Shown piece after piece: positions 1 to 64,000 of a stretch of DNA of 64,000 nucleotides. Numbering within the stretch: the first letter of the stretch is position 1; every line of letters begins with the position of its first letter. The stretch is taken from the NCBI RefSeq assembly GCF_006345805.1, contig NC_043021.1:20336001-20400000 (forward strand), written 5' to 3'. A program made the translations under genes and the position numbers. Source of the DNA: Octopus sinensis. Taxonomy: Eukaryota. Under the pieces are notes generated by a model. That model worked only from the letters and a program-made list of their open reading frames with translations. It did no database searches and had not been told where the DNA came from.

Positions 1-29
1 TTAGCCCCTTGTGGGCAAAAAAAAAAAAA

Positions 30-430
30 TATTGTAGTGAAACATGGGACCTGAATGCAGAGGACCTATGAAGACTAGAAAGGAACAAAGTAAGCATGCT
101 CTGATGGATGTGTAATGTCAGTGTACACGAACAACAAGGTACAACTGTGTTGAGAGTAAAAATAGGGTACAGGAGGAATCAGATGTAGTGTGCAAGAGAG
201 AAGACTGGAATGGTTCGGTCATGTGATGCATAAAGACAAGGACAGCTGTAAAAAGAAATACTAATTATTTATAGTGGTTAGAACCAATGGAAGAGGAAGA
301 CACATGAAAACGTGGGATGATCTCAGGATGTGGGACCTCAAGGAGAAGATAATTGGTGATACACAATACTTGTGAAGACCTTAACTATGCCAATACAACA
401 TGGCTAAAGTTCAAAATGTATAATATGAAT
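30..430 (+). mobile_element. Decayed RTE LINE 3' fragment; similar fragments at about 21780-22130 (-), 29200-29520, 47540-47800, 48190-48490, 48880-49345 and 50780-51270
   Basis: Frameshifted remnants resembling MLRWMCNV..., W.GHV.R and GRGRP motifs. Boundaries approximate. Confidence 0.6.
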
Positions 431-2075
431 ACACATGGATGGGATCTTACCTGGTGTCCTTGTCAAGGGTTCAACAGCTCCTGCCCCTCTCACCATATTT
501 ACCGAAATTTTTATCATCATTCAAACCCACACCTCTGTTATTCATCTACTCATGTAAAATACAAAGTAGCCATGAGTCTCCCTGCCCCCACAACAAATCT
601 GATCCTACTTCACCCATCGTACATTAACCCTTCAACACTGTACAAACGACCACTCTATCTCCTATTCTCCCTTTCAGGCAAGGGCGTTTCTTAGTCCTGC
701 AAATAAGAAGATAACCTCACTGGTGATGGTGTCATGGGAGGGAAAAAAAAAGCATCCAGCACTCTGAGTAAAGTGGTTGGCATTGACCATCCTCATCCTT
801 TGAGGTGGTTGAACCACCAATTCCCAACCAGCATAGTCTGTATTATTCATCCATTTGAGTGCAGAATGCAAAATGTGGTTCCTGAGACCTCCATTCAGGA
901 GATCTTCCTGAGTCACTATCTCACCCTTGTGTGCCAATCCATCACAAGGTTACCTATTTACAGCTGAGTGGACTGAAGTAAAATGAAAGGAAGTGAATTT
1001 TTTTTCGAGAATACAGTATGCCACCAGGTCTGGGAATTGAACTCATGATTTACTGATGGCGAGTACAACATCCTAACCACTCGACCATGTGCTGGCATTA
1101 GGAAGGGCATCCAGGCATAGAAACTGTATCACAAACGAAGCACTGGGGCAAGACATGGTCCCCCTGACTCTTTGGATTCTGTCGAAATGGTAAAAACCAT
1201 GCCAGTATTGGAAAGGAGACATACAAAAAGAGTGTTGACGTTGGTGACAATTCCTCATATACCCAATTTTTCTCTTGGCTTATTTGTGCTCCATTGTTCA
1301 TGTAGACCAGTGCTTTTCAACATTTTTGCTGGAGTGGAACCCCAAGGAAACATTCCACTGGCTCGAGGAACCCCTGTGCAATAATTTAATAGTCTTATGC
1401 ACACATATCTGCACAGGAGAATTAAAAATTACTGTCGATTTTAGCAGTTTTGTAACTTCTTGCGGAACCCCTGGACTGTACTGGCGGAACCCTGGTTGAA
1501 AACCACTGATGTACACTAACAATTTGCATCCAGCAGACATGCTCATTAAATTTCTAAACAAATCCCAACACCTCCTTCATTTTCAATGTCAACACTGCCA
1601 TCAAGAGATATTGCACTTGTGTGTGTGTGTGTGTTCATTACTGTCTCCTTACTTTGACATCAAATAACAGTTGTAAATGGGTGCCTTCATCATCGTTCAA
1701 ACAGTATCCTTTGTTTCTAATCTTCCCTGAAAAACATGTTTGGTCATGAGGAAACATTACTTTGCCTGGAAACAGGCGAGGCTTGGCAACAAGAAGGGCA
1801 TCCAGCTGTAAGAATTCTATCTGATTTGTGTGAACATGGAAAATTGGGTGTTAAATGATGACTTGTTTCAGTCATTAGACTGTGGCCATGTTGGGGCATA
1901 GCCTCGAAGAAATTTTAGTTGAATGAATCGACCCCGGTACTTGTTTTTCTTTAAGCCTGGTACTTATTCTATCAATCACTTTTGCTGAGCCACTAAGTTA
2001 TGGGGACATAAACACATCGACGCTAGTTGTCAAGGGTGGTGGGGAACAGACACAAAAATACACACACACACACAC

Positions 2076-2120
<45 letters not shown>

Positions 2121-2398
2121 TCATCATCATCGTTTAATGTCCGCTTTCCGCGCTAGCACGGGTTGGACGGTTTGACCGGGTCTGGGAAGCCAGGGGCCGC
2201 ACCAGGCTCCAGTCTGAATCTGGCAGAGTTTCTACGGCTGGATGCCCTTCCTAACGCCAACCACTCCGTGAGTGGATTGGGTGCTTTTTACGTGCCACCT
2301 GCACAGGGGCCGGAGGGTCCGGCATCGTCACGATCGGTTCGAGCATTTTAACGTGTCAGCGGCACGGGGGCAACGAGGTCCGGGGTACTTTGGGGATC

Positions 2399-2443
<45 letters not shown>

Positions 2444-3445
2444 AGGGCAAGACCACTAGGTAGTCGGCCGTATGCTAGAAATAGATCACCTACGATCAAA
2501 CTACAAAGAATGTTCTCTAGAGGAAAATACAGCGGACACCAGAACAATAGGCAGGCAAGACAGATGAAAAATATATATATATATATACACATATACATAC
2601 ACACATACATATATGGACTTCTTTCAGTTTCTATCTACCAATTCCACTCACAACTCTTTGGTTGGCCCAAGGCTATAATAGAACACACTTGCCCAAGGTG
2701 CAATGAAGTGAGTCTGAAACCAGAACCATGTGGCTAAGGAAGCAAGCTTCAAACCACACAGCCACGCCTGCACCTATAACCTATGCTGTATATGAATAAT
2801 TCAATTTAGAATGAAGAATCCAAAGTAAGAAGTTTAAATATATAAATATAGTATACACAACAAAAGTGGCTTTACCATTTATCCTTACAAATCCAATAAA
2901 ATAAGTACATACAAAGCATTTGGGTTTGATATAACCAACTACATTCTTGGAAGCTGTGGAAGCACTCCGTCGGTTACGACGACGAGGGTTCCGGTTGATC
3001 CGATCAACGGAACAGCCTGCTCGTGAAATTAACGTGTAAGTGGCTGAGCATTCCACAGACACGTGTACCCTTAACGTAGTTCTCGGGGATATTCAGCATG
3101 ACACAGAGAGTGACAAGGCCGGCCCTTTGAAATACAGGTACAACAGAAACAGGAAGAAAGAGTGAGAGAAAGTTGTGGTGAAAGAGTACAGCAGGGATCA
3201 CCACCATCCCCTGCCGGAGCCGCGTGGAGCTTTAGGAGTTTTCGCTCAATAAACACTCACAACGCCCGGTCTGGGAATCGAAACCGCGATCCTATGACCG
3301 CGAGTCCGCTGCCCTAACCACTGGGCCATTGCGCCTCCACATGACGCTGTACTTGAGCACTGTCACAGTCCATTGATCTGGATCTCGTAAAAGAATAAAA
3401 GAGCTTGGTATATTTTAAAGACGTAAATTTAATCAGCATACTCAC

Positions 3446-3670
3446 AGATTTTGCTTGAACATAAGCTTCTTCCCTGCGAGTTAAATAACTGCGCAAATTC
3501 ATCAATTCTTCTTTCAATTTGAACATTTCTAAAGGTTGACTATTTGTATATGAAGAGTATAAAGGTGAATGTGGCCCACCACCACTCTGTGGTGACATTG
3601 AATTTAGCTCAGTATAAGCAGGCATAGCAAACATTCCTGGGTTCGGTTGACTTAGGAACGCTGCAGCAGT
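3446..3670 (-). CDS. unk: unkempt exon (225 nt, phase 0 to 0): [19 protein letters not shown]...[28 protein letters not shown], start of the coiled coil
   Basis: Acceptor ttttttttaccag, donor gtgagt at 3445; the end matches the ..EE...QAK boundary of UNK. Confidence 0.92.
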
Positions 3671-6600
3671 CTGGTAAAAAAAATTAAAGAAAAAAAAAAA
3701 TCATAAGAGATGGTCTTTTCTTTTTTTATTTGCTGATACAGGAATAGGTGGAATTCTAATTTAAACACACCATATAATGTCTTTGTTTTTTTTTTTATTA
3801 CTTTTTGAAATTTTCAGAAAATTTTTACAAATTTGGGATCTTTCCTGTTTGGTTGGTTTTCTGTTTGGCTGTCATGGTTACGTCTCATTCAGAGATTTAT
3901 TTATTGCTTGTCATGGTTAATTTCTGTTCAAATTGATTTCATATTCAGTGTAACAAAACAATGCCATGAAAATCCTTTTCACCATAAATCATTAAATAAA
4001 GAATTATTAGATATCAAAGTTTGAAAATTTTGGGTAATTTTAGCCAACCGTAAGCCACAGACACATCCATGTCCGTTTCCATAGTAACAAACCAAACATG
4101 AGAACTCCTTTGTCTGCGAGAAAGCACATGTCGACTGATATGTTCCAGTCAATGAGATGGTTGTCATACGTACTAAAAACAGCAGCCAAATAAGCATTAA
4201 ATCACATACCAGAGGAAGATGTGGTGTTGTACTTGCAAGTAAAGGGTGCTATGCCCAAATGAAGATTATGCAAAACGAAGAAGCATTTTATGAGTACAAG
4301 AAAACGAGGTGGCAATATGTATTGGCATCACACGTGTGCAGGATGCATGGAGTGTGTGTCAGTGAGAAAAGACACGTGGTTTGAAGGTGGCACCCTTCCT
4401 CTTGGGAATGAAATGCTTTTCATTTGTAGCTGTGATACCAGTGCCGGTGGCACGTAAGAGAACCATCCGAACGTGGCCGTAGCCAGCACCGCCCGACTGG
4501 CCTCCGTGCCGGTGGCACGTAAAAAGCACCATCCGACCGTGGCCGTTGCCAGCTTCATCTGGTCCCCGTGCCAGTTGCAAGTAAAAAGCACCATCCGATT
4601 GTGGCCGTTTACCAGCCTCGTCTGGCACGTAAAAAGCACCCACTACACTCACGGAGTGGTTGGCGTTAGGAAGGGCATCCAGCTGTAGAAACACTGCCAG
4701 ATCAGACTGGAGCCTGGTGCAGCCTCCTGGCTTCCCAGATCCCAGTTGAACCATCCAACCCATGCCAGCATGGAAAGCGGACGTTAAATGATGATGATGA
4801 ATGGGTTAAGGAATTGACTTCAGTCCAGTTTTGTGGTGAAGAACTGGGGACGAGCCATTGCACAGCTGTTGATTATAACAGCTTTGTTAGCGAAGTATGT
4901 GCAGGGGGGGGGGGGCTTGCTCCATTATCCAGTTAAGGTTGGAGATGTTTGTTTTTTTAAAATATCTAATTTGTAATGTGCTATTTCGTTTTTGGATAAA
5001 TCTTTCAAGTTTGTGCTGTTTACTGCATTAAATGCAGACTGAATGCTGAAAACTACAAAATACATGTTGTTTACTCATTCTGTCATTGAGGTGGTTGTGA
5101 GGTGTGCTAAAAATAACAGCTAAACAGGCCTTAAATCATGCACCTCCACAATATTTGGGGGTGGGGGCATAATCATACGAATTCTCACAAGTAGAATACA
5201 AATTTGCAAAACTTTTCTGAAAACTCCCAAAACTAAAAATGCTATGAGTGGTTAATATGTCATGCATAATTCAATTGTTTACAGCTTCCTATAAAAACAC
5301 AAGTACTATTTTCAGCATGTTGACAAAATGTGTAGTCATGCACAAAATGACAGCCACCAAATCCTGTTTCCTGACTGGGTGAAAAATTATCAAACTTTAA
5401 AACTTCAACAACTCTTTTTAAAAAGTTTTCTGGAAAAAGTGAAATAATTCAGTTGGGAAATCTACATTAATGTACCAAATTAAAAAATTTTCAATAAACT
5501 TTGATTTTTGAAATCCTGGCATCCAAACAGAAAAGATCCCAAATTTGTATGCTACAAATGGGGATTCATACGTTTGTGAGGAGAAGGCATGATTTAAGGG
5601 CAATTTAGCTGTTGTCTTTAGCACATCTCACGACCACCCGACACCCTCCTCACTGTCTGTATTTTAAATTCTGATTTAAGTTCATTATTATTATTTAAAC
5701 GATTTAACCAGAACAAAAGTATCCATGGCTGCCATGTTGTTGTTTAACACCGAGTCTGTTCTGATCAAGCAGAATTATCATGAAACACACTCCAGCCATG
5801 GTGGCCGATCTGCCTTTGCTCAGATAGTGTGTCTAGACTAAGATAATGTAATAAAATACAAAGTCTGTCCTGATCAAGCAAACTCATGATCAAAGAATGA
5901 TCAAAGACATTCCAGCCATGGTGGCCAACCTGTCTTTTGTTCAGACAGTGTGTTTCGAATTATAACCTAGATACTCTAGGTTATAATTTTAAGTAATTAT
6001 TACCTTTGAAGGTTTTTATTCCCATGCTGGCCACCTGAGAAGATCGGTATTTAAATATCGATCTTATCCTTACTTCTATAAATTTGTGTGTGTGTGTGTA
6101 TAGATAACAAAAATCAATTTTTACTTGATCCAATGGCTCTGCAGGAACAGTTTTTGGTTGCTGGGTCAAAGGAAGCTGTGGTATTAGCCCGGCAGGGGTT
6201 GTGCTAAAACTACCAAAGGGGGAGGTTGGTGACTGTGACAGACTGCCAATGCTGCCTCGTTGGATACCACGAGGAGGAATACTAACCGGAACAGATGTGG
6301 CTCCAAAGCAACCTGAAACAAAGAGAGAGAGAGAGACACAGTTTTACAGTATTTCACAAACCACACCAAGCGACAATGAATAAATATGTAAGCATGTATT
6401 TAGGGGACAGACATTGGTGAAGTGGTAAAGGAGTTCATTTCAAAAGCTTGTGGTTTTAGATTTTACCTTAGGCAAGTGTTGTCTGCTATTGCCTTGGAGG
6501 GACCAATACCTATTTCTTTACTACCTACAAGGGGCTAAACATAGAGGGGACAAACAAGGACAGACATAGGTATTAAGTCGATTACATCGACCCCAGTGCG

Positions 6601-7400
6601 TAACTGGTACTTAATTTATCGACCCCGAAAGGATGAAAGGTAAAGTCGACCTCGGCGGAATTTGAACTCAGAACGTAACGGCAGACGAAATATCGCTAAG
6701 CATTTCGCTCGACGTGCTAACGTTTCTGTCAGCTCGCCGCCTTATTGGAGGGACCAGTACCATGCAGGGGAAATGTGTGTGTGTGTCTATATATATGGAT
6801 GTATGTGCATATATACATTTCTCAAAATGCAAGTATAGGACTGCCCTGCCTAGTATAGGTGTACCAGCAGAGGTGCCACCTCCTACGAACAAAACAGGAT
6901 TGCAGGAGCACAAAGAAAACGTGAGCTGTGCAAGTCCAGAGTCAACTCCAATGCCTGACCTGCAGCAGAACCTTCTGAGCATGCAGTGGCCTGATTGGTC
7001 GCAGGCAGACACCCTGACCCATCTTCTCTCATGCGATGTCCTTGGTCATTGTCAATGATGACAAACATTATGTATAGTTTGTATGTGAGCATATATATAT
7101 ATGTGTAGAAGCGTAATGGCCCAGTGGTTAGGGCAGCAGACTCGTGGTCATAGGATTGCGGTTTTGATTCCCAGACCGGGCGTTGTGAGTGTTTATTGAG
7201 CGAAAACACCTAAAGCTCCACGAGGCTCTGGCAGGGGGTGGCAATCCCTGCTGTACTCTTTCGCCACAACTTTCTCTCACTCTTTCTTCTGTTGGCCTGC
7301 TCGCTTAGCCAGCAGGGTGGCATCATTTGAAGGTTAAAACAATGCGAAGCACATTGTGAACAGCGATGTGTAGCAACATCTGATAGCCTGGTCGGTCACG

Positions 7401-7439
<39 letters not shown>

Positions 7440-10400
7440 GTTATGGCTTTTCCCAGTCAAGGTTGGCTGTAGGGTGTTCCTTTCCCAGTTGACATGAAGG
7501 ATGCTTACAGCCATTGGAATTAGAGGAATGGCGTGAAGGGTGATGTGCGCAGGAAAGGCATGAAGGGTGATGTGCCTTTGGAGCAAGAAAGAGGAGTTAA
7601 ACTGGAAGACAGGAGGAGATGGGGAGCAGTGATTTGGCCACATCTGCTGACCCATAAATAGGAGGGTGTTTACAGTTAAGGGTTGAAAAACATCCGATGA
7701 ACATTGGATTCCATCTGATGACAACAGTTCCTCCTGGCCAAACCTCCATTCACTTTGGTGAATGGAAAAAGTATCTCTTTCTAGACATCCCATAAATAAT
7801 GCAGTTTTTTTCAATTGCATGAACTAAAAGTCGGAGGGGGATGAGATAAACTACCTGCATCAACTTGCTATCAAAGCAGGAAGTAGTTTTACCTTGCCCT
7901 TATTCGTAGTGCAAGTTTTGAAGAGAGCAGTTCAATTTTAACAGTTATTGTTTCAAAGCTATAATGGAAATGACAAAGGAGCATATTTGGCATATTGTGC
8001 TTTGTAAGTTCAATAAAGGCAACAACACAATGGAAAGTACGAGGAATATTAATACAGTACATGGGGATCGGGCAATAAGCATAATCCAGTGTCAACAGTG
8101 GTTCCAGAAATTTTGAGCTGAAAACTACATCCTAGAAGATGAGCCTTGTTCTGGAAGATCTGTAGAGCTCAACAAGGATGTCCTGTAAATCCTAGAGGAA
8201 CAAAATTGCATTGTAACTGTTGAGGAACTAGCAGAGAAGCTTAGATTTGGTCTTTCAACCATCCACTGACACCAGTGCTAGAAGAAAAACAACCATCTTT
8301 GGTTTCAAGACAAAAGGTGTTCTTCCCTTGGGATAATGTTCATCCACATATATTGAGGATGACATCCCAAAGGCTGGAGCAGTTTCAATGGGAAACGATG
8401 CCCCACCCATTGCCCATTTTGATTATCATTTATTCCACAGTAATCAGAATTATTTGGATGGTAAAATTATGAATTCTGTAGATGAGGTCAGAACAGTACT
8501 GGAAGAGTATTTTTCGTCAAGGACAAGTGAATTTTGGAATAGGGTCCTTCCAAGTCTACCAGATAGATGGAAGGGCATTGTAGAAGGGGAGTATATTTTA
8601 GATTAAAAAAGAACTTTGTTTAATTTTGAAAAATAAAAGTATAAAAAAAAACACATTATTTATGGGATGACCCAATATGTGTATGTGTGTGTGTGTGAAT
8701 GTGAAGGCACATGGCTTTGTGGTTAGGGTGTTGTACTCATGATTGTGGCTTTGATTCCCAGACTGGGAGTTGTGTTGTGTTCTTGAGCAAAGCATTTCCT
8801 TCCATGTTGCTCTGCAATCATTTCATCATCTGAGACGAGGCACACGGTGCACCTGTACAGGTAATGTCAATTTGATGGAGGGAGTGAGCTGATGTGGACA
8901 CAAACATTTGATCCCTATAAACAATGCTCAGCAAGAAACTGCCAAATCCTCTGCATGGTTTTTCAGTAATTAATTTGCCTGACCCCTTGCCTGTTCTATG
9001 CATCACCTCTGATACACAGAGAACATATTTCTTTGCCATCCAGGATCTTTTCGGTTTGAACGGCAGTTTTAGTTTTTAACATAATTTTTAGGTAACTAAA
9101 AAAATTTAAACTTCGTATACTGGTAGAATGTATTTATAAAACATCTTTTTCTCTTGGCTTTATTGAGAAAATTCTATAGTTTGTAAGATATTTGGGTTTT
9201 TTTTTTCTTCAATTTCTGCAATTTCAACCAATCAGTGACGTCTATTGAGTTAAAAAGCATTCTGTGCCGTATGAATATGTCCCTTGTTTAAGAAGCAGAT
9301 TGGGTTTATTTACATTTGTGAAGAAAAAAAAAGATACCCTTCCCCTAACCCTAAAAGAGATTGAAATGCAATAGATTGATTCTAGGGTCATAATTATGGG
9401 TGACACTTTCATATGACATTGCTAGAAAACATTGCCGTTCAAGCTGAAAAGATCCGTCATCCACAATATGCAGTCCCTTTTTTTTTTTTTCATTTTTTTT
9501 CAACAACTAGAGTAACTTGAGACTTATGAAAGGAAAGCTTTATATCATTCAAAAACATATGAAACAAGGGTTAACTAAACAAGCATGGAGGTTTCAGACA
9601 AACGTACGAAAATGCTTCACACAGGCAAAAGGTTACTATCCATTACCTCGTGATAGTACAAGTTTGACGAGGACTTATTAGAGATAGGATCCTATGGCCA
9701 ACCATAAGAGAGAAGTTCTTTGTGTGTATGTGTGTGTGTGTGCGCCAAAAGTCAGCCACCAAAACATTTGTATTCATTGTTATTTTATTCAAGTGTTGTT
9801 TTTGAAATGTGCAATGTTTATGCATTGAGATTTAATTTGGTGCATGACTTTTGGCCCTCCCCTCCCCTCCATACAAATGGAGATGAGATCTCCACAAGCT
9901 AGAGTGATCTGGAAGAAACAAAAGAACTTGATACAGAATAGCAAGAGAGTTCTGGCACAAACAATCTCTCTTGTGTTCAGAGCAGGAAGGAATACGTTCA
10001 GTACATCCTGTAAAGCTGTTGGTGACAGGAAAAAACAACAACAACAACAAAAAAAAAACATAACATACACAAACTAATGATATGGACAGGTTTTTACTGT
10101 TGTTGATAAAAGGCCATGAGACAATGTTGCGGTGGAGCAGAGTTGTCCAATCAAAGCTAGTGCAGAGAAATGGAAATGATAGTCGTAATGAAATATGATA
10201 CACACAGACATAGATTAGTGTCAGATTAGATTCAAGCGAGATCATTGCCAGTACCGCCTGACTGGCCCCCGTGCCGGTGGCACGTAAAAGGGCACCATTC
10301 GAGCATGATCGTTACCAACATCGCCTTACTGGCACCTGTGCCAGTGGCATGTGTAAAAAGATTCAAGCGAGGTCATTGCCAGTACTGCCTGACTGGCCCC

Positions 10401-13400
10401 CATGCCGGTGGCACGTAAAAAGCACCCACTACACTCTCAGAGTGGTTGGCATTAGGAAGGGCATCCAGCAATAGAAATTCTGCCAGATCAAGATTGGAGC
10501 CTGGTGCAGCCATCTGGTTCACCAGCCCTCAGTCAAAATCGTCCAACCCATGCTAGCATGGAAAGTGGATGTCAAACGATGATGATGATGAGGATGATGA
10601 TTAGTGTCAGTAAGTTTAAGAATTCAAATATTTGAGAAGCAGTCCTTTCATGTTAGGTCTAGTGTTATTTACTGTATATGGAGGTGGAATCCATTCACTT
10701 CCTGTTTGTTCCTCTGCATAGACATGTGATACAACTCAGATCAACTTGAGCCACTTCAATTTCTCTCTCTCTCATCTTACTCTCTTTCCGTACCTGTATT
10801 TCCCAAATCACACCTCCACTTTTGTTCATCAATCACTTACATTCACCTCTACCCTTATTTCTTACCATCTCTTAATCTCCCACATACCACCTTCTTTTAT
10901 CTTGAGATCATCTGGCATCTGGTCACCACCATCTCTTATCCACATTTATATAATGCAGGCTAGCTATGAATCTCCTTTACGACAGCAACAACACAAAGGC
11001 ATGTCTCTCTCTAACGCATTTTAGCCTCTCAACACCCAGCATACAACCATCTTATATCTTTACTACCCACAAGGGGCTAAACACAGAGAGGACAAACAAG
11101 GACAGACAAACGGATTAAGTCGATTATATCGACTCCAGTGCGTAACTGGTACTTATTTAATCGACCCCGAAAGGATGGAAGGCAAAGTTGGCCTCGGCGG
11201 AATTTGAACCCAGAACGTAACGGCAGACGAAATACCACTAGGCATTTCGCCCGGCGTGCTAACGTTTCTTATTTCTTTACTGCCCACAAGGGGTTACACA
11301 CAGAGGGGACAAACAAGGACAGACAAACAGATTAATTCGATTATATCGACCCCAGTGCGTAACTGGTACTTATTTAATCAACCCCGAAAGGATGAAAGGC
11401 AAAGTCGGCCTCGGCGGAATTTGAACTCAGAATGTAACGGCAGACGAAATACCACTAGGCATTTCGCCCGGCGTGCTAACGTTTCTGCCAGCTTGCCGCC
11501 TTCTCCCCATCTCTCAATATACCTGTCACCACTTTTGCCTTCCCCCCACCCCCCTCTTTCTTGATTTGCAAGGTAACTGGTGACTTCACTATTGCTTGTG
11601 GGAATGAAAAAAACACCCAGTATACACTGGGTAAAGCAGCTGGTATTAGAAAGAGCAACCAGCTGTGTAAACCATGCCAAAGCTGACAGTGACGCATGAC
11701 TTGACTCTGTGAAAATGTCCAACCTATGCCAGTAAGGACAACAGTTGTTAAACGATAATTGATTTTCTCTTAATCAACCTGTTACTATTTTATCACTGAA
11801 GGTAGTAAGCAGGCAGAATTGTTAGAACGCTGGGCAAATTGCTCAGCAACATTTCATCTGCTTTTATGTTCTGAATTCAAATTCTGTCAAGGTCAACTTT
11901 GCTTTTCATCCTTTCAGGGTCGATAAAATAAGTTTCAGTTTAGCACTGGGGGGGTCAATGTAACCGACTTAACCCCTTCTCCAAAACTGTTCGCCTTGTG
12001 CCAAAATTTGAAATCAATATTTTATCACTCAATAAATAGTTGTAATATTAAATCAAGAAAAAACTATAGTTTGGGGCCCTAGCATAAGCTAGTTATTTCA
12101 TGTTTAAATGAGTAATTCTGCTGCATCAGACACAATGTCTTTCATAATTAATACATCCCTGAGGTCACTGTATCTCACAAGAAACTCTCTGGCTATCATG
12201 ATTTATACCCACATCTGCCCTAAAAGGACATGCAGCACTAAGGAAATTCGTTTAGGGGTTCTCAGCTTAGTGGTGGTTGCTTGCTTCAAGAAATCTGAAA
12301 GATGCCTATATCAGCTGATTAAATCTTTGAAAGATTATGAAAACCATAATTGATCTTGGTAGAATTTGAACCCACCACAAGATATTTTGCTCAAAGCTCT
12401 GATGATTCTATCAATCTACTGTCCTCCCACAACATCCTCTGTATCTTGTGTTGTGTCTCTCTTGCAGATGACACCATGCCTATATGGTTTGAAGAACTAA
12501 ACAAAGGAAGAATTTGTAAATGTAAAAATGGCGTTAGGAAGGGCATCCAGCTGTAGAAACTCTGCCAAATCAAGATTGGAGCCTGGTGCAACCATCTGGT
12601 TCGCCAGCCCTCAGTCAAAATCGTCCAACCCATGCTAGCATGGAAAGCGGACGTTAAACAATGATGACGATGATGATGATGATGTAAAAAGATATAATGT
12701 TAATAATGATAATAATAATGGTTTCAAATTTTGGCACAAAGCCAGCAATTTTGAGGGAGGGGTAAGTTGATTAGATTGAGACCCCACTGTCCAACCGGTA
12801 CTTATTTTATTGTCCTTGAAAGGATGGAAGGCAAAGTGAACATCAGAATGTAAAGATGGACAAAATGCTACTAAACATTTTCCCCCAGCATGCTAACAAT
12901 TCAGATCACCACATTAATGATAATAATAACCTTCTTAGACCGAGGGCCTTAAATTTTGAAGGCAGGGACATCTGATCTGAGTGAACTCATGGTTTAACTG
13001 GGACTTATTTTTATTTACAGTAGAATGAAAGGCCAAGCAGGTCCTGGTCAAATTTCAACACAAAACATAAAAGAAAGACACTAAATACTACATACTCTAC
13101 TAATTCTGTTACTGCTAATAAAAATTTTAAAAAATACTGACTTCCAACAGAGGTACAAGGCCACATATTTTAGTGCAAAAACAATTGATCATACTACCCC
13201 ATAACCCCACCCTGCCCTGCTCAACTGGTACTTATTGAAATTTAAATTCAATGTAAATCGGTGAAAGCATTTAATCTAGTTCTCTACCAATTTTGTGAAG
13301 ATTGTTGAACAAAAGAAGTCACAAAGGCTTAATCCATAGCTTGGTTTAACACTGCCGCTTGGTCTTTGGGTATTTTTAGCAGAGCCCACACATACCACTG

Positions 13401-16400
13401 AAAGTATTTGGACCATATCTCCCCTTTGAAGCTATCTTTCTTTTGTTCCTCCCACTCAGCAGTTTTCAAATTCCTGAAGAGGTTTCATGGGAACTGTACT
13501 AGCCCTTGATTAAATGATAAACAAACAGAGACCTGTAGCACTTTTCAGCAAACCCATTTTCTAGATAATTATTTAACCCTTTAGCATCTAAACTGACCAT
13601 ATCCAGCCAAAATATTCTATTTGCTTTGTTGTTCAAACTGGCCAAATCTGGCCCCCTCACACCAACCCTACAATATCATTCTAAAAATAAACAACCATGT
13701 CATCAGAATCTTGAAGCTACGAGATAATCCAAGATTAATTTGAAACAATGGGAATAAAGAAGCATTATAATTAACAGAACAATCTGAATGCTAAAGGGTT
13801 AATCTTTTTTTAACCATATTTCTAAGGACACACGCTCCCACTGTGTTCCTGAAATTTTTGAAATTAGTAATTTCAAGGGGTTTTAGTACAATGACTTATT
13901 ATTAAGCTCAAGCTTGGGTCAAAACAAAACATTCTTACTAAAATTATAAATAATGGTAAGTTTTAATTTAAATGTGAACATTTTTAAAATGAGAGATTTT
14001 TCATCAAAAGAACAAGAGATGGTACCTAGCATATTACTGGTATTGAAAGGGTTAAAGAAAAATTTCAAATCAACATATGGGGTTAACTGGAAAAAAAATT
14101 AGCAACACTTTTACAAAACAAGTGTTATTTTGTTAAAGAACAAGTTAAGGTGTGTGTTTGTTGAAGAGAACAAGAATGAGTTACCTGTTCCAGATAATCC
14201 TGTACTAAGAGAACTGCTAACAGAATTAGAATCCTCACGGTCCAATTCTTTATCAATACTAGAAAAGTCAAAATCATCCAGGCTAAGGTCATCAAGAGCA
14301 CTACCTAAATATAGACAAAAAAAAAAAAAAATTAGAATAGGGACGTGTAAACTTTTTAAAGCCATTTCTTATAATGGTTTCTTAATCCATTCTCTAATAT
14401 CTACCTATTGTCAAAGTGAAGTGGATGAAAGATTTAAGGTCTTAAACTACCTGCTCTTGTGCCAGGAGATCTTACCTTATAGCAGGCATTTTGCTGTGTC
14501 TGCTGTGCAAGATTATTATAATTATTATCATTATTATTATTATTATTATTATTATTCTACCTGCCTCAGATAATCTAAGAGCAGTATAGAATAAGTACCA
14601 TGCTTTCTTGAATCTTACTTAACTGACATGCTTATCTATAAAGGCAGCAATTTAATCTTAATGATTAAATAATTGTAGATACTTTATTGGTATATGACTG
14701 ATTACTGTTAACATACTGATACAGTGTCTACAGAATAACTATCTGAAGTAGATTGCTAAAATTGAAAGGAGGGACATGTTAAAACTGAAAGATGAGACAT
14801 GCTGAAATTGAACTCCAAGATAGTAAAATGTACAAGGCAGTACACCAAAACGTACAAAAGCAGGATGGTAAATTCAGAGATTTGAATATAGAAGCAACAT
14901 GAAGTTTTAAAAAAAAAAAAAACATTTAAAAACAGGTAGAAGCACCTATGTTTCTAATAAATGATAGAAGAGAACAAGTAGCACATGGCTGAGAGAATGA
15001 GTAAAAAAAGAAAAAAAAAGAAAGAAAAACAATAGAATTCTTTAAACTTTTTGTTACAGTATTTCTGTTGAAATAAATTGCCTTTGTTAACAAATGATTT
15101 TGAAAATAAAGAATTTACTAAAGTTATTCTGTCATTATTGATACAGTGTTTGGAATATAAATTAAGATATTGTGAGAGAAGGTTTTAATTTAGATCAGTT
15201 TAAAGTAGGGATTTCGTATCAGAGAACCAGGGGTAGCCTTGGCTGGGTTGGTACCAAAAGAATTTAACCCAACATTAAAAATTACATTTTACTTAAGAGA
15301 AAAAATATTTTTATAAATCTTATAGCAAAATAAATTAATTTTTGTATAAAAATTTGTAGGATGAAGATATTTCTCGAGTAATATAGATTCACAGAGCTAT
15401 TTTCCCAATTTCTGCGGTGCATGTATCCCAAACTGAATGGGATGCTCATTTTGGCCAGCTGAGTGGACTGAAGCAATGTGAAATGAAGTGTTTTGCTTGA
15501 GAACACAACACGTCACCTGGTGTAGGAATCGAAACCACAATCTTACGATCATGAGTCCAACACCCTAACCACTAAGCTATGTGCCTTCAACATGAAAAAG
15601 TGCAACATAGATAAATTCAAATAAAAAAAAAAAGAATAATTTTTAATTTCATTTAAAATTTAAAGTTCAGAACATATTTTCTTTTTTTGCTTTTACTAAC
15701 AGAACATGGTTTCTGAGCACAATTCAACAGATAAGAGTAGGTGTGTGTGGGGGGAATAACATGCATTCAGCAAGTTCTGAGAAAATATTTATTCTAAGCA
15801 TTTAGTTATACTTAAAAAAAATTTTTTAAAAGCATCATAAAGTTAGTAAAACAGCTTTGAATGAAATAACAGGCAACATGACATAACTTACCTACAACAG
15901 ATTCAACAGTTTCACCAGGAGGGTAAAATGATGGAGCATGTGGTGACATATTTGATGTAGAAGGGTTAATAGGAGAAAGAGAACCACTAAAACTTTGATT
16001 AAAATTATGCAGTAAAACTAAATTTTGTTTCCTTGTAGCTTTTTCACTAGTATCTATAGTCAAATCATTTTCTATAGCTTGTAACTGTTGCCGAAGTTTT
16101 GCCTAGAAAAAAAAGAAACAAAATAGAAAAAAATAAGAAAATGTAAGGTTAATGTTTACATAAAACTTTAACTGTTTTGTCCTGTTAATCTCAGGTTTAG
16201 ATGTAAATATTAGCTTAAAATTTTGGCACAAGTTGATAAAATCAACCCCAGTGCTCAACTGGTACTTATTTTATTGACATTGAAAGGATGAAAGGCAAAG
16301 TCGACCTTGGTGGAATTTGAACTCAGAATGCGAAGATGGATGGATGAAATGTTGCTGAGCATTTCATCCAGCTGAGCATTCAACGATTCTGCCAGAAGAG

Positions 16401-17638
16401 ACGTAAATATTAAAAACAGGAAACATTTTCATCTTTACCGATGAGGTCAAGAGTCAGAAAACTAATAATCTTATTAAATCATCTCAAACATTTGACCAGC
16501 ATTTTTATACTTATTAATATTGACCGTTTAGCTTTCGGTCAAGTGTGATGAGATAATGAATTAATCATGCATTATCTCATCATCATCATCGTTTAACGTC
16601 CGTTTTCCATGCTAGCACGGGTTGGACGGTTCGACCGGGGTCTGGGAAGCCAGGGGCTGCACCAGGCTCCAGTCTGATCTGGCAGAGTTTCTACAGCTGG
16701 ATGCCCTTCCTAACGCCAACCACTCCATGAGTGTAGTGGGTGCTTTTTACGTGCCACCTGCACAGGTGCCAGGGGGGTCCGGCATCGGCCACGATCGGTT
16801 GGAGCTTTTAACGTGCCACCAGCACGGAAGCGAGCCAAGGCGGTGCTGGCAACGGCCGAGGCGCTGGCTTTCAAGATTTTATTAATGCCACTGTTTACTT
16901 TTAGAATGCCATTGAATGGTAGGTATGAAGTCAGATTTGGTCATTTTGAACATAAAACAGACAGAATATTTGGTTGCATGTTGTTAGTTTGAATGCTAAA
17001 GCATTTAACATATTTTTTATACAATATGAAGACAACTGAAGGCTAATAACTCTTCAATAAAAAATGAATTTGTATGCTTTGTTAAAGGCAGTAACACTAA
17101 GAGATGTGACAGGCAATAAATGCTGTGAATACTTGCTGAAACAACAGCCTGACTTTTGGAATTTTCTTTGACATTGGAAGAGGCTGGTAAAAAGAATGGG
17201 AAGAAGGAACTAAAGCAAAGGAGTTACTGCAGAAAGGTAGCACATTAAGCTATCAAGTTATCCTTGGATCTGCTCCGACTGCTTGTAATAAAGCGGATTC
17301 TGATAAGGAACACAAGGGCTAAAAGGTGGCAGTTATGTTGAAGCTAAACTGGACAAAAGAAATGGTGCAGCTGGTTGAAAGTAGACAAGAGAAGACAAAA
17401 GACTACTCTTTACTCTCTCTTTTACTCTTTTACTTGTTTCAGTCATTTGACTGCGGCCATGCTGGAGCACTGCCTTTAGTCGAGCAACTCGACCCCGGGA
17501 CTTATTCTTTTGTAAGCCCAGTACTTATTCTATCGGTCTCTTTTGCCGAACTGCTAAGTGATGGGGACATAAACACACCAGCATCGGTTGTCAAGCGATG
17601 TTGGGTGGAGGACACAAACACAGACACACAAACACACA

Positions 17639-17678
<40 letters not shown>

Positions 17679-20600
17679 TACGACGGGCTTCCTTCAGTTT
17701 CTGTTTACCAAATCCACTCACAAGGCTTTGGTCGGCCCAAGGCTATAGTGGAAGACACTTGCCCAAGGTGCCACGTAGTGGGACTGAACCCGGAACCACT
17801 TACTACACAGCCACTCAGGAAGAAATTAACAAAAATAAAAAGCGTTAAGAGCAATCTTCCAAAGACTGAGATGTCTAGCATCTTGCCATACTCAAGACGA
17901 CCCTTACTGTGCAGCAGAAATGTTAAGACCAATCTTTCTGGTGGCTCAAAGAACTTGTGGTGCCATGTAAAAGCACCCAGCACACACTGTAAAGTGGCTG
18001 GCATTAGGAAGGGCATCCAGCTGTAGAAATCATGCCAAATCAGACTGGAGTCTGGTGCAGCATGCTAGCTCTGGTCAAACCAGCCAACCCATGCCAACAT
18101 TGACAATGGACATTAAATGATGAAGATTCAACCAATATTTGGAATAATAATCAATGCGGCGACATGGATCAGTGTCTAACAAACAAGCGAGAGGTAAAAA
18201 AACAGACCACAGTTTTAACACTTTAGCACTGAAACCAGCCACATCAGGCTTAAATATTCTACCAGGTTTATGTTCAAACCAGCCTCTCATACCAATCCTA
18301 CAAGGCCATTCTAAAAATACCATATTTTGTTCTTACAAGTCAACATGGTATGTAATGTAAAGATGTATTGCAAATATTCAAGCATCATCTCTATCTTGCC
18401 AAATCCTGCTGCATTTCACATGGCTTTTGGCTCTTCAAAGTCATCTTGGTGTATAAGTTGATTTAGCTTTTTTCAGCTGTAAATAGGGGTCTGAAAAATT
18501 CAACTTGTATACCAGAAAATACAGTAAGCAATCACGTCGCTGACACCTTGAAGCTACTAGGATAATGCATGTTTAATTCAAAGCAGAGTGAATAAATAAG
18601 CATTACATTTGACAGTAATTTGAATGCTAAAGAGTTGTATTATAGTAATTTCTTTTTGAAAAAAAATGCATTTGAAGAATTTAAATTAAGCTTTAATAAA
18701 GATTCAGGGGAGGAGGTTTAAGCAAAAAAGAGGAAAAACAGAAAAACTCACTTGGCCTTCTTCTCGAGTTGAACTAAGAGTTCTCTGGTATTGCCCTGGA
18801 CTACCATTGTCTGAGTTAATGCTACTAGAAGTACTACTTGTTCGACCCTTTCCTATAGGTTCCGGAAGTGGACTACTGGAGTGATTAGCATATCCTAAAT
18901 TGTTTAACTAGAAAATGGGGGAAAAAATCAGGTTATTGCCATTGTCAACATTACAAATATGTAAAAATATACAAAAATCAGTCTTATTTTAATTTTGAAA
19001 ATCATGAAGAATTTATTAGATTATATTTGGTATCATTAAGCTAGTATTTCAAACTTCAATTAACACAAAATTTTGATGAAAAATTTTGATTAAGATCACT
19101 TCAAAATAAGGAATTTGTATCATAGAAAAAAGGGCAGTCTCAGGCGGATTGATATCAAAAATGATCAAAGATGCTACTGCCGTGATCACCACCACTGCCA
19201 CTATCACTGTTAGCATTTTTATGTTCTCTTTTTCCATGCTGACATGGATTGGATAAGTCTTCTGGACGTTATTTTCGGACACCAAACTATTTATTTTCAA
19301 GTAGCGTACTTTATTCTATGTCTTTGCATGCTAAACTGAACAGCAGGACATAAATGCCACTGATATCTAAATGTTGTCAATGCAAAGACATACAAAGGGC
19401 CTTCTGTAATTTTCCATCAACCAAATTTCACTTGTAAGGCATTGGCCAATCCAAGGCTTTATTAGAAGACACATAGCCAGGATTCCATGTGGTTGTAAAG
19501 GGCTCTATACAACATAGCCACACTTGTCTCCTTTTCAGACAGTGTATCTGGGTTTACATTATCCAATCTGTCATTCCATTTTTTTTTTAAGACAGTAGAG
19601 ATAATGGAAATGAGATTTGTTAGACACTCTTCCTAACGCCAATCACTCAAGTGTACTGGATGCTTTCTATTGGGTTGTCCGGAAAGTTCGTGCCGATTTT
19701 TAAAGGAAAGAAAATGGTCAATATATTTGCCATTACATTTTTAATCAACCAAATATGAACCATTTTGTTGCACAATGCGTCTCCCTCTTTCCTTTAACTT
19801 GAAAATACCCTCTTCCCAGAATTGAGGTAGTTTCATGGCAAAGAATTCATCAAGGTATCTTTTTACGTTATCCAAGGAATTGAAATTTTTACCATCAAGA
19901 CTATTTTGCAGAGACCTGAATAAGTGGAAATCCGAAGGAGCAATACCTGGTGAATACGAAGGGTGGGGTAACACTGCCCAGCCGAGCTGCAGCAATTTTT
20001 GTCTGGATTTCAAAGCATCAAGTGCCGAAAATGAAGTTTCTTATCTTCCATTTTAAAGGGTTACAGAATTAACACAGGTTATAGGAACATAAACCTTCTT
20101 CCACAAAAAGATAGCTTAAACTGTGCTCTAAATCGAGGTGTAGTCAAATCCTATTTTATGGACTCAACCATGTTCTAAAATAAATCGAAAATTAGGCTAC
20201 TATAAATCGGCACGAACTTTCCGGACAACCCAATAGATGGCACCATCACCAGAGAGGTCACCGAGTAACTTGCAAGACAAGATCCCTTCAAGTGAAGTGG
20301 GTTTATGCCAGGTGGTCAGAGTTTAGAGCATGATAGAGGGAAAGAAATAGCAGATGTACATGACTTACTGCAGTTGGAAAGGGAGAGGGGAGAGAAAGAG
20401 AAGATGGTGAAGAAGATAATGAAGTACCCCCTCAGGACCTTTTCCTTTTGAACGGCACACAATTTCTAGTTAACTAAACACTTTTAAACTTCATATAATG
20501 GTAGAATGTGTCAAAATAAAACATTTTTTTCTCTTGGCTTTCTTGAGAAAATTGTAATTTGTTTCTTTAACGTAGTTTAATTTTTCGAATTTTAACCAAT

Positions 20601-23600
20601 CCTATGCTCTCTTTTGAGCTAAAATCATTTGCTGCGTCTAAAACTGAGACAACATCCTGTAACTAACCCTAACCCTAAATTTTTTTTTATTAATTGTTAC
20701 GCGTGTAAAAAAAACTAAAGCAATAGAATTAAATTAATTTAACAATTAAGAAAAAAAAAATTAGGGTTAGGGGGGAGGTTTAGAGTTAGTTACAGGATGT
20801 TGTCTCAGTTTTAGACACAGCAAATGATTTTAGTTGAATGGGGGTAATCGATTGGTTAAAATTGCTGAAATGCTCGGATTTTCAGACGAAATATCTTACA
20901 AACTATAGAATTTTCTCAATAAAACCAAGAGAAAATGATGTTTTATAAACACATTCTACCAGTATATGTAGTTTAAAAGTGTTTAGTTACCTAGAAATTG
21001 TGTTGACATCTGCCATTCAAAAGGAAAAGATCCCACCCTCAAATTACAGGGAAGTGAAAGAGGTACAACCTGGAGAAATACTTACTGTGTGAGAAATACT
21101 GTTACAACGTTCTTTACCAATTGGATCTGGAAGCTTTGGTGATTGGTTACCACCTATAGAATTAGAATCCTCCTGCAAAATAATCAAACAAACCAAGAAT
21201 GACCAATTCCATGTTTTAGACAAAATACACAGGTTTCAAATTTTGGCACAAGGCTAGCAATTCTGGGGAAGGGAGTAAATCAATTACACTGACCCCAGTA
21301 TTCAACTGGTACTTATTTTATCTTGGAAGGCAGCGAGCTGGCAGAAACGTTAGCACGCCGGGCGAAATGCTTAGCGGTATTTCGTCTGTCGTTCAAATTC
21401 CGCCGAGGTCGACTTTGCCTTTCATCCTTTCGGGGTCTATAAATTAAGTACCAGTTACGCACTGGGGTCGATGTAATAGACTTAATACCTATCTCTGTCC
21501 TTGTTTGTCCCCTCTGTGTTTAGCCCCTTGTGGGTAGTAAAGAAATAGGTACTTATTTTGTCTATCCTGAAGGGATTAACAGCAAAGTTGACCTTGTTGG
21601 TATTTGAACTCAGAATGTAAAGATGGATGAAATGCCACAAAGCATTTTACCTGGCATGCAAATGATTCTGCCAGCTTCCTGCTCAGAGTTTTAGACTAAA
21701 ATATTAAAGATGATCAATAAGTTTAGTATCTTCATATTTAAACAGACCATATCCCACCCAAATATTCTTGTTTTCTTTTCTTGTCAATGGTCCTTCATCA
21801 TATGGTTTTAGGGTGCCCTGCTGTTCTTTCCCCTCACCATGTTGCCACTTTACTGCCACCATATAATTGCTTTTCCAATCTTGTCTGAGGACATGTCCGA
21901 TCCAGTTACAGAGTCTGCGTATTATTCCGTCACTGATCCTGTTGATGTTTCAATTGTCAGAATGAAGGAAATCTACCAAACAGTCAGAATGCCTTGAAAG
22001 TTTGCCCTCTCAATTCCCTTTCTGCCCACCATGAACTTACTGTAGATTTTCAAACTGAACAACGTTTCATCAATCTCACCAGTCTTGGAGTGTCAACAAA
22101 GAACAAGAACTAAACAATCCCTTCTCATTAAATAGCAACATAAGCAAAAAGAAAATCCGTGAGTTTGAGAGAATGTACTCTCTCTCTTTTACTCTTTACT
22201 CTTTTACTTGTTTCAGTCATTTGACTGTGGCCATGCTGGAGCACCGCCTTTAATCGAGCAACTCAACCCCGGGACTTATTCTTTTGTAAGCCAGTACTTA
22301 TTCTATCGGTCTCTTTTGCCGAACCGCTAAGTAACAGGGACATAAATACACCAGCACCGGTTGTCAAGCAATGCTAGGGGGACAAACACAGACACACATA
22401 TGCATACATATATACATATATACGACGGGCTTCTTTTCAGTTTCCGTCTACCAAATCCACTCACAAGGCTTTGGTCGGCCCGAGGCTATAGTAGAAGACA
22501 CTTGCCCAAGGTGCCACGCAGTGGGACTGAACCCAGAACCATGTGGCTGGTAAACAAGCTACTTACCACACAGCCACTCCTGCGCCTGTGTGTATATATG
22601 TGACACAGAAAGTCTGCGTGTGCATGTGCGTATTTGAAGGAATGTGCATATGTGTTTGAGAGAACGTGTTTATACATGTGCATGTGGAAGAATGCGTACT
22701 GTATTTTCCAGCACACAAGTTGAATTTTTGAGGCCAAAATTTAATGTGAAATGCAGGATTAGGAAGATAACGACATTGTTTTGGATGTTTATACTAAATG
22801 TTTATGTTATATACTGTGTTGTTTCGTATCCTGGAAAATCACCATCACCATCACCATCGTTTAACGTCCGCTTTCCATGTTAGCATGGGTTGGACGATTT
22901 TGACTGAGGGCTGGTGAACCAGATGGCTGCACCAGGCTCCAATCTTGATCTGGCAGAGTTGCTACAGCTGGATGCCCTTCCTAACGCCAACCACTCCGAG
23001 AGTGTAGTGGGTGCTTTTTATGTGCCACCGACCGGCATGGGGGCTAGTCAGGTGGTACTGGCAATGACCTCGCTCAAATTCTTTTTACACATGCCACCGG
23101 CACAGGTGAATGTAATGGTTTGAGAAAACATGTTTGTATGTTTGAGAAAGTGTGTACATGTGTTGGAAAGAAAGCGTGTATTATTTATTTTATTTTATTT
23201 TATTTTATCTAGTTTCAGCTCACGAGCTGTGGCCATGCTGGGGCACTGCCATTTAAATGAAATTAGACTGCCGTGACCAGGATTCGAACCTGGGTTACTA
23301 CGGCCACAACGTGGGGTCCTAACCACTAGACGATCACGGCCATTCGTCTAATTGTATATCTGTTTTGGCACCAAAACATTGTCAGAAAACAGAGCTGTTG
23401 CAGAGACTGTGTTGTAGCTTTATGTGCCTCATGGCATGGAGAGAACCAACCAATTACTTAACTTCCAAGAAACAAAGATAATGGTTAGTGCAGGAGATTG
23501 AGAGACTGTGTATATATTTTGGGAGAATGTGTATACATGTCACAGAGAATATGGCTGAATGTGTTTTAGAAAATGTGAACTTTCACGGGTGTACATGCTA

Positions 23601-26600
23601 CATATCGTTACTGTGTGTGCTTGACAGAGAATATCAATGCATGCTCTTCAGTCTTTTACTCGTTTCAGTCATTTGACTGTGGCCATGCTGGAGCACTGCC
23701 TTTAGTCGAGCAAATCAAGCCGAAGACTTATTCTTTGTAAGCCTAGTGCTTATTCTATCGGCCTCTTTTGCCGAACCGCTAAGTGACGGGAACGTAAACA
23801 CACCAGCATCGGCTGTCAGGCGATGTTGGGGGGACAAACACAGACACACAAACATACACATATATATATATATATATACATATATACAACAGGTTTATTT
23901 CAGTTTCCATTTACCAAATCCACTCACAAGGCTATAGTAGAAGACACTTGCCCATGGTGCCACGCAGTGGGACTGAACCCAGAACCATGTGGTTGGTAAG
24001 CAAGCTACTTACCACATAGCCACTCCTATGTATGTGTATAGGTGGTAACAAGTCGTATACATATTGCATTGCCCAAACACAGCCCCACACACACACACAC
24101 ACACACACACATACATACATACATACATACACACTGATCTACCAGAAAGAGAAGACAAAAGCTAAAACAGACAAAATGGTTTACCTTTTGATTTTGAAGC
24201 AACATTCCTTTGCCTTCATTATTTTCTAAATTATTACTACTTTGTGGTAAAGCGTTAGTTACAAATGCTGCTAAAGAATTATCACTTGATAAATTTAATT
24301 CTCTCTGTGCTGTCATTTCCTCTGTAAAAACAAAAAAAAAACAAAAATTATATAAAATATCATAAATATAAATAAAAACATGAGGGTGCCTGGCCTAGTG
24401 GTTAGGGTGTTGCACTCATGAACACATCAACTCGTTAACATTGTCATCATCATTTTAACCCTTTTGATACCAACCTGGCCAAAACTGCCTCTGGCTCTGT
24501 AGTACAAATGTCTTGTTTTCATAAGTTCTGAATTAAAATCTTCCACCAAACCTTGGTCACAATTTATGTTCCCAATACTAGCTTAATGATAACTAAGTTA
24601 TTTTACTAAATTCTTTGTTGCTGATGCCAGTGCCGCCTCGACTGGCTTCCGTGCCGGTGGCAAGTAAAAAGGCACCAATCTGACCATGGCCGTTGCCAGC
24701 CTTGCCTGGCACCTGTGCAGGTGGCACGTAAAATGCACCAATCCGACCGTGGCTGTTGCCAGCCTCGCCTGGCACCTGTGCAGGTGGCACGTAAAAAGCA
24801 CCCACTACACTCACGGAGTGGTTGGCGTTAGGAAGGGCATCCAGCTGTAGAAACACTGCCAGATCAGACTGAAGCCTGGTGCAGCCTTCTGACTTCCCAG
24901 ATCCCCGGTCGAACTGTCCAACCCATGCTAGCATGGAGAACAGACGTTAAACAATGATGATGATTTAAAATAAATTGAATGAAATACAGAGCATCTCAAA
25001 ATAAATACGGTAATGAAAGGGTTAACATCTACTTTCTAATAAGTCAGAAGAAATTTGTGCAGGTGGATTTTCTACAGTTCGATGACCTTCCTGACGCCAA
25101 TATTCACCTGATTCCAAGTAAGGTACTATGCCCCGTGACCAGACATGTTTACATGGAAGACTAGAAACAGAGGACACTGCTTCCATGATGGTGACATTCA
25201 TTCACAACTATCACGTGAAGTCAAGGCAAAGAAACAGTCACACACACACATATGATGGGCTTCTTTCAGTCTACCAAATCCACTCTCAGGGCTTTGATCA
25301 GCGGAGGGATGAAGTGGAAAAAAACTTGCCACACAGTGGGACTGAACCTGAGATCAGGTGGTTAGAAAGAAAACTTCTTGCCACACAGTCATGCTTTGCA
25401 CATGTAGGCTAATTATAGAGAATTTTTTTTTACAGGAAAAACAAGTTCCCCGCTCCTTTTAATTCTCTCATTCACACATTATCCTAGCTCCATGATAAAC
25501 ACACCATTTACTTCTACTACCATTTACTTTCCATTATCTGACAGCTTCCTACTTGCAAGCTATCTCTTTAATGAGACAGCAAATAAAAACAAAGCTAATT
25601 ATTACATGCAGATTGTTGTTGTTATTATTATTATTATTATCAGAATCAGAATCAAAATCGAAATCGATCAACATCAATGGAAATTGTAGCTGTGATACCA
25701 GTGCCGGTGGCACTTAAGCGAACCATCCAAATGTGGTCGTTGCCAGCGCTGCCCCGACGGGCACGTAAAAAGCACCATCCGATCGTGGCCGTTTGCCAGC
25801 CTTGCTTGGCACACATGCCGGTGGCACGTAAAAAGCACCATCCGGCTGTGGCCGTTTGCCAGCCTCGCTTGGCACACATGCCGGTGGCACATAAAAAGCA
25901 CCATCCGGCTGTGGCCGTTTGCCAGCCTCGTCTGGCACCCATGCCGGTGGCACGTAAAAAGCACCATCCGATCGTGGCCGTTTGCCAGCCTCGCCTGGCC
26001 CCCATGCCAGTGACACGTAAAAGCACCATCCGACTGTGGCCATTTGCCAGCCCCGTCTGGCACCTGTGCCGGTGGCACGTAAAAAGCACCCACTACACTC
26101 ACGGAGTGGTTGGCATTAGGAAGGGCATCCAGCCATAGAAACATTGCCAGATCAGAACTGGGCCTGGTGCAGTCTTCTGGCTTCCCAGACCCCAGTTGAA
26201 CCGTCCAACCCATGCTAGCAAGGAAAGCGAACGCTAATGATGATGATGATGAAAGACTGATAAAAAAAAAGAAAAGAAACAGTTATATTGATGTACATAT
26301 AAAAGTGACGCAGTTGGAAAATGGTATTTGTTGGTAATGGAAAGTGAAGGAAAGAAGGTAAGTCATAGTTAATTATCCTCTCAACTGATAATAGAACAAC
26401 TTTGTCTCACACAATCAAACATTTTATAGTACATAATCATTTCAATTATCTGGACATTCTTCAAAATAGCTAAGTATAAAAGAAACACAAAGGGAGGTTA
26501 AGCTCCAAAAAACAAACTTGCATTGCAAAGGAAATAATGCTGTCTGATAATAATGGATAATGCAAAATTTGTTTTATGTAAAAGTATATGTACACACACA

Positions 26601-29600
26601 CACACACACTTTGTTGTTTGTTTGGCCTTTTCAAAGAGTGCCATTTAGATATATTTTACACATCTAGCACAAAAAAACAAACTTGAAAATGTTGATGGTA
26701 CACACACACACACACACACACATCATCATCATTTAACATGCACTTTTCCATGCTTGCATGGGTCAGACGGAATTTTTTGTCCCAGCAGATTTTTTCCACA
26801 GCTGGATGTCCTTCCTGTTGCCAACCCTCACCCATATCCAGGTTGGCGTAATTTGAACTCAGAACGTAACAGCAGACAAAATACTGCTAAGCATTTCGCC
26901 CAGTGTGCTAACGTTTCTGCCAGCTCGCCACCTTTTTAAGGGATATCTGGCAGCTATTCATGGCAGATTACTCAACTCCATAGAAGCCCTCTCTTTCAAA
27001 ATTCTAGCTGGAGTTTTTATTAGTTTTCTTCCTTACTACAACTAGATAAAATTCATGTAGGGCATGGCCCATTTCGTGAGCTTCTGTACTTTCCATCTAC
27101 TCAGTTTCATTCACAAGGCTTGGATTAATATCAGGGTAGGGTAGAAGACATTTGGTCAAAGAACTGTGCAGTGGGATTGAGCTTAGAATCACATAATTGC
27201 AGAGCAAAACTGTACAGTTTAAGCTTGCAGCCATGGCCAATGAAAGACTCTGTGGTCACTCAATTTACTAGAAATAGCAGCTAAATTCTTCCAAATGACA
27301 TCTTGAATAAAGATAGGTAGCATGCCATTCAGTAAGTCCCACAAGCCATAGTTTGTTCAAGATACTTAAACTGAGAAACCCCTAAAAGGCAGGATGGTCG
27401 CAGCTGGAATACCGTTGCAGTTTGATTGAACAAGGGTTACACAACAACAAGTAGGATGTGTAGGGGACACATGCACAAACTTAGCAATGGATTTAGAAGT
27501 TAGTTAAGAGGTAGGCTTTTAAGTCCATATGAAATATTGTAATTATACACATAAAAAAACAGAAAAAAAAACCAATATATTTTAAAAAATAACTTACGTT
27601 CAACATGTGCAAAAGCACAAAATGACCCACGAGGGCAGAAACTATTTTGTACCATATCATTACATTTTGTTGATTTATAAATCTGCAACAGAAAATCAGA
27701 AAATTCTATGTAAGTATAAGAGACAGAGCAAAGATTCAGCTTCAAATACATTTTAAAACCGTGTCTTGATAGTTTTTCTTTCTTGTTTGTAAAGTCAATC
27801 ACATATGTGTGTGTGTGTGTGTGAGTGTTCTTTTACTTGTTTCCATTACTGTGTTGTTTCCTCTACGGTGGGGCTACAGCCTGAAAGAGTTTACTCGATC
27901 CCTTACTTTTAAGGGGTGGAGGCGCAATGGCCCAGTGGTTAGGGCAGTGGACTCGCGGTCATAGGATCGCGGTTTCGATTCCCAGACCGGGTGTTGTGAG
28001 TGTTTATTGAGCGAAAACACCTCAAGCTCCACGAGGCTCCGGCAGGGGATGGTGGTGATCCCTGCTGTACTCTTTCACCACAACTTTCTCTCACTCTTAC
28101 TTCCTGTTTCTGTTGTACCTGTATTTCAAAGGGCCGGCCTTGTCACTCTCTGTGTCACGCTGAATATCCCCGAGAACTACGTTAAGGGTACACGTGTCTG
28201 TGGAGTGCTCAGCCACTTACACGTTAATTTCACGAGCAGGCTGTTCCGTTGATTCGGATCAACCGGAACCCTCGTCATCGTAACCGATGGAGTTCTTCCA
28301 TCCACTTTTAAGGGATTTTTACCTTTTAACCAACAGATTTTAAAAAATAATTTTTTGTAACTAAATTGCATAGTGCCAAGGACTCCAAATTTGCCATCAA
28401 GATGTAGGACAAGATACTGTGATAGCCTGGGCTTCAGAGGTCCACAGCTCTTCAATATCCTCCTGAAGGACCTCAGAGAACTGCATGGGGTGGCTGCAGA
28501 TGTTTTCAAAATAAAGCTGGACCTCTTCCTGTCAGGTGTCCCAGATGAACCAACTTCACGGCAAGAGGTGCAGATGAGGGCAGCTGCATCAAACTCTCTC
28601 ATGCACCAAATGGCAATTGCTAAAAAGCATTCGTGAAGTAAAATCATGTAGCAACACCAAATGGCATGGCCACAGCTCGTGAGCTGAAACTAGATGAAAT
28701 GAAAAAAAATACTTTCAAGCTTCGGACACTGGTAGAATGTGTCATATAAAACATGTTTTACTCTTAGCATTTTTGAGAAAAACTTATATTTACGAAGTTA
28801 TTTCACGTTAAAGTTCTCGTATTTCGGTAATTTCAACCAATCAATGACGTGTATTCAGCTGAATAAAATTACTGCCGTTGTTTGTCAACAACAACTATCG
28901 GTGGTGTATTTTTTGTTTGTCACTGTTATTTATAACATCGTTCATGCGTTTGTACTGGTTTTAAGGTGTTAGGGTTTTAGGGTTAGAGTGTTAGGATTGT
29001 CATAAATAACAGTGATAAACAAAATATACACCGCCGGAAGTTCTTGTTGACAAACAACGGCAGTAATTTTATTCAGCTGAATACACGTCATTGATTGGTT
29101 GAAATTACTGAAATAGGACAACTTTAACGTGAAATAACTTCATAAATATAAGTTTTTCTCAAAAATGCTAAGAGTAAAAGATGTTTACAAATGGCAGGAG
29201 ACTTTGGGGTAGACCAAGAGCAAGATGGTTGGATAACATCCATAGTCTCAGTTGGTCATACTTGGGAATCCGACCAGAAAGTGGCTGCTTCTGATAGGAC
29301 CATAGGGTGGAGGAGCCTAAGGACTCTACTCTATGACTGGCAGGAGAGACCTAGGGGCAGACCAAGAGCAAGATGGTTGGATAGCATCCAGTCTCAGCTG
29401 GTCACACTTGGGAAGGTCTAATGACAGTTGCTTCTGACAGGATCCTTGAAAGAAGGTACATGAGGACTCTACCCTTAAGACTTACCCAAGAAAAGAGGGT
29501 GGAGAAGATGAAAGGATGGATGAAAATGCTAATTTCCTATAGTATGGAGGTTACATTACTGTAATGGTTAAGTACTTATTTGCATTTCATTCAAAATATG

Positions 29601-32600
29601 TTCAGAAAACGGTTAGAAAACCAGTAAGTCCATACCTCTGGATGAAACTGTTGTTCAGTTCTAGTGTGACAATAAGAACAATTATCTCCATTTTCACATT
29701 GAGCAGGATCTCCCCAATCATCACCATGTTTAACATTAGGACATGGCGTTGACCTGCAATATATAGGAAAGTTATTAATTTATAATGGATATTACAAAAC
29801 ATTGAAATAGAGAAACAACGAATGAAAGAACAAAACAAATTATAAGAGTTTGAAAATAGTTAAAATACAACCAAAAAAAGCCCCCCCCCCTCCGGGTCAT
29901 AGTGCTAGTATAGTGTTAAAAGCATTGAAAAGTATTAGCAGCAGGCGATGGTCGCTCAGTATTCAAATTTGAAAGACTACAGGAGAATATGTTGACCGGA
30001 CATTTGTTGAATATAGAACATTAAGATTACGCGAATCAAGAAAGCAGTTAGGAATTTTACACATCGCCCCATCCCTAACTGTAATAAGTTAGCCAGGCCA
30101 CAAGGCAAAATGCCTATGATGTTTGTAGATTCTCCTCCCAGAGTAGTGAAAGAGATGAAGTTGATGCCAAGTTTAAACATCTGCTGCAAAAATCAATGGG
30201 TAAGGAGTCTGGTTGAAATGATTAGAACAGAACCTATTTTTCAATGAACGTCAGTGCAACCCGTGTGTGTGTGTGTGTTGGAATGATTGTTTTTCCAGTT
30301 CAGATAAACTTCCTTACAACTATAAACAGAGTGAAAGCCAATGAGGGACTTTCTGCAAGGTCTCTCAAGATGCTAGAAATAGCAGCTGTACATGAGACCA
30401 CCATCTTGTTACAGCCGAAACATGATACGCAGATGTAAAGGCTCACTTATTGGGACAGTGATTGTATCATATACCCACTTATGATGACATCTAATCATAC
30501 ATTCACACTACTGTGGCCTCTAACAACATAATGACCCACAAATTTACTCTAAACTTTACACATCAATCTCCAATAACCTACTTACTATTATTTCTAAGTA
30601 GACATTGTATCACATAACATTTAATATTACAAAAAGCCAATGTAAAAGCTTCAGGCTTTTGATCTGCTATAAATAACAACTGAAACCTCATCCTAGCATG
30701 TTAGGAAAGGACACGCTAGATAATGTAGTCACACATGCCTTTAAAATGATGGATTGGTCATGGCTGGAACACCATAGATCATAAGTCTAATTGATCAAGT
30801 CTGATCTAGAACTGTACAGTTGAATGCTGTAGTTCACTGATATTGCCACCTATCCATTGCACTCTTGAGCAAAGAGTGTATAACACAGCTTGCTCCAGTT
30901 TCTATATCTTGCCTTAAAACAGGTTCTATTGTTACTTAATGGTTGAGTGGTTAACTATAAAAATTGCATCAAGTACCCAAATGTTTCGTAAAAAAAAAAA
31001 AAGCAACATTATCACACCTACATGAACAATACATATGTAAATAGAGCACTGGTTTTCCCTCTGACTAATACACCAAAAATATAAAAGGAAAAAGCCCAAA
31101 ATCTTGAAGAAAACTAAGCAAGAGATATCATCGTTGTTTAACGTTCACTTTTCCATGCCTGCATGGGTTGGACAGAGTTTTGAGGCAGATTTTCAACAGT
31201 TGGATGCTCTTCCTGTCACTAGCCTCTATCTGTTTCTAAGCAAGGTAATATTTTCCCATGGACAGACATGTTCTTGCAGAATATGGGAAATGATGACACT
31301 GCTTGTATGACAGTGACACTCATTTACAACTATTACACGATATCAAGACAAGGAGACATGAACACACACAAGCACATACATATGTAATAATAATAATAAT
31401 AATGAAATTATTGTATACAGTGCTCAGGTGCACCACAACTTGTCAGAAAGTGCGTATAAAGTGTATGCAGTAATGTGCAAATGTCTGGAAAGCGAACAAT
31501 GTATGAGTCAGATACATGCATGTGTGTGTATGGAGGGGAGGAAATCAGGTGTAGCGTTGGTGAATCTCAGAAAGCATGGAAGTTTTGAAGGATGCAGTGC
31601 TCCGACAACTAACAACCGATGCCGGCAGTTTGTTCCATGCTTCAGCAACTCTCAGCGTGAAAAAATGTTTCCGAAAGTCATGGGAGCTGTGCTGTTTTCT
31701 TACTTTGTAAATATGTCCACGGGTGTTAGACAGGTGGAGTTTGAAAAGGTGCTCAGAGTTATTGTTTGTAAGATGGTTGATAATTTTATGGGTGTCTGCC
31801 AAGTCAGCTGCCGGACGTCGGTGTTTCAATGTGTCCATGCCCAGGGAAGTAAGGCGTTCAGAATATGGCAAATGCCTAATGTGATGGGCTTCTTTCAGTT
31901 TCTGTCTACTAAATCCACTCACAAGGCTTTTTAGTCTACCCAAGGCTACAGCGGAAAACATTTGCCCAAGGTGCCATCAGTGGGACTGAAACCAGAACCA
32001 TATAGTTGGGAAGCAAACTTCTTAATACACTGCCATACCAACACCTGGTAACATTTTAATGTCAACAAGAAACAGCAGATCCAGTAAAAGTTTTGAACAA
32101 AATACCAAGTGACATTTAGTTATGCCCTTTTAACCCTTTCGTTACTGTATTTATTTTGAGCTGCTCTGTGTTTCTTTCAATTAATTTAAATATAACAAAG
32201 AATTTAGTAAAATAACTTATTTATTATTCAGCTAATGTTAGGAACATAAATTGTGACTAAGGTTTGGTGGAAGATTTTAATTCAAAACTTATGTAAACAA
32301 GACAGAGCCAGATCCGGTTTCAGCCAGGCTAGTAACGAAAGGGTTAAATTTCTTTCTAAATTAGAAACCTGTCAAGGTCAACTTTACTTTTCATTATTCA
32401 TTTACATTATTTATTCATCCATCCATATTTTCCACCCACTATTCCAGGGAAGGATGTGGGGTTAGATTCCTCAGGCATTTCCTCCATCGGGTCCTATTAG
32501 ATGCAACTTTCTGACTGGATTCCCAAGTGTGACAAACTGAGATTATGAAAAGCTATTCATTCATCATCATCATCATTTAATAGTCATTGTGCTGGTGCCA

Positions 32601-35600
32601 TGTTAAAAGCACCCAGTACACTGTATGAAATGGTTGGTTTTAGAAAAGGTATTCAGCTATAGAAAACTATGTCAACAGAAAACAGAGCCTGGTGCGGGCC
32701 CCTAGTCTTACCAGCTCCAGTCAAACCATCCAACCCACGCCAGCATGGAAAACGGACATTAAATGATACTCTTTACTCTTTTATTTGTTTCAGTCATTTG
32801 ACTGCGGCCATGCTGGAGCACCACCTTTAGTCGAACAAATTGACCCCGGGACTTATTCTTTGTAAGCCTAGTACTTATTCTATCGGTCTCTTTTGCCAAA
32901 CCGCTAAGTAACAGGGACATAAACACACCAGCATCGGTTGTCAGGCGATATTAGGGGACATAGAAACACACATACACAAATATATATATATATACATATA
33001 TACGACGGGCTTCTTTCAGTTTCCATCTACCAAATCTACTCACAAGGCTTTGGTCGGCCCGAGGCTACAGTAGAAGACACTTGCCCAAGGTGTCACGCAG
33101 TGGGACTGAACCCGGAACCATGTGGTTGGTAAGCAAGCTACTTACCACACAGCCACTCCTGCGCCTATGATGGTGATGCTGGTATGCGTTGGATGGTTTG
33201 ACAGTATCTGATGAGCCCAAGACTGCATCGTACTCCAGTGTTTCTTTGGATGGTTTCTATGGTCAGGTGCCCTTCCTGATGCCAACCCCTTTACAGCCTG
33301 TACTGGGTGCTTTCTTTTTTTTGTACTACCAGCACTAATGAGGTTACCATGCAGCTTACAAGACTATGAACTTGATTGGAAGGGAGGAGCTTGATGCTGG
33401 GAGAAGGAGCTGGAAGGGATAAAGTATGAGAGAAAGGGATGGAGCAGAACATTTTTTGGCAGTAGAAGAGTGACATGACTGCTGTAAAGGAGAAATTGAC
33501 TGTTTCCTCTCCTCTCCAACCACCCCAGTCTATGCACAAGAAGGTGAGCTGGCAGAAACGTTAGCACGCCAGGCAAAATACTTAGGGGTATTACGCCTGC
33601 TGATATGTTCTGAGTTCAAATTACGCCGAGGTCGACTTTGCCTTTCATCCTTTCAGGGTCGATAAATTAAGTACCAGTTACGCACTGGGGTCGATGTAAT
33701 TGACTTAATCCCTTTGTCTGTCCTTGTTTGTTCCCTCTATGTTTAGCCCCCTGTGAGAAATAAAGAAATAAAGAAATAAAAATGTGTAGAAGTTGAAAAA
33801 AACTTACCTGTATCGGAACTTTTTAGGACTTCTTCTTCTATCCCTAGAATTATGGAACTGAGGACAAGCGTAGCCCTGTCGACAAAGTCGTGGTGGCCGC
33901 TTACATTGTTCAGTTTTATAATTTGCTAAAACATATCCTGTGTCTGAAATGTAGAAAGAAAAAGGAAAAAAAAAAACAGCATTTAGTTTTTAGTCTTGCT
34001 AATTGTCAGCAGCAAATTACATGTTGAGGTGGCCGTGCATTGGGTAGGTACTGTATTTTGTGGCATGCAAGTTGAATTTTTCAGACCAAAATTTACAGTC
34101 AAAAAGCATAGGTCAATTTATACTATTATAACCACAGGTTGAGCAATACCTTCTGAGGAATTTTGTAGATGGAGACTGAGTAGTCCACTGTGTGTGTGTG
34201 TGTATTAATGTTTGTTTTTATGTTTAGTTATAATAAAAACAAGTTTTCGTTAATTTGATGGGTTACTTTGTATTTTTGTAGAGTACAAATTTATTATTCT
34301 TATACAAGAATGATGTTGTCAATAACTTTGAAGTCACTATCAACATTCTTGTATAAGAATAATAAGCACACGCGTGCGTGCACACACACACACTGTACCA
34401 GACCAACGGTCTTGCAAGCTTAGGACCAGAAATATCTTCGATTTCTGGATTTTCTGCAGACAGCCTATCATCATCATCATCGTTTAACATCCGCCTTTTA
34501 TGCTAGCATGAGTTGGACGGTTCAGCTGGGGTCTGGGAAGCGAGAAGGCTGCACCAGGCCCAGTCTGATCTGGCAGTGTTTCTACAGCTGGATGCCCTTC
34601 CTAACGCCAACCACTCCGTGAGTGTAGTGGGTGCTTTTTACGTGCCACCGACACAGGTGCCAGACGAGGCTGGGGCAAACGGTCACAATCGGATGGTGGA
34701 GGCCAGACGAGGCTGGCAAACGGCCACAATTGGATGGTGCTTTTTACATGCCAGTCAGGGCGATGCTGGCAACAGCCACGTTCGGATGGTTCTCTTACAT
34801 ACCACCGGCACTGCTATCGCAGCTACAATTTCCATTGATGTTGATCGATTTCGATTTTGATTTATAGTTAAAATTTATAGCTAAAATACAAAATAAACTA
34901 AACTATGTAAGTAAAGAGCTAAATAGTATTTCTCAGATTCAAATTAATACATTTTTAAAAACAGGCTCTGTTTGACTTACATCATACTGTACCATGTATA
35001 CACTATAATATTTATAGGATGAGAATTAAATGAAAAAAAGTAAAGAACTTGATTTTATGTAACAGATATATAATTAATACACTTCTAAAGCAGTTAATGT
35101 TTAATCTTTAAATATCCACTTAAAGAGCTTGGTGTAGAAGCCTTCGCAAACTTTTCCATCTCGCTCTTATCTACAACAAAGAGAGAAGAGCAGAGACTGG
35201 TAACGGCTCAAAGAGCCATGGAAAGGTCAATGCTTGGTATCTTGTTAAGAGAGCACATCAGTAGCAAGATCATCAGAAAGAAGTCTGGCGTGAGGGATGT
35301 CATCGCAGAGTATACACACAGCAAGTTTAGATGGACTGGACACGTCGCCCGGTTCACCGATAATCGGTGGACCCGTGCAGTTGTTGAGTGGTACCCACGT
35401 GAGCGGAAACAACCACCTGGAAGGCCTCCACAACAGTGGAGTTATGATTTCAGGAGGACGATTGGGATCACATGGATGAGAAAGGCGCGATCCAGAGAGG
35501 AGTGAACAGTGTGCTGTGACCAGCGGTGTCAAATGGACGCCCGACGGACTGGTCGGTCAAGGTGATCAAGGTGATATCCACTTAAAAAAAGTGAAGAACG

Positions 35601-38600
35601 AAACATTTACTGAGCACATTGGTTCTCAGCTGGGGTCCATGCAACAAAAGAGTAGATTGGGGATCCACAAAAGTATTTTAAGAGATCCTGGAAAAATTTT
35701 GTTTTAGAGGTAAGTATTGGACAGTGATGTTTTTTTCTCTGACATTTTACATAATTCAACCTACACAAATTGTGTGGAAAACAAAATAGGAATTTTGAAA
35801 GAAGTTACTATAAAACAAGTTTTAACCCTTTCGTTACTATATTTCTGACCAAATTACACCCCTTATGTGTTTCAATTAATTTCTAACGTAATCATAAATT
35901 TAGTCTGGTTTCATTAAACAACTATAACTTTTTTATTTATCGATATATTAATCTGATTTTTGGAAGATAATTTAATGAAATATTCTCAACCAATTCTATA
36001 CTATAATTTTTGTCACAAAGTGACTCTATTTGCAGGTAGATACAGGTAAATTCCACAAAATATAAAATTATTAAAATTTTGTTCAAACATCGCTATAGAA
36101 AATATTAGCTAATATTCAATTGGGTATACAACAAAATTTTACGATAGAATTTGTTATTCTGGGTAACTTTCTGATACCCATAATAATATTTATGGCAAAA
36201 TAGGCCTTAATTTCATTTAAGGTTGTGGGAAATAACAAACTATCCTTTCTTTCGTTTTGTTTACGTTTAGCGAAACGGTTCGTTTTCGCTGTAATGAGTT
36301 CAAATAGGCTCATTCGAAAAAGTAAATAGAAATAGCCTAAGGCTTTACCCTTCTGGGAAAGTCTGTGGCTTGGTCCAGTTTCTGCAGAAAAATCACAGAA
36401 AGAAACAGTTTTTAAATTTTCACTCCATTCAGGTGCTAATTCATTTTCTTTATCGCTATCGGAGATCTCAGATTCACTGTTTTCACTTTCGGAAAATGAA
36501 ACATCAGATTCATTATCAAATACCATGTGCTTTTTTTTTTCAGTCATAGAGTTAGATTTATGAAGGTCTTCAGTAGAAAATCCTTCGAATTCTGACTCGC
36601 TGCTTGATATAATGAAATTCGTATCCATTTTTTGTCAGAATTACAAATTTTGAAAACACAATAGGAACAAATTTCGGAAAAAAATCTCCCAAAATTCACG
36701 GAATTAAAATTACACTTCGATTATTGTACAAAACTGTAGTTGAACTGTTTACGAAGTATAATACGTGTTTTCACGAATGTACTGAAGAGATTTGCTCTGA
36801 TATTCTCATTTAAATATGAATAGGTAAATTCGGGCGGCTTGGTTTCATAAACCAAAATTTTTTTCGGGCGGCTTTGGGCGGTTTGGTAACGAAAGGGTTA
36901 AAACATCAAATTGCTTTGAGGGTCCACCCGAATAAAATAGTAATCAAAGGGGTTCATAGATAAAAAAAAAAATGGTTGAGAACACCAGTTTTAGTACATA
37001 TGTTAACCAATTTCAAAAAACAGGCTCCATTTACTCAAAATATTGTACAATATATTACATGATACTGTGCAGTATTCCCAGAATTTCTGAAAGCCAGATA
37101 AAAGATCCAGTACTGAGTACATACATGTATGCATGTGTATGCGTGTGCCATAAAGCAAATAAGCATAAACCAGGAAATCTTTAAAATGTGTTTTTGGATG
37201 AGAATCCCTTCCTAGTGTGATGTTTGTCAACCAGGGAGAACATTGTGATCTTTGTCATTTATACGCCATGGAAACCTGGTAACCAGCCCTACGAGTCCTA
37301 GGGAGTGAGACAGTAATATCCAGGGATTGATGATGAAGATGATGATGATGCTATTTGTTGTGCCTGAGTGAGTAGCATGGAAAATCTACACTCTTTTACT
37401 CTTTTGCCTGTTTCAGTCATTTGACTGCGGCCATGCTGGAGCACCGCCTTTAGTCATGCAAATCGACCCCGGGACTTATTCTTTGTAAGCCTAGTACTTA
37501 TTCTATCAGTGTCTTTTGCCGAACCGCTAAGTTACGGGGACGTAAACACACCAGCATCGGTTGTCAAGCGATGTTGGGGGGAACAAACACAAACACACAC
37601 ACACACATATATATACATATACATATTATGACGGGCTTCTTTCAGTTTCCGTCTACCAAATCCACTCACAGGGCTTTGGTCGGCCCGAGGCTATAGTAGA
37701 AGGCACTTGCCAAAGGTACCACGCAGTGGGACTGAACCCGGAACCATGTGGTTGGTAAGCAAGCTTCTTACTACAGAGCCACTCCTGCGCCTATAGTCAA
37801 TCTTCGTCATCACAAATGTAGCAAACCAGTGACTGGCCTGTTGGAAATTATTGTAATCAATGACACTTTCTTCAACAAATATGATATAAATGAAAGGAGT
37901 TTAATTAATTCTGTTGGCTCATACATTTTCTTTTGATACGTCTTATGAAGAAAGGCTGAGGACGCTCGACCTTTATTCTCTAGAAAAACGCCGCCGCCGT
38001 GGTGATCTCATTCTCGCTCACAACATCATAAGCGGAAAGTGTAACCTCTCAAAAGAGCTGTTCTTCACTCCTGCTCCAGAGCGTCGGCTGCGGGGTCATT
38101 CCGAAAAGCTCTACCTGCAACGATTTCATCTCAATCGAAGGAGAGGAGCTTTCTCCATCCGGGTTGCGGATCCGTGGAACAAGCTGCCAGACGAGATGGT
38201 GAAGATGCCGACGACCGCTTTGTTCAAAGTCTCCCTTGACCTCAAATGGCCTGAACTCTTTACATGAACACCACCCTGTACTTAACTCCATGTCCCCCTA
38301 CATGGCCTTGCTATTTGCTTTTGAGCCAAATTAACTAACTAACTAACTATAGCTCTCCCACTTGCTCACCAACCAACGTAGAACTCAAAGGTTACAGGCT
38401 AAATTGATGTCAGTATGGGAAAAAAAAATCAATACGAAACCAAAGATAAAAACTCAAGGGAGCTTCTATATGGTCACTCAACTTGCTAGAAATAGCAGTG
38501 TAATCTACGTCAAAAATCACACGTTGGATAATATGGTACAAGGGAAAAAGATGGGATGATCATAGCTGGAATGCCTTTGAGCAACAGGTCTGCTTAATCA

Positions 38601-41600
38601 GGCTTAACTGGGGCTAAATAATATTTAGAATCAGGGATAATGGTAACTATGAATTTTTACCAAAGTACCAACTAAAAGTTCATGAAAGACCATCAAGAGA
38701 GCTTCTATGTGGCTGCTTAAACTTGCTATAAATAGCAGCCAAATGCTTCCTCAAATCCCTTACAACATACTATTTTGAAAAAGGAAGAATATTCTTAAAA
38801 AGACAGGATGTATCAATCAGGGTTAACTTAGGGTAAACAAAAACAGTTCCTAAGTCACAGGACCGCAGAAATCTTTCCAAAATCATATTTTCATCTTTAA
38901 AAAGGGATTAAAAGTTTATGAAGCTTTCTCAATTCTATATTAGAATTTCTTTACTTTGCAACATTTTTAGAGTAACGGTTGTGGTGGAATGGACTGTCCA
39001 TGTCTAAGGAATGTGCAAGTATGAGATAATTTTCTTGATATATGTATAGGGATTGAATTTGGGCTTTTGTTGAGGGAGTAAGATCAAGTTGTCATGTAGA
39101 ATTTTGGAATATGTTTGTACAGGTGTGGCTGTGTGGTTGGTAAGAAGCATGCTGCCCAACCACATGGTTTCAGGTTCAGTCCCACTGTGTGGCACCTTGG
39201 GCAACCAAAGCCTTGTGAGTGGATTTGGTGGACAGAAACTGAAAGAAGCCCATCATACATGTGTGTCCTTGTTTGTTCCCCGCCACCGCTTGAAAACTAG
39301 TGCTAGTGTGTTTATGTCCCCATAACTTAACAGTTTGGCAAAAGAGACTGATAGAATAAGCACAAGGCTTCAAAAAATAAAGCCTAGGGTTAATTTGTTT
39401 CACTAAAAACCCTTCAAGGCGGTGCCCCAGCATGGCTGCATTGAAATGACTGAAACACACAAAAAAAAATAAAGGATAAAAGGGGCCTGTTTACATTTAT
39501 GGAAGCAGCATAAGACTAACAAGAAGGGTCCCGGTTGAGTGTAGGTGACGCCATGTGTGGAAGGTCAACACTCACGTGATGGTATTTCTAAGAAATGCAT
39601 TATACAAGTGTTTCATTTCATTTTGGAAAACAGCCAAGAATTTAGAGCATTTAGTGATGAAACTGTTATAACTAAGTTGCTGTTTTTCTGGCTCTTTATG
39701 TTATGAGTTCAAATCCTGTGAAAGTCAACTTTGTCTTATGTAAACAAGACATTTGTTCTCAGAGCCGGGCTGGTAACGAAAGGGTCAAATTTCTTTCTAA
39801 ATTAGAAACCTGTCATGGTCAACTTTACTTTTCATTATTCATTTACATTATTCATCCATCAATATTTTCCACCCACTATTCCAGGGAAGGATGTGGGGTT
39901 AGATTCCTCAGGCATTTCCTCCATAGGGTCCTTTGGAAAGTCAAATTTGTCTTTTATTCTTCTAGGGTTCATACAATAAAGTACCAGTCAAGTGCTGGGT
40001 TGACCTAATCAACAGTCCCTTTCCACAAAATTTCTGGCCATGTGACTATCATTATCCTTATTATTATTACTTGAAGGCAGCAAGTTGGCAGAATTGTTAG
40101 CATGCCAGGCAAAATACTTAGTAGCATTTCATTTGTCCATACGTTCTGAGTTCAAATTCTACCGAAGTCGACATTGCCTTTCATCCTTTCGGGGTTGATA
40201 AACTAAGTATCAGTCAAGTATTGAAGTCGATGTGATCGACTTTCTCCTCCCCCAAAAATTTCAGGCCTTTTACCTATAGTAGAAAGGATTATTATTATTA
40301 TTACTTACTGTTATTACTGAGAGAGGTAAGCACTAGCATAGCTCGAGTGTGCACCACCTGGGGTGGCCCTTCTATTTGCTGACCCCCAGACCCCACAAAA
40401 ACACATATTGCCTACAGCAGACCCCAAAGTGGTGCCCGAGACAGACTACCCCTAAAGCTACACCAGTGGAGGTGAGCTGGCAGAATCATTAACATACCAG
40501 ACAAACTACTTAGTGGCATTTCTTTCAGCTTCACGCTCAGAGTTCAAATGCTGCTGAGGTTCACCTGATTATCATCGTTTCAGAGTTGATAAAATAAGTA
40601 GGAGTCAGTGGTTGATGTAACCGACCTACCTCTCCCCCCATAAAATTGCTGGCCTTGAGCCAAAGTTTGAAATTACCATGATTATTATTATTACTATTAT
40701 CATTACGGTGGTGAGCTGGCAGAATCCTTATCATGCCAGGCCAAATGCTTAGCAGAATTTTGTCCGTCTTTATGTTCTAGTTCAAATCCCGCAGAAGTCA
40801 ACTTTGCTTTTCAACCTTTCAGGATCAATAAATTAAGTACCAGTGAAACACTGGGGATCAATGTAATTAACTAGTCCCCTCCCGCAAAATTTCAGACTTT
40901 GTGCCTCTAGTAGAAAGGATTGTTGTTGTTGTTATTGTTATTATTATTATTAATAATAATAATAATAATAATGTGGTGAGCTAGCAGAATTGTTATCATG
41001 CCAGGCCAAATGCTCAGTGGAATTTTGTCTGGCTTTACATTCTGAGTTCAAATCCTGCAAAGGTTGACTTTGCTTTTCATTCTTTCAGGGTTGATAAATT
41101 AAGTACCAGTTGTGTACTAGGGTCGATGTAATCAACTAGTCCCCTTCCCCAAAATTTCAGGCCTTGTGTCTTTAGTAGAAAGGATTATTAAGTTACTGAA
41201 TGTACCACATAGCATAGCTTGGTCCATCATAGACTCAAATGTTCAATTGCAGTTCAAACTAGAGTTTTAGTGGTGTTAAGCCAAACAGAACATCATAGTA
41301 CGTATCTATTACTTTAAGTCAGTTGACAAATACTCTTTACATATTCTCTCTCTCTCTATATATATATATATCATCATCATCATCGTTTAACGTCCGTTCT
41401 CCATGCTAGCATGGGTTGGACGGTTCGACCGGGATCTGGGAAGTCAGAAGGCTGCACCAGGCTCCAGTCTAATCTGGTAGTGTTTCTACAGCTGGATGCC
41501 CTTCCTAACGCCAACCACTCCGAGAGTGTAGTGGGTACTTTTTACGTGCCACCGGCACAGGTGCCAGGCGAGGCTAGCAACGGCCACGATCGGATTGGTG

Positions 41601-41964
41601 CATTTTACATGCCACCGGCATGGAAGCCAGTCAAGGCACCGCTGGCATCGACTACATTCCACAACTGCAGTTTCCATTGATCTTTGATGTTGGTGTCATA
41701 TATATATATATATATAAAATTAATTAAGGGTAGAAATTGATATTTATCAATTAAGACCAGTGGTCTAGCATATTAAAAAAGAATCCGAAGATTAAAATAT
41801 TTATATATACCAATTAAGGACTGAACACGAAAAGTGGACAGTCAACATGCTAGATATAGACGTCAAATCGCCATCTAGATCATGTTGAGTTTGCTAGAAC
41901 ATAATCTTTTGACGATCTATATCTAGCATGTTGACTGTCCACTTTTCGTGTTCAGTCCTTAATT

Positions 41965-42013
<49 letters not shown>

Positions 42014-44601
42014 GCATGCATACAAGGAGAGAGACTACAAAGTTAATTAGCAAGTGATTTAATTACTATAACAAGGTTTCGTGGGTGTCTGTTTCATTTC
42101 TGACTAGCAGCTCAGTCACTAACTCAGCTTTTATACAATACTAGCAGAGATACCTAGCTTTGCCCATGTCACATGGAATTGAAGAATTAGACTTTTCTTT
42201 CATATTTTCTCTAATGGACTGGAATACCTATGATTTGAATTTCATCAAAATTGCAGATTATGAATTTTAATGAGGGTTCTTTCCCTCTTTACACACCCTA
42301 ACAAAAATTCTAATCATGACATATTTATCCCATACTACTCATCTTTATGCCCAGATTCCAAAATCCAAATCTTATGAAACCTAATCAAAGGTTTTTGCGC
42401 CTGAAAAATGGAGCTCTAATATGTTGGAGTTAAAGCCCCTATTGTGTGTGTGTTTGGGGGGGTCTTAAAGTCAACCAGAAAAGTTTAATTGTTGGGAATC
42501 TTTTAAACTTAGGTCTTATATCTATTGTTCAAATTTCTTTGAAATCGGAAATATATGTTCACTGAGTTTGTAAAAGACAGCAAAGCTACAGGAAACCAAA
42601 AGACAAATGATCACAATAAGCAGTCAGTTACCCTACCCTAGTTGTTACCACTCCCCAATGTAGGATTCCTCACCATATAGGTGACGGGCACAGCTGTAAG
42701 ATGCATTATGGATCTATAGCAATTGGAAGGGCATGACTCAACTAAAATAAACATTAACAACTGAGTGACATGAGGGCAAAGGGGAAATGAAAGTGTCATC
42801 TCTGGAGTTTGCCAATGATCACTATGCTGATAGGTAACTGGACAGAATAAATTTGCAATCTATAAATCTCTTTGAATCACCAGTCACTTATCTGGCAAGG
42901 CCTTGAAATCAATGCTACCATCTGGGAACTATCTCTGACCCAGTGATAATAAAAAGACTCAAAGGAGGTCTGCAACCAAATAATTTTACTCAACACTTTG
43001 CAACTGAATCAGTAGAGGCAAAGATGCCCCTCCTTTATTTGACAATTTATGCACCACATTGCAGAAATCAGAATCTAAGTATATCTCAAAGCAAAGTTTT
43101 ACACTGTTGTACCATTGAATTACAAATAACATTCATCTTGTATGCTCGGGTAACCCTACAGCTTCTAACTGTATTCATCTTGGCTTAGGAAAAAAATGAC
43201 TAAATTGTGGGCGTTAAGTCCCCATTAAGGGTCTTACTAACTCCTAAGAAGTTGAAATTTTAGAAATATTACTTCATTTGTGTCTAATATCTATGGTTAA
43301 AATTTCATCAACAGCAAAAATATATGAATTTTCATGGGGGTTATGGCCTCATTTATGACCCCTCACTTTCAACAATATACTGCATTACATCTGTCCTTAT
43401 GCATAGAATATAATTTCCAAATTTCATAAAGGTCCATTCAGTACTTTTGACCTAGTTTTGGATCATAAAAAATTACTAAAATTTAGGAGTTAAGGCCCCC
43501 ATTAGAGGGAGCTTAGAATCCTCATGAGAAGCGGAAACTTTGGGAATACTTCTTGATGTGTGTCAATTAGAAAAGAGATTGCTCTGGATTCGCATTAAGC
43601 AAGAAGTTGAAAATTTTTTGGGTCCATGACACTACATGGATGTAAGGCATGTGTAAAATTTGAATGAAATCGGTTGTATAGTTCTTGAGTTTTAGGGATT
43701 CACATACACACACATTCTCATCTTTATATATATATATATATATATAGATGTTCAATTTAAGTTACTATAAGTCATTACCTATGGTGGAAATTTCATCAAC
43801 ATCAGAAATTTATGAATTTTTATGGGGTTTCTTCCCCGCTTTAAGCCACCTCAATTTCAAACCAGACATACAGCATTATACCTGCCCTTATGCATTGAAT
43901 CTAAGTTCCAAATATCATAAGGATCCATTCAGTAATTTTGGTCCATGAAATTGTATGAAACACACAGCATTACCCTTCTGCCTAAGCTTGGTTTTGCGTT
44001 CCAAATTTCATTAGGATCAGTGCAGAAGTTTTCAAATCTATAAGTAACACACGACCACAAATAAAGATATTGACTTTTATATAATAGATATAAATATGCA
44101 CATATATATACATGTATATATGTGCATGTATATACATGTATATATGTGCATGTATATACATGTATATATGTGCGTGTGTGCATGAGTGTATATTATATAT
44201 ATATATGTGTGTGTATATTATATATATATATATATATATATGTGTGTGGTGTGTATATTATATATATATATATATATATATAATATAAATCAATATTAGC
44301 AGTTGGGAAGCAATTGCCAGCAACCATGGAGATTGGCACGTACCGTAAAAGAGGGAATACAAAGGAGTGACAGAGAGAGAGAGGAGAAATGGAAAGACAA
44401 GAAAAGACGTCAACAAGAAACTATGACACTACAACCAGCCAGGAACAGTCTTCGCTACATTTGCGGTACCTGCCAGAGGGAGTGTTTGTCCAGGATAGGA
44501 CTACACAGTCACAGCAGGAAATGTATCAGGACATGAAATATAAAAGCCGGACTAGACTACTTCATGCGCAACTCCATTGTCTCCCGAGACAGAAAGCATG
44601 C

Positions 44602-44693
<92 letters not shown>

Positions 44694-47600
44694 TAGATTG
44701 ATAGATACAATTGAGAGGGCAAACAAATATATGATGAATTTTTAAAAAAATGAATCGACCCCAGTGCTTTTTTTTTTTATTTTGATAAGCCTGGTACTTA
44801 TTCTATCAGTCTCTTCTTGTCAAACCAGTAAGTTATGGGGATGTAAATAAATCAACATCAGTTGTCAAGCAGTGATGAGAGAGAAACACAGACACAAAGA
44901 CAAACACACATACACTTATATATGATTGATTTCTTTCAGTTTCTATTTACGAAATCCACTCACAAGGCTTTGGATGGTCTGAGGCTATAGCAGAAGACAC
45001 ATGCCAAGTTACCACACAGTGGGACTGAACCCAGGACCATGTGTTTCCTTACCACATAGCCACACCTGCACTTGTGTGTGTGTATGTATGTATACCGGAA
45101 TGGACATGGCCAATCTGAAGGAAGCTGCCCAGAATAGAACTGACTGGAGGACACTGATCCAACGAGTGACCGAGAGTCGACTTCGACTGAGCAGAGAGAG
45201 AGAGATATATGTATATAACTATATGTGTACATATTACATATACATCTATATACACACACACACATATATATAAGTATGTATACACATATATATGTGAGAT
45301 AATAGTTTCACTTTAAAAGTTTCAGTATTAAAAGTAGAACAATTAAAGTGAAAGTATCTGACATTACAATAGAGAGATGTTGTTGTTTCACTTTTGGCAC
45401 ATAATACTGAAATAGTGGAAGAGATAAGAGATTGCTCTGGGCTCGCATTAGGCAAGAAGTGGAAAACTTTTTTGGCCCACGACACTACATGGATCTAAGT
45501 AAGGCATGTGTAAAATCTGAATGAAATTGGTTGTGTAGTTCTTGAGTTTTAGGGATTCACACACACACACACACACACACATACATATTCTCATCTTTAT
45601 ATATATATATGAGGCGCAATGGCCCAGTGGTTAGGGCATCGGACTCGCGGTCGGAGGATCGCGGTTTCGATTCCCAGACCGGGCGTTGTGAGTGTTTATT
45701 GAGCGAAAACACCTAAAGCTCCACAAGGCTCCGGCAGGGGGTGGTGGTGACCCCTGCTGTACTCTTTCACCACAACTTTCTCTCACTCTTTCTTCTGTTG
45801 GCCTGCCCGCTTAACCAGCGGGGTGGCGTCATTTGAAGGCTAAAGCAATGCGAAGCGCATTGTGACCAGCGATGTGTAGCAACATCTGATAACCTGGTCG
45901 GTCACGGTGACGGTGAGATATATATATATATATATATATATTTAGATGTTCAATTTAAGTACTTAAGCCTGTCTTTTGCTTTGCTTTGGCAAGCAACAAA
46001 GACACCGTATCTTATCAAACATTTAACGATATAATTGTACAATGATTTCCAACAAGAGGGTCTAATAAATCATATTAAGAAACAAAACAAAGCAAAACAT
46101 AAAACAACAGTTAAAAGCACCCTTACCCTCCCACAAAAGTGCTACTTAATTACAAAGGACTCCTGCATGTTGAAGGAGTTTTTCTATGTGGTCATACGAC
46201 CTGCTAAAAATAGAAACCAAATCTTGCTTATAGCCCTCTATACTGTTTTAAGTATAAAAGACACACTAGATAATGCAGCTTTACATAATGAAGTCCTTTA
46301 AAAAGACATGATGGTCATCAATGGAATACCTTTGGTTATAAGTCTGCTCACTTAAAATTACCATGGAATTAACAACAAAATCTACCCATCTTCTCTGCTT
46401 TCTCATTCTAAAAGGGTCTTGAGGGTAGAGTTTGACACCTCCTCCATAGAGTCCTATTAGACTTTCCAGGTAGATTCCAAAGCATATCCAACTGAGACTA
46501 TGGTATTTATCCAATGATCTTATTCTTGATCTACCCCTGGGTCTCCTGCAGATTGGCTTGGTTTGAAGAATTTACTTGGCAATTTTTTACCTCAACATTC
46601 TAATTACATGTCTATAGTACCAGAGCTGTGACCCCTCAGTATGAATTGGCAGCTCGGCCTGGAGAGACTCCCTGGTCTCAGAGCTATGCACCCTGTCAAG
46701 TAATATTAGTCTAGAGATCCTTCAGAGGAACCCCGTTTTTGGAAAAAATAATTGTCAAAGAGAAGAAATAAGACTACAGGCATGTGATTAGAATGTTGCA
46801 GGTGGTGGAAGCACTCCGTCGGTTATGACGACGAAGGTTCCGGTTGGTCCGAATCAACGGAACAGCCTGCTTGTGAAATTAACCTGTAAGTGGCTGAGCA
46901 CTCCACAGACACGTGTACCCTTAACGTAGTTCTCGGGGATATTCAGCGTGACACAGAGAGTGACAAGGCCAGCCCTTTTGAAATACAGGTACAACAGAAA
47001 CAGGAAGTAAGAGTGAGAGAAAGTTATGGTGAAAGAGTACAGCAGGGATCACCACCATCCCTGCCGGAGCCTCGTGGAGCTTTAGGTGTTTTCGCTCAAT
47101 AAACACTCACAACACCCGGTCTGGGAATCGAAACTGCGATCCTACAACCGCGAGTCCACTGCCCTAACCACTGGGCCATTGCGCCTGACCCCTAGGTATG
47201 AATTAGCAGTCGAGCTGGTCTCAAAGCTGTGCACCCTGCCAAGTAATATTAGTCAAGAGATCCTTCAGAGGAACCCCATTTTTGGAAAAAATAATTGTCA
47301 AAGAGAAGAAATAGGACTACAGACATGTGATTAGAATGTTGCAGGTAAGAATTGCAAGACAGATTCTTCAAGCCAAGCCAATGTGAAGGAGGCCCACGGG
47401 CAGACCAAGAACAAGATGGTTGCAAGCTATGGACATACAAGGGGTGTAGTGAAACCACAGGAAGGCAAACAGAGGAAGTAGTATTTGTATGTGAAAGATG
47501 TGCAGGAGCAATGAACACTAAAGACACATGGGAAATAGATTTTTCTCAAATACTCTGAACACTTCAAAGAAATAGTAGATAATTTCTGCTACCTAGGTGA

Positions 47601-49911
47601 CCTAATTAGCAGTGGAAGAGGATGTTCTGAAAGTAGAGAAGCTACAAAAAGCATAGAATGGTAAAAATTCAAAGAGCTATTACTTTTGTTGGTAACAAAA
47701 GGTCTCTCTCTCTCTTTCAGAGTAAAAGACAGATTGTGTGATGCTTGTCTATGAACAACAATGCTACAAAGTAGTGAGACATGGGCCCTGAATGCAGAGG
47801 ATATTTAAGGCAGCGAGCTGGCAGAAACGTTAGCACACCAGGCAAAATGCTTAGCGGTATTTTGTCTGCCGATATGTTCTGAGTTCAAATTCCGCCGAGG
47901 TCAACTTTGCCTCTCATCCTTTCGGAGTCAATAAATTAAGTACCAGTTGCGCACTGGGGTCGATGTAATAAATTAAGTACCAGTTATATAACAGATGGGC
48001 TATATACTTATTATTCCAGTCAAACACTAATTGCTTTTGGGCACTGTACGTACTGAGAAGAACTGGTAGATGGACATTGTGTGAGAGGCTGTCATATATA
48101 TATGTGTGTGTGTGTGTGCGCATATGTGCATGCATACGAATGTTTATGTTCCATATTTTCATATGAAACTGTTTGAACAAAAATGGTGAGACTATGCTGA
48201 CATTCCTTGCAGCCCTTGCTAGCATGGAAAAAAATGGACCAGCCTCATAGAGGGAATTCAAATTGACAACAGCATGGTAGATAAGGCAATCAAAAGCATA
48301 AGGGAAGGGAAAGCTGCAGATCCAGCAAGGATAACTGTAGAGATGCTCAAAATATCTGGTGAGGTAGGTTACTGGATTACCACCTAGATAAGTCAAGTTA
48401 TGCAAGAAGCAATCATACTCAATGACTGGTGTAGCAGTATCATTGTGAACTGCTACAAAGGCAAAGGAAATGCCTCAAAGAGAAGCAGTTACATCATCGT
48501 TTAACATATGTTCTCCATGCTAGCATGGGTTGGACGGTTCGACCGGGGTCTGGGAAGCCAGAAGGCTGCACCAGGCTCCAGTCTAATCTGGCAGTATTTC
48601 TACAGCTGGATGCCCTTCCTAATGCCAACCACTCCGTGAGTGTAGTGCGTGCTTTTTACGTGCCAGGCGAGGTTGGCAACAGCCATGATCGGATTGGTGC
48701 TTTTTACGTGCCACCGGCACGGAAGCCAGTCAAGGCGGCGCTGGCATCGGCCACATTTGGATGGTGCTTTTTATGTGCCACCGGCACAGAGCAATCAAAT
48801 TACTAGATCAGGTTATAACAGTCAGAGAGAGAAAGAGAGAGAGTTACAGCACGAGTGATTCACGACAAGGTAGACCTAGATGAGGTGTAGTGTGGTTTTA
48901 TGTTTGGAAGAGGTACCACAAATGCAAACTTCCTAGTGAGGTAGGAGAAATATTTAGCCTAGAGCAAACCATTATTCCTGTCTTTCATTGACCTGAAGAA
49001 GGTGTCTGACAAGGTACCATACACAGTAATCTGGTGGTCACTAAGAAAACAAGGTGTTGATGAATGGCTTGTGAGAGCTGTACAAGCCATGTACAAAGAT
49101 GCAGTAAGTAATGTGAGAGTCAACAACGAGTGAAGAATTTAGCCTGAGGGTTAGAGTTCATTAAGGCTCAGTCTTCAATCCCCTCCTATTCATTACAGTC
49201 CTTCTGGCCATCACAGAAGTTTAAGACTGGTTATCCATGGAAACTTCTATACGCTGGTGATCTAGTACTTAGAGCTGATTCTACAGGAGAATTAGAGAAG
49301 AAATTCAAGGCATGGAAGCTAAACCTTGAATCGAGAGGTCTTAAGGTCGATGTAATCGACTTAATCCCTTCGTCTATCCTTGTTTGTCCCCTCTATGTTT
49401 AGCCCCCTGTGGGTAATAAAAAAAATATATAGTTACAGACATTTTAGTAAGCCCCTCTGAAATCCTGATTATATTGAAAATTAATCAAATCATGAAGGAG
49501 CCATCTACTTGTTAGAAATAATTAACATGAAAGAACTAATTACTAAATAATAAGCAAAATAGAATACATTACTGCATTAATTTAACAATTGGACAAAAAA
49601 AAAACAAATAAAGAAAATATAAATTATACAAACCATTCCATCTAGGGTCTTCAGTTAAAGCCCTTTCTTTTTCTAAACTGCTCGATGTTACTGTTTGTAA
49701 AGTTTTCTCAGTAGTGTCCATCATTTGGAGTTCCCTAATGTCATATACTGGTGGCCTCAGGTCATGAGCTCCATGAGCAAATGCACAATGTGGGCCATTC
49801 TTGACACAATGGCCTTTGGAATCTGTTTCATATATACAGGTCCCTGTTTTGTAATACCTTAAATGATACCTTCTCTCTGTATCTCCTGCAGTCCGATGTA
49901 AAAAGGGACAC
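3446..49911 (-). CDS. unk: Unkempt-family CCCH zinc-finger RNA-binding protein, partial spliced CDS: join of 11 exons, 1741 nt, ~580 aa; both ends outside the window
   Basis: Hand-translated exons join in frame with GT-AG boundaries. Peptides such as [63 protein letters not shown] and [19 protein letters not shown] match the Unkempt sequence I recall from human UNK. Confidence 0.96.
6125..6312 (-). CDS. unk: unkempt exon (188 nt, phase 1 to 0): [63 protein letters not shown]
   Basis: Acceptor (ct)n-ttgtttcag, donor gtaaaa; SVPVSIP corresponds to UNK SAPVNIP; open frame. Confidence 0.9.
7786..8675 (+). mobile_element. Decayed mariner element (~890 bp, frameshifted transposase pseudogene)
   Basis: Inverted termini CATCCCATAAATAATG / CATTATTTATGGGATGACCCAA-TA. 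Fragments translate to the HTH region (NKGNN..ESTRNIN.V.GD....QCQQWFQKF), DNVHPH and AHFDYHLF. Confidence 0.85.
9043..9455. mobile_element. Non-autonomous DNA transposon with GGATC termini and an 8-bp TSD (Merlin-like MITE)
   Basis: TIR GGATCTTTTC.G.TTGAACGGCA; flanks GCCATCCA / GTCATCCA (7/8 match). Confidence 0.7.
13573..13802. mobile_element. Second TTAA MITE family (~225 bp, CCCTTTAG termini); further copies at about 18215-18640, 51805-52030, 52258-52500, 57110-57335 and 60970-61195
   Basis: TTAACCCTTTAGC ... GCTAAAGGGTTAA or ACTAAAGGGTTAA termini with a shared internal sequence; piggyBac type inferred from TTAA plus CCC ends. Boundaries approximate. Confidence 0.8.
14185..14304 (-). CDS. 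unk: unkempt exon (120 nt, phase 1 to 1): [40 protein letters not shown]
   Basis: Acceptor tctatatttag, donor gtaact; SALDDL conserved with UNK. Confidence 0.95.
15892..16102 (-). CDS. unk: unkempt exon (211 nt, phase 0 to 1): [28 protein letters not shown]...[20 protein letters not shown], including a PAM2-like motif
   Basis: Acceptor tttttttctag, donor gtaagt; [19 protein letters not shown] aligns with human MNANALPFYPTSDTVESVI (recalled). Confidence 0.95.
18752..18907 (-). CDS. unk: unkempt exon (156 nt, phase 0 to 0): [52 protein letters not shown]
   Basis: Acceptor cccattttctag, donor gtgagt; 52 codons; the end (REEGQ) resembles the EREDQ segment of vertebrate UNK. Confidence 0.88.
19670..20233 (-). 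mobile_element. Mariner non-autonomous deletion derivative (564 bp) carrying the transposase C-terminus
   Basis: Perfect 30-bp TIR TTGGGTTGTCCGGAAAGTTCGTGCCGATTT with TA on both sides. ORF 19741..20013 contains [25 protein letters not shown] (YSPDLAPxD motif). Inserted inside an RTE-tailed repeat. Confidence 0.93.
20435..21033. mobile_element. Foldback MITE of the same Merlin-like family, with internal CCCTAA/TTAGGG motifs
   Basis: Termini GGACCTTTTCCTTTTGAACGGCA / TGCCATTCAAAAGGAAAAGATCC; flanks CCCCCTCA / CACCCTCA (7/8); long internal inverted arms (~20600-20680 vs ~20760-20840). Confidence 0.72.
21086..21172 (-). CDS. unk: unkempt exon (87 nt, phase 0 to 0): [29 protein letters not shown]
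   Basis: Acceptor attattttgcag, donor gtaagt; 29 codons, no stop. Confidence 0.85.
23269..23340 (-). tRNA. tRNA-His (anticodon GUG), 72 nt, intronic, same strand as unk
   Basis: Minus strand reads GCCGTGATCGTCTAGTGGTTAGGACCCCACGTTGTGGCCGTAGTAACCCAGGTTCGAATCCTGGTCACGGCA. It has a 7-bp acceptor stem, A and B boxes, a GTG anticodon, discriminator A and no CCA. There is one C:A mismatch in the anticodon stem. Confidence 0.92.
24185..24321 (-). CDS. unk: unkempt exon (137 nt, phase 1 to 0): disordered region; [46 protein letters not shown]
   Basis: Acceptor tttttgtttttacag, donor gtaaac; phase fits; open frame within ORF 24026..24316. Homology here is weak, so the call rests on splice signals and phase. 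Confidence 0.85.
24458..25022. mobile_element. piggyBac MITE of the 32134 family, split by an RTE-tailed repeat inserted at ~24620-24962
   Basis: The two halves rejoin to the reverse complement of 32134-32343; ends TTAACCCTTTTG and GAAAGGGTTAA. Coordinates approximate. Confidence 0.75.
25640..26252 (+). mobile_element. Repeat family D: RTE-type 3' tail ending (GAT)n with an internal 63-bp minisatellite. Other copies at about 2118-2400, 4425-4800, 10232-10595, 12520-12685, 16578-16880, 22850-23110, 24620-24962, 34468-34860, 41370-41690, 48493-48800 and 58620-58830
   Basis: Shared GGAAGGGCATCCAGCTGTAGAAAC...GACGTTAAACGATGATGATG 3' end; no tRNA head seen, so this is a SINE or a 5'-truncated LINE 3' UTR. 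Confidence 0.8.
27598..27682 (-). CDS. unk: unkempt exon (85 nt, phase 0 to 1): ZnF6; [28 protein letters not shown]
   Basis: Acceptor ttctgttgcag, donor gtaagt; lies within ORF 27500..27802. Confidence 0.97.
27918..28303 (+). mobile_element. tRNA-derived SINE family B, long-tail form, with an 11-bp TSD; sisters at 2955-3338 (-) and 46804-47186 (-)
   Basis: Head GGAGGCGCAATGGCCCAGTGGTTAGG...GGTTTCGATTCCC; ACTTTTAAGGG at 27905-27915 and 28304-28314. Confidence 0.9.
28340..28710 (+). mobile_element. LINE 3' end (CR1/L2-like) with tail GCATGGCCACAGCTCGTGAGCTGAAACTAGATGAAAT
   Basis: ORF 28373..28636 contains [17 protein letters not shown]....[18 protein letters not shown], a typical ORF2 C-terminus. 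Confidence 0.8.
28715..29188. mobile_element. Truncated foldback element related to 9043 and 20435; ~189-bp inverted arms (28749-28937 / 28998-29186)
   Basis: Arms align by eye at over 90% identity; TTAGGG-like loop; shares CTGGTAGAATGTGT..ATAAAACAT with the other copies. Confidence 0.75.
29636..29753 (-). CDS. unk: unkempt exon (118 nt, phase 2 to 0): ZnF5; [39 protein letters not shown]
   Basis: Acceptor tatattgcag, donor gtatgg; hallmark Unkempt [11 protein letters not shown]. Confidence 0.97.
31395..31880 (-). mobile_element. CR1/L2-clade LINE 3' end
   Basis: ORF 31545..31961 contains [19 protein letters not shown]...TRGH.YK...[16 protein letters not shown]; (ATT)n tail. Confidence 0.85.
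32134..32343. mobile_element. piggyBac MITE (210 bp), complete
   Basis: TTAA-CCCTTTCGTTAC ... GTAACGAAAGGG-TTAA; same TIR as 35826-36897. Confidence 0.88.
33808..33943 (-). CDS. unk: unkempt exon (136 nt, phase 1 to 2): ZnF4; [46 protein letters not shown]
   Basis: Acceptor ctacatttcag, donor gtaagt; CCCH spacing; phase matches both neighbours. Confidence 0.97.
35125..35573 (+). mobile_element. 5'-truncated RTE-clade LINE with a 13-bp TSD
   Basis: ATATCCACTTAAA at 35112-35124 and 35574-35586; ORF 35218..35505 contains [31 protein letters not shown]; tail (CAAGGTGAT)2. Confidence 0.9.
35826..36897 (-). mobile_element. piggyBac-family internally deleted DNA transposon (1072 bp) retaining the transposase N-terminus
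   Basis: TTAA on both sides (35822-25, 36898-901); 12-bp TIR CCCTTTCGTTAC. ORF 36116..36628 has an acidic N-terminus followed by GP..YFYLLF..LI..TN.FA..PTT..EIKAYF.I.I.MGI.KLP, typical of PGBD4-like transposases. Confidence 0.9.
37930..38350 (+). mobile_element. CR1/L2-clade LINE 3' end with the reading frame still open and a (TAAC)n tail
   Basis: [24 protein letters not shown]...RGHSEKL...[17 protein letters not shown] in ORF 37914..38267. Confidence 0.88.
41810..41966. repeat. Perfect 51-bp inverted repeat (41810-41860 / 41916-41966) flanked by TA tracts; probable small MITE
   Basis: CCAATTAAGGACTGAACACGAAAAGTGGACAGTCAACATGCTAGATATAGA and its exact reverse complement. Confidence 0.85.
42140..44095 (+). 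mobile_element. Helitron-like non-autonomous fragments (tandem or nested); related pieces at ~45420-45610 and ~60927-61855
   Basis: Starts with ACTAGC..TACC..GCTTTGCCC. Repeated ends of the AAATTT.ATGAAATCGGTTG..TAGTTCTTGAG..CACAC..TCTTTATATATATAGAT type recall Lep1-like helitron ends. The classification is inference. Confidence 0.4.
44095..44285. repeat. Compound TA/TG microsatellite with (TATATACATG)-type units; further (TA)n/(CA)n tracts at about 2050-2118, 2401-2438, 41967-42010 and 44608-44686
   Basis: Directly visible simple repeats. Confidence 0.9.
44300..44608 (+). mobile_element. RTE (BovB-like) LINE 3' end
   Basis: ORF 44303..44536 ends [23 protein letters not shown], the C-terminal Cys/His motif of RTE ORF2. 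Confidence 0.8.
45611..45916 (+). mobile_element. SINE family B, alternative-tail form; sister at ~7105-7405
   Basis: Same ~175-nt 5' part as 27918, then a different 3' half ending GGTCGGTCACGGTGA; both copies sit in (TA)n. Confidence 0.88.
49634..49911 (-). CDS. unk: unkempt exon (278 nt, phase 2 to 1): end of ZnF2, ZnF3, linker; [62 protein letters not shown]...EDPRWN
   Basis: Acceptor tttttgtttctag at 49912, donor gtttgt at 49633; open frame; near-identical to Unkempt ZnF3. Confidence 0.96.
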
Positions 49912-52633
49912 CTAGAAACAAAAAGAAAGAAGCAAAAATTACATTATCTTGAAAAATTGTATTTCAAAAGTAGACGCACAAAAGCATATATACACACGTA
50001 TATACACCTGCACAGATGCACACAAACAAGCACACACAACATACAAATACAAACATGCCACCCCTATATATCTATCTATCTATCTATCTGGATACACATA
50101 CATGTATATGTTAGAAACTGATAATGGCAACAAACACTGCTACATGTTATTCTTTTACTGGTTTAAGTCATTTGACTGCAGCCATGCTGGAGCACCACCT
50201 AAAAGGGTTTTAATTGAAGAAATTGACCCCAGGACTTATTCTTTGTAAGCCTAATACTTATTCTATTGGTCTTTTATCAAACTGCTAAGTTATGGGGATG
50301 TAAACACACCAACATCGGTTGTCAGGTGATGGTAGGGGCACAAACACAGATACACATACATATATATACGACAGGCTTCGTTCAGTTTCCATCTACCAAA
50401 TCCACTTACAAGGCTTTGGTCGACCCATGGCTACAGTAGAAGACACTTGCTCAAGTTGCCATGCAATGGGACTGAACCCGGAACCATATAGTTGGGAAGC
50501 AAGCTTCTTACCACACAGCCATGCCTCTGTTAGTGGAACATCACTGAGGCAAGTGATGAAGTTTAGATATTTTCAAGCTATATTCATGAGGGATAGAAAG
50601 CAGGCAGGAGCCTGAATTAGATGACAGAATTACAAGTGCAGGTACAGAAACACACCAGCTCCAGTAATATTTGAAAGATTCATATCATGTGTTGAAAACT
50701 AATCTTTTATAATAGTACAAATATCTTTTAAGGATTTGTCAGTGGTACGTTAATCAGATTGAATTGTTATGTAGTTATTTAGATAATTAAATACTAGCCA
50801 GAAGAGGAAAGACTGATAAAAAAGCCAAACTTACTATCTTCAATTTGGTTTTTGTGCCTATCCTCACCTATGGTCATGAATGCTGGATAATGACCAAAAG
50901 AATATGATTGTGAATATAAGCAGCCAAAATAGGGTTCCTCTGAAGGGTCTCTAGAGTAATGTTACTCAACAAGGTACATAGCTTAGAGATCAAGGAGTCT
51001 CTCCAGGTTGAGTTACTATTTCTCTATATTGGGAAGTCACAGGTCTGGTTCTATGGACATGAGATTAGAACGTCATAGGAAAGAATGCCAGGAGACCTAG
51101 GAGTAGACCAAGAAGGAGATGGTTGGATAACATCCTTAGTCTCAGTTGGTCATACTTGTGAATCCAGCTGTAAAGTGTAATGATGGAGACAGGATCTGAT
51201 AGAGATTGGATCTGAGGACTCTACAGTTACAATGCTCCCAGGAATAAGGCGCTGACAAAAGAAGATGGATGGATGGCTATACAGTCTTTCTTACGTTATG
51301 CCCTCCATCAAGAGATCTTTCAACAACAACCACAGTTAATAATTATTTCAGTTTTGGTACAAATCCAATAATTTTAGGTGGAGGGGTTAATCGATTACAT
51401 TGACACTAGTGCTTAACTGGTACTTCACCGGCCCCAAAAGGATGAAAGACAAAGTCAACCTTGGCAAAATTCGAACTTGGAATGTAAAAAAGCTGAAGAA
51501 ATGCAAGAGCATTTTGTCAAACATAAACTTATTTTGTCAAACATATTAATGGATCTGCCAGCTCTGCCTTATAATCACATTTAAAAATGGTCTCAAATTT
51601 TGGCCAGCAATTTCAGGGAGGTAGGTAAATGAATTTCATCAAACCCAGCGTTCAACTGGCACTTATTTGATTGATCCTGAGGAGATGAAAGGTAAAGTAA
51701 GCCTCAGCAGAATTTGAACTCAGAACGTAAAAACAGATGAAATGCTGCTAAACATTTTGCCTGGCGTGCTAACGATTCTACCAGCATGCCACCTTAATCA
51801 CATTTAACCCTTTAGCGTTCAGATTATTCCATCAAACATAATGCCTATTGATTCCCATTGATTTGAATTAATCATGCATTATCTCATATCTTCAAGATCT
51901 TGATGGTGTAATTACTTAATGTAGAATAACATTGTAGGGTAGGTGTGAGAGCCTGGATCTGGTCAGTTTGAACATAAAACAGATTAAATATTTTGGCTGG
52001 ATATGGCCGGTTTAAATACTAAAGGGTTAATAATGTAATACAACTGACATCATTTGTGCCGTAACACAACTAACACTGTTGATGATCTCTGCAATACATG
52101 CATCATACAACTAAAAGTACCTTTTACTATTTAGCTACATAAGTGAGGCTCAAACCCAGAATCTTGAGAAAATGAAGCCCCAGTCAGTCATATTACTGAT
52201 CCATATGGTGAGTCATATCCCTTTGTAGTGCTTATTTACTGCTGGGGGTATTAGGTATTAACCCTTTAACACATAAACCAGCCATATCCAGTCAAAATAT
52301 TCTATTCGCTTTTTGTTCAAACTAGCCAGATGTCAGCTCCCACACCAATCCTACAATATCATTCTAAAGATTTATCAGTTACCTCATTAAAATCTCATTA
52401 AAATACAAGATAATGCATGTTGATGGCATGATTAATTCAAAACAATGTGAATAAATAAGCATTACTTTTGACAGAATAATGTGAATGCTAAAGGATTGAA
52501 CCCTTTTGTTACAAACCCACCTAAGATCACCCTTGATTCAACAAAATTAACTTCCTGCTTTAAAATTATCTAAAGTAAAACCTTCCATCAATATTTCCTG
52601 TAAATTTATAATGAATACATATTTTACTAAATT

Positions 52634-52852
52634 TGAAGGTGGCGAGCTGGCAGAAACGTTAGCACGTTGGGCGAAATGCGTAGCCGTATTTCGTCTGCTG
52701 TTACGTTCTGAGTTCAAATTCCACCGAGGTCGACTTTGCCTTTCATCCTTTCGGGGTCGATAAATTAAGTACCAGCTACGCACTGGGGTCGATGTAATCG
52801 ACTTAATCCGTTTGTCTGTCCTCTGTATTTAGCCCCTTGTGGGTAGTAAAGA
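52634..52852 (+). mobile_element. tRNA-derived SINE family C (GGCGGCGAGCTGGCAGAAACG head) with a 20-bp TSD. Other copies at about 6511-6744 (-, 17-bp TSD), 11058-11481 (-, dimer), 21327-21548, 33540-33780, 40070-41190 (cluster) and 47808-47970
   Basis: AATACATATTTTACTAAATT at 52614-52633 and 52853-52872; TTGGAGGGACCA(A/G)TACC at 6494-6510 and 6745-6761. Confidence 0.9.
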
Positions 52853-55800
52853 AATACATATTTTACTAAATTCTTCATTATTTTCAAATTTAATTCTAAG
52901 ACAGAGAATTTCAACAGAAATACGACAACAAAAGAGTTAGGGGCTAAGTATCTGTCTGTGGTGGGAACAGAGTATATAGTAAGGGCCGAGGTATATAACA
53001 CTGAACCTCCAACATATAGACAGGCTGTTTGTTCCAATAAGTGATGGATAAGAGAATGCATTTTTTTGATAGTGTTTGTTTTCGTTTTGATTTGTTTGTT
53101 ATCAACTAAGACACGATGGAGGTCCAAGCATGACTGCAATCAAACATCTAAAAACCTTGTAAAAGAATATTCGAATGGAGAGTGGGGTGGGGTGGGGCGG
53201 GGTGGGGCGGGGGGTTGCATTACAGTGTTAAGGGAAAGAAGAAATTAAAACAGAAGTGGAGCGAGAGGGGAAAACAGAATTTGAATAAAAAACGAACGAA
53301 GCACTAATGATGGAGAGAGAGAGAGAGGAAGGAGGGGGGAGAGACTGGAGGGTGAAGAGTGATGGGACTACTGAATGAAATGATTTGAGCCAAAGAATTT
53401 AATATCATTCAGATGGTTTTAACATCAATAAATCTATTTGGCCATATCTAGCACCACAGTGAAAAAAGTAGAAGAGTAGAAGCGTAAAAGAGATTGGGTT
53501 GGATTGCTGATGAAAATAGTTTAAGTAATAAAAAAAAATTAGATTACTCATTTTCCAGCAGATAACTGTGAAAAATAGCATTCAAACCACTCTCTCATAT
53601 CACATCATATTGTCTTAAATAAAGCAAGGAAAACTAATAATATAGTTGTAAACTATCCCTGAAAAGATGAGAGTCATGGTTGGAGCAACTTTGATCACTA
53701 GTTGGCCTGAGGCTAAACAACAACAATCTCACGCAATCTGATGATCTAATTGTTTATGTTGAGGATGACATTGTAGGGTAAGTGTGAGAGGCAGGATCTG
53801 GTTCGATATCAACATAAAATAGGTAGAGTATTCTGACCTGATATGGCTGGTTTAAATGCTAAAGGGTTAAAGATATACATACACAGGCAACCGCATGGAA
53901 CCATGGGTAAGTGCCTTCTACTACAGCCCAGCCCAAAACTGAATAAAACCTTGTGAGAGGATTTGGTAGGAGCAGATAGAAGCCTGTTGTGAGTGTGTGT
54001 TACCATTATACAACCAATGTCTGGTCATGGAGCAATATTACCTTGCTTAGAAACAGTTGAGGGTTAGTGACAGGAAGGGCATCTTGCTGTAGAATATCTG
54101 CCTCAACAAACTCCATCCAACCCATGCTGGCATGGAAAAGTGGATGTTAAAACGACGACAACGACGAATTACAGCTAACCCTTTCAAAAACTTCAGCTAT
54201 TAGTAACCACCAAAGGAGCCTTTAAATTGTAAATTGATCAGACAGAAACAGCAACCAAATTCCCTTAAATCACATCTAAAAACACAAATGAAATAGTAGA
54301 CAGGTGAATGAAGAGAGAGAGGGGGGGGGAGATGGTGTTGGGTAAGAGAAAAGGATAAACAGCATGATGGTCATGATTGGAACGCCCTTGATCATGATCA
54401 TAAGAATGCTTGCTCAATCAAGGCTGACATGAGATTTATAATAAATAACTGCTTATAATATTAACTGCTGTTAGTACTACAACTGCTGCTGTGTATGTTT
54501 GTCCTAATTATTGATACTGTTTAATTGCTGTCAATGAGCTAACTCCTTCAAGTCCAAAGTTGCTAATGATATAACAACCGCTGCATATAACTTACTTCTG
54601 TCAAGTTGACAGTGTGAGTTATGTTTAACCACAGGATTACAATTTAAGAGTTAGACCACCTGGTTGAACTACATTTACACACAGCAGGCAAGTAGTGGAT
54701 GCACGCTATAAATCTGCTCAATCTGCTAGAAATAGAAACCAAATCTCCCTCAAAACATATCACCCAACTGTCTTTGAAAAAAGGACACACTGAATGTAGT
54801 TCTGTATCCATTATATTTGAAGTGGACACTGACATGGATGAGTGGTTAAGATGTTTGTTTTACAATCATGAGGCCCCAAGTTTGATCCCACAAAGTAACA
54901 TCAAGGGTAAATGTCTATAGCATAGCCATAGGCCAACCAAAGCCTTGCAGGTGAAATTGCTTGGACAGAAACTGTATGGATTGTATTTGTGATTTAAGGA
55001 TCCATCATTGTCACATGCTATTATGCTGATTCAGTTTGGAATTTACATTAATCCTTTAGCATTCAAACCAGTGGTTCTCAGCCATTTTCTCTATAGACCC
55101 CATTGATTCCTATTTTACTTGATTGGACCCCCATAGCTGTTGAATGTTTAAAAAAAAATCCTATGTTATTTCATAATTAAATATTATTATTATGGAGATG
55201 TACTTGCATAGCAAGTGACCTGATCTGAGATCATGTGCTGGAACGAAAACAATTGCAGCGTGAAAGGTGTTTATAAGCCATTTAAGAAACACGCAAAAAC
55301 CTTTGACAGAGTAATCTGAATGCTTGAGAGCTAAGGGTAACATGACAGTGGAATACTCAACCACTTAAGGATAAATTTAACGACTGGCTGTTCATTTGAT
55401 CTAACAATTGAATATTCATCATATCGGACATAATGGTCATGGCTGGAATGCATTTGATCATAGGTTTACTTAATCAGGAACAGATCTGGAACCAAACTAC
55501 ATCTTTGCTATTTAGATTAATTAAAATAATTTTTAATCGAGGCACAAAGCTATAGATTTTGGAGTGTCGATTAAACTGACCTTAATATATTACAGATAGT
55601 TATTTTACCAACCCTGAAGGTGGATGAAAGACAAAGTTGACTTCTATGCAGTTTGAACAAAGAATTCTTTTATTCTTTTACACGTTTCAGTCATTGACTA
55701 CGATCATGCTGGTTTCTTAGTTGAAGAAATCAACCCCTGGACTTATTCTTTGCAAGCCTAGTACTTATTTTATCAGTCACTTTGCTAAATACCACTAAGT

Positions 55801-58429
55801 TACAGGGACATAAACACACCATCATCGGTTGTCAAGCGATGGTGGGGAGGACAAACACAGTCACAAAGACACACACACACACACATATACGACAGGCTTC
55901 TTTCAGTTTCTGTCTACCATATCCACTCACAAGGCTTTGATCAGCCTGAGGCTATAGTAGAAGACACTTGCCCAAGCTGCCACGCAGTGGGACTGAACCC
56001 AGAACCATGCGTTGGGAAGCAAGCTTATTATCACACAGCCATGCCTGTGCCTATGTAAACACAAGGTATTTTGCCTGTCTCTGTCTGAAGATTCTGCCAT
56101 CCACTCCCCAGTAATAAGCATAATAAATGATAATAAAGAACAGAGTAACAAACTTAAGAGGCATATTTTTTTATCATTTACTTGTTTTAGTCATTAAACT
56201 GTGGCCATGCTGGGGTACCATACTGGAGAATTTTAGCCAAACGAATCCACCCAAATGCTTTGTGTGCCTTGGGTATGTGTTGTGGTTTGTCATGATGATC
56301 TTATTGTTACTGTATTGAAAGTGTTTTACATAGGATGTGTGCGGTGCTCAGTAGTGCGATTTTCTGTATGTTATATATATTTGTAAGTCCTGGTGTTTTT
56401 GTTATAACACCAGACAAAAAATGTTAGCAGCATTTCATCCATCTCTATGTTCCGAGTTAAAATTCCACCATGTCTGACTTTGTCTTTCAGAGTCGATAAA
56501 ATAAGTACTAGTCATGCACTGGGGGTGATGTAATTAACCAGCTCCCTTGCACCAAAAATTTCAGGCCTTCTGCCACAAGTAGAAAAGGTTATTGTTATTA
56601 TTATTATTATTCACAATTATACACCTCTTAACTAAATGTTTTTTTTTTCTCTCTCCACATTCTTGATATATTTATTTCTTTATAATCTAGTCTTGAAATG
56701 TAATTTACTGAAACTAAATTCTTGACCTTTAAGGTTAGCAGTTCAGCATCTTAGCTTCACTGGCCACTGTCTGACTAGCTGTCTGCTTTTCCATTGGGAA
56801 GCATTTCTCGTTGTGATTGAGTTATATAAATAAGAAGTTTCCCCCTCTCCTAAACAGGTCTATCAAGTCACCTATTCACGTCTTCAGTCACGTTTATATG
56901 TGTATTTGGCAAAAGCTGGCAAAGGTCACAGAAGAGACACAACCTTCCCCTATATAATTGCTCTAATTTCTCCTGTTAGCATTTAAGAGGCTATATTCTT
57001 AAAAGTATTAAAATCCAGACTATGAAGAAAAGGAAACTCGAGTGATGGCCTGCATCAGCAACAATCAGCCCATAACAGATTTCGATAGGTTGGAGGACCC
57101 TTAACCACTAACCCTTTAGTGTTCAGATTATTCAATCAAGCATAATGCCTATTGATTCCCATTTATTTGAATTAATCATGTATTATCCCATATCTTCAAG
57201 GGCTTGATGGTGTAATTACTTAATGCAGAATAACATTGTAGGGTAGGTGTGAGAGCCTGGATCCGGTCAGTTTGAACATAAAACAGATTAACTACTTTGG
57301 CCAGATATGGCCGGTTTAAATACTAAAGGGTTAAATCTTTCATCTCCCATGACAACTGAACTGATGACAAAGGCATTCAGATGAACAGAGTGGTGATGTA
57401 ACAGTCACTACTACTGACAACAACAAGCTAGAATAAAGAAAAATAATTAAATACAGAATTTCCTGTTTGGCTTATTAAGGGAGGAAGGAGAGTAGCCATG
57501 ACATTTTCAGGCTCATTGAGATCAACATGGTTGATGGTCATCTTGAATTTATTTGTGTCAACACTGACCTAGACTAGGTTGAGCTACCTCCAGCAAGTAA
57601 ATTTGCAGTGGCTGTGTGGTTAAGAAGCTTGCTTCACAGCCAAGTGCTCTTGGGCATCTTAGACAAGTGTCTTCTACTATAGCTCTGAGCCAACTGGTGC
57701 CTTGCAAATGAATTCATGCAACTGAAACTGTATGGAAGCCCATCGTGAATATACAAACAGACTGACATATATATCTCCTTTCTACAATAACCACAAGGCT
57801 TGAAATTTGGCAGAAGAGGTGGCTAGTCGGTTATAGTGATCCCAGTGGTAAACTGTACATATTTTACCAAATCCGAAAGGATGAAAAGTCAAAGTTGACC
57901 TCGGCAGAATTTGAACTCAGAATATAAAGCCAGAAGACTATATGTGTGTGTGTGTGTGTGCGCTTGTCAAGCCACCATGATCATAACCATTAGTTGACAA
58001 CAGGTGCTGGTTTGTTTACATGCCGGTAATTTAGTGGCTTGGCAAAAGAGACTAATAGAATAAGTATCAGACTTTAGAAAGAAAAACACATAAGTATTGG
58101 GGTTGATTTGTTTGACTTAAATACTTTGAGGCAGTGCCCCAGCATGGCCACGTTCCAATGACTAAAACAAGTATAAGATAAAAGAAAGTTAAGTTGTCAA
58201 CCCTTGACAGAAACATCACAGTTTCCAGTGACAGCTTATGTACAGCATAATCCTTTGATTATTATAAACAAAATCATTTGTGCAGATTGTTCAGCAAGAA
58301 CTTACAGAACTCTCACTCATCATCTATGACAAGAGAGTCCAACCTGGTGGGAGTTAAGACAAACTTAGCAGCTATTTCAAATAGGTAGATGTCCATGCAG
58401 AGGCTGACAGTTGTTCTGTTTGCATACTC

Positions 58430-58620
58430 AGCAAAACAGAGCTAGGATATTACTGGTTATGATTATCATAGAACTAATTACTATTGCTCCACCTTTGTCA
58501 GCTTCTTTTATAATGATTGACTTGTCATTTTTCAGTTTTTGTAAGGCTTGTTTTTCTCCTCTGCGGAGATTCTGTTTGCATTTGTGTGTGTGGAGAGGGA
58601 ATTTGGATATTGTCTCTATG
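58430..58620 (-). mobile_element. Penelope-like retroelement fragment
   Basis: Minus strand translates to KQNLRRGEKQALQKLKNDKSIIIKEADKGGAIVI, the NL..E..AL..L....IIIK.ADKGG.IV motif that precedes the RT of Penelope-like elements. Confidence 0.7.
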
Positions 58621-61600
58621 AGCCAGCCCCGTCTGGCACCTGTGCGGGTGGCACGTAAAAAGCACCCACTACACTCATGGAGTGGTTGGCGTTAGGAAGG
58701 GCATCCAGCTGTAGAAACTCTGCCAGATCAGACTGGGCCTGATGCAGCCTTCTGGCTTCCCAGACCCCAGTTGAAACCATCCAACCCATGCCAGCATGGA
58801 AAGCGGACGCTAAATGATGATGATGATGAAGACCCACAATTCTGTCTAATGCTCAAAACGGCCCTGAAGCTATGGAAGTTAAAATCAGTGGACCACCAAC
58901 TAATCACACTGACGTGAGTTCAAACCTTACAGCAGTTTTGTAGTGAACTCCAAGATGTGACACAATTTGCAGTTGTGACTATCAAAAGACTTCTATCAAC
59001 GTGCAAAAAGACATCATTTATAAGACACTATATACTTCATACAGTAATTATTCATGTATAATACGCACTTTTGTCATGAAAATCCTGCTCCCAACTATGT
59101 GGTTCTGGTAGGTGGAAACTGAAAGAAGCCCATCATATATTTGTGTGTGTGTGTGTGTGTGTCTTTGTGTCTGTGTTTGCTCCCCACCATCATTTGACAA
59201 CCAGTGTTGGTATGTTTATGTTCCTATAACTTAGCGGTTTGGCGAAAAGGACTGATAGAATAAGTACCATGCTTACAAAAAAAAAAAAAGTACTGGGGGG
59301 TCGATTCATTTGACTAAAAATTCTTCAATATCGTGTGCTCCAGCATGGTCGCAGTCTATTGACAGAAACAAGTAAAAGAGAGAAAAAAAAAGAATGTGCA
59401 ACTTCCTCCATGTTCACTTCACAGTAGCAGCAGATGCATTTTTACAACCTACATTGCTAAAGGTCAAAGGTCACTTTCCAATTTCTTTTTTTCTTTTATT
59501 TAGGATACCTTTATTTAGGACTGTGGCCATGCTGGGGTACCACCTTGAAGGGTTTAGTGAAATAAATCAATCCCAGTAATTTTTTATAAGTCAGACTTAT
59601 TTTATTGATTTCTTTAGCTGAACTGCTAATTCATGGGAATGTGAACAAACCAACACTGAATGTCAAGCAGTGGTAGGAGCAATCACAAACAGACACACAC
59701 ACATCAGGCTTCTTTCAGTTTCCATCTACCAAATTCACTCATAAGGCTTTGGTTGGCCCAGGGCTATAGTAAAAGACACTGGCCAAAGCTGCCATAGAGG
59801 GGAACTGAACCTGGAACTATGTGGTTGAGAAGCAAACCTCTTACCGCAGAGCTATGCCTGCTCCTCCTTAACACACAACCTGTGCCATCTTACCACACTG
59901 CCATGCCTGCACCTATGTAAATTATTTTACGCAGCAACTGCAACAAATCTGGCTTAACACACCTTTTCCCAGCCATCTTAACCCTAAAGAAAAATCAGTG
60001 CATCTCTCTAATTTTCAGCAGTTTGCTATTTATTGAGTAGAAATCTTTTCCTGGTGACAAGTTTGAGGACACCAAATGTTATAAGAATAATAATTAATGT
60101 GCGAACAAAAAGTTGCTTAAAATAAATGCAGTAAGAATAATTACTAACTACTGCATTATTTTAAGCAACAACCTTTTGTGCACACATGTACAATCCAGAT
60201 GAAATGGTGCACAAGAGATGTTGTTCAGGGATTTTATTAGTTATAATTACAAGTGCACAGTTTGCTAAGGTGCAACCATGGCTGTATAAGAAGTCTGCTT
60301 CTCAACTACATCATTCCAGGTTCAGTCCCACTGCATTGCACTTTCGGCAAGTGTCTCAGAATGCAACTATTTGCAGTGGGGATAAGACTGAAACATCTGG
60401 CAAAATGCAGATCAATTCAACCCATTCCAATAGTAATAAAAATGATGATGATGATGTGATAATGCTACTTCATGGCTGAATGCTTAATGGCAGAACAGAC
60501 ATACGAAACTGAAAAGTAAATATTTGCTCCTCAAATTTCCAAACATTATTCTAACCATATCAGAATTTACAAAACACAATGTAAACTATCTCTTCATAAA
60601 TGTAATTATATTTTAATTATTAAAACTTTTTATCGTTGGTCTTTTACTTGTTTCAGTCATTTGGCTGTAGTCATACTGGGGCATTTGCCTTGAAGGAGTT
60701 TAGTTGAACAAATCAACTCCAGGACATTTTTTTTTAAAGTCTAGTACTTATTTTATCAGGCTCTTTTGCTGAACTGCTAAGTTATAGGAACATAGATATA
60801 GTAACAGATGTCAAGCAGTGGTAGGAGACAAACACAAAAACACTCATAAAGGGATATTATGTATGTATGTAAATATGATATTTATTTATTTATTTATCAT
60901 TATAATAATATATATTTATTATCATTACTAGCTTAAGTACCAGTCATTGCTCAGAAGTTTAAAGAATATTAACCCTTTAGTGTTCAGATTATTCTACAAA
61001 CATAATGCCTATTGATTCCCATTGATTTGAATTAATCATGCATTATCTCATATCTTCAAGATCTTGATGGTGTAATTACTTAATGTAGAATAACATTGTA
61101 GGGTAGGTGTGAGGGCCTGGATCTGGTTTGTTTGAAAATAAAACAGATTAAATATTTTGGCCGGATATGGCCAGTTTAAATACTAAAGGGTTAAAGGAAA
61201 TAAATATATTTATTCTGACAAAAAGGATATTTTTAGAAAAATTCTATCAGATGTCGTGAGTATAAACAAAGTTATTAAAACAAATCCTGAAATCACATGA
61301 AACAATAAAAGTGAAACTAGAGTGTTATGAAAAGTGAAACTATTATATCGCTGCAAAAAAAAAAAAAAAGGGCCCGTATAGTAGGGGCTATGAACAATTA
61401 TTTGAATAATTCATGTTGATATCTCTAACTTATGTCACGAGAATATTGAACTTTTCTTTTCCTTAAAACCTCCTGTTTCTTTATCACAATTAAAAAGCAT
61501 TTCAGAAGAAAGTGAAAAAACAAAACCAAAGTAATTTCCAGACAGCCAAATTTAGTACAGATTTATCCAGCGGTTTGGCCAGGCATAGATGAAATACACA

Positions 61601-62136
61601 CACACACAGCAAGAATAAAAGTGAAACCATAAAAGTGAAAGTATTATACTGCTGCAAAAAAAAAAAAAAAATCAAAAGGATCATATGAGGTGGGGGGCTA
61701 CAGCCACCTATTTAGGTAATGACCAAAATTTGATCCCCCTAGAACCTTCCCCAAGTAATGAAAAACCTCCATGCCAAATTTGGTACAGATTGATTCAGTG
61801 GTTTGGCTGTGCATAGAGGAAACACACAAACACAGGATTTTATATATATAGATTATCTATTATTAGTATTATTAGTATTAGTATTAATAAAGTGCAGGTG
61901 TGGCTATGTAGTAAGAAGATTGCTTCCCAACTACGTGGTTCTGAAATTTTTTTTTTCAGTATAATTGAAGCACAGGTGTGATTGTAATGAGTAAGAAGCT
62001 TGCTTCTGTTTCTTAATCATGTGGTCACAGGTTCAGTCCTACTGCACAGCACCTTGGGCAAATGTCTTCTACTCTGCCCCAGGAGTGACCAAAGCCTTGT
62101 GTGGATTTGATACACAGAAACTGTGTTGAAGCTTGT

Positions 62137-62167
<31 letters not shown>

Positions 62168-62902
62168 TTGTTACAAGTCATGAAAGCACTATCAGTTCAG
62201 AACAGCATTCTGTATATCTTACTTAATGTGGATATACTATAGAAAGCCAGAGAATATTGCAGTGTTGTGGCTTTCAACAGCATATCCACATTACAAAAGA
62301 TATACAGAATGCTACATATGTATGAATAGGAGTGCATGCACACGTATATACACTTGTTCTGACATCGTAGAATGGTTGTAAATGAGAATCACCATCACAC
62401 AAGTGATGTTCTTCAATTCCAGTCTTCCAAGGAAAAACATGTCTGGCCATGGGGAAATATTACTTTGTTTAGATGGTTGAGGGTTAGCAACAGGAAAGGC
62501 ATCTGGCTGCAGAAACTCAATAAATTCCATCTAACACATGCAAGCATAGAAAAGTGGATGTGAAACAATGATGATGAATCAAGATCTGGTAAAATATCTG
62601 CAGGCTTATATAGACATATCGAGTTCAAATTTTGGCACAAGGCCAGCAATTTTGAGGAGGGTGACTAGTCGATTACATTGACCCCCAGTGCTTAACTGGT
62701 ACTTATTTTATTGATTCTGAAAGGATGAAAGGCAAATTCAACCATGGCAGAATTTTAACTCAGAACGTAAAGAGGGATAAAGTGCCACTAAGCATTTTGC
62801 CAAGTGTGCCAAGAATTCTGCCTGCTTGCCGCCTTTATATATTGACATATCAACCAACTGAAGTCTCACAATTTCATTCCTATTATAAAGAAATATTTTC
62901 AA

Positions 62903-63310
62903 CAGGCGCAGGAGTGGCTGTGTGGTAAGTAGCTTGCTACCCAACCACATGGTTCCGGGTTCAGTCCCACTGCGTGGCATCTTGGGCAAGTGTCTTCTGC
63001 TATAGCCCCGGGCCGATCAATGCCTTGTGAGTGGATTTGGTAGACGGAAACTGAAAGAAGCCTGTCGTATATATGTATATATATGCATGTGTGTATTTGT
63101 GTGTGTGTGTTTGTACCCCTAGCATTGCTTGACAACCGATGCTGGTGTGTTTTTACGTCCCCGTTACTTAGCGGTTCGGCAAAAGAGACTGATAGAATAA
63201 GTACTGGGCTTACAAAGAATAAGTCCCGGGGTCGATTTGCTCGACTAAAGGCGGTGCTCCAGCATGGCCGCAGTCAAATGACTGAAACAAGTAAAAGAGT
63301 AAAAGAGTAA
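62903..63310 (+). mobile_element. tRNA-derived SINE family A (GGCGCAGGAGTGGCTGTGTGG head, internal TA/TG microsatellite, (GAGTAAAA)n tail), full-length example. Other copies at about 1862-2775 (split), 17405-17810, 22185-22590, 23648-24030, 32768-33165, 37388-37795, 39118-39455, 44755-45070, 50150-50525, 55670-56050, 59510-59850 and 63765-64000
   Basis: Box A/B-like head (TGGTAAG..., GGTTCAGTCCC); more than 10 similar dispersed copies in both orientations. Confidence 0.88.
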
Positions 63311-64000
63311 GAGTTATAATGTTTTGACTTAAATAAATTAGCTATTTCAGACAGGTTTGTGATATAAGGACTGATGTAGCTTTACTTCAAGAAATTATAT
63401 AAACGTTCTGACCAGGTTTGAAATAATGATTTATGAGTTATGAGTTTAAACTAATGGTTTATAATCAAGAGGTTACATATGGCAAGTATCATAAATGTTT
63501 GGGTAGATTGTGGTGTGGGTCAATAGTTCATCGCAATAAAGTGATAGTCTTCCATCATAGTTAAAAATACTTCAGTTTACTCATGTTACATCATCATATT
63601 ATTTAAATTTCTATTCTTTAGAAACCTTACAACTTTTATCATTACATTTCTTGTTAACAAACAATTTTACTTATAGTGTTAATAGGCGCAAGGTCCAAGC
63701 AAGTAATCTAGTATGTGAGAAAGAGATAGACAGACAGACAGAGACAGAAGAATAAAATCAATATATAGGCACAGGAGTGGCTATATAGGCGCAGGAGTGG
63801 CCATATAGGTGCAGGAGTGGCTGTGTGGTAAGTAGCTTGCTAACCAACCACATGGTTCCGGGTTCAGTCCCACTGCGTGGCATCTTGGGCAAGTGTCTTC
63901 TGCTATAGCCCCGGGCCGACCAATGCCTTGTGAGTGGATTTGGTCGACGGAAACTGAAAGAAGCCTGTCGTATATATGTATATATATATATATATATATA

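Follow-up and report, generated by a model that had tools for sequence, protein, structure and literature searches.

Tails shared with a LINE are usual for tRNA-derived SINEs of the OK/OR1/OR2 kind, and to our knowledge none of these three families has been reported with a tRNA-His head. Chimeras of the U6/L1 type, in which a small Pol III RNA on the 5' side is joined to a truncated LINE on the 3' side in the same orientation, are made by L1 and are bracketed by target-site duplications. Published accounts present OK, OR1, and OR2 as tRNA-derived SINEs of octopus (Ohshima and Okada 1994; PMC4824008, PMC4758252), and LINE-1 chimeras with non-coding RNAs have been described (10.1101/2025.02.02.635956). 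In passerine birds, TguSINE1/PittSINE carries a tRNA head almost directly on a CR1 tail with a terminal microsatellite and a hairpin to which the reverse transcriptase binds (bioRxiv 10.1101/081950).

The locus described here shares this arrangement of parts with the avian elements, and its orientation of a Pol III gene and a truncated LINE with the U6/L1-type chimeras. It lies on the minus strand of a 64,000-nucleotide stretch of the Octopus sinensis genome, analysed as a whole and referred to below as the window:

21185-24184, minus strand: intron of unkempt (RING finger protein unkempt) that holds the locus (tblastn)
23269-23340, minus strand: tRNA-His(GTG) gene, 72 nt (ARAGORN; Rfam RF00005, 54.5 bits)
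23268-23255, minus strand: 3' trailer of the tRNA gene, gtctaatttcattt, exactly 14 nt (sequence)
23207-23254, minus strand: LINE 3'-UTR module, 48 nt (identity to LINE copies; fold)
about 23251-23230, minus strand: hairpin 1 of the tail module, GGCAGUGC/CCCA/GCAUGGCC (fold)
23229-23216, minus strand: hairpin 2 of the tail module, CAGCU/CGUG/AGCUG, then AAACTAGAT (fold)
23184-23206, minus strand: (AAAAT)n microsatellite at the end of the LINE fragment (TRF)
23167-23173, minus strand: TTTCTTT, located +96 to +102 relative to the end of the tRNA (T-run list)
23128-23125, minus strand: first T4 downstream of the tRNA gene, +141 (T-run list)

The intron was placed by searching the window with unkempt isoform X1 of O. 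sinensis (P0395) in tblastn; the unkempt exons at 24388-24185 and 21184-21083 flank this 3-kb interval on the strand of the tRNA gene, and Pfam recovers zf-CCCH_11 in unkempt. The host gene was also identified by a query of concatenated unique ORFs around the locus, whose matches were mainly unkempt orthologues. In O. vulgaris the orthologous gene covers 164 kb. Neither in the window nor in L006, a piece of 90.7 kb from the same chromosome (Octopus sinensis CM016883.1) used for copy counts, do the tRNA-His gene and its flanks occur a second time; the repeated part is the tail alone. A73 is present and the B box is perfect (GGTTCGAATCC), so that the gene supplies what the head of a SINE requires, a full cloverleaf with an internal Pol III promoter. 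The head had been called unmodified in the initial annotation, but its 28-42 pair is broken: the ARAGORN drawing retains the other cloverleaf features and places a C28·A42 mismatch in the anticodon stem. This combination occurs in none of the about 120 tRNA-His homologues compared, in which positions 28 and 42 are T28-A42 (114) or C28-G42 (6).

The order proposed from the sequence, a minus-strand tRNA-His gene followed after about 14 nt by a defined sequence and (AAAAT)n, is borne out by the ARAGORN and Rfam calls, the trailer length, and TRF (period 5, 5.0 copies, 100% matches at 23184-23208). The trailer, which can also be written GTCTAATTTCATTT, is followed on the minus strand by AAATGGCAGTGCCCCAGCATGGCCACAGCTCGTGAGCTGAAACTAGAT and then (AAAAT)n; the tail at the locus has the form CAGCTCGTGAGCTGAAACTAGAT(AAAAT)n, and the DNA beyond the microsatellite is A/T-rich (AAATAAATAAT). 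The LINE family to which the tail belongs is represented in the window by this copy:

28364-28711, plus strand: LINE copy, 5'-truncated (ORF2 C-terminus, 3' UTR, tail)

A stretch of 32 nt had been given as identical to the tail of this LINE, and the identity is exact (32/32 between 23207-23238 on the minus strand and 28664-28695 on the plus strand); the window contains exactly two occurrences of a 29-nt core, for which 100 shuffles give an expectation of 0. Only the extent required correction, since the homology begins at AAATGGCA (23254) and spans 48 nt. Assignment of 28664-28695 to a LINE tail was likewise confirmed, as 28364-28711 is the 3' end of a LINE that encodes endonuclease and RVT_1. 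In this copy the ORF2 stop codon is at 28634-28636, 11 nt are deleted from hairpin 1 of the 3' UTR, hairpin 2 is present, and the tail is GAAAT/A-rich. The peptide encoded at its ORF2 C-terminus shares 63% identity with residues 892-973 of the 984-aa protein P0002, in which Pfam finds the endonuclease and RVT_1 domains only. The family was defined by profile search (1266 matches) together with these Pfam domains. The module also lies 3' of the ORF2 stop codon in L001, L002, L004, and L005, where the copy in L002 terminates in (TTAAA)n, and the fragment beside the tRNA is co-linear with the 3' end of this endonuclease- and reverse-transcriptase-encoding LINE. Across tails, the hairpins pair in 88.9% of cells, as compared with at most 40% when slid, and hairpin 2 includes 2 compensatory pairs. 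The 48-nt two-hairpin tail is common to one LINE family and at least four octopus SINE-like families; its density is about 15 copies per 90.7 kb overall, which indicates that the LINE machinery is very active here.

LINE-subtype tails in L006 (n=5) have different 5' truncation points and occupy unrelated sites; the longest retains, besides the tail, ~580 nt that match ORF2, and the shortest ~32 nt together with the microsatellite. Among them is a tail-only copy with no tRNA nearby, ending in AAACTAGAT(AAAAT)2 (L006 8409-8422); tail-only LINE copies, which are common here, therefore occur away from tRNAs. Retrotransposons that target tRNA genes, such as the Dictyostelium TRE elements, insert at a fixed distance from them, whereas the octopus LINE copies have no such constant tRNA spacing. 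Targeting of tRNA genes by this LINE was rejected because its other copies are not near tRNAs: only 1/5 of the LINE-type tails in L006 is close to one, as are 0 of the roughly 14 SINE tails there.

The initial annotation had further observed that no T4 follows the tRNA until 23125-23128, about 140 nt away, and had concluded that read-through would yield an RNA of ~215 nt. The observation is accurate: the first T4 is at 141 nt, and the only oligo(T) signal near the gene is TTTCATTT (23262-23255), two T3 blocks within the trailer. T3 runs are found at +7 and +12 (TTTCATTT), at +96 and +100 (TTTCTTT), and at +120. Assays of human Pol III show no activity of an isolated T3, whereas T3VT2/T2VT3 motifs and the native elements T3CCT2 and T3AT3CT2 cause partial termination; a native TTTCGTTT was found in the flank of one gene tested, and among human tRNA genes 12-20% lack a T4 within 50 bp (PMC3141230). 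Human tRNA genes with distant terminators resemble the octopus locus in having no close T4 and in carrying split T-rich elements in the trailer, and their partial read-through gives long 3' trailers (PMC3141230); these rules are those of human Pol III, and may not be those of octopus Pol III. Because TTTCATTT and TTTCTTT resemble such partial human stops, equating the lack of T4 with read-through is too simple, and by this analogy the absence of T4 is insufficient to predict it. Read-through past TTTCATTT, if any, would probably be partial, and would probably end mostly near +100 at TTTCTTT, upstream of the T4, giving an RNA of about 175 nt in place of the ~215 nt proposed. In the predicted fold of a 216-nt read-through RNA, the two tail hairpins form intact and separately from the tRNA; since the tail has the complete two-hairpin module, such an RNA would hold the presumed reverse-transcriptase recognition element.

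The best explanation of these data is that an ordinary, severely 5'-truncated LINE inserted next to a tRNA-His(GTG) gene that was already there, the junction being a single-copy by-product; we place the probability of this reading at roughly 0.6. A LINE with a stem-loop/microsatellite tail would have inserted next to a tRNA gene already resident in the unkempt intron, and only the last 48 nt of its 3' UTR and (AAAAT)n would have been copied. Target-primed reverse transcription may have begun on the A/T-rich DNA behind the T-rich tRNA trailer, where AAATAAATAAT could prime on the (AAAAU)n end of the RNA, and would have copied the two tail hairpins before aborting. At the resulting locus Pol III would stop largely at TTTCATTT, with the remainder mostly stopping at TTTCTTT (+96), so that a minor share of the transcripts could include the tail. 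Given the abundant SINE partners and the tail-only copies away from tRNAs, truncated insertion is the simpler reading, and the 32/32 identity and perfect microsatellite are consistent with its being recent. Like "dead on arrival" LINEs, the locus is co-linear with the extreme 3' end of its LINE and ends in the family microsatellite, a truncation series exists nearby, and the fragment itself shows no difference from them; what is unusual is only where it lies, since a Pol III gene of the same orientation precedes it by 14 nt.

This position counts against an ordinary insertion. If insertions are placed uniformly at the module density found in the 90.7 kb, the chance that a same-orientation tail module starts within 20 nt downstream of a given tRNA is about 0.2%. 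In addition, the LINE part starts at the first base of the module common to all SINE partners, directly after a trailer ending in UUU, and the same junction would result if the enzyme had switched template to a pre-tRNA. The missing target-site duplication around the 48-nt LINE piece (best match TAAAT, 5 nt, equalled in 310/500 shuffles) argues weakly in the same direction; many LINE clades with stem-loop/microsatellite tails produce short target-site duplications or none, which is why its absence carries little weight. Comparison of the tRNA 5' flank with the tail 3' flank gave a best repeat of 5 nt (400/500 shuffles equal), or of 8 nt with one mismatch allowed (239/500 shuffles equal). The possibility that the whole block of 310 nt was inserted into a minisatellite of 22-nt period, with units on either side of it, was also considered and rejected, as TRF detects no array and the units are too degenerate.

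A template-switch chimera would account for the junction directly, and we regard it as possible, though doubtful. While reverse-transcribing a LINE or SINE tail, the enzyme would have reached the 5' edge of the module, switched there to the 3' end of a pre-tRNA-His ending in ...CAUUU, and copied it to its 5' end, so that the tRNA and its trailer would be a retrocopy; the tRNA-His 3' end has no CCA, which indicates that the template would not have been a mature tRNA. Template switching is a literature proposal for the birth of new SINE heads, and switching of a CR1-type reverse transcriptase to tRNAs has been suggested for PittSINE (bioRxiv 10.1101/081950). At the octopus junction a trailer that ends in TTT, as a primary transcript of Pol III would, abuts exactly on the first base of the tail module, and chance adjacency of the two parts is improbable a priori, as calculated above. 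The C28·A42 mismatch, too, is what would be expected of a copy free of selection; a single mismatch is nevertheless weak evidence of tRNA decay. No target-site duplication brackets the tRNA-plus-tail unit, and no special mechanism is needed, because tail-only LINE copies exist without a tRNA. The described chimeric elements differ from the locus in these respects as well: TguSINE1/PittSINE is multi-copy, with target-site duplications and diagnostic substitutions, whereas the octopus locus has one known copy, no duplications, and a 14-nt genomic-type trailer between head and tail; as compared with U6/L1 chimeras, it lacks duplications and its LINE is of the stem-loop/microsatellite type.

The initial annotation had proposed a retroposition-competent proto-SINE. 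Its anatomical part stands: the locus mimics the architecture of a simple SINE, with a tRNA head, a tail of 48 nt of LINE 3' UTR that includes both hairpins, and an A-rich microsatellite. There is no sign in the data searched that the locus has copied itself. A search of the 90.7 kb of L006, which has low power, detected no second tRNA/tail junction and so no daughter copy. A protein-space search, also of low power, used the two junction-spanning stop-to-stop frames, concatenated, against a collection in which octopus genomes are apparently present as annotated proteins only; it returned 255 matches, all to plain tRNA-His of other invertebrates, and none (0/255) extended across the junction into the tail. 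The assembly collection has no exact match to the junction-spanning frames of 43 aa and 48 aa or to a 179-aa ORF, and when metagenome DNA was scanned for the tRNA T-arm plus the tail core, the 38 matches were bacterial and due to chance, and none resembled the tail.

That the locus is an active proto-SINE, transcribed by Pol III read-through into an RNA bearing the LINE hairpins and microsatellite, with daughter copies made or possible, is improbable in our estimate. The largely preserved cloverleaf and the B box, the 141 nt without T4, and the intact, separately folding hairpins all favour it, as do the several abundant SINE families driven by the same tail in the octopus genome and the partial read-through of split T-rich signals by human Pol III (PMC3141230). 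Against these stand the copy searches above and the two T-rich blocks, TTTCATTT and TTTCTTT, which should reduce or shorten read-through; moreover, a read-through RNA would bear extra sequence past the microsatellite. There is a similarly small chance that the locus is a newborn simple SINE at or near the single-copy stage, with a small number of daughter or sister copies in the genome of O. sinensis or of O. vulgaris. Such a newborn, which could have originated by insertion or by template switching and would combine a tRNA-His head whose internal promoter works, a leaky split-T trailer, and the complete tail (two hairpins and microsatellite end) of a currently active LINE, is on either origin hard to credit. 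Should the junction turn out to be transcribed and to exist in a small number of copies, it would offer a rare view, caught in nature, of how SINE formation begins, its head still almost identical to its tRNA gene, in a genome where SINEs with the same tail have greatly expanded. Read as a truncated LINE insertion, the locus illustrates usefully how readily chance can produce a SINE-like architecture.

The SINE-like repeats that share the unkempt intron bear on a last alternative:

23650-24030, minus strand: copy of "SINE-A", an abundant SINE-like repeat, same tail module, hairpin 2 = CAGUC/GACUG
22190-22585, minus strand: second "SINE-A" copy, same unkempt intron, same tail module
22838-23108, minus strand: "SINE-B" copy, another SINE-like repeat, ends in (GGTGAT)n and adjoins the locus downstream

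Derivation of the tail fragment from a SINE copy, or its placement by gene conversion or recombination in place of retroposition, is very improbable: LINE and SINE copies do share the first 24 nt of the module, but hairpin 2 and AAACTAGAT at the locus match the LINE subtype exactly (CAGCTCGTGAGCTG) and none of the SINE types in the window, which carry CAGTCAAATGACTG...AAACAAGT, and the fragment has the clean microsatellite end of retroposed copies. Like OK, OR1, and OR2, which come from the same host group, SINE-A and three other repeats here have LINE-shared tails. The SINE-A head was not recognised as a tRNA by Rfam at a permissive threshold, and may be of tRNA origin on the strength of A/B-box-like motifs seen by eye. 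SINE-A copies elsewhere in L006 are 84-91% identical to 23650-24030, and another copy of SINE-B in L006 is 90% identical.

The initial annotation had read a tRNA-His gene fused to a LINE 3' tail as a possible SINE-birth intermediate. The juxtaposition is real and neatly SINE-like, and all coordinates given for it were borne out; the reading favored here, at a probability of roughly 0.6, is a truncated LINE copy of the ordinary kind, inserted next to a tRNA-His gene with slight imperfections. The tRNA-His(GTG) gene (23269-23340, minus strand) is the sole tRNA identified in the window by ARAGORN, and no further tRNA was found in a 90.7-kb stretch of its chromosome (L006). It scores 54.5 bits against the Rfam tRNA model; its GTG anticodon is as expected, A73 is present, and the B box is perfect. 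In the minus-strand reading, the gene is directly followed by a 14-nt trailer, gtctaatttcattt. The window matches Octopus sinensis CM016883.1 (20,336,001-20,400,000) at 100% identity and corresponds to L006 18891-82890 in reverse. The host gene, RING finger protein unkempt, lies on the minus strand and the window spans much of it; exons at 24388-24185 and 21184-21083 place the tRNA within a 3-kb intron, in the orientation of unkempt. This intron also contains two copies of the SINE-like repeat SINE-A and one copy of another, SINE-B. Exons, from protein mapping, and SINE-A copies are as follows.

49910-49635, minus: unkempt exon
33947-33807, minus: unkempt exon
29755-29630, minus: unkempt exon
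about 27730-27581, minus: unkempt exon
24388-24185, minus: unkempt exon
about 24030-23650: SINE-A copy, same intron as tRNA-His
about 22585-22190: SINE-A copy, same intron as tRNA-His
21184-21083, minus: unkempt exon
18907-18743, minus: unkempt exon
16102-15890, minus: unkempt exon
6337-6110, minus: unkempt exon
3673-3437, minus: unkempt exon

On the minus strand, the trailer gives way to AAATGGCAGTGCCCCAGCATGGCCACAGCTCGTGAGCTGAAACTAGAT and then to an (AAAAT) run of five perfect units (23184-23208, TRF). The 32-nt identity between 23207-23238 and 28664-28695 was reproduced, and a 29-nt core of the tail occurs exactly twice in the window (0 expected in shuffles). LINE homology reaches beyond these 32 nt, starting at AAATGGCA (23254). 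The predicted fold of the tail module is two adjacent hairpins, both intact beside the tRNA; the identity is limited to 32 nt because the 28.6-kb copy is missing 11 nt of hairpin 1. Upstream of 28664 lies the following frame.

28364-28636: open frame encoding a LINE peptide

This peptide is 70% identical to the 109-aa product of a cephalopod-like contig, and a profile built from the two recovered 1266 relatives. The best of them, 984 aa long, has Exo_endo_phos and RVT_1 domains, and its last 82 residues share 63% identity with the window peptide. In four contigs with related LINE copies (L001, L002, L004, and L005), GGCRGTGCYCCAGCATGGCCRCAGC directly follows the stop codon and leads into a short palindrome, then AAAC, and finally a short tandem repeat, for example (TTAAA)n. 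The module adjoining tRNA-His comes from a LINE.

Hairpin 1 is nearly invariant, its variable sites being unpaired bases, and hairpin 2 reads CAGCU/AGCUG in the LINE subtype of the tRNA-adjacent tail, CAGUC/GACUG in the main SINE, and CAGCCC/GGGCUG in L001, all compensatory changes. In an 11-sequence alignment of the module, 88.9% of cells were paired, compared with at most 40% with partners slid, and two pairs were altered on both sides. CR1-type LINEs and their SINEs likewise combine a hairpin with a terminal microsatellite (bioRxiv 10.1101/081950), a likeness to the octopus LINE in architecture. Both LINE copies retaining ORF2 remnants carry 11-nt deletions inside hairpin 1 (28655-28674 and L006 12130-12160), in different registers (AAATGGCA/TGGCC versus GGCGGTGCC/ACAGC); this hairpin persists beside the tRNA and in the SINE copies, and is either deletion-prone or dispensable in one LINE sublineage.

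The 24-nt module start occurs 9 times in the window and 15 times in the 90.7 kb, the majority of copies forming the end of the ~400-nt SINE-A. Three further repeat types also carry the module, so non-autonomous partners of the LINE are already plentiful. At least three SINE-like types other than SINE-A end in it at 1880-1903, 58130-58153, and 59521-59544, with hairpin-2 variants of their own; repeated capture of the 48-nt module by SINE-like repeats is suggested. LINE-subtype tails, defined by hairpin 2 CAGCTnnnAGCTG then AAACTAGA, number five in the 90.7 kb: two are joined to ORF2 remnants, one retains part of the 3' UTR only, one adjoins tRNA-His, and one, at L006 8409-8422 beyond the window, again consists of the tail alone, also ends AAACTAGAT(AAAAT)n, and has no tRNA nearby. 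As these retain differing amounts of the element, severe 5' truncation is routine for this LINE. Tail-only copies elsewhere count toward insertion, in which such a copy would have entered by a target-primed route behind a resident tRNA-His gene; the A/T-rich AAATAAATAAT after the microsatellite would suit priming on the (AAAAU)n end.

The "unmodified tRNA head" of the initial annotation is contradicted by the anticodon stem, where C28 stands opposite A42 (ARAGORN drawing). In an indirect comparison, with tRNA homologs read via the codons of protein-space matches, this pair is T28-A42 in 114 homologs and C28-G42 in 6, and is thus kept by compensatory change and broken in the window tRNA; none of these homologs has the C28·A42 combination. 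An aberrant second copy in P0153, a tRNA-matching protein-space entry, also sets C28 opposite A42, but with a further substitution. A lone 28-42 mismatch does not make tRNA-His a pseudogene. It would suit an unselected copy, as proposed if the tRNA itself were a retrocopy, joined when reverse transcription switched templates, from the module's 5' edge to a primary pre-tRNA-His ending ...CAUUU. The junction falls exactly at the U-run and module boundary, and uniform placement would give a same-orientation tail no more than 20 nt downstream of any one tRNA only ~0.2% of the time (our own arithmetic from module copies in 90.7 kb). Template switching, which we consider unlikely, and insertion both accord with the anatomy, and no target-site duplication at the locus supports either.

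Read-through by Pol III to an RNA of ~215 nt had been proposed. The first minus-strand T4 (23128-23125) does lie 141 nt past the tRNA, agreeing with the ~140 nt claimed, and T3 runs occur at +7, +12, +96, +100, and +120. For human Pol III, T3 on its own does not act as a terminator, whereas partial termination is reported at T3VT2 and T2VT3 and at native elements such as T3CCT2 and T3AT3CT2; native TTTCGTTT is found in the flank of one gene tested, and 12-20% of human tRNA genes lack T4 within 50 bp (Orioli et al., PMC3141230). By these rules, which are human and may not be those of octopus, the trailer TTTCATTT resembles a partial terminator, as does TTTCTTT downstream at +96. By the same analogy, much transcription would halt before the LINE tail, and escaping transcripts would probably end near +100, at ~175 nt rather than ~215 nt. 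A 216-nt read-through RNA is predicted to retain, as separate modules, the acceptor and T arms of the tRNA and the two hairpins of the tail, with trailer GTCTAATTTC paired to tail GAAACTAGAT. These segments (23259-23268 and 23207-23216, minus) are complementary at 8 of 10 positions, with a chance probability of ~0.3 by rough estimate.

The tRNA/tail junction occurs once in 90.7 kb, a count that, with genome size taken as ~2.7 Gb, would rule out only families with some 100,000 or more members. Two other tests, likewise weak, a search for junction-spanning matches among 255 protein-space matches and a metagenome scan, returned none and nothing relevant, respectively; nothing in these results says that the unit has multiplied, nor do they refute a SINE-birth intermediate.

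Degenerate ~22-nt units (GTTTGAGAGAAYGTGT...) at 23118-23182, 23493-23576, 22651-22674, and 22160-22176 flank the tRNA block on both sides and surround neighboring SINE copies; TRF called no array of them, and an old minisatellite that took several element insertions may have left them behind. A SINE-B-like repeat at 25650-26260, with an internally amplified ~60-nt unit, yields spurious ORFs as long as 145-179 aa on either strand and in several frames. The 170-aa ORF at 36116-36628 (minus) has a match (E = 2.5e-8) to DDE_Tnp_1_7, a transposase domain of PiggyBac type, and is a putative transposon remnant or domesticated fragment. ORFs at 31545-31961 and 19744-20040 (both minus) had no Pfam match and look transposon-like by eye, one having a C-terminus like that of a different LINE family (LPYSERL...LKHRR...FF..RV...WN.LP) and the other resembling a mariner-type transposase C-terminus.
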